Part shown: one piece after another, positions 1 through 24,000 of the stretch | Position numbering within the stretch: position 1 is the first letter of the stretch | How the letters are laid out: every line of letters begins with the position of its first letter | NCBI GenBank assembly: GCA_013114725.1 | Contig: QCWD01000005.1 | Coordinates: forward strand, 1,672-25,671 | Source of the DNA: Nitrososphaeraceae archaeon | Lineage (GTDB): Archaea; Thermoproteota; Nitrososphaeria; Nitrososphaerales; Nitrososphaeraceae | Direction: 5' to 3' | DNA: 24,000 nucleotides | Position numbers and translations under genes: made by a program | Notes under the pieces: generated by a model | Databases searched by the model: none | Told to the model about the DNA's origin: nothing | The model's input: the letters and a program-made list of their open reading frames with translations, nothing else

Positions 1-146
1 TTGAGTTTTATTATTATTTCGTTATTAATTATACGGGCAATATTTAAGATAAAATATGAATTATCTTTTTGTAATGAGAACAAACTTATCATTTTGTCTA
101 CTTCATATCTATCTTCACATTCAAATACTTGGATCTGTTCATGCAT
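1..146 (-). CDS. hypothetical protein, N-terminal part only (gene runs off the left edge)
   Basis: Hand translation of the minus strand from ATG at 146-144 gives MHEQIQVFECEDRYEVDKMISLFSLQKDNSYFILNIARIINNEIIIKL..., open to position 1. A second in-frame ATG lies at 92-90. The ORF overlaps the trpS stop codon (139-141) by 8 nt, a coupled-gene arrangement. 48 aa is too short for a family call. Confidence 0.35.
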   Translation of the reverse strand, partial: MHEQIQVFECEDRYEVDKMISLFSLQKDNSYFILNIARIINNEIIIKL

Positions 147-1356
147 TTTGAATTGATTCCACCTCATCAGATTTACCGTCCAAAATGAAATCAGATATAA
201 CATTTTTTGCCCTTTCTCTATTTTTTTTAAATTCAATAATAAAATCTTTAGAATTATCTGCAAGATTGTTTTTACATTCTCCACACAAGAGATTTCCAGA
301 AGTACAACGATAAAATCTCTCATTAGATTTTTTTTCCGAATCAAAGAAATATTTTAGATACCAAAAAACAGGACATTTATTTGGATTCCCTCCTAATTCC
401 CTCTGAATTGCAACTGTCGGTTGTCCTCCTGTTAATGACGATTTTATCTTTTTAACTACGACTTCTGGTTCGTCGGTTGTTAAAACTGCATCATCCGGTT
501 TTGAAGAAGACATTTTTGAATTCATTGTCAAACTAGGTAAAAACTTACTATGAATTTGTGCTGGTTTGTAGTATCCTAATTTTTCTGCAACATCCCGTGT
601 AATTCTCCAATATGGGTCCTGATCTATGGCAGCAGGAATAAGTACAGGTGTCGGTTTATTTTCTAAAACAGATGGTAGAAAACAAGGTGATGCTTGTATT
701 GGAGGAAATCCTATCATGCCGATGTTTGTGTTATTTGAAAAACCAAAAGCAGCTTTTGCAGTAGAAAAAGTAATTTTTCTAGAAATATCTAAAGCTATTG
801 GATACAGATGTTTTATATGTATTGTATCTATGATAATTTTTGTAAGCTCTGGCTTAAAACCTACAGCTATTATATCCAAAATATTTTCGTATGTAAATTT
901 TTTTATTTGCCCTCTTGATAAATTAATATTATAGAGAAATTTTTCATCATCTGTAATTTGAAATAATAATTTTACATCAAACTTTTCTTGTAAATATTTT
1001 GTAAAAATCCATGGAAGTATGTGACCAAGATGAACCATGCCAGAGGGACCTCTACCAGTATAAAGATAAAATTTTTCGCCATGTTGATATTTGTCAAAAA
1101 TCCATCCTAGGTCTCGATGGGAGAAAAAATACCTCTGTTTTAGCAAAGGATGAATTTCTCCAGTTATTTCTTGAATTCTACTGATTAAAAGATCATCTAT
1201 GCTCTGAGTTCCAAATTTTTTAATTAATTTTATGTAAAGATTATCATCGTCTAAACCGCCAGAAACCTCCCAAGGAGTAATCGTAAAATTCATATCGTCC
1301 TCCCTGTTGATTTCATTCTGATCGATATCCATGATTTGTTGTTCATTCCTATTCAT
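139..1356 (-). CDS. trpS: tryptophanyl-tRNA synthetase, archaeal/eukaryal type
   Basis: 405-aa ORF. The N-terminal ITPWEVSG...YIKLIKKFG block matches the eukaryal/archaeal TrpRS signature (human VDPWTV...DYDKLIVRFG). Class I HIGH-type motif GRGPSGMVHLGH, AIDQDPYWR block and KMSSS loop are present. The C-terminal domain carries four Cys. Alternative starts at Met9 or Met22 are possible. Confidence 0.95.
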   Translation of the reverse strand: MNRNEQQIMDIDQNEINREDDMNFTITPWEVSGGLDDDNLYIKLIKKFGTQSIDDLLISRIQEITGEIHPLLKQRYFFSHRDLGWIFDKYQHGEKFYLYTGRGPSGMVHLGHILPWIFTKYLQEKFDVKLLFQITDDEKFLYNINLSRGQIKKFTYENILDIIAVGFKPELTKIIIDTIHIKHLYPIALDISRKITFSTAKAAFGFSNNTNIGMIGFPPIQASPCFLPSVLENKPTPVLIPAAIDQDPYWRITRDVAEKLGYYKPAQIHSKFLPSLTMNSKMSSSKPDDAVLTTDEPEVVVKKIKSSLTGGQPTVAIQRELGGNPNKCPVFWYLKYFFDSEKKSNERFYRCTSGNLLCGECKNNLADNSKDFIIEFKKNRERAKNVISDFILDGKSDEVESIQNA

Positions 1357-1576
1357 CTAGAAAATATAAAATAAATGTTTGAATTGGCTAGTTTTGGCTA
1401 ACTAAAATGCATTAAACATAATAGAAATTAGCTAGTTTATCCGTTTATCATATAGATAACTGTTTGTTTATTGACTATCTCATGTTGGCTTTTATAATGA
1501 TCCCTCCATTGCATTAAGGAAATATAATTACATTCTTTAAACATTTAAAAAATGTTGGTATATACAAATCAATATT

Positions 1577-3067
1577 ATGGTTGATTCAGAAGTAACTCTT
1601 AACAACATTGAAGTTACAATTTTAAAAAATCTTGATATTACTACTCCTGTAGGATTTGATGAACTAATAAAATCAACATCTCTTGGTTTGGACCAGATTC
1701 GTAGAGGAGTTGAATGGTTAAAATATAAAGAATTGATAGTGGTGGATGATAAAACTGAATTTTTTTATGAATTAGATTCCAATGGAATCTATTCGTTATA
1801 TAACGGATTGCCTGAAAGACGATTGATTAATTCAATATTAGATGGTAAAAAAAATATTTCTGAAGTATTATCTGACAAAAAAATTGGCCCATCAGAAATC
1901 AATATTGCTATTGCAAAAGCAAAATTAAACGGATGGATTAAATTGGAAACAAATGGGCAGTTTGAAATAATTCATCATAATAAAAGCATCCAAAGTGATG
2001 AAGAGATTTTAATTAATAAAATCAATAAATATAAAATCCCAAAAAATGAATTGTCTAATTTAGATTTAATCACATTAAAAAAATTATTAAAAAGACCAAA
2101 ATTTATTAAAGAAGTTGAGGAAAAAATCTTTTTCTACACAATTTCAGAAAAGGGATTAGATTTATTAAAAGAAAATGAAGATATACCAAAAGAATCAAAA
2201 CTCACTGTAGAATTACTTTCTACTGGCAACTGGAAAAATGTTTCGTTTTCAAAATTAGACGTCCAAGCTCCAGTTCCTATCTCCTATCCTGGAAAGAAAC
2301 ATCCATTGACTGATCTGATAGATGAGATACGTCATGCATTTATCAGTCTTGGATTTACAGAAATCGAAGGAGATTTAGTGCAATCATCTTTTTGGAATTT
2401 TGATGCATTGTTCACACCACAAGACCATGCTGCTAGAGAAATGCAAGATACTTTCTATATCCAAAATTTAGTTGAAACTGAAAATCCTGATTCAACACTC
2501 ATCCAAAATGTTTCCCAATCTCATAAATTAGGATGGAACTATGAATGGAAAATTGAAGATTCAAGAAGATCGGTATTGAGGACTCATACTACTCCAGTGA
2601 CGTTAAAGTATCTTTCTGACGTTAAACCTGATGAAGCCAAAATTTTTACCATTGGTAGAGTATTTCGTAACGAGAAAGTATCATATAAACACTTAGTAGA
2701 GTTTAATCAAATTGAGGGAATTGTTACTGGAAAGGATGTGACCTTACGTGATCTAATGGGGATACAAAAAGAATTTTACTCTAAGTTGGGAATTAAAAAA
2801 ATAATGTTCTGGCCAACTTTTTTTCCATATACCGAACCTTCACTTCAAACTATGATTTATAATGATAATTTAGAAAAATGGGTCGAATTATTTGGAATGG
2901 GAATTTTCAGGCCAGAAGTTACAAAACCATTAAACATTCCTAATCCAGTTCTAGCTTGGGGAGGAGGGATAGAACGAATTGCCATGTTAAGATATGGATT
3001 AAACGATGTTAGAGATTTATATACAAATGATATGAATTGGCTAAGGAATTTAACAAAATGCCTGTAG
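1577..3067 (+). CDS. pheS: phenylalanyl-tRNA synthetase alpha subunit (archaeal type with N-terminal winged-helix repeats)
   Basis: 496-aa ORF with class II motifs: RTHTTPV, GRVFRNE (motif 2 region), and GGGIERIAMLRYG (motif 3). It is immediately followed by, and overlaps, the beta subunit gene. Confidence 0.95.
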   Translation: MVDSEVTLNNIEVTILKNLDITTPVGFDELIKSTSLGLDQIRRGVEWLKYKELIVVDDKTEFFYELDSNGIYSLYNGLPERRLINSILDGKKNISEVLSDKKIGPSEINIAIAKAKLNGWIKLETNGQFEIIHHNKSIQSDEEILINKINKYKIPKNELSNLDLITLKKLLKRPKFIKEVEEKIFFYTISEKGLDLLKENEDIPKESKLTVELLSTGNWKNVSFSKLDVQAPVPISYPGKKHPLTDLIDEIRHAFISLGFTEIEGDLVQSSFWNFDALFTPQDHAAREMQDTFYIQNLVETENPDSTLIQNVSQSHKLGWNYEWKIEDSRRSVLRTHTTPVTLKYLSDVKPDEAKIFTIGRVFRNEKVSYKHLVEFNQIEGIVTGKDVTLRDLMGIQKEFYSKLGIKKIMFWPTFFPYTEPSLQTMIYNDNLEKWVELFGMGIFRPEVTKPLNIPNPVLAWGGGIERIAMLRYGLNDVRDLYTNDMNWLRNLTKCL

Positions 3068-4725
3068 TAAATATTTCTAAATCCCATTTCAAAGAGTTAC
3101 TTGAAGGTTATTCTATAGAACAAATAATCGACATTTTACCATATATATCACTAGACATAGAAGGAGAGGATGACAGAGAAATTCGCATCGAATATAATCC
3201 CAACAGACCAGATTTTGCAAACGAATTCGGAATAATAAGGGCTCTTAACGGTATTTTAAATATTCAAAAAGGAATTCCAAAATTTGAGACTATTGAAAAT
3301 GGAGATAGAACCATGTCGATTATAATTGATTCTTCTGTTATTCCAATCAGACCTGTTATTCTGGGTATTTGTGCCTATGGAAAATGGGATATTACTTTAG
3401 AATTAGCTAAACAAATAATTTCCACTCAAGAAGATCTCCATAACGGAATCGGACGTGGACGCAACAAAGCATCTATTGGCATACATGATCTTGATAAATT
3501 AAAATTTCCTATCTATTATACAACTCTTGATAGTAAAGAAAAATTCATTCCACTTGATGAGAAATTATTATTTAGATTTGATCAAGTTCTGGAAAAACTC
3601 GAGGTAGGAAAGAAATACAGGCATATTTTAAAATCTGATCACATAAAAAATTTCAGATGTCCTGTTTTGATCGACAGTTTGGAAAGAATAATTTCATTTC
3701 CTCCTATTATAAACAGTGATTTTAGCAAAATTGAAAAAACTACAAGAAATTTGTTTGTGGAGATAACTGCATCAAACCAAGATACTGCAATCAATATGTT
3801 ATCAATAATGGCTTATTTTCTTTTTGATGCAGGATTTTCTATAAAACCCATTTTTATCCATGACCAAAACAATATTTTTTCATCCACTTCTGTTATCCAA
3901 AACTTTACTCTCAAATTGAATTTAAGCTCCGTAAACAAAATTTTGGGGCTGAACCTAAATGTTAAACAAATAGAAGAATGCTTAAACAAAAGCAGAATCG
4001 GAACTAAAATTCTTGATGATAATACTATCTTGTGTGAAATACCTGCATATCGTGTAGACATAAAAAACGAGATAGATTTAGTAGAAGAAGTGATCATTGG
4101 TTTTGGAATCTTAAACTTAAAACCAAACATAGCATCTTTTCAATCAGGAAAGTTCCACCCATTTCATATCTATCTAAGTTTTTTCAGAGAACTTTTGATT
4201 GGTTTTGGTTTTCAAGAGGTAGTAAATTTCAACCTAATTAATGAAAATGTACAATACGATCAAATGAACATTATGCATCCAGTAAATATAATCAGGGTGG
4301 AAAAGCCAAAAAGTAGTGGACATGAAATATTGCGAGATTCACTAATTCCTTCTTTGCTAAACAATCTCTCTCATAACGTTCATGAAGAATATCCACAAAA
4401 AATATTTGAAATAGGGAAATCATTTAGACTGGAAGATAAGCGTATAGTTGAAAATTGGAATTTAGGCATAATGGTCTCTCATAAGAATACAGGATATACA
4501 GAATTAAAATCCATTCTTCAATATATAATGAAAATAAAGCAAAACAAACAAATTGTCACAAAATCAGATACAAATTCAATATATATTGATGGTAGATGTG
4601 CTTCTATTATTTTAGATGGATGTGTGATAGGGCATTTAGGTGAGATTCATCCACAAATAATAAACAATTTCTCAATTAGAATCCCAGTTACTGCAATTGA
4701 GATTAACCTATCACTGCTTTTTTAA
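3058..4725 (+). CDS. pheT: phenylalanyl-tRNA synthetase beta subunit (archaeal type)
   Basis: The ORF track opens at 3037 (MAKEFNKMPVV...). I prefer the ATG at 3058 (MPVVNISKSHF...), the usual archaeal PheT N-terminus, which overlaps the pheS stop (3065-3067) by 10 nt. B3/4 and B5 domain-like regions are present (YNPNRPDFANEFGIIRAL, IPAYRVDIKNEIDLVEEV). Position directly after pheS supports the call. Confidence 0.92.
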   Translation: MPVVNISKSHFKELLEGYSIEQIIDILPYISLDIEGEDDREIRIEYNPNRPDFANEFGIIRALNGILNIQKGIPKFETIENGDRTMSIIIDSSVIPIRPVILGICAYGKWDITLELAKQIISTQEDLHNGIGRGRNKASIGIHDLDKLKFPIYYTTLDSKEKFIPLDEKLLFRFDQVLEKLEVGKKYRHILKSDHIKNFRCPVLIDSLERIISFPPIINSDFSKIEKTTRNLFVEITASNQDTAINMLSIMAYFLFDAGFSIKPIFIHDQNNIFSSTSVIQNFTLKLNLSSVNKILGLNLNVKQIEECLNKSRIGTKILDDNTILCEIPAYRVDIKNEIDLVEEVIIGFGILNLKPNIASFQSGKFHPFHIYLSFFRELLIGFGFQEVVNFNLINENVQYDQMNIMHPVNIIRVEKPKSSGHEILRDSLIPSLLNNLSHNVHEEYPQKIFEIGKSFRLEDKRIVENWNLGIMVSHKNTGYTELKSILQYIMKIKQNKQIVTKSDTNSIYIDGRCASIILDGCVIGHLGEIHPQIINNFSIRIPVTAIEINLSLLF

Positions 4726-4903
4726 AAATTTAAAGTACTTTTATATTTGTATTAGTGTTAAAAAAAGTGCCAAAAGCAAAAATATTTTGGTAACCCCGTT
4801 AAGAGAGTGCACTAGGAGAAGTACACTTGAGTGTATGGCTATCAATGAATACGTGTGGGTCAGAGGCGGGGGACAATTATTGATACATATATAAAACTAA
4901 ACA

Positions 4904-5092
4904 CTATTGAGTCAAGTCAGATATGCTATTTTTGATTATGAATTTAGCCTCCCTTGAAATATTATATTTATCCAGGATTCTTTGATCTTTTATAAGACTA
5001 TTTCTAAAATCCGGTTCACTTGCAGCTTTAAGGAGAATTTCGCTTATAACTTCGGCATCCTTTTGTTTGGAAACCAATTTATACAGTATCAA
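4904..5092 (-). CDS. small hypothetical protein with NHLP-like (nitrile hydratase leader peptide-like) helical domain; candidate YcaO-TfuA substrate or partner
   Basis: 62-codon open frame in a stop-rich, AT-rich background. The segment KAASEPDFRNSLIKDQRILDKY aligns position by position with the NHLP core pattern KAWxDPxFKxxLLxNPKxxLxxE. There is no ATG, and the only canonical start is TTG at 5092. It is divergent from ycaO across a 72-nt TATA-rich spacer. No Gly-Gly cleavage motif and no obvious core peptide. Confidence 0.5.
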   Translation of the reverse strand: MILYKLVSKQKDAEVISEILLKAASEPDFRNSLIKDQRILDKYNISREAKFIIKNSISDLTQ

Positions 5093-5164
5093 CGTTTGAT
5101 GTATATAAATTTATTGTATATTTCGTAAACTTGATATGAACAATGAATATCTTTTAAACCTAAA
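5093..5164. promoter_or_regulatory. divergent promoter region between the NHLP-like ORF and ycaO
   Basis: The 72-nt spacer contains TATATAAA (5102-5109, which reads TTTATATA on the minus strand) and GTATATTT (5116-5123, AAATATAC on minus). These are archaeal TATA-like elements, placed about 25-60 nt from the TTG at 5092 and the GTG at 5165. No experimental support. Confidence 0.3.
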
Positions 5165-6475
5165 GTGATACTCAAAAGCAGATTAAAGTGGTCATCCGAA
5201 GGGACATCTAGAACAATACCTGTTGATAAAACTCTTACTAAAATTTCAAAACTTGTCGATAAAATAGGTGTAACAAGATTGGCCGATATTACATATATGG
5301 ATAGATTATTTATTCCAAATTATTCTTCAGTATTGCCTGGTACGGATGACTATATTTGGGTATATAGTGGAAAAGGAGCAACAAAAAAACATGCTAAGGC
5401 AAGTGCTTTGATGGAAAGCATAGAACGTTATTCCTCACTACCTAATTTTTACCTCGGTGATTTTATTCAAGGAAGTCATAAAGATTTATCATCGAAATAT
5501 AAAATACTTCACCCTTACCAAGTAGTCGAGCCATTAAATTTTGATTACAATGATGAAATGATTATGGACTATCTATTAGGCTATGATATACAAAATAAGG
5601 ATGAAATTTTGGTCCCTGCCGCGTTGGCATTATTTAGATATCATCCAAATTCTCCCGCAATAAATCCATTTGCTGTTCACCATACCAATGGTTTGGCATC
5701 TGGAAATGTATTAGAAGAAGCAGTTTGTCATTCTCTCTGTGAAGTTATTGAAAGAGATGCGATTAGTTTGGCACAATTACGTGCTAGTGCAATTCCATAT
5801 CATTTTCTAGTACATATTTCGGAAAACTTGGCAATAAATGGTTATTCCATAAATGGAAACTCAATTAAGGACAGTTTTTTTGACGACAATGCTATTTTTC
5901 CTGACATTGATCTTGATAGCATCGATTTTCTGCCAGCAAATAAATTAATCGATAAATTCCAAACTGAAAATATTTCTTTATTTATCAAGGACATTACCTC
6001 AGACATAGGGATACCGACTTTTATTGCAACCTCCGTAGAATGGATTTCTCATGATTACGGGTATTTGGCAGAAGGACACGGGACCCATCCGGATAAGAGA
6101 ATTGCCTTGCTACGTTCAATTACCGAGGTATCTCAAACGAGAGCAGCTAATATTCAAGGTGCTAGAGACGACCTCAGAAAAATTCGATATAGTGATGGCA
6201 ATAATGAAGATAAAAGATCATGGCAATTTACTCCATCAACAAAAATAATCAATTTCTCGGATATTCCTAGTTATTATCAAGTAGATATTTTGGATGATAT
6301 TAATTTGATATTACAGAATCTCAAACGAAGTGGATTAAATCAAGTTATTGTAGTTAATTTAACAAATCCTAATTTGGACATACCTGTTGTTAGGACAATA
6401 GTTCCCGGACTCGAAACTTTTAAATTTTTAAAATCGGTTATAGGTCCAAGAGCAAAGGCGTATTTTAAAAAATGA
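5165..6475 (+). CDS. ycaO: YcaO-family protein (ATP-dependent peptide backbone amide activation; TfuA-associated type)
   Basis: 436-aa ORF with a GTG start (a stop codon at 5144-5146 closes the frame upstream). It has the two signature YcaO ATP/Mg motifs ALMESIERYSS and SLCEVIERDA, plus HHTNGLASGN. It lacks the C-terminal PxPxP of azoline-forming YcaOs. Its stop overlaps the tfuA start (ATGA at 6472-6475). Confidence 0.93.
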   Translation: MILKSRLKWSSEGTSRTIPVDKTLTKISKLVDKIGVTRLADITYMDRLFIPNYSSVLPGTDDYIWVYSGKGATKKHAKASALMESIERYSSLPNFYLGDFIQGSHKDLSSKYKILHPYQVVEPLNFDYNDEMIMDYLLGYDIQNKDEILVPAALALFRYHPNSPAINPFAVHHTNGLASGNVLEEAVCHSLCEVIERDAISLAQLRASAIPYHFLVHISENLAINGYSINGNSIKDSFFDDNAIFPDIDLDSIDFLPANKLIDKFQTENISLFIKDITSDIGIPTFIATSVEWISHDYGYLAEGHGTHPDKRIALLRSITEVSQTRAANIQGARDDLRKIRYSDGNNEDKRSWQFTPSTKIINFSDIPSYYQVDILDDINLILQNLKRSGLNQVIVVNLTNPNLDIPVVRTIVPGLETFKFLKSVIGPRAKAYFKK

Positions 6476-7140
6476 CTAAACCAATAATTTTTTTAGGACC
6501 AAGTTTAAGTCATAAAAAAGCCAAACAAATTTTAGATGCAGATTATAGATTTCCAGCTAAAAAGGGAGATCTGTTAAACCTATTAACATTAACCAGTACA
6601 GAGAAAATACAAATCGGTTTGGTCGATGCGGTATTCTTACAGGATTATCCTCCAACACCAATTGAGGTTTACCAATTAGTGGCTAGAAGTAATCAATTTC
6701 AAGTTTTCGGTGCTTCGAGCCTAGGTGCATTAAGAGCTGTCGAACTAGAAAAATACGGCATGATAGGAATTGGTAAAATATTTGATTTTTATAAAAGAAA
6801 TATTATAGATGCTGATGATGAAATTGCAGTAACTTTTGACCAATATCAAAATAATCTTATCTCCGAAGCCTTGATTGATATACGATATAATCTTTTTCTT
6901 GCGTATAAACATGGTATAATTAACAAAGAAGTTAAAAGGAATATGATAAAAATTGCTAAAAAGATTTATTTTCCTTATCGAACATATGATAACATTATTA
7001 ATAAAACATTAGAAAAATATCCTTCGTGTTTTGAACAAATAAATTTGTTTAGATCTTTTATCATTCACAATAGAAGGAGTCTCAAAGAAAGAGATGCTAT
7101 TGAACTGTTACGTTATCTTAAAACTTCTATACAAAAATAA
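6472..7140 (+). CDS. tfuA: TfuA-like protein (YcaO partner for thioamidation)
   Basis: 222-aa ORF starting MTKPIIFLGPSLSHKKAKQIL...FPAKKGDLLNLL. This matches the TfuA N-terminal hallmark (xFLGPSL ... P.xxGDL). The 4-nt ATGA overlap with ycaO indicates translational coupling. Confidence 0.9.
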   Translation: MTKPIIFLGPSLSHKKAKQILDADYRFPAKKGDLLNLLTLTSTEKIQIGLVDAVFLQDYPPTPIEVYQLVARSNQFQVFGASSLGALRAVELEKYGMIGIGKIFDFYKRNIIDADDEIAVTFDQYQNNLISEALIDIRYNLFLAYKHGIINKEVKRNMIKIAKKIYFPYRTYDNIINKTLEKYPSCFEQINLFRSFIIHNRRSLKERDAIELLRYLKTSIQK

Positions 7141-7293
7141 ATGAAAGTTTTATCTATATTTCTATTAACATTTAAATCATACTTTATAGGTTACAAATGT
7201 TATTTTACAAAACGGGATTTATATTCTCTATTTCGTACTTGTGAACATTATTTATGAATATAATAATTTTTAAAAACTATTGTTATGAAGTTA

Positions 7294-7320
7294 GGTTTTT
7301 CTTTGTTACCAACAAAAACC
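7294..7320. terminator. candidate bidirectional terminator hairpin with T-tracts in the convergent tfuA / rpl15e spacer
   Basis: GGTTTTTCTTTGTTACCAACAAAAACC has arms GGTTTTT/AAAAACC (7 bp) plus inner TT/AA pairs. It presents a T5 run on both strands. It lies in a 244-nt convergent intergenic region. Archaeal termination typically uses oligo-T. Confidence 0.3.
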
Positions 7321-7384
7321 AATTATATACAAATATTTGAATAAAAAATCTAATTAAAATAAGTAGAAAATTCTATTATTTCCC

Positions 7385-7852
7385 TTATTTTGCAAATGCT
7401 TTAAGCTTACCCCGCATCTCTTTGTCCTTTGATATTGAAGGATGATCTGAATCTGCAAGGATTATTTCATACCATGAATACATACCATCTTTATGTAGAT
7501 AATATGATCCCATTACTTCTAAATTCGGAAATTTTTCTCCCACTCTTCTTTCGGCAACTCGTTTCATACTTGTGGATTGTTTTATATGTACAACACCCAT
7601 ATGTTTTGGTCTCCTCCCTGAAACTGGTCTTTGTTTGCGCATTCCGCCCCTACCTACTCTAGCTCTTACTATAACTATGCCTTGCTTTGCTTTGTACCCT
7701 AATCTTCTTGCTTTGTCTATTCTACTTGGTTTTTTTATTCTATGGATTGCTGGTTCCTTTCTCCAACCCTTTGTCTTTTCCCTTAATTCGTCAGAATTGG
7801 TTTTCCACATCTTTTTCCATGTTTCAGTCATGTGTTGGTACATACCGGTCAA
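7385..7852 (-). CDS. rpl15e: 50S ribosomal protein L15e
   Basis: 155 aa. KPSRIDKARRLGYKAKQGIVIVRARVGRGGMRKQRP and FPNLEVMGSYY match the eL15 family core. It lacks the long basic C-terminal tail seen in e.g. haloarchaeal L15e. Confidence 0.93.
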   Translation of the reverse strand: MTGMYQHMTETWKKMWKTNSDELREKTKGWRKEPAIHRIKKPSRIDKARRLGYKAKQGIVIVRARVGRGGMRKQRPVSGRRPKHMGVVHIKQSTSMKRVAERRVGEKFPNLEVMGSYYLHKDGMYSWYEIILADSDHPSISKDKEMRGKLKAFAK

Positions 7853-7916
7853 TTCTTGCTTTCCTCCTTATTTTTTAATAACAATCGTTTAATATATCAT
7901 ATGTTATATGATCGTA

Positions 7917-8855
7917 TTATTCATTAGCTTTTTGTTGTAATGTATGGATTATTTTTTCTGCTATTACTATTGAACCCAATTCTTGAGATTCTTTTGTTTG
8001 GGCTCCAATATGAGGAGTACAAATAACATTAGGTAATTGAATTAGGTCCAAATTGGTTGGGGGTTCAACCTCAAAAACATCTAAGGCAGCACCTGCAATT
8101 TTCTTATCCTTTAATGCCTGGAATAATGCCTCCTCATCTACCACATCTCCTCTGGAAGTATTTATAAAAAATGCAGTAGGTTTCATCATATCAATTATTG
8201 ATTTATTAAACATTTTTTTTGTTTCAGAAGTTGAAGGAACATGACATGTTATAAAATCAGAACTTTGAACAAGTGTTGCCAAATCTGTAGTTATTAATCC
8301 TGTTTCTGAAATAAACTCTTTACTTATTGGATATATGTCATAACCTATAATGTTCATCCTCAATGATTTTGCAATTCTACCTATATTTCTTCCAATATTT
8401 CCAACGCCTACAATTCCAAGATATTTCCCTCTAATCTCATTTCCCATAAAGTCTTTTTTCAGCCATTTTCCATTTTTCATTTCTTTGTCTGCAAAAGAAA
8501 TATTTCTAGATAAATCAAACATGAATCCAACTACCAACTCTGAGACCGCATTCATAGCTGCTTCAGGTGCGTTAATTACCTTGATTTGTTTTTTTTTCGT
8601 TTCATTTAAATCAATATTATCTAATCCTACTCCCACTCTCGCGATCAACTTGCATTTGTTTGCTTTTTCTATAATTTCTTTAAAGATTTTTGTTCTACTT
8701 CTAACTACTATTATATCATACTCATGAACAATATCTTCAAGTTCTTTTGATTCAATTTCAGGTCGGTAATCTATGGCAAATCCATTTTTTTTTAAAATGT
8801 TAATTCCTTTTTCATCTATATGATCGCAAATAACTATCCTTTCACTAAACTGCAC
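7917..8855 (-). CDS. D-isomer-specific 2-hydroxyacid dehydrogenase (short phosphoglycerate dehydrogenase-like, no ACT domain)
   Basis: 312 aa. NAD-binding GIVGVGNIGRNIGRIA; NTSRGDVVDEEAL...GAALDVFEVEPP; catalytic His region TPHIGAQTKE. Confidence 0.9.
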   Translation of the reverse strand: MQFSERIVICDHIDEKGINILKKNGFAIDYRPEIESKELEDIVHEYDIIVVRSRTKIFKEIIEKANKCKLIARVGVGLDNIDLNETKKKQIKVINAPEAAMNAVSELVVGFMFDLSRNISFADKEMKNGKWLKKDFMGNEIRGKYLGIVGVGNIGRNIGRIAKSLRMNIIGYDIYPISKEFISETGLITTDLATLVQSSDFITCHVPSTSETKKMFNKSIIDMMKPTAFFINTSRGDVVDEEALFQALKDKKIAGAALDVFEVEPPTNLDLIQLPNVICTPHIGAQTKESQELGSIVIAEKIIHTLQQKANE

Positions 8856-8935
8856 ACCATATCACCTAAATTAAACTAATATAATTATTACTTCATAAAA
8901 AATAGGACTTTACCGTCAACATCTCATTCCAAAAA

Positions 8936-9313
8936 TTATTTTGAACTGATAACTTGTCCTGTAATATGATCTACGTAATATGTAATGTTTTTTGGAAATA
9001 TTATTACTTCCCATGCAAAATGATTACCAGTAGAAATCGTATGTTGTGTAAGACTAATCATTTTGTCAATTTTATTATTATCTACTACATTGTAGACTGA
9101 ACCATCTCCCTTTACAAAAACGTAATTAGTTTGTATTTTTGACAAAGGCATATTGTATAATGAATCATCAAACTTTTTTACTATATCTACTGCAGTATAA
9201 TTTGAAATCGGAATTCTATTTAGCGTTGGTCTAGTAAGAGAATCTTTAATTCCCACAAAGACCAAAAGCATGACAACTATTCCAACAATAATTGATAAAA
9301 ATGTCTTGTTCAT
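8936..9313 (-). CDS. hypothetical protein with N-terminal signal-anchor/transmembrane helix
   Basis: 125-aa ORF. The N-terminus MNKTFLSIIVGIVVMLLVFVGI is a clear hydrophobic helix and the remainder is hydrophilic. No family recognised. Confidence 0.6.
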   Translation of the reverse strand: MNKTFLSIIVGIVVMLLVFVGIKDSLTRPTLNRIPISNYTAVDIVKKFDDSLYNMPLSKIQTNYVFVKGDGSVYNVVDNNKIDKMISLTQHTISTGNHFAWEVIIFPKNITYYVDHITGQVISSK

Positions 9314-9401
9314 GACTAAGATTGATAACCTATAAATAAATTAAAATTTATGATATAAGAATTTTATTACATTTAATAATTCCCAACATATTTTTATATT
9401 T

Positions 9402-9872
9402 ATGATTACTGTCGAAGAAAAACTTCATTCATTTGGATATAATTTACCAAAAATTGCTCCACCTGCTGGACTTTATAGTCCAATTTCATCTACTGGTAAT
9501 TTACTATTTATCTCTGGACAAATACCGTTAGATACCAATATTGATCCCCCAGTTGTAAAGTTCAAGGGAAAAGTAGGAACAAACTTATCTATCGCAAATG
9601 GACAAGAAGCAGCAAAATTATGTACATTAAATGCATTGTCACACCTAAAAGAATATCTGGGAAGTCTTGAAAATGTCAAACAAATTATCAAAATTAGTGG
9701 TTATGTTAACTGTTCCGACGATTTTGCTGACCATCCCAAAGTAATAAATGGTGCGTCAGAATTACTTTTGGCAATATTTGGAGAAAAAGGTAAGCATGCT
9801 CGTCTAGCGGTAGGTATGAACAGTTTGCCATTAAACAGTGCAGTTGAAATAGACTTTATAGTTGAAATATAA
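9402..9872 (+). CDS. RidA/YjgF/TdcF family protein (reactive intermediate deaminase-like)
   Basis: 156 aa. LPKIAPPAGLYSPISSTGNLLFISGQIP and the C-terminal ARLAVGMNSLPLNSAVEIDFIVEI are typical of the YjgF/RidA fold family. Confidence 0.85.
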   Translation: MITVEEKLHSFGYNLPKIAPPAGLYSPISSTGNLLFISGQIPLDTNIDPPVVKFKGKVGTNLSIANGQEAAKLCTLNALSHLKEYLGSLENVKQIIKISGYVNCSDDFADHPKVINGASELLLAIFGEKGKHARLAVGMNSLPLNSAVEIDFIVEI

Positions 9873-9907
9873 AAATAAAATATTGTCATTTTGTTATTTT
9901 TGTAACA

Positions 9908-10204
9908 TTAGAAAGGTAAAGCAAGAATAAACGGTGTTTGTTTTAATGAAAATACGCAGAACGGTTTATCACATATAAGGTCATATATTTGGTTATAACA
10001 TTGTGCGTTTATAGCACATTTATTGCCTTCTAGATATCCAAGCACTATTTTTGTATAGTTAGTACTACTAGCGATTGTATTATTGGTATCAGTATTATTG
10101 TTAACATTATTTAGAATTTCTCCACTAATTTCATTTAATTGATTAAATAAAGAACATAAATATAATATCATAAACATACTAACAATTTTTACTATCTTGT
10201 TCAT
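9908..10204 (-). CDS. small secreted Cys-containing hypothetical protein
   Basis: 98 aa. Signal-peptide-like MNKIVKIVSMFMILYLCSLF, an Asn/Thr-rich linker with N-x-S/T sequons (NNT, NNT, NYT), then C-x5-C-x8-C-x4-C. No family recognised. Confidence 0.5.
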   Translation of the reverse strand: MNKIVKIVSMFMILYLCSLFNQLNEISGEILNNVNNNTDTNNTIASSTNYTKIVLGYLEGNKCAINAQCYNQIYDLICDKPFCVFSLKQTPFILALPF

Positions 10205-10527
10205 ATAAAAAAGGTATTATCATATAATATATTAGAAATATTAAAGAAATATATGTAAAAAAATTCAATTAAATGTAACTGAAGTTTTTTCATTTTTTAC
10301 ATTTTATTTTTTTGAGAAAATATTGGTCTAATTCTTCTCATAGTTAATAAAATAGTTTTATTGTTTTTTAATTTTATTAATTTATATACATTTTATTTGT
10401 ATCGTGGGTAAAATAATTATATATTCTAGTTAATATTTGATAATATTTATAATAATAATTTATAATTATTAGAATAACCTTTATAGAAATCATAATAAAT
10501 CAGTTAGTATAAGATATAAATTATAAT

Positions 10528-10695
10528 ATGATGTTTAACAAAGATTCATGCAGGACTTGTGGAGCCGAATTAAAAATAATAAAAATTTGCGATTCTTGTG
10601 GAGAAGGTATTAGATGGTTATGTCAAACATGCAAATCTTTGGAAGGCTATTTTCATTTTCACCAATCAAACATTGCTTATTGTATTCCTTGCTAA
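10528..10695 (+). CDS. small zinc-ribbon protein with four CxxC pairs (55 aa; below the ORF-track cutoff)
   Basis: Hand translation gives MMFNKDSCRTCGAELKIIKICDSCGEGIRWLCQTCKSLEGYFHFHQSNIAYCIPC*, with CxxC at residues 8-11, 21-24, 32-35 and 52-55. ATG start at 10528, TAA stop at 10693-10695. It is locally more GC-rich than the flanking very AT-rich spacer. Confidence 0.55.
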   Translation: MMFNKDSCRTCGAELKIIKICDSCGEGIRWLCQTCKSLEGYFHFHQSNIAYCIPC

Positions 10696-10737
10696 TTTTA
10701 CATGGAATTTAACTAAGATCGTGTGACTATATTATTA

Positions 10738-10811
10738 TGGACCGGGTGAGATTTGAACCCACGACCTCAGCAATGCCAATGCTGCATCCTACCAGGCTAG
10801 ACGACCGGCCC
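10738..10811 (-). tRNA. tRNA-Ala (anticodon GGC)
   Basis: Minus-strand sequence: GGGCCGGUCGUCUAGCCUGGUAGGAUGCAGCAUUGGCAUUGCUGAGGUCGUGGGUUCAAAUCUCACCCGGUCCA. It folds as a cloverleaf: acceptor GGGCCGG/CCGGUCC with the G3:U70 alanine identity pair, anticodon stem CAGCA/UGCUG with loop UUGGCAU, and T arm GUGGG-UUCAAAU-CUCAC. No intron, and CCA is not encoded. Confidence 0.93.
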
Positions 10812-10897
10812 AATAATTCAACATAAATTTAGATATTAATATCTTTAACTAGAAATAATACTTTTATTAGATTAATAAATAAAAGATTAAACAAATA

Positions 10898-11323
10898 GTG
10901 AAAATTGAACAATCCGTTGGTGCAGTAATTAAATACAAGACATCATTGGATAATATGGAGCATTCTGAATTTTTATTACTCAAAAATCGAAGGGGTTATT
11001 GGGGTTTTCCTCAGGGACATAGGGAAAAAGGAGAAACCGAAATACAAACCTTGACTAGAGAAGTTAATGAAGAAACCGGTATTGTTTCAATTGAGATATT
11101 ATCATTTATCGGCAAAATCAATTATTCATTTTTTAAATCAGACGGTATGAAATCAAATAAAGAGGTAAGCTTTTATTTTGCAACAACACCTACTAGATCG
11201 ATTAAATTATCTGAGGAACACGATGATTATATCTGGACTACTTTTGAAGAAGCTATGTCTTATTTGGATCATAGACAACTACGATTAATCATGCTTAAAG
11301 GTCATAAAAAAGGATTGTATTAA
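10898..11323 (+). CDS. NUDIX hydrolase
   Basis: 141 aa with a GTG start. Nudix box GFPQGHREKGETEIQTLTREVNEETGI (GX5EX7REUXEEXGU). Confidence 0.9.
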   Translation: MKIEQSVGAVIKYKTSLDNMEHSEFLLLKNRRGYWGFPQGHREKGETEIQTLTREVNEETGIVSIEILSFIGKINYSFFKSDGMKSNKEVSFYFATTPTRSIKLSEEHDDYIWTTFEEAMSYLDHRQLRLIMLKGHKKGLY

Positions 11324-11449
11324 ACGATTATCGACGTTAATTATTCTGTGTATTAAATCTTCAAGTCTTTAAAGTTGAAATCATATCTGATTTGATTGCT
11401 TGCAAACAATTTATATTTGATCTATTGTCGAAACATCATTGTAGTTTTA

Positions 11450-13027
11450 ATGGTAATTTCTGGAAAAAGAATTGTATTAACTGCAGATAGAAGTTTGATG
11501 ACTAACTACAGAGGAAATTTTTTATATGGTTTTATTGCATGCGGTCCGTACGAATTAGTTCCTGAATTTGTTTTTGATAAACTTTTTTGTCCAAGTGTTG
11601 AAACCGATAAAAGGACTGGAGAAGTTAAAGTTGCTCAATGTGGGTTAAGAAGAATAGAAGGAGCACTTTTACAAGAATATAACAAAAATGATATTTTTAT
11701 TGCTCATCCTGAGATGCTTGAAAAATGTATAGGTCCAGATACAAAAGTTGTTGGAATAAATGTAATGGATCCTTTAGGAATGGCACCTGTAACAACAACC
11801 ATGTCACCTGAAAAACTATCTTATGTTGCGATGAAATTCAAAAAGATGTGTGCTTCAATTATTCAATTAAAGAAAAAATACAATTTTAAAGTGGTTGTAG
11901 GAGGAAATGGTTCTTGGGAACTAGCTAAACCTGACCGTATGCGTATTCATGGAATTGATACTGTTGTGATAGGCGAAGCAGATGAACTAGCGCTTGACTT
12001 ATTTCATGACCTTGAGGCAGGGGATGCACCAGAATTACTTCATACGTTTGTTCGTAATATAGAAAATATACCAATGATAAATGGTCCTACGATAAATTCA
12101 CTAATTGAGGCAATGAGAGGTTGTGGGAGAGGTTGTGATTTTTGTGATGTAAATAAGCGTTCTAAAAAAGATATTCCATTATCTCGTTTGCAGGAAGAAG
12201 CAAAAATAAATCTTAATTATGGGTTTGATTCCATTTGGTTACAATCTGATGAAATGCTGCTTTACGGTTGTGATAATAAAGATTTTGTACCAAATAAAGA
12301 CGCAATAATAGATCTATGGACTGGCTTAAAATCAGTCGGTGCCAATTTTGTAGGAACTACACACATGACACTGTCTGCAGTAGCTTCATCTCCCGATCTG
12401 ATTAAAAAATTATCACAGATTAATGATATGGAAAATAATGGTAGATGGCTCGCTACCAATCTGGGAGTCGAAACAGTAGCTCCTCGAATGGTAAAGAAAC
12501 ACTTGGGTGTAAAAACAAAACCGTTTCAGCCAGAAGAGTGGGGTTCGGTAGTTAGGGAGGGATGTAAAATCTTGAATGCAAATCATTGGTTTCCAGCTCT
12601 AACATTAATTATTGGGTGGCCAGATGAAACGCCTGATGAAACACAATATACAATAGACCTTATAGAAGATTTCAGACAAATGAATATGAGAGGACTAGTT
12701 GCACCTCTATTATATCAAGATTTTTCAGAAAAAAATTCAATGCATTTTGGTAATCTTAATGAGGCACAATTTACTTTATTTTGGAAATGCTGGCAACATA
12801 ATCTTCATATAATCAATGATATAATCCCCATTATTATTAGAAACAAAACATACGGTCCGGCAATGAAAATGTTTATGGCTGGACTAATCAAGGTTGGGAC
12901 ATGGGCGATAATGAAATATCTTCGAGGATTATCAAAAGAACTATTCAACGGACGAATACCTGAAGACATTGTAGATAAATACGCAAGGAAGAGATCTGTT
13001 ACATTAACTCCCTCTCCAAAACTTTAA
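11450..13027 (+). CDS. radical SAM enzyme with N-terminal B12-binding-like (Rossmann) domain, COG1032-type; substrate unknown
   Basis: CX3CX2C cluster motif in AMRGCGRGCDFCDV. An upstream Rossmann-like segment is present (KVVVGGNGSWE...IDTVVIGEADE), along with GWPDETPDE, typical of this family. The ORF track starts at TTG 11396. I prefer ATG 11450 (MVISGKRIVLTADRS...), because the 18 codons before it look like spacer. Confidence 0.88.
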   Translation: MVISGKRIVLTADRSLMTNYRGNFLYGFIACGPYELVPEFVFDKLFCPSVETDKRTGEVKVAQCGLRRIEGALLQEYNKNDIFIAHPEMLEKCIGPDTKVVGINVMDPLGMAPVTTTMSPEKLSYVAMKFKKMCASIIQLKKKYNFKVVVGGNGSWELAKPDRMRIHGIDTVVIGEADELALDLFHDLEAGDAPELLHTFVRNIENIPMINGPTINSLIEAMRGCGRGCDFCDVNKRSKKDIPLSRLQEEAKINLNYGFDSIWLQSDEMLLYGCDNKDFVPNKDAIIDLWTGLKSVGANFVGTTHMTLSAVASSPDLIKKLSQINDMENNGRWLATNLGVETVAPRMVKKHLGVKTKPFQPEEWGSVVREGCKILNANHWFPALTLIIGWPDETPDETQYTIDLIEDFRQMNMRGLVAPLLYQDFSEKNSMHFGNLNEAQFTLFWKCWQHNLHIINDIIPIIIRNKTYGPAMKMFMAGLIKVGTWAIMKYLRGLSKELFNGRIPEDIVDKYARKRSVTLTPSPKL

Positions 13028-13070
13028 TCTAAAGTCTTTAGATTATGATATTGTAAAAAAATTGCTTATT

Positions 13071-13400
13071 TTACTTTTTTTCTAGATTTTCTATTGCCTT
13101 GTTAACAACTGTCGTTGTCTTTGGTTTTAGTACAATAAAATAATTTTTATCAGCACGTTCAATAGAATTTATTTTTTTATATTTTCTTGTAGATATGTCA
13201 AATTCAAATAATCCTGATTCCAATTCCCCTTTTGTATATACCATCATAAAAACATTTGAAAACTGACTTAAAGGAATTATGGATAATATGTAATTTCTAT
13301 AACTGGTTATTGGTAAAATTTGTTTCATGTAGGGCGTAATTGAAGCAAGATAAGAAAAAAGATCCTCTAAATCCCCAAATTCTTCATATTCAAAATCCAT
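13071..13400 (-). CDS. hypothetical protein
   Basis: 109-aa ORF, co-directional with and 39 nt downstream of the FNR-like gene. Protein-like composition; no family recognised. Confidence 0.5.
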   Translation of the reverse strand: MDFEYEEFGDLEDLFSYLASITPYMKQILPITSYRNYILSIIPLSQFSNVFMMVYTKGELESGLFEFDISTRKYKKINSIERADKNYFIVLKPKTTTVVNKAIENLEKK

Positions 13401-13439
13401 TTTTTTATACCGTGTTTTTTATTATTTAATTATTCCTCT

Positions 13440-14282
13440 TCATCCATATGATTCGAATTTGATATCATAACTTCCATCAGATCTTTTCTCTCTTTCAGTT
13501 ACAAAACCTTTTGGTTTTAAGTAATCTAATACCCCGTCTACAGTGCCTTGCCAACCGCATATATAGACAGATGTATTTTCTGGTGTTACTTTTTCTCCAA
13601 CCATTTCCTCAAGTGGTGATTGTTCGCTTCCTGGCTTTGGAGCTAAAAATGATTCAACACGTCCTTTTTGACCATTCCAAGACCGGTTAAACCACTCTTG
13701 CGGTCTACTCACGCTTGCTCTGTATTTAAAATTCCATATGTTCTTGCCCTTATCCAGACTCTCTTCTTCCAAATCTGTTAACAGTTCTCTATAACTTAGT
13801 TCATCCACATAACTTGCACCATGCAAAACCACAATCTCCCTTTTACTTCCAATAGATTTTAGATGCATTGTAAACGATATAAACGGAGCAAGTCCAGTTC
13901 CTCCACCTATTAGAACCAGTCTTCTATTATCTGGAGTACCGTCATGCATACTATCATTAATTGTAAAAGAACCAGTTGGCTTTAGCCAGGATATTTCATC
14001 TCCTTCCTTTTTGTTAAACAATTCTGTTGTTAATCTGCCTGGCAATGGTTTTTTTACCCATCTTATTAAAAGCTCAAAATATCTTTTTTCCTCAGGGGGA
14101 GATGCAATGGAATACGCACGTCTTATAATTTTATTCTCAGCTGCATTATGTGCGGCTAGGGTAACAAATTGCCCTGCCTTAAAATCGGGAATCTGTCCTT
14201 CTGAAGATTTAATTCTAAATACCGCCAAATCCTCTTTATATACTCTAATATATGAGATTATGCCTTTATTTTCTACTACCAT
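13440..14282 (-). CDS. ferredoxin-NADP(+) reductase family flavoprotein
   Basis: 280 aa. FAD-binding RRAYSIAS (RxYS motif), NAD(P)-binding LIGGGTGLAPF, and a YICGWQG block. Confidence 0.9.
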   Translation of the reverse strand: MVVENKGIISYIRVYKEDLAVFRIKSSEGQIPDFKAGQFVTLAAHNAAENKIIRRAYSIASPPEEKRYFELLIRWVKKPLPGRLTTELFNKKEGDEISWLKPTGSFTINDSMHDGTPDNRRLVLIGGGTGLAPFISFTMHLKSIGSKREIVVLHGASYVDELSYRELLTDLEEESLDKGKNIWNFKYRASVSRPQEWFNRSWNGQKGRVESFLAPKPGSEQSPLEEMVGEKVTPENTSVYICGWQGTVDGVLDYLKPKGFVTEREKRSDGSYDIKFESYG

Positions 14283-14399
14283 AATAAATATCCGTTATTC
14301 TTAGAAATTCTCTTATATATGTTATTGTCATTAACAAAACCCCTAAATGAAAAAAAAATTTAAAATCAGTGTGTATCAAAATAAAATGAGGTTATAACA

Positions 14400-14684
14400 G
14401 TGAAAGATTTTTCTGATTGGAAGGGTAGAAATTCATTTAATTTAGAGAATTTTAACAAAGAAATAATGGAACAAAACATGGAGCACAAACTACTTGTAAA
14501 CAAGTTTAGTGAAGCAATGAATAAATTCGCTTCAGATAGGTCTTTTGAGTCGTGTTTAGATGCGTTAAACATCACTATACAATTAGCAAATGTAAGGGGA
14601 AATTTATCTAAATCTTTTGAACATTATTCAAAATATCTTGAAAATGAGATTAAAATTCTAGAAAGGTTAATTCAAACTAATTGA
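14400..14684 (+). CDS. hypothetical protein (small, helical)
   Basis: 94-codon frame from GTG 14400, with an in-frame ATG at 14466. Its hydrophilic, helical composition is more protein-like than the overlapping antisense 69-aa ORF. No family recognised. Confidence 0.4.
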   Translation: MKDFSDWKGRNSFNLENFNKEIMEQNMEHKLLVNKFSEAMNKFASDRSFESCLDALNITIQLANVRGNLSKSFEHYSKYLENEIKILERLIQTN

Positions 14685-14716
14685 TTATACAAAGGATTTC
14701 CTATTTCGAAATTATC

Positions 14717-15586
14717 TTAAAAGAATACCACTTTATTTTTTATATCTCCTAAATTTTCAATAGATATTTCGACAGTATCTTCGTGTTTCAGGTATTTGGG
14801 TTCCTTCATCGACATTGCTACCCCTGCAGGAGTTCCAGTTGATATTATATCACCAGCTTCTAACGTTATTAATTGACTCAAACTAGATATAATTTTTTTA
14901 ATTGGAATTACCATATTATTGCTAGTTGAGTTCTGTCTAATCTCATCGTTTACTTTTGTAACTATTTTTAGGTTCTGAGGATCAACAATTTCATCTTTAG
15001 TGGTTATCCATGGGCCGCATGGAGCAAACGTATCTATGCTCTTACCTCTGGTAAATTGCTTATCTCTAAATTGTATATCTCTTGCAGATACGTCATGAAA
15101 AATCATATACCCAAATACTGCATCTAATGCCTCATCTTCCGTTATCTTTTTTACGTCTTTTTTTATAATTACCGCAATTTCTGCTTCGTAATCTAATCTC
15201 TTAACAATTGATGGACACAAAATATCACCAAAAGGAGAATTTAGAGCAGTTCTTGGTTTTAAAAAAATTACTGGTTCATCAGATGGGGTCAAACCAGCAT
15301 CTCTCGCATGATCATAATAATTAAAAGCTAGGCAGACAATTTTGTTTGGATTTGGTAATGGTGGAAGCAGGTCTTCTTTTATTAATTTCTTGGAAAATTT
15401 TAGTTTTGATTCATGTTTTTTAATTTCTTCAATCCACCCATCAAATAAGAATTCCCTTATTTTTTGAGGTAATGGTATACTGGTTAGATCTTGGATATCA
15501 TTTTTTGTGAGAATCTCATCTCCTTCTTGTGAAATTATGCCGTAAGTATCTCCATATTTTGTATCCCTTATCCGTCCTATCTTCAT
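14717..15586 (-). CDS. fumarylacetoacetate hydrolase (FAH) family protein
   Basis: 289 aa. LAFNYYDHA, DYEAEIAVIIKK, FTRGKSIDTFAPCGPW and ISTGTPAGV are characteristic of the FAH / 2-keto-4-pentenoate hydratase fold. Confidence 0.92.
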   Translation of the reverse strand: MKIGRIRDTKYGDTYGIISQEGDEILTKNDIQDLTSIPLPQKIREFLFDGWIEEIKKHESKLKFSKKLIKEDLLPPLPNPNKIVCLAFNYYDHARDAGLTPSDEPVIFLKPRTALNSPFGDILCPSIVKRLDYEAEIAVIIKKDVKKITEDEALDAVFGYMIFHDVSARDIQFRDKQFTRGKSIDTFAPCGPWITTKDEIVDPQNLKIVTKVNDEIRQNSTSNNMVIPIKKIISSLSQLITLEAGDIISTGTPAGVAMSMKEPKYLKHEDTVEISIENLGDIKNKVVFF

Positions 15587-15600
15587 TCTTCATTTCTTCC

Positions 15601-17343
15601 CTATTTGTGTGTCATTATTGCGGTACTTGCATCGTCTACCCTACAAAAACCCATTCTAACAAATTGGATTCTATCATCAGGTTCTAATAAATTTATATGA
15701 GATTCACAAAAACCGGTTAATGTTACTAAACTATCTTCATTGAATTTTTCATTTTTAAACAAAATATCTGGAACTAGTATACTATAATCTACACACCCGC
15801 CATCCGAAACCCATTGAATCTTGGGAATATCTCGACGAATCTCTCTGTCTGTCATAAATGCGGTTAGAATTTTTTCTTTATCATCAATTTTATCTATTTT
15901 AATATTATAAAGTTCCATTAGTCTAATTTCATCACCTTTTTTTATTTTATTAAAATCATCATCTGCAATATAGAATATATTGTTAACATGAATTTCTCTG
16001 GAACCTAAACTGTCATTGTTTGGATGATTTTTTAATAAGATTTTTTCAGCTTCATTATTATTAATAAAAAGTTTGCACGGATTTTTTACGAAGAATAATC
16101 TGATTGAATCACTATCAACTATTTTTCTATTAAAAGATTCTAAGATTTCAAAAGAGGGTTTGGTTTCGGCAAGGGTTATTCCTAACGATAAAATAAATTT
16201 TCTTACCGCCTCTGCAGTAAATCCTCTCCTCTTTAATCCAATTAATGTAGGTAGTCTTGGATCATCCCATCTTGTTATTATATCATTTTCGATAAGTGGT
16301 TTTATCTTTCTCTTGGATACTGGCAGACCTTCGAATTCTAATCTAGAAAATTCAATCATCTCTGGTTTCCTTAGACTTAACTTATCAAGAATTTCAAAAT
16401 AAAGTTCATTCCTTAGTTCATATTCTTTTGTTCTCATGGCATGCGTTACTCCATCCAGACTGTCTTCTATTGGTGCTGCCAAGTCGTATGTTGGCCAGAT
16501 GTTATATTTATCTCCTAATAAAGGATGGGTATGATTAATTATTCTGAATAGTGTCGGATCCCTCATTGATGTATTTTGACTTTTCATGTCTCCTTTAAAT
16601 CGGACAACTGCCTGATTTTCATTGAAATTTCCATCGAAAAAATGATCAATTCTTTCAGGATAGTTATCCTGGTTTACTCTACAATCACATTCTTGCTGTA
16701 GAAATCTATTTTCTTTAATTTTATTTTGTACACAGATACAGACATAAGCATTTTTTTTAAGTACCAATTCTTTACCATATTTATAAATGATTTCTATATC
16801 GTCAGATGTATTTTTGATAAGATCAGGTTTTATGTTTAACCATTCTAGACCGTCTAATATTGCTTTGTAATATTCCAGTTTTTCGTTTGTAGGATTTGTA
16901 TCATCAAATCGCAATATGAGTTTTCCATTATACATTTTGGCATATTCCTCGTCTATAATTACGGCTTTGGCATGTCCAATATGTGGATATCCATTGGGTT
17001 CTGGTGGAAAACGAGTTACGACCAATCCAATTTTTGCATTCACCAAAGGTGGAAAATGAACGGTTTTTTTTGTGTCCTCCTTTTCTTTTTCTTTTTCAAA
17101 TAAAGGAAATAAATTTTCAAATAATTTTTTTTTCTCGATTAATGTCATATAACTTATTTCTTCAACAATTTTTTTTATCACAGGAATTATTTCTTTTATC
17201 TTCGATCTCATCTCTGGTTTTACTGCTATTAATCTGGATATTACTACATCTACCCTAGGTTTACCGTCATGTTCAAAAGCATTTTTAAGCACAATATGTT
17301 GTATTATACTTTTTAAATTGGAATCTCCATCAACTTCAACCAT
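15601..17343 (-). CDS. gltX: glutamyl-tRNA synthetase (archaeal type)
   Basis: 580 aa. RFPPEPNGYPHIGHAKA (HIGH), LRFDDTNP, and LPVSKRK (KMSKS equivalent of archaeal/eukaryal GluRS). Confidence 0.95.
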   Translation of the reverse strand: MVEVDGDSNLKSIIQHIVLKNAFEHDGKPRVDVVISRLIAVKPEMRSKIKEIIPVIKKIVEEISYMTLIEKKKLFENLFPLFEKEKEKEDTKKTVHFPPLVNAKIGLVVTRFPPEPNGYPHIGHAKAVIIDEEYAKMYNGKLILRFDDTNPTNEKLEYYKAILDGLEWLNIKPDLIKNTSDDIEIIYKYGKELVLKKNAYVCICVQNKIKENRFLQQECDCRVNQDNYPERIDHFFDGNFNENQAVVRFKGDMKSQNTSMRDPTLFRIINHTHPLLGDKYNIWPTYDLAAPIEDSLDGVTHAMRTKEYELRNELYFEILDKLSLRKPEMIEFSRLEFEGLPVSKRKIKPLIENDIITRWDDPRLPTLIGLKRRGFTAEAVRKFILSLGITLAETKPSFEILESFNRKIVDSDSIRLFFVKNPCKLFINNNEAEKILLKNHPNNDSLGSREIHVNNIFYIADDDFNKIKKGDEIRLMELYNIKIDKIDDKEKILTAFMTDREIRRDIPKIQWVSDGGCVDYSILVPDILFKNEKFNEDSLVTLTGFCESHINLLEPDDRIQFVRMGFCRVDDASTAIMTHK

Positions 17344-17346
17344 CTT

Positions 17347-18345
17347 TTATCTACTCCTTTTAACAATAAAATTTGCAATTTCAACCAATGTTTTTTTAGG
17401 TTCCAAATCTGGGTAATTTTGTATGGCTTTTTCAGCTATTTTCATATGACTAATAGCTTTTTTTCTGACTTTATCCTCTATCTGTAACGCGGATATTATT
17501 TTTACTGCGTTTTTTATTTTCTCAGAAGATGTTCTTTTTCCAAAAACATCTAAAATCGATTGCCTATCACCTTCATTCGCAGTATTTAATGCCAATAGGA
17601 TCGGATATGTTTTTTTACCTTCTCTTAAATCATTTCCTACTGCTTTTCCGGTAAATTTTGGATCCCCTACTATTCCAATGAGATCGTCAATTAATTGAAA
17701 AGCGATTCCAATGTTTTTTCCAAAATTGTCCATATTTTTGACATCCTTGTTTTTTGCACCTGAAGATAATGCTCCTAGTGCACACGAGGCCTGAAATAAT
17801 GCAGCAGTTTTTTTGTTTATCATATCAATATACTCAATTTCAGTTGGGAATTCTTTGTTTTTTGAAAAGGATACATCTAAAGCCTGACCTTCACAAACTT
17901 GAACGCAAGCATGAGACAATTTTGAAATCATTTGTACAATATTTTCATACGGTATCTTATTTTTCATACCTTGGTAAGAAATGACATGAAATGCCATTGA
18001 AAATAACGTATCTCCTGCTAAAATAGCTAATGGAAGTCCATACTTTCTATGCACTGTTTCTATATTGTGTCTAATCTCATCATTATCCATGATATCATCA
18101 TGCACGAGTGAAAAATTATGAATAAGTTCTACAGCGGCTGCAGCAGGAAGAGCCTTTAATCTACTTCCATTGAACATTTCACATGACTTTATTACCATTA
18201 ATGGTCTTAACCGTTTTCCTCCACTATGGATATAACTGGATGCTGCTTCATAAAGATCATCTGGTTTTCCATATAGTAATGAAATAATATATCTATTAAC
18301 TTGCTGACTATTTTTCTCAATTTTTTTGTGGAAATATGAGTTCAT
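17347..18345 (-). CDS. idsA: geranylgeranyl diphosphate synthase / polyprenyl synthetase
   Basis: 332 aa. First Asp-rich motif LVHDDIMDND, second FQLIDDLIGIVGD, and GKRLRP. The start overlaps the fni stop by 4 nt. Confidence 0.93.
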   Translation of the reverse strand: MNSYFHKKIEKNSQQVNRYIISLLYGKPDDLYEAASSYIHSGGKRLRPLMVIKSCEMFNGSRLKALPAAAAVELIHNFSLVHDDIMDNDEIRHNIETVHRKYGLPLAILAGDTLFSMAFHVISYQGMKNKIPYENIVQMISKLSHACVQVCEGQALDVSFSKNKEFPTEIEYIDMINKKTAALFQASCALGALSSGAKNKDVKNMDNFGKNIGIAFQLIDDLIGIVGDPKFTGKAVGNDLREGKKTYPILLALNTANEGDRQSILDVFGKRTSSEKIKNAVKIISALQIEDKVRKKAISHMKIAEKAIQNYPDLEPKKTLVEIANFIVKRSR

Positions 18346-19424
18346 TTTTTAACCCTTTCTGCTAATTCGTTTGTTAATATATATCTAGATTTTGACAAAT
18401 CAGAAATTCTAGGAGCGCCTATCAAAAACATTGTACTTTTTATTTCACCAATAATTTTGTTAAAAAATACAAACAAGTATCTTTCTGATCTGATCGCTGC
18501 TTTCAAAAATGGAAATGCCATTGCTGATGTGTTAGCACCTATTACCATACATTTGACAATTTCTAATCCATTTCTTAATCCACCAGATGCTATTATGGGA
18601 ATTTTAGATACGCTTCTTACTTCTAAAATACTCTGGGCGGTAGGTATCCCCCAATCCCAAAATAGATCACCCAAACTTTCTTTATTCTCGTTTCTCTGCA
18701 TTTCAGCTCTGATTTTTTCTACTCCTGCCCAACTCGTTCCACCAGCACCAGAAACATTTAATGCAGAGATTTTCGTTGACTCTAACCTCATAGCCACATC
18801 GCTTGAGATGCCTGCCCCTGTTTCTTTTATTATTACTGGAATGGAAATTTTATCTGAGATCTCCCTTATCCTTTGTAAAATTCCTTTGTATTTTGGTTCA
18901 CCTTCAGGTTGAATCAACTCTTGCAAAGGATTAAGATGGATGGCAAGAGCATTTGCATCTATCATTTCAATTATTCTTGCGACATCTTCAAACTTCATTC
19001 CATTAGAAAGCTGCGCCCCACCAATGTTTGCAATCAAAAAAGCATTTGGTGCATTTTTTCTTGCAATGGAATATGTGCCTTTGAGAATGTCACTTCTTAA
19101 TCCTGCTCTCTGACTTCCTAATCCCATTGGGATATTGCATTTTTCTGCAAGTTTGCCCAGTCTACCATTAATTTTTTCAGCTTCAGGAGTACCTCCAGTC
19201 ATCGCGTCAATAATTAAAGGAGCATCAAATTCAAATCCTAGAAATTTTGTTTTAATATCTATTTCATCAAAATTCAATTCAGGCAATGAATTATGTACGA
19301 GATTTACATATTCGAGAAAAGTAGAAACATTTTTTGCTTGCACATTTCTTTTAAGGGGTATGTAGATTCCATCTTTTTTTCTCTGAATTATAATATCAAG
19401 TTCTTTTTTTTCAGATTTTGACAT
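18342..19424 (-). CDS. fni: isopentenyl-diphosphate delta-isomerase, type 2 (FMN-dependent)
   Basis: 360 aa, TIM-barrel type IDI-2. Shows VIIKETGAGIS, SGAGGTSWAGVE and IASGGLRNG. Confidence 0.93.
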   Translation of the reverse strand: MSKSEKKELDIIIQRKKDGIYIPLKRNVQAKNVSTFLEYVNLVHNSLPELNFDEIDIKTKFLGFEFDAPLIIDAMTGGTPEAEKINGRLGKLAEKCNIPMGLGSQRAGLRSDILKGTYSIARKNAPNAFLIANIGGAQLSNGMKFEDVARIIEMIDANALAIHLNPLQELIQPEGEPKYKGILQRIREISDKISIPVIIKETGAGISSDVAMRLESTKISALNVSGAGGTSWAGVEKIRAEMQRNENKESLGDLFWDWGIPTAQSILEVRSVSKIPIIASGGLRNGLEIVKCMVIGANTSAMAFPFLKAAIRSERYLFVFFNKIIGEIKSTMFLIGAPRISDLSKSRYILTNELAERVKK

Positions 19425-19436
19425 AATTATGACACT

Positions 19437-20213
19437 TTATATTCCTCTAAATGTTGTTCCTATAAAATCTTCACCTGTTATTGCACGTTTTACCTCCAAA
19501 GGTTTCAACCCATTGACAAATATTACCTCTAACCCATACGATGTGATGGATAATGCTTCTTTGACTTTTCTTTTCATACCTCCGGTAACATCTACGTCAG
19601 TTTTTTTATTATCTTTAAAATTTACAAGACTCAAATCTTTATTTTTAATTTCTTTTATTATCTTTTTTTCTTGTAAATTATAATATAATCCATCAACATT
19701 GACTACAAAAATATTTTTTTTTGGTTTTATTTTTTTTGCTATCAGGCTCATTATGGAATCGCCAGATAATATTGAATAATTATTGTATTTATGATGAATT
19801 ACATCTCCAAAAGTTATTGGAATTATACCATGTTTTGTCATTTCTGATATTTCATATATTTTCTCATTTTGAGGTTTTCCATCTTTCATAAAAACCATAG
19901 GTGGAAATGAATATACATTAACCCTAGATTGAATAAAAATATTGGTAATTATCTGGTTTAATGCAATCATTGACTCATGAACAATTGCTATTCCATATGG
20001 GTCATATGGTTCTGGCTTTGTATGCATATCATATTTGACCGACCAATAATGTCCAAATGATCCTCCACCATGCACGATAATCATTTTTTTGTTTAGTGTT
20101 TTTATTTGCTTAACAATTCTTTTAATTGCCTCTGAATTAGGTGTTAATGGATTATCCTTTTTTGTAATTACCGACCCGCCTAATTTTATTAAAATTATAT
20201 CATTTTCTTCCAC
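19437..20213 (-). CDS. ipk: isopentenyl phosphate kinase
   Basis: 258 aa with a GTG start. Amino-acid-kinase fold motifs IKLGGSVITKK, VHGGGSFGH and VDVTGGM. Located between mvk and fni. Confidence 0.92.
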   Translation of the reverse strand: MEENDIILIKLGGSVITKKDNPLTPNSEAIKRIVKQIKTLNKKMIIVHGGGSFGHYWSVKYDMHTKPEPYDPYGIAIVHESMIALNQIITNIFIQSRVNVYSFPPMVFMKDGKPQNEKIYEISEMTKHGIIPITFGDVIHHKYNNYSILSGDSIMSLIAKKIKPKKNIFVVNVDGLYYNLQEKKIIKEIKNKDLSLVNFKDNKKTDVDVTGGMKRKVKEALSITSYGLEVIFVNGLKPLEVKRAITGEDFIGTTFRGI

Positions 20214-20249
20214 AGATAAGAGTTTTACATAGCTGATTTAAATATTGAT

Positions 20250-21236
20250 TTATAAACTATCAATCTTTTTAAATACTAATCCATTATTGTCTATTCTTAC
20301 CGGAAATACGTCATAGCCTTGTTTTTTTATTATTCTCTCAATTCTTTTTTTTTCGTCACTTGGAACTAGTGAAATCACACTTCCACCGCCTCCAGCACCG
20401 GTTAATTTTGAACCAAAAACACCCGCTTTGTCTGATATTTTTATTATTCTCTCAATTGCTTTGTTTGTTACTCCAATTTGCTTTAGCAATTTATGATTTT
20501 CTTTCATTAACCTCCCTATTTCAACTTCATCACTCTTTTGAATTTTTTTCATTGCCTCATTACATATATCATAAGCTACTTTTTTTATTTGCAAGAATTG
20601 CATATTTTCTTTTTCACTGAACCTCTTTACTTTTTGTACCATCTTTTTGGTAGAATGTTTTATCCCTGTGTCTATTATCAAGAACGATAAATTATCTTTA
20701 TAATTTATTTTTTTGTATTTTTGATCTTTTATATAGTACACTAAACCACCAACAGTTGAAATTAAACAGTCTGCTCCAGATGAATATTTGTGAATTAGTT
20801 TTTCTGTTTCCATTGCATCAATATACACATTTTTTTTATTTGTCTTTTTAAATAACGATGATATAGCCGCAGTTGTTGCAACGCTAACTGCACCAGACGA
20901 ACCCAAACCTATTCCATTTGGAATTGCAGATTTTATTTTTATATCCAATCCCATATCTTGAATCATCCTCTGTTTAAATATCATTTTACAAGTAAACATA
21001 ATTGGATCGAAAAAGGATAATTTTCCATTTTTAAGTTCGAAATTTATTAGATCGGCGACATTTTTTTTATCATCCGACCGTATGTATATTTTGTTACTAT
21101 TTTGGATAACTTTGACAAATACATCCAGTCGAAGATCAACTGCCATTAATATTGCAGGGTTTCCATAAACTACAAAATGTTCTCCAAACAATATTATTTT
21201 TCCAGGCACGGAAGCAATTGATTCTCTTCTGTTCAC
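20250..21236 (-). CDS. mvk: mevalonate kinase
   Basis: 328 aa with a GTG start; a second GTG 9 codons in would give MPGKIILFGEH. GHMP-kinase motifs PGKIILFGEHFVVYG, PNGIGLGSSGAVSVA and KLTGAGGGGS. Confidence 0.93.
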   Translation of the reverse strand: MNRRESIASVPGKIILFGEHFVVYGNPAILMAVDLRLDVFVKVIQNSNKIYIRSDDKKNVADLINFELKNGKLSFFDPIMFTCKMIFKQRMIQDMGLDIKIKSAIPNGIGLGSSGAVSVATTAAISSLFKKTNKKNVYIDAMETEKLIHKYSSGADCLISTVGGLVYYIKDQKYKKINYKDNLSFLIIDTGIKHSTKKMVQKVKRFSEKENMQFLQIKKVAYDICNEAMKKIQKSDEVEIGRLMKENHKLLKQIGVTNKAIERIIKISDKAGVFGSKLTGAGGGGSVISLVPSDEKKRIERIIKKQGYDVFPVRIDNNGLVFKKIDSL

Positions 21237-21238
21237 TT

Positions 21239-22087
21239 CTATGTAAAAACCATCGAAACGTAGCTTATTACAGTTTCGCTTCTAGTCTCTATCGTTTTAT
21301 TATTATCGTGCTTTACTAGTATTCCTTTAGTGGCACCTAATGATTTTACAATTTTCATTACAGACGCGATAGCCCCGTATCCACATACAGAGCCATTAAT
21401 TTTTGAAATAATTTTATAGAAATGTTTGACATCTAAATTTTTTATCGCGTCTATTAATTCTACTGAATACATTCTTGCTGAAAATTCATTCTCATAATGC
21501 CCTAAATTTGATGTACCTACAACCATGATGTTGTCTGTATTTATCATTGCTTTTGATATAATATTTGAAAAATTCCTGACGTTTTTATGAGATTGGTCTA
21601 ACAATAAAATGGGCACGATTTTAATTTCATTTGTAAATATTGTTTGAATGAACGGTAACTGTACTTCTATTGTATGATCATTTTTAAACGGAATCAGCTC
21701 ATCAAAAATTTTTTTATTTCCTTCTTTAATTATTCTTTCTGTAATTTCTTTATTAATTTCAATATTTCCTAAAGGATTACTCCAAATACCTTGACTCATG
21801 ATAGAAATTTTATTTCCTATACCTTGATGATTTGTTCCAATAATGAGGATGTTTTTATTCCATTTATGAATTAAATGATTGTAGCCATAGGCGGCTACTA
21901 GACCAGAAAAAGTAAACGAGGCATGGGGAACCACTATTCCGTAAATTTTTGTTTTACTATGATCACTTATTTCTGATATAATTTGAGATTTATTTAACAG
22001 GTAAAAAATGTTTTTTTTTAATTCTTCTTTTTTTCGAGGGTAAAAGATGCCTTCAAAATGTGATGATCTGGTATAATTCGATTCCAT
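21239..22087 (-). CDS. MEMO1 / AmmeMemoRadiSam system protein B family protein
   Basis: 282 aa. IVVPHASFTFSGLVAA, IIGTNHQG and DHTIEVQLPF match the MEMO-like extradiol-dioxygenase-fold family. Its start codon directly abuts the rps2 stop, and its stop lies 2 nt before the mvk start. Confidence 0.85.
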   Translation of the reverse strand: MESNYTRSSHFEGIFYPRKKEELKKNIFYLLNKSQIISEISDHSKTKIYGIVVPHASFTFSGLVAAYGYNHLIHKWNKNILIIGTNHQGIGNKISIMSQGIWSNPLGNIEINKEITERIIKEGNKKIFDELIPFKNDHTIEVQLPFIQTIFTNEIKIVPILLLDQSHKNVRNFSNIISKAMINTDNIMVVGTSNLGHYENEFSARMYSVELIDAIKNLDVKHFYKIISKINGSVCGYGAIASVMKIVKSLGATKGILVKHDNNKTIETRSETVISYVSMVFT

Positions 22088-22813
22088 TCAAACTATTTCT
22101 TCTACCAACTTGGTTTCGAAGTCATCTAGAAGGACTGTCATTTCTTTGTCTGTTTTTATAGTGCCCTGTTTTTTCATAACTTCCCTTGCAAGAAGCCAGT
22201 ACACTGCCGCAAGAGCCTTTCTTCCCCTGTTGTTTGCTGGTATCACAAGATCTACCTTTGAAATTACATTATCACTATTAGAAATGGCTATGACAGGAAC
22301 ACCAGCTCTTGTCGCCTCAATGACAGCTTGTTGGTCTGCCTGTGGGTCAGTAACTATAACTATTTCTGGTTCCATATATTTTGGTAAAGATGGATTGGTA
22401 AATGTTCCTGGCATAAAGCGTCCTATTATTGGTATTGCACCAGTTAATCCGCAAAATCTTTCAACCGGGGTTTTACCATATTCTCTAGCCGATGTTACAG
22501 CTACCTTTGAAACATTTGCACGTCCAATAAATTTTGCAGCCACATCAATTCTTGATAAAGTTTTACTAATATCTAAGATGTAAAGACCTTCTGGATTAGC
22601 TCTTACAATATAAGGAGTCATAGATTTCGTTTTTACCGGAGTACCTACTCTTATACCGGTAGATAAAATCAATTTCTCAAGATTTTCTTGTTCAGACAGA
22701 ACTTCTGTTATGCCAACGCCACTACTACTATCAATATTTTCTATATTGTTTTCATTTTGTTCTGTGTCATTTGCAGAAACATCTATTTCATTAACATTGC
22801 CTGATAAACTCAT
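22088..22813 (-). CDS. rps2: 30S ribosomal protein S2 (uS2) with an acidic/Asn-rich N-terminal extension
   Basis: 241 aa. The core LILSTGIRVGT...VAVTSAREYG...GRFMPGTFTNP...IVIVTDPQADQQAV matches uS2. About 45 low-complexity residues precede the conserved core. The ATG lies 1 nt after the enolase stop. Confidence 0.93.
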   Translation of the reverse strand: MSLSGNVNEIDVSANDTEQNENNIENIDSSSGVGITEVLSEQENLEKLILSTGIRVGTPVKTKSMTPYIVRANPEGLYILDISKTLSRIDVAAKFIGRANVSKVAVTSAREYGKTPVERFCGLTGAIPIIGRFMPGTFTNPSLPKYMEPEIVIVTDPQADQQAVIEATRAGVPVIAISNSDNVISKVDLVIPANNRGRKALAAVYWLLAREVMKKQGTIKTDKEMTVLLDDFETKLVEEIV

Positions 22814-22814
22814 T

Positions 22815-24000
22815 TTAAGATACGTGCAGATCGGTTAGACCATTTATTAAATCATACTCATTGATTCTCAATAATTCATTCAACTTAGCTATTCTTTCTC
22901 CACCTAAAATTCCTGTTTTTAGCATTTTTGAATTAGTAGCAATGGCAATATGTGCTATGTGAGAATCGATCGATTCTCCAGACCTGTGAGATGTAATAAT
23001 ACCTATTTTATCATTCATGCATTCATTTGCAAATTCTAAAGCATCAAAAATAGTTCCAGCTTGATTTACTTTTAAAATTGCTCCACTACATGATTTAATT
23101 TTGCTTGCTATTTTAACTCTATTTTTATTTGTTACTAACATATCATCTCCGGTCACAAAACATTTTTTGTTCTTGGAATTTACGATACTCATACTTTGAA
23201 AATCCTCTTCATGGACAGGGTCCTCTGCATAAATTAAATCATAATCTTTTATCAATGAATTAACAAATTCAATCTGCTCCTCTGTAGTTCTATTAATTCC
23301 TTGCCTGCTGTAATGATACAGCTGTGTCTTTTCATTCCACAAAGAAGAACTTGCAAAATCTATTCCCATTGCAACATCTTTTTTTGTAAATCCCGAATTT
23401 GTAATAGCCTTTTCTACCACCTCAAATGCTTGTTCATTATTTATATTAGGGGCCCATCCTCCTTCATCCCCTCTTCCGTATGTAAATTTGTTGTCAATAT
23501 TTTCCAGTATTCTCATTACCTGTTTATGAACAATGAAATTCATTTCTAGTGCCTGAAAAATATTTTTTGCTCCTTTAGGACATACTAAAAATTCTTGAAT
23601 GTCTGGAGTACCAGGACCAGCATGTGCCCCTCCTCCCAAAACATTTCCTAGTGGAAAAGGAAATTTATACAAAGAATTTGGTTGAATTATTTTAAAAAAT
23701 GGTGTTTGCAATGCTTTTGATGCCGAATCAATAGATGCAATTGACAATGCATAAGCAACTGCTCCGCCAATTATCGAATACGTTTCTGTTTTATCAATTT
23801 CTCTTAAAACTTCATGCAAGATTCTTGGGTTTGTAGAATCTATTCCAATAAATTTTGATTTGTTGGAATTAAAATTTTCCAATGTTCTTTCCGGACTATT
23901 TTCCACAAAACTTTGAACTTCATTTTTTCCTACACTTGCCCCCGATGGTGCACACGCACGTCCCAAAAATTTAGAATCTGTTATAACATCAATTTCAATT
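22815..24000 (-). CDS. eno: enolase (phosphopyruvate hydratase), N-terminus beyond the right edge
   Basis: GRACAPSGASVG, the metal/catalytic blocks GIDFASS, YAEDPVHEEDF and VTGDDMLVTN, and SHRSGES are present. The frame stays open to position 24000 (..IEIDVITDSKFLGRAC..), so the TTG at 23966 used by the ORF track is not the true start. Confidence 0.95.
   Translation of the reverse strand, partial: IEIDVITDSKFLGRACAPSGASVGKNEVQSFVENSPERTLENFNSNKSKFIGIDSTNPRILHEVLREIDKTETYSIIGGAVAYALSIASIDSASKALQTPFFKIIQPNSLYKFPFPLGNVLGGGAHAGPGTPDIQEFLVCPKGAKNIFQALEMNFIVHKQVMRILENIDNKFTYGRGDEGGWAPNINNEQAFEVVEKAITNSGFTKKDVAMGIDFASSSLWNEKTQLYHYSRQGINRTTEEQIEFVNSLIKDYDLIYAEDPVHEEDFQSMSIVNSKNKKCFVTGDDMLVTNKNRVKIASKIKSCSGAILKVNQAGTIFDALEFANECMNDKIGIITSHRSGESIDSHIAHIAIATNSKMLKTGILGGERIAKLNELLRINEYDLINGLTDLHVS

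Follow-up and report, generated by a model that had tools for sequence, protein, structure and literature searches.

In terrestrial and thermophilic ammonia-oxidizing archaea (AOA), a ycaO-tfuA pair and a small, divergently transcribed gene would form a conserved three-gene module. The mini-protein encoded by the small gene is proposed here, at somewhat less than even confidence, to be the dedicated substrate of the two enzymes, retained inside the cell. In a large part of terrestrial AOA evolution this unannotated protein has accompanied ycaO-tfuA, and its ancestry lies in the leader-peptide family that feeds YcaO enzymes.

YcaO proteins activate the carbonyl of a backbone amide at the expense of ATP, TfuA proteins give the sulfide equivalent (by hydrolyzing a thiocarboxylated ThiS-like carrier in the characterized systems), and together they convert a single peptide bond into a thioamide. 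AOA are devoid of MCR, and the question why they retain McrA-type thioamidation enzymes has been standing since 2017. In that year AOA were described as non-MCR holders of ycaO-tfuA, with YcaOs that group in the same clade as those of methanogens (PMC5589413), and the pair was mentioned again in 2021, both times without a substrate (PMC8120280). Genome mining of the antiSMASH type tags such loci ‘TfuA-related BGC’ (PMC8120280), and as of 2026 the known thioamidated proteins are McrA and uL16 only (PMC13063428). The first-pass annotation of the locus had described the literature in the same terms, as reporting the pair in AOA with no known substrate, and nothing joining NHLP, YcaO, TfuA or ‘methanogenesis marker’ with AOA genera was found beyond these two mentions. 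YcaO-TfuA in AOA was therefore already known; what is new is the small open reading frame (ORF) as a conserved, testable candidate target.

The enzyme pair and its host

The window, a 24-kb stretch of DNA, derives from a low-GC member of the Nitrososphaeraceae, an ammonia oxidizer from soil. The features under study are as follows.

4904..5092, minus strand: small conserved ORF, 62 aa from TTG 5092; the alternative TTG 5077 gives 57 aa
5093..5164, no strand: compact intergenic spacer, 72 nt between the small ORF and ycaO
5165..6475, plus strand: YcaO, 436 aa, GTG start; PF02624 E=4.7e-70
6472..7140, plus strand: TfuA, 222 aa; PF07812 E=5.4e-33

The host had been called thaumarchaeon-like from the letters alone, rightly so, the lineage being AOA of the Nitrososphaeraceae and not Nitrosopumilales. 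The closest 60 loci come without exception (60/60) from ammonia oxidizers of the Nitrososphaerales or Nitrosocaldales. Judged by this lineage, MCR is presumably absent from the host, and no mcr genes were found within the 24-kb window.

Membership of the first enzyme in the YcaO superfamily is supported by 236.9 bits against PF02624 (cut-off 25.7) and 195.9 bits against TIGR00702 (cut-off 75.65). Its sequence includes ASALMESIERYSS and HSLCEVIERDAISLA; both acidic ATP/Mg motifs are present, and ALMESIERYSS and LCEVIERDA align to Methanocaldococcus jannaschii MJ1094 (6pe3), the best solved structure (E=5.6e-37), relative to which an insertion of about 35 residues separates the two halves of the protein. 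No RRE-like domain is evident in YcaO. Against TIGR03266, the equivalog model for McrA-glycine thioamidation, the protein reaches 276.9 bits and the cut-off is 365; this family is the closest one, yet the protein is not an equivalog; the EcYcaO subfamily model NF040716 yields 41.5 bits only. As far as homology can tell, YcaO is an ATP-dependent enzyme that activates backbone amides and has its nearest relatives in the McrA-glycine-thioamidating clade.

TfuA begins with MTKPIIFLGPSL, running on to AKKGDLL. It lies directly after ycaO, scores 113.7 bits against PF07812 (cut-off 30) and matches the solved TfuA 6xp8 over its full length (E=3.8e-27), while its 201.5 bits against NF033432 remain under the cut-off of 235.2, which argues that it is not the McrA equivalog either. 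The stop and start codons of the two genes overlap as ATGA at 6472-6475 (ATG 6472-6474, TGA 6473-6475). The three earlier assignments made here, namely a YcaO with both ATP/Mg motifs, a TfuA and their ATGA coupling, were thus all borne out.

The best-understood counterpart is the methanogen McrA-glycine system (M. acetivorans MA0165/MA0164; TIGR03266, NF033432), which employs the same enzyme pair, its ycaO and tfuA genes likewise overlapping at stop and start, shares a YcaO clade with the AOA (PMC5589413) and supplies the best models as well as the structure MJ1094. The presumed chemistry, ATP-dependent O-to-S exchange in a backbone amide, would be alike. The AOA locus differs in its host without MCR, in its scores relative to the cut-offs (277 versus 365 bits and 201.5 versus 235.2 bits), in the YcaO insertion of about 35 residues, and in the conserved gene for an NHLP-like mini-protein, a gene not found described in the literature consulted on the methanogen system.

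A conserved mini-protein gene divergent from ycaO

A 62-codon ORF divergent from a 72-nt TATA-containing spacer had been recorded in the first-pass annotation, and both are present as described. The product is probably the 57-aa form (MVSKQKDAEV...DLTQ), since database gene calls for orthologues give 57-58 aa and about 25 nt separate the alternative TTG 5077 from the TATA element. The 735 relatives in the database are all labeled ‘hypothetical’ and none carries a Pfam domain. Substitutions in the family are distributed over the three codon positions as 1443/1112/3484, a bias which indicates that the ORF codes for a protein under purifying selection; on this evidence it is a real gene, constrained over its whole length. 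The family is vertically inherited, strongly conserved and housekeeping-like.

The AF2 model of the small protein (pLDDT 88) consists of four helices. Its C-terminal tail S-I-x-D-L-T-Q is conserved in the Nitrososphaeraceae, where D-L-T-Q is nearly invariant and the AF2 confidence is lower, and it is not kept across subfamilies. A Foldseek search of the model against the PDB gave nothing significant (best E=1.7, a gallate dioxygenase LigA-like domain) and is uninformative for a protein this small and helical. A role as a ThiS/MoaD-like sulfur carrier was rejected on account of the all-helical structure, the missing C-terminal Gly-Gly and the lack of Cys in most members, and a DNA-binding regulator is unlikely given that HTH and RHH models did not match and the charge is near neutral.

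Two conserved elements occur in the spacer: TATATAAA at 5102-5109, TATA-like and read as TTTATATA on the minus strand, and the block GTAAACTTGATATGAAC at 5125-5141. In an alignment of the spacer from 15 loci, ATATAA and TTGATAWGAAC are kept in most and are weak or absent in the two most divergent (L063 and L065). Across 29 loci the core of the small ORF keeps a constant spacing of 94-125 nt from ycaO. The spacer would act as a promoter for the divergent genes; a sigma-70 promoter/terminator scan was disregarded because that model is not applicable to archaea.

The small ORF had also been read as NHLP-like, which depends on the level of comparison. As a single sequence it gave 0 matches to Pfam and NCBIfam at E<=10, so that a plain ‘NHLP precursor’ identity was rejected, and TIGR03793, TIGR03795 and TIGR03798 were all below noise. 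At the level of the family profile the claim stands, with retrieval of bona fide NHLP precursors. In the PDB the profile finds nitrile hydratase alpha at 3e-5 and, at 6e-4, an NHLP leader chain; among its distant relatives 76 of 81 match NF038399 and 54 of 81 match TIGR03793, and the TOMM peptide models TIGR03795 and TIGR04351 are among the families that these relatives match. An hhalign comparison with bacterial tandem-NHLP precursors gave a probability of 97.3% (E=1.8e-11) over residues 13-50. The scores of the small-ORF relatives against the curated NHLP models are 12-22 bits where the cut-offs are 40-51, including 12.5-20.5 bits for family members against TIGR03793 with its cut-off of 50.9, and membership in the NHLP clan is accordingly one of remote homology.

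With NHLP precursors (TIGR03793) and the Os1348 NHLP-clan family (NF038399) the AOA protein shares an N-terminal helical segment and an A-x-x-(D/E)-P-x-F-(R/K) motif. Bacterial NHLP precursors continue into a YLVLP strand, an ELSDEEL..AGG cleavage site and a core, all three of which are missing from the AOA protein; no Gly-Gly site, core peptide or hypervariable region was found in it, and it ends ...SISDLTQ right after the leader-homologous helices. It is, moreover, vertically inherited and highly conserved whereas NHLP precursors are variable, and it scores under every curated cut-off. Since both core and cleavage site are missing, it does not qualify as a conventional NHLP RiPP precursor; it is best described, from profile comparison and modeling, as a remote, truncated, leader-only homologue of the NHLP leader domain with a predicted folded, helical structure.

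Linkage with ycaO-tfuA was followed through 56 informative species loci. In 29 of them the small ORF is the direct divergent neighbor of ycaO, and in 5 loci of Nitrosocaldus it stands one gene apart; adjacency is absent from one whole Nitrososphaera clade (21 loci), where the family adjoins a Na+/H+ exchanger gene, and from one group in which it lies beside TldD/PmbA. The small gene is well conserved even in this clade and this group. Where adjacency is kept, it is kept across subfamilies with a mutual identity of only 30-40%, and four further adjacent contexts were found beyond the 56 informative loci. The left flanks of the adjacent loci vary (pheT plus ncRNA, HxlR, MsrA, LeuCD-like), as do the right ones (L15e, rhodanese/sulfite reductase, ABC permeases, a 190-aa ORF), and in at least five contexts adjacency persists although the outer genes on both sides have changed. 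Part of it within the Nitrososphaeraceae could nevertheless be inherited synteny with pheST. The expected conservation of the small ORF next to ycaO-tfuA held in most sampled lineages, with rearranged flanks, and failed in the one Nitrososphaera clade and the TldD/PmbA group. In one locus (L001) the left flank contains a 3.8-kb ORF-free insertion; a GC-rich patch at 4793-4876 was rejected as part of the small-ORF unit because its counterpart there stays with pheT, 3.8 kb from the small ORF.

No protease, transporter or tailoring gene was found within the 24-kb window. The earlier caveat that no sulfur-donor or transporter gene is nearby is correct for the window and does not extend to relatives, in some of which sulfite reductase and rhodanese genes abut tfuA and the Nitrosocaldus module includes an SBF transporter gene.

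Candidate substrates of YcaO-TfuA

The mini-protein is most likely, we infer, a thioamidation substrate or partner within the module, tied to the enzymes only by gene linkage, an unrelated cellular target being about equally likely. As a substrate, it would undergo ATP-dependent O-to-S exchange at a backbone amide, for which the conserved and flexible C-terminal tail S-I-x-D-L-T-Q would be the likeliest site, and the modified protein would stay intracellular, with no cleavage or export as a peptide natural product. Bacterial NHLP-type peptides are known YcaO substrates, and their genes often neighbor those of YcaO (TOMM) enzymes; together with the NHLP-clan homology of the mini-protein, this supports its being a substrate. 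Further support comes from linkage across differing flanks with a compact, conserved intergenic region, and from the precedent of YcaO modifying folded proteins, McrA and uL16 (PMC13063428). On the other side stand the predicted compact helical bundle with neither core, Gly-Gly site nor hypervariable region, the failure of the window protein against all curated NHLP models, a McrA-type YcaO clade that does not use leader peptides and an enzyme with no evident RRE-like domain, the missing adjacency in the Nitrososphaera clade (21 loci) and the TldD/PmbA group, the differing tails of the subfamilies, and the share of Nitrososphaeraceae adjacency that pheST synteny could explain. The more specific proposal, that a leader-only NHLP-like mini-protein is the physiological YcaO-TfuA substrate in AOA and the NHLP leader domain itself the modified end product, is held more tentatively still. 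Ammonia-oxidizing archaea are copper-dependent; more speculative is the idea that a thioamide might lend the mini-protein a metal-handling role, for example with copper.

The strongest competing explanation is that YcaO-TfuA thioamidates another cellular protein, as with McrA and uL16, and that the small ORF is a conserved neighbor of unrelated function, which we regard as a serious contender although not quite at even probability. The closest relatives of the enzyme modify a large folded enzyme without a leader (PMC5589413). In E. coli, moreover, YcaO acts on the folded housekeeping protein uL16 and not on a RiPP peptide, a case which demonstrates that unrecognized YcaO protein substrates exist (Rice et al. 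2026, PMC13063428) and argues for more of them that are not encoded beside ycaO. The E. coli enzyme differs from the AOA pair in having no TfuA partner, a substrate encoded elsewhere and another YcaO subfamily (NF040716, 41.5 bits for the AOA enzyme). Loss of adjacency where the small gene stays conserved, and the extent of adjacency inside a pheST-anchored syntenic block, point the same way. Against an unrelated neighbor speak the persistence of adjacency through changes of both flanks in at least five contexts and among subfamilies 30-40% identical, the classical precursor-enzyme signature of an NHLP-clan homologue beside a YcaO gene, and the window itself, in which no alternative candidate was found. 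An accessory function, either as an in-trans, leader-like adaptor that activates YcaO-TfuA or targets it to another protein or as a regulator of the divergent operon, is unlikely. Leader-homologous helices without a core, selection along the whole length as in a folded binding protein and a conserved shared intergenic region would suit it, and an operon and its regulator or partner often form a conserved divergent gene pair; the protein is, however, not notably basic, has no recognizable DNA-binding domain and found no significant match in the fold search, and no stand-alone NHLP domain is known to work in trans with a YcaO of the TfuA type.

Two further explanations carry little weight. Thioamitide/thioviridamide-type clusters likewise have a YcaO-TfuA pair beside a small ORF, and the NHLP-clan homology and the mining label ‘TfuA-related BGC’ (PMC8120280) could suggest a canonical exported thioamide RiPP, for which the small ORF would supply leader and core and its product would be cleaved and secreted. 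In those clusters, however, a precursor with leader and core is accompanied by several tailoring enzymes, a protease and in many cases transporters; the AOA window has none of these, and a housekeeping-like, vertically inherited, highly conserved protein devoid of a double-glycine or other cleavage motif, a core and a hypervariable C-terminus makes this very improbable. An ordinary McrA-thioglycine system of a methanogen or methanotroph has a probability close to nil: the top NCBIfam matches are indeed the McrA-thioamidation models TIGR03266 and NF033432, but both scores lie under the equivalog cut-offs, the closest 60 loci all belong to MCR-less AOA lineages of the Nitrososphaerales and Nitrosocaldales (PMC5589413), and the window has no mcr genes.

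The substrate question is thereby reduced to a simple experiment with one 57-aa protein, two enzymes and a shift of +16 Da. Were the mini-protein the substrate, it would bring the known thioamidated proteins to three and be the first of them from an aerobic archaeon, backbone thioamidation would reach abundant aerobic soil nitrifiers, and an NHLP leader domain as end product would define a new class, RiPP leader domains having taken a new evolutionary path. If it is not modified, attention would shift to an unlinked protein as the substrate, comparable to uL16, which was found by proteome-wide complex prediction (PMC13063428).

As a side observation, the McrA site G-F-D-L-Q (PMC5589413) and the mini-protein tail I-x-D-L-T-Q show a three-residue likeness that is absent in the other subfamilies and amounts to a weak lead.

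Enzymes of the ycaO-tfuA locus

The enzyme half of this finding is real and already known, YcaO-TfuA having been recorded before in ammonia-oxidising archaea (AOA); what appears to be new is the attached conserved, leader-only mini-protein of the nitrile hydratase leader peptide (NHLP) clan. The three ORFs, both YcaO motifs, the ATGA overlap and the 72-nt spacer reported in the first-pass annotation were all recovered in place, and profile-HMM searches assigned both enzyme ORFs to the families it had named.

Features around ycaO-tfuA in the window (ORFs from the ORF list)
4793-4876, + strand: GC-rich block, ~85 nt, flanked by the stops of pheT (4725) and the small ORF (4904)
4904-5092, - strand: small ORF, 62 aa
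5093-5164: intergenic spacer, 72 nt, between the small ORF and ycaO
5165-6475, + strand: YcaO, 436 aa (PF02624, E=4.7e-70)
6472-7140, + strand: TfuA, 222 aa (PF07812, E=5.4e-33)

The 436-aa ORF carries both acidic YcaO motifs (ALMESIERYSS and LCEVIERDA), its stop overlaps the tfuA start as ATGA at 6472-6475, and the N-terminus of the 222-aa TfuA ORF reads MTKPIIFLGPSL...KKGDLL. The spacer holds the element TATATAAA at 5102-5109. The other genes of the window, whose GC content is ~30%, are ordinary archaeal housekeeping genes (TrpRS, PheRS alpha and beta, L15e, a PGDH-like dehydrogenase, tRNA-Ala, GluRS, isoprenoid-lipid genes, S2 and enolase), together with a radical-SAM protein.

A YcaO scan of species-representative genomes yielded 60 loci, the top match at 82% identity, all 60 from Nitrososphaeraceae/Nitrososphaerales or Nitrosocaldus ammonia oxidisers. 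The top NCBIfam models for both enzymes are the McrA-glycine thioamidation equivalogs, with scores below the curated cut-offs for YcaO (TIGR03266, 276.9 bits versus 365) and TfuA (NF033432, 201.5 bits versus 235.2), and the nearest solved structures are M. jannaschii YcaO MJ1094 (E=5.6e-37) and 6xp8, a TfuA (E=3.8e-27). These scores and structure matches agree with the work of Nayak et al. in 2017, in which AOA YcaOs fall within the methanogen clade (PMC5589413). Malit et al. in 2021 reported eight TfuA clusters in Thaumarchaeota and proposed no precursor (PMC8120280); both studies bear out the earlier remark that such pairs had been noted in AOA. A divergent YcaO (468 aa, ~56% identity) was also observed in two Nitrososphaeraceae genomes (L048 5974-7380 and L050) with neither tfuA nor the small ORF beside it, possibly a paralogue that serves another role.

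The small protein and its linkage to ycaO-tfuA

Queried as a single sequence, the small ORF gave zero matches at E<=10 in Pfam and NCBIfam, and its relatives scored just 12-22 bits with TIGR03793 (cut-off 50.9) and NF038399 (cut-off 40). The NHLP likeness proposed earlier thus fails for the single sequence and holds at profile level. The best PDB matches of the family profile were nitrile hydratase alpha subunits (3e-5), followed by a chain whose deposited name is 'NHLP leader peptide family natural product' (6e-4). When 1.84 billion representatives were searched exhaustively with the profile, 113 matches came back, and among the distant ones are tandem-NHLP precursors that carry ELSDEEL..AGG sites and cores rich in Cys/Gly; 76 of 81 distant relatives matched the Os1348 NHLP-clan model and 54 of 81 matched TIGR03793. 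Alignment to ten bacterial precursors with hhalign gave 97.3% probability (E=1.8e-11) over residues 13-50, the homology being limited to the N-terminal helices. The YLVLP strand, the cleavage site and a core, all seen in bacterial NHLP precursors, are missing from the AOA protein, whose sequence is that of a truncated, leader-only clan member. Its assignment as a TIGR03793 precursor was rejected on these absences and on the lack of a curated-model match.

A profile search of 5.8 billion proteins found 735 family members, all labelled 'hypothetical protein' and none with a Pfam domain; every named member is from Nitrososphaeraceae. Substitutions among orthologues are dominated by the third codon position (1443/1112/3484), and synonymous changes account for 52% of the codons that differ, which marks the small ORF as a coding sequence under purifying selection. 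Database calls for orthologues are 57-58 aa, and the window has a TTG in frame at 5077, ~25 nt away from the TATA element; a product of 57 aa is therefore probable, its mRNA possibly leaderless. AlphaFold2 with the family alignment predicts a confident four-helix mini-protein (pLDDT 88). No description of a leader-only NHLP-clan mini-protein attached to YcaO-TfuA was found in the searchable literature, and the published Nitrosocosmicus cluster figure has only 'hypothetical protein' beside YcaO.

Adjacency was tallied over 60 species loci, species representatives retrieved with patterns biased to close relatives of the window YcaO; four of them have no upstream sequence and are uninformative.

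Position of the small ORF relative to ycaO-tfuA (L numbers are related loci)
29/60 loci: directly divergent, conserved core to ycaO 94-125 nt
5/60 loci (Nitrosocaldus): 1.05-1.65 kb upstream, SBF-family transporter gene in between (no match in L053)
22/60 loci: absent within 6 kb
L061: adjacent; outer flanks HxlR at one end, ABC permeases at the opposite end
L063-L066: adjacent; outer flanks pheT on one side, rhodanese and sulfite reductase on the other
L069/L070: adjacent; outer context LeuCD-like genes
L074/L075: adjacent; outer context MsrA and S8 peptidase

The 29 divergent copies, found by tblastn and the family HMM at 43-89% identity, all lie on the strand opposite to ycaO (29/29), and the small-ORF subfamilies, traced to contigs, are only 30-40% identical to each other. 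Mapped onto a YcaO tree, all 22 absences fall into a single monophyletic 'Nitrososphaera sp.' clade (GC 0.40-0.51) and the L048/L050 lineage, where no TfuA neighbours the YcaO (L050 is among the four loci without upstream sequence). L001 is the window's nearest relative; there, an insertion of ~3.8 kb that has no ORF of at least 70 aa (1950-5740) and may be decayed or non-coding DNA separates pheT and the conserved GC-rich block, a probable sRNA, from the small ORF, and the small-ORF/ycaO junction is intact. Elsewhere the family is unlinked: in the P0174 subfamily the small ORF (5001-5174 in L067/L068, 5908-6075 in L072) is divergent from a TldD/PmbA metalloprotease pair, and a 226-aa gene and a BNR_2 gene come after it, as they do in Nitrosocaldus; on high-GC Nitrososphaera-type contigs (48% GC) the family adjoins a Na+/H+ exchanger gene. 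Microcin B17, a RiPP made by a YcaO enzyme, has TldD/E as its leader peptidase; the TldD/PmbA neighbourhood may be coincidence. The TldD/PmbA-small-ORF block is locally duplicated in tandem in L067/L068.

Given the varied outer flanks, the L001 insertion and the unlinked groups, the junction has outlasted several rearrangements on both sides and is not obligatory; adjacency to ycaO-tfuA holds in 29 of the 56 informative loci and in the further contexts, and is absent from the Nitrososphaera clade and the TldD/PmbA group. A TATATAA element and a GTAAnCTTGATAWGAAC block are both conserved in the shared intergenic region, compatible with common regulation of the small ORF and ycaO.

Candidate targets of YcaO-TfuA

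By analogy with characterised families, YcaO would phosphorylate or adenylate the oxygen of a backbone amide; the activated amide would then be attacked by a sulfide equivalent that arrives through TfuA, leaving a thioamide in the target backbone, here possibly that of the small protein. The small protein is a tentative candidate, somewhat short of an even chance. It is favoured because an NHLP-clan gene next to a YcaO gene is the classical precursor-enzyme signature, because the linkage is conserved, and because its tail S-I-x-D-L-T-Q is nearly invariant in Nitrososphaeraceae, yet modelled with lower confidence; the tail faintly resembles the McrA site G465-F-D-L-Q (PMC5589413), a weak likeness of three residues. 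Against it, no core is present, the enzyme belongs with the McrA type, which works without a leader, the C-terminal tail differs between subfamilies and the genes are unlinked in two lineages.

Modification of an unrelated protein is about equally likely, with McrA and uL16 as precedents; as of March 2026 McrA and bacterial uL16 are the only established thioamidated proteins (PMC13063428). A role of the small protein as adaptor or regulator is improbable. A canonical exported RiPP and the ordinary McrA system are both very unlikely. The finding overturns nothing, and makes the open substrate question a one-construct experiment; were the small protein thioamidated, it would be the third such protein, and RiPP leader domains would gain a new fate.

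Sulfur supply and other neighbours

TfuA is understood to be a hydrolase that frees sulfide from a thiocarboxylated ThiS-like carrier (PMC13063428). The first-pass annotation saw no sulfur-donor or transporter gene nearby; the window indeed contains no sulfur-carrier gene and no sulfite reductase/rhodanese pair beside tfuA, but some relatives have this pair and others an SBF gene. Sulfite reductase (NIR_SIR) and rhodanese genes directly adjoin tfuA, convergently, in nine loci of two sister clades (L036, L037, L039-L041, L043, L063-L065; L063 209-2889), and could plausibly supply thioamidation with sulfide or persulfide locally. The SBF/bile-acid:sodium symporter-family membrane protein gene (PF01758) separates the small ORF from ycaO in 4/5 Nitrosocaldus loci (L051, L052, L054 and L055; L052 4877-5875) and is co-directional with ycaO-tfuA, with no match in L053. 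No other transporter was seen within the module in any lineage.

In the Nitrososphaera clade without the small ORF, a co-directional gene ~260 nt upstream of ycaO (L014 5368-5736 (+)) encodes a protein of 122 aa that carries a CxxC...CxxC zinc ribbon at its C-terminus and has no Pfam match; present in 21 loci at 63-95% identity (80-95% except L046), it is among the most conserved genes of the locus. The radical-SAM protein of the window (543 aa, 11396-13027 (+)) weakly resembles B12-binding radical-SAM families (TIGR04013, 50 bits). Its gene lies ~4 kb from tfuA, in the same window as genes for GGPP synthase, isopentenyl phosphate kinase and mevalonate kinase, and the protein is probably lipid-related and outside the ycaO-tfuA module.

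The GC-rich block is 80-89% identical in DNA across 32 related loci, the neighbouring PheT protein just ~45%. It gave no Rfam match at E<=1 and no tRNA call. The block has sharp ends (RCCCCG...CGGGGKACA), an invariant closing stem directly followed by ACA (AUA in some loci), and an apical hairpin with compensatory changes in three pairs and G-U pairs valid on the + strand only. Most probably it encodes a structured sRNA that has escaped annotation and may be an H/ACA-like guide; it travels with pheT, not with the small ORF.

What the first reader, a model, noticed from the sequence alone, without database searches (positions are those of the whole stretch)
4904..5092. 62-aa ORF mimicking an NHLP leader but lacking a recognisable core peptide or Gly-Gly site
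The sequence is MILYKLVSKQKDAEVISEILLKAASEPDFRNSLIKDQRILDKYNISREAKFIIKNSISDLTQ. The stretch KAASEPDFRNSLIKDQR lines up residue for residue with the NHLP consensus KAWQDPxFKxxLLxNPK. K, A, P, F and L are identical, and D/E, K/R, L/I and N/D are conservative.

Unusual features:
- There is no ATG anywhere in the frame; TTG at 5092 is the only canonical start.
- The ORF ends about where bacterial NHLPs continue into the xxLHLVLP strand, the GG cleavage site and the core.

It could therefore be a leader-only recognition or chaperone protein, a substrate modified within its short C-terminal tail (SISDLTQ), or a chance ORF. A 62-codon stop-free frame is uncommon in sequence this AT-rich.
Basis: partly seen in the sequence, partly recalled or inferred. 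Interest (0 to 1): 0.65.

Follow-up and report, generated by a model that had tools for sequence, protein, structure and literature searches.

The report
Leader-like mini-protein paired with YcaO-TfuA
The flagged ORF is a real, strongly conserved 57-residue protein of soil ammonia-oxidizing archaea that looks like the front half of a bacterial "NHLP" peptide leader. In many lineages it sits head-to-head with a sulfur-inserting enzyme pair (YcaO-TfuA) whose target in these organisms is unknown, which makes it the best candidate for that target or its helper.

Summary
The ORF exists as described, but its start is wrong. Homologs in 86 loci all begin at the second in-frame TTG (5077), about 24 nt after a conserved archaeal TATA box. 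The product is therefore 57 aa (4904..5077, minus strand), probably from a leaderless mRNA.

It is not a chance ORF. dN/dS is about 0.08 and the frame is intact in every locus.

The NHLP resemblance is real homology:
- A profile of the family finds bona fide NHLP proteins.
- Nitrile hydratase alpha subunits are its best PDB hits.
- hhalign against NHLP domains gives 98% probability.
- Only the first ~40 residues are shared. The beta-strand region, Gly-Gly site and core are absent, replaced by a family-specific helix ending in Φ-x-[DE]-[LIM]-x-[QN].
- All curated cut-offs are missed.

In 50 of 88 assessable loci, covering five sequence groups only ~30% identical to each other, the gene lies next to a McrA-type YcaO-TfuA pair. 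It is usually divergent, 85-143 nt away, while the outer flanking genes differ. In genus Nitrososphaera it is unlinked.

I consider it most likely the enzymes' dedicated substrate (~45%). A trans-acting partner is the main rival. Nothing biochemical was shown here.

The parts
4904..5077 (-). Coding sequence of the 57-aa NHLP-clan mini-protein (TTG start 5077..5075, TAG stop 4906..4904). Residues ~4-44 form the NHLP/nitrile-hydratase-alpha-like three-helix part. Residues ~42-57 form the family-specific helix 4 and the tail ...SISDLTQ.
   Evidence: ORF. Start position from 86 homologous loci. Purifying selection. hhalign to NHLP domains covers residues 4-44. AF2 model has 4 helices, pLDDT 87.
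5078..5092 (-). They are most likely untranslated spacer between the TATA box and the transcription start.
   Evidence: No homolog conserves a start here. The sequence upstream of the conserved TTG is unconserved, and in many loci a stop codon directly precedes the conserved TTG.
5101..5117 (-). Core promoter of the mini-protein gene. The TATA box 'TTTATATA' is at 5109..5102 with a BRE-like A/T-rich stretch upstream. The family consensus is GCAyTAAGATTATATAC, ending ~24 nt before the TTG start, which implies a leaderless or near-leaderless mRNA.
   Evidence: Fixed-distance conservation in all loci, both linked and unlinked to YcaO, and in groups B, C and D. Assigning it as TATA/BRE and placing the transcription start are inferences.
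5130..5141 (+). Conserved motif CTTGATATGAAC, 23 nt upstream of the YcaO GTG start. It is probably the YcaO core promoter, back-to-back with the mini-protein promoter.
   Evidence: Its reverse complement GTTCATATCAA(G/C) is conserved in YcaO-linked loci of groups A1, C and D. The spacing to the called YcaO start is the same in L001. The function is inferred.
5165..6475 (+). YcaO, the ATP-dependent amide-activating enzyme, of the McrA-glycine-thioamidation type.
   Evidence: PF02624 at 4.7e-70. TIGR03266 at 277 bits, below the 365 cut-off. Best PDB relative is M. jannaschii MJ1094 (6pe3/6peu) at 5.6e-37, with a ~33-residue insertion at about residues 212-258.
6472..7140 (+). TfuA, the sulfur-delivery partner of thioamide-forming YcaO enzymes. 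It overlaps the YcaO stop codon by 4 nt.
   Evidence: PF07812 at 5.4e-33. NF033432 at 201 bits, below the 235 cut-off. PDB 6xp8 at 3.8e-27.

Best explanation
The locus encodes a real 57-aa all-helical protein, translated from TTG 5077 on a probably leaderless mRNA. Its first ~40 residues are homologous to the helical N-terminal part of NHLP/nitrile-hydratase-alpha-type RiPP leaders. Its last ~15 residues are a lineage-specific amphipathic helix ending in a conserved Φ-x-[DE]-[LIM]-[TKS]-[QN]-COOH tail.

It is transcribed divergently from a McrA-type YcaO-TfuA thioamidation pair, from back-to-back promoters ~25 nt apart.

Proposed mechanism (inferred, not shown):
1. The NHLP-like helices dock the protein onto YcaO.
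2. YcaO uses ATP to activate a backbone amide of the mini-protein, most plausibly in the C-terminal helix or tail.
3. TfuA supplies sulfide equivalents, converting the amide to a thioamide.
4. There is no Gly-Gly site, peptidase or exporter, so the product would stay uncleaved and intracellular. It would be a thioamidated mini-protein rather than a secreted antibiotic.

Ammonia oxidizers lack methyl-coenzyme M reductase, the only known archaeal substrate of this enzyme clade. That makes this protein the leading candidate for their substrate.
For: The gene is real:
- 135 homologs, almost all 57-58 aa.
- Frame intact and TTG start conserved in 86 loci.
- dN/dS 0.08-0.09.

NHLP-clan homology:
- A family profile searched against 1.84 billion representatives finds proteins that independently pass the TIGR03793 cut-off. 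Examples are P0140 at E 2.1e-8 and P0151, P0156, P0163, P0169 and P0172.
- 31 of 32 family members hit NF038399 (best 1.8e-7) and TIGR03793 (best 2.1e-5).
- Top PDB hits are nitrile hydratase alpha subunits, 1v29_A at 2e-5.
- hhalign against NHLP domains gives 98.1% probability, E 1.2e-13, over residues 4-44.

Coupling to the enzymes:
- 50 of 88 assessable loci have YcaO-TfuA next to the small gene. In 44 of them the gap from the small gene's tblastn match to YcaO's is 85-143 nt.
- The coupling holds across five sequence groups sharing only 19-45% identity.
- The YcaO proteins stay orthologous, at 53-67% identity.
- Outer neighbours differ. On the small-gene side they are PheRS, a 174-aa protein with RNAP subunit L, HTH_45 or HxlR. 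On the TfuA side they are L15e, BacA, rhodanese with sulfite reductase, or two permeases.

Leader-versus-core pattern:
- Between groups the NHLP-like segment is 45% identical, against 19% for helix 4 and the tail.
- Within the A1 group the tail is nearly invariant.
- 246 homologs end at the same position with the same motif.

Other points:
- The enzymes are thioamidation-type but score below the McrA equivalog cut-offs.
- Literature places AOA YcaO in the McrA-YcaO clade and names no substrate (PMC5589413; PMC8120280).
- The proteins are acidic to neutral (pI 4.5-5.6 in group exemplars; the window copy is pI 8.0), which is unlike DNA-binding regulators.
Against: - No biochemical or mass-spectrometry evidence of modification exists.
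- In genus Nitrososphaera (36 assessable loci, GC 0.41-0.57) the gene is equally conserved but has no YcaO/TfuA within 10 kb. Its neighbours there are a Na+/H+ exchanger, OGG and Amt. I could not determine whether those genomes carry YcaO-TfuA elsewhere.
- Two group-E loci sit next to TldD/PmbA instead.
- The protein is predicted as a compact helical bundle including the tail. It has essentially no Gly, whereas the known archaeal site is a glycine.
- Methanogen YcaO needs no leader, so a docking domain is not obviously required.
- Divergent adjacency among related genomes partly reflects shared ancestry.
Confidence: 0.45

Rival explanations
1. Trans-acting partner. The mini-protein is a stand-alone 'leader' that binds YcaO, or YcaO-TfuA, and activates, stabilises or targets it towards a different substrate protein encoded elsewhere. 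This would resemble leader peptides supplied in trans to RiPP enzymes, or an adaptor or chaperone.
For: - It has only the leader-like part of NHLP and no core, Gly-Gly site or Cys/Ser/Thr-rich region.
- It folds as a complete four-helix domain.
- Known protein thioamidations (McrA, uL16) act on large proteins not encoded next to the enzyme (PMC5589413; PMC13063428).
- AOA YcaO has a ~33-residue insertion relative to MJ1094 that could be a docking surface. This last point is speculative.
- Linkage to YcaO-TfuA is as for the main explanation.
Against: - No candidate second substrate is conserved near the enzymes in any locus.
- A pure docking module would not obviously need a strictly fixed C-terminus and a near-invariant tail.
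- Methanogen homologs work without such a factor. That statement rests on my own knowledge of the reconstitution literature, which I could not read here.
Confidence: 0.2
2. The mini-protein has no biochemical connection to thioamidation. It would be a conserved small helical protein of unrelated role, such as a regulator or structural factor, whose position beside ycaO reflects inherited gene order and a shared bidirectional promoter.
For: - The gene is fully conserved with its own promoter in 36 Nitrososphaera-genus loci without YcaO nearby, and beside TldD/PmbA in two group-E loci.
- All loci come from one archaeal class, so synteny by descent contributes.
- The nitrile-hydratase-alpha motif is also a structural element of ordinary enzymes.
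Against: - Adjacency survives repeated rearrangement of both outer flanks, and divergence of the small protein to ~30% identity while YcaO stays ~60% identical.
- The homologous NHLP clan consists of RiPP precursors that sit next to maturases, YcaO enzymes among them. The YcaO link in that statement is established knowledge (Haft 2010).
- Acidic pI argues against a DNA-binding regulator.
Confidence: 0.2
3. A classical secreted NHLP-type RiPP precursor whose leader is cleaved and whose C-terminal tail is exported as a bioactive thioamidated peptide.
For: NHLP-clan homology. Adjacent thioamidation enzymes. Group-B and group-E loci have two permease genes next to TfuA, and group E sits next to TldD/PmbA peptidases.
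Against: - No Gly-Gly or other recognisable cleavage motif, and no C39 peptidase or ABC exporter in the window. The neighbours are housekeeping genes.
- The whole length is under strong purifying selection with an invariant tail, rather than a hypervariable core.
- All curated NHLP cut-offs are missed.
Confidence: 0.04
4. Chance ORF in AT-rich intergenic DNA.
For: ORFs of this length arise by chance about 10 times in a shuffled window. There is no ATG start, and the gene is left uncalled on one public contig carrying the same locus (L087).
Against: 135 homologs, intact frame in 86 loci, dN/dS ~0.08, a conserved start codon and a conserved promoter.
Confidence: 0.01

Closest known systems
NHLP (nitrile hydratase-like leader peptide) RiPP precursors, TIGR03793 (Haft, Basu and Mitchell 2010)
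   Same: Homologous N-terminal helical segment with the motif (K/R)A-x-x-(D/E)P-x-F(K/R)-x-x-L-x-x-x-P-x-x-(V/I)L. Encoded next to a YcaO-family maturase.
   Different: Matches only model positions ~3-43 of 77, at 15-22 bits against a cut-off of 50.9. It lacks the 'xVLP' beta-strand region, the Gly-Gly cleavage site and any core (one search compared). There is no peptidase or exporter. It is archaeal, and conserved over its whole length.
Os1348 family NHLP-clan protein, NF038399 (Pseudomonas sp. Os17; PMC7726476)
   Same: A small, all-helical NHLP-clan protein without the NHLP motifs typical of TOMM precursors. It is the best-scoring curated model for 31 of 32 members. It is encoded beside putative modification enzymes, and its function is unresolved.
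   Different: Scores are 14-28 bits against a cut-off of 40. Os1348 is 85 aa with six helices and forms a dimer. Its partners are a GNAT, a HEXXH peptidase and a SagB-type dehydrogenase, not YcaO-TfuA. It is bacterial and antibiotic-associated.
McrA-glycine thioamidation system of methanogens (YcaO-TfuA; TIGR03266 / NF033432; MJ1094 structures 6pe3/6peu)
   Same: The enzymes next to the mini-protein are the closest relatives of this pair. Literature places AOA YcaO in the same clade (PMC5589413).
   Different: Both enzymes score below the equivalog cut-offs, and YcaO has a ~33-residue insertion. The known substrate, McrA, is a large enzyme subunit absent from ammonia oxidizers. No leader-like small protein has been described for that system.
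Thioamitide and other thioamidated RiPP clusters (thioviridamide type; PMC8120280)
   Same: A small precursor-like gene beside adjacent ycaO-tfuA genes.
   Different: Those precursors have cleavable leaders, variable cores, further tailoring enzymes and export. None of these is seen here. The genome-mining paper lists Thaumarchaeota TfuA clusters but names no precursor.
E. coli YcaO thioamidation of ribosomal protein uL16 (PMC13063428)
   Same: A precedent for a YcaO acting on a folded cellular protein rather than a secreted peptide.
   Different: That system has no TfuA, its substrate is not encoded next to the enzyme, and recognition uses a tertiary surface rather than a leader-like domain.

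Membership tests
NHLP leader peptide family (TIGR03793) | Whole-protein score at or above the curated cut-off of 50.9 bits | tested here: not met
   The window copy gives no hit. Relatives score 15-22 bits. 31 of 32 members hit with best E 2.1e-5.
NHLP leader peptide family (TIGR03793) | N-terminal helical segment homologous to nitrile hydratase alpha | tested here: met
   A profile of the family finds bona fide NHLP proteins. Nitrile hydratase alpha subunits are the top PDB hits, at 2e-5. hhalign gives 98.1% probability over residues 4-44.
NHLP leader peptide family (TIGR03793) | Second half of the leader domain (beta-strand region ending in the xVLP motif) | tested here: not met
   The alignment stops at model position ~43 of 77 and at residue 44 in hhalign. 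The protein continues as helix 4. NHLP domains carry '..E.t....vLP' at that point.
NHLP leader peptide family (TIGR03793) | Gly-Gly (GG/GA) leader cleavage site followed by a core peptide, usually rich in Cys/Ser/Thr | tested here: not met
   There is no GG, no Cys and essentially no Gly in any group. The protein ends 13-16 residues after the homologous segment.
NHLP leader peptide family (TIGR03793) | Genomic association with a RiPP maturase and a C39-peptidase/ABC export system | tested here: inconclusive
   A maturase-type YcaO with TfuA is adjacent in 50 of 88 assessable loci. No peptidase or exporter is present in the window. Some other groups have permeases or TldD/PmbA nearby.
Os1348 family NHLP-clan protein (NF038399) | Score at or above the curated cut-off of 40 bits | tested here: not met
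   Scores are 14-28 bits. The best E among members is 1.8e-7. The window copy gives no hit.
Os1348 family NHLP-clan protein (NF038399) | Small all-helical protein lacking classical NHLP/TOMM precursor motifs | tested here: met
McrA-glycine thioamidation system (TIGR03266 YcaO + NF033432 TfuA) | Adjacent ycaO and tfuA genes of this subfamily | tested here: met
   These are the best NCBIfam models for both proteins. The genes overlap by 4 nt. The best PDB relatives are MJ1094 and 6xp8.
McrA-glycine thioamidation system (TIGR03266 YcaO + NF033432 TfuA) | Equivalog-level scores (365 and 235.2 bits) | tested here: not met
   Scores are 276.9 and 201.5 bits.
McrA-glycine thioamidation system (TIGR03266 YcaO + NF033432 TfuA) | McrA present as substrate | not testable with these tools
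   The whole genome is not available. Absence of MCR from ammonia-oxidizing archaea is established knowledge. Nayak et al. note the AOA homologs only in passing.
RiPP precursor / YcaO substrate (generic) | The peptide is actually modified by the neighbouring enzyme | not testable with these tools
   This needs mass spectrometry or reconstitution. Only genomic linkage was shown.

The most novel reading that the evidence does not exclude
This family is the native substrate of the YcaO-TfuA pair of ammonia-oxidizing archaea. It would be a stand-alone, uncleaved, backbone-thioamidated mini-protein that carries its own leader-like docking domain. That would be a third kind of protein thioamidation, after McrA and uL16, and an intermediate between RiPP biosynthesis and ordinary protein modification.

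A further speculative extension: the thioamide sulfur could serve as a soft-metal (copper) ligand in these copper-hungry organisms. I rate that extension at no more than ~5% on its own.
Probability: 0.4. Interest if true: 0.8.

Novelty: new variant of a known kind. Interest (0 to 1): 0.66.

Why it matters
In archaea, thioamide-forming YcaO-TfuA enzymes have one proven substrate, methyl-coenzyme M reductase. Ammonia-oxidizing archaea lack that enzyme yet keep close homologs of the pair. This was noted in 2017 and is still unexplained in the literature I could search.

A conserved leader-like mini-protein transcribed head-to-head with the enzymes gives a concrete and cheap hypothesis to test. 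Co-express three small genes and look for a +16 Da shift.

If confirmed, it would:
- add a new class of thioamidated protein;
- show that the NHLP leader fold is used outside bacterial antibiotic pathways;
- identify a previously unannotated conserved gene in globally important soil nitrifiers. The gene is often missed by gene callers because of its TTG start.

Tried and rejected
- **Direct family scans of the window protein.** Pfam and NCBIfam gave nothing. The signal appears only with relatives or profiles.
- **Complex modelling.** I prepared 37 paired YcaO-linker-mini-protein sequences. I did not submit them, because the tool returns no coordinates or inter-chain confidence and restricts inputs.
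- **YcaO-TfuA in genus Nitrososphaera.** The genome-contig scan, protein searches and context look-ups were exhausted. A literature search for Nitrososphaera plus YcaO found nothing. The supplement of PMC8120280 lists genomes, not hits.
- **Mahanta et al. 2018 on substrate rules.** The paper is not held. The resemblance between the tail (I-x-D-L-T-Q) and the McrA site (G465-F-D-L-Q, sequence) therefore remains an untested two-residue coincidence. I give it no weight.
- **tRNA and Rfam searches around the ORF.** Negative.
- **Regulator hypothesis.** Considered and down-weighted because the proteins are acidic.

Full report
**Setting**

The window is 30% G+C and carries archaeal housekeeping genes: TrpRS, PheRS alpha and beta, ribosomal protein L15e, GluRS, mevalonate-pathway genes and enolase. 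The YcaO protein is identical to one annotated from a 'Nitrososphaeraceae archaeon' metagenome-assembled genome. The organism is therefore a soil-type ammonia-oxidizing archaeon (AOA).

**Checking the observation**

The 62-codon frame 4904..5092 on the minus strand and its translation are exactly as reported.

- ORF length is not evidence. Shuffled versions of the window contain 10.3 +/- 3.0 ORFs of at least 62 codons.
- TTG 5092 is not the only possible start. A second in-frame TTG lies at 5077.

**The gene is real, and its true start**

A protein search returned 135 homologs, nearly all 57-58 aa, from Nitrososphaeraceae and Nitrososphaera genomes and soil metagenomes. All are annotated 'hypothetical' or not called at all.

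A genome scan found 143 relatives, and I examined 80 loci. Across all 86 loci:
- the frame is intact;
- a TTG (once GTG) sits at a fixed position 18-24 nt before the invariant 'AE(I/V)ISEILL';
- in many loci a stop codon immediately precedes that TTG.

This position corresponds to TTG 5077 in the window.

Upstream, every locus has the motif GCAyTAAGATTATATAC ending ~24 nt before the TTG. In the window this is TTTATATA at 5109..5102. By the usual archaeal geometry, with the TATA box centred ~26 nt before the transcription start, the mRNA should begin at or a few nucleotides before TTG 5077. TTG 5092 lies only 9 nt after the TATA box and would not be transcribed. The promoter assignment and the leaderless inference are mine. 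They were not measured.

The product is therefore 57 aa (4904..5077).

Purifying selection is strong:
- median pairwise dN/dS is 0.08-0.09;
- synonymous sites are saturated in most pairs;
- codon-position entropies are 0.54/0.34/1.43.

**Is it NHLP-like?**

On its own the window protein hits nothing in Pfam or NCBIfam. It belongs to a small sub-clade with a one-residue deletion and a P-to-Q change in the 'KDP' turn. At family level the signal is clear.

- 31 of 32 members hit NF038399 ('Os1348 family NHLP clan protein', best E 1.8e-7) and TIGR03793 (NHLP leader, best E 2.1e-5). 26 of 32 hit PF14407.
- A profile of the family, searched exhaustively against 1.84 billion representative proteins, finds proteins that pass the TIGR03793 cut-off by themselves. 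They have tandem NHLP domains, 'VLP' strands and Cys-rich C-termini.
- Against PDB sequences, the best hits are nitrile hydratase alpha subunits (1v29_A, E 2e-5). 'KAWTDPEFKQRLLEDPETVLRE' aligns to 'LLKAASEPDFRNSLIKDPAKVLEK'.
- hhalign against an alignment of NHLP domains gives 98.1% probability and E 1.2e-13 over residues 4-44. That alignment was built from hits of my own profile, so the test is partly circular. The NCBIfam and PDB results are independent of it.

The homology covers only the first helical half: TIGR03793 positions ~3-43 of 77, scoring 15-28 bits against cut-offs of 40-51. Where NHLPs continue into the beta-strand/'xVLP' region, the Gly-Gly site and the core, this family has a fourth helix and then stops.

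It belongs in the NHLP clan but is not a member of either curated family.

**Association with YcaO-TfuA**

The divergent neighbours are a YcaO (5165..6475) and a TfuA (6472..7140). Their best models are the methanogen McrA-glycine thioamidation proteins, but both score below the equivalog cut-offs. Their best solved relatives are M. jannaschii MJ1094 and a TfuA structure.

- Of the 97 loci gathered, 88 have enough upstream sequence to judge.
- 50 of those carry YcaO-TfuA next to the small gene. In 44 of them the distance between the small gene's tblastn match and YcaO's is 85-143 nt.

The family profile also revealed four more groups of 57-60-aa proteins with the same four-helix layout. They are full-length homologs (hhalign 99.5%) but only ~30% identical to the window's group. 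Their contexts are as follows.

| Group | Loci | Position relative to YcaO-TfuA |
|---|---|---|
| B | L088, L095 | Divergent neighbour |
| C | L089, L092, L093 | Divergent neighbour, with PheRS on the other side exactly as in the window |
| D | L094 | Divergent neighbour, with PheRS on the other side exactly as in the window |
| E | L091 | One gene away |
| E | L090, L096 | Not near YcaO-TfuA; beside a TldD/PmbA pair instead |

The YcaO proteins in these loci are 53-64% identical to the window's. That is the same range as for loci of the window's own group in other genera, so the enzymes are orthologous while the small protein differs greatly.

The genes outside the trio vary:
- on the small-gene side: PheRS, a 174-aa protein with RNAP subunit L, HTH_45 or HxlR;
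- on the TfuA side: L15e, BacA, rhodanese with sulfite reductase, or two permeases.

The trio is the only constant block.

In YcaO-linked loci a second conserved motif lies 23 nt before the YcaO start. It reads CTTGATATGAAC on the YcaO strand, at window 5130..5141. The two genes therefore appear to be driven by back-to-back core promoters.

**The exception**

All 36 assessable unlinked loci of the window's group come from higher-GC genomes labelled Nitrososphaera sp. (GC 0.41-0.57, against 0.27-0.42 for linked loci). There the gene keeps its promoter, TTG start and invariant tail. It sits between a Na+/H+ exchanger and an OGG glycosylase, with nothing RiPP-related nearby.

I could not find out whether those genomes have YcaO-TfuA elsewhere. 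This is the main weakness of the case.

**Anatomy bearing on mechanism**

- Between the five groups, the NHLP-like segment is 45% identical. The N-terminus and helix 4 with the tail are 16-19% identical.
- Within the window's group the tail S-I-x-D-L-T-Q is nearly invariant.
- In 246 of 274 homologs the C-terminal end of the family profile falls within 4 residues of the protein's end. Among them positions -6, -4, -3 and -1 are I/F (213), D/E (206), L/I/M (216) and Q/N (207).
- The proteins have no Cys, almost no Gly, and are acidic to neutral.
- The window holds no peptidase, exporter or further tailoring enzyme.

This is the RiPP pattern of a conserved recognition part and a lineage-specific C-terminal part. 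It is combined with features of an ordinary cellular protein: whole-length purifying selection, a compact predicted fold, and no cleavage or export.

**Interpretation**

The gene, its start, its NHLP-clan ancestry and its genomic coupling to YcaO-TfuA are shown. The rest is inferred.

I consider it most likely (~45%) that the mini-protein is the dedicated substrate. The NHLP-like helices would dock on YcaO, and YcaO with ATP and TfuA-delivered sulfide would thioamidate a backbone amide, probably in the C-terminal part. The product would stay uncleaved in the cell.

| Alternative | Weight | Comment |
|---|---|---|
| Stand-alone leader-like partner acting in trans on another protein | ~20% | Thioamidation of large proteins (McrA, uL16) is a precedent |
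| Unrelated small protein kept beside ycaO by descent | ~20% | The unlinked Nitrososphaera copies are the argument for it |
| Classical secreted NHLP RiPP | ~4% | No cleavage site or exporter |
| Chance ORF | ~1% | Refuted by the comparative data |

**Literature**

- Nayak et al. [quoted passage not shown]
- A 2021 genome-mining paper lists eight Thaumarchaeota TfuA clusters. It draws a 'hypothetical protein' next to YcaO in Nitrosocosmicus but names no precursor.
- A 2026 paper counts only McrA and uL16 as thioamidated proteins and expects more substrates.
- Searches combining TfuA/YcaO with NHLP, Nitrososphaera, Thaumarchaeota or ammonia-oxidizing archaea found no description of this protein.
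- The founder of the closest curated family, Os1348, is a bacterial 85-aa helical dimer of unresolved function with different partner enzymes.

**Verdict**

This is a genuine, unannotated, conserved gene. It is a truncated, archaeal variant of the NHLP clan, tied to a protein-type thioamidation pair whose substrate in these organisms is unknown. The function remains a well-motivated hypothesis that one co-expression experiment could settle.

Noticed in passing
window 4789..4876 (minus strand), 28 nt after the mini-protein stop: A highly conserved ~88-nt non-coding element (TTGTCCCCCGCCTCTGACCCACACGTATTCATTGATAGCCATACAC...GTGTACTTCTCCTAGTGCACTCTCTTAACGGGGTTACC). It is present in 23 loci, always in the same orientation as the mini-protein gene. 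Its start lies 43-300 nt after the end of the gene's tblastn match in 20 of them and ~475 nt in L084, but ~3.5-3.8 kb away in L007 and L043. It has an invariant closing stem CCCCG/CGGGG and a central hairpin with compensatory changes at three pairs. There is no Rfam or tRNA match. T-runs follow it at 4783..4760. It could be an unknown small RNA or a 3'-UTR element.
   Followed up: partly
window 5075..5077; loci L001-L086, L089, L092-L094: The start codon is TTG in essentially every member of groups A1, C and D, on what looks like a leaderless mRNA. Group B uses ATG with the same promoter spacing. A universally conserved weak start on a leaderless transcript is unusual and may set a low or regulated expression level.
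   Followed up: partly
window 5165..6475, residues ~212-258 of YcaO: The AOA YcaO carries a ~33-residue insertion relative to the M. jannaschii McrA-thioamidating YcaO (MJ1094), between the two conserved halves. It might be a lineage-specific binding surface. Its conservation was not examined.
   Followed up: no
L089, L092, L093, L094 (about 1100-3900 in each): In group-C and group-D loci a sulfite/nitrite reductase (NIR_SIR) and a rhodanese lie immediately beyond TfuA. That would fit local supply of reduced sulfur for thioamidation. They are absent from the window, where L15e follows TfuA.
   Followed up: no
L090 4554-8312, L096 3105-8197, L091 6001-8423: Group-E mini-protein genes are followed on the same strand by a conserved pair, a ~220-aa protein and a ~440-490-aa BNR_2-like protein. 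In two loci they are divergent from a TldD/PmbA peptidase pair rather than YcaO-TfuA. TldD/E is known, from my own knowledge of microcin B17 maturation, to process a YcaO-modified peptide.
   Followed up: no
L087 (public contig carrying the same locus); L001-L003: The mini-protein gene is not called on one public contig carrying an identical YcaO. Elsewhere it is variously called with 58, 62, 81 or 88 aa because of upstream in-frame codons. Annotation of this family is inconsistent.
   Followed up: yes
window 11396..13027 (+): A 543-aa radical SAM protein (PF04055, 2.3e-8) lies ~4 kb from TfuA, after a tRNA-Ala, a small zinc-ribbon-like ORF and a Nudix-like ORF. No link to the YcaO locus was seen in other loci.
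   Followed up: no
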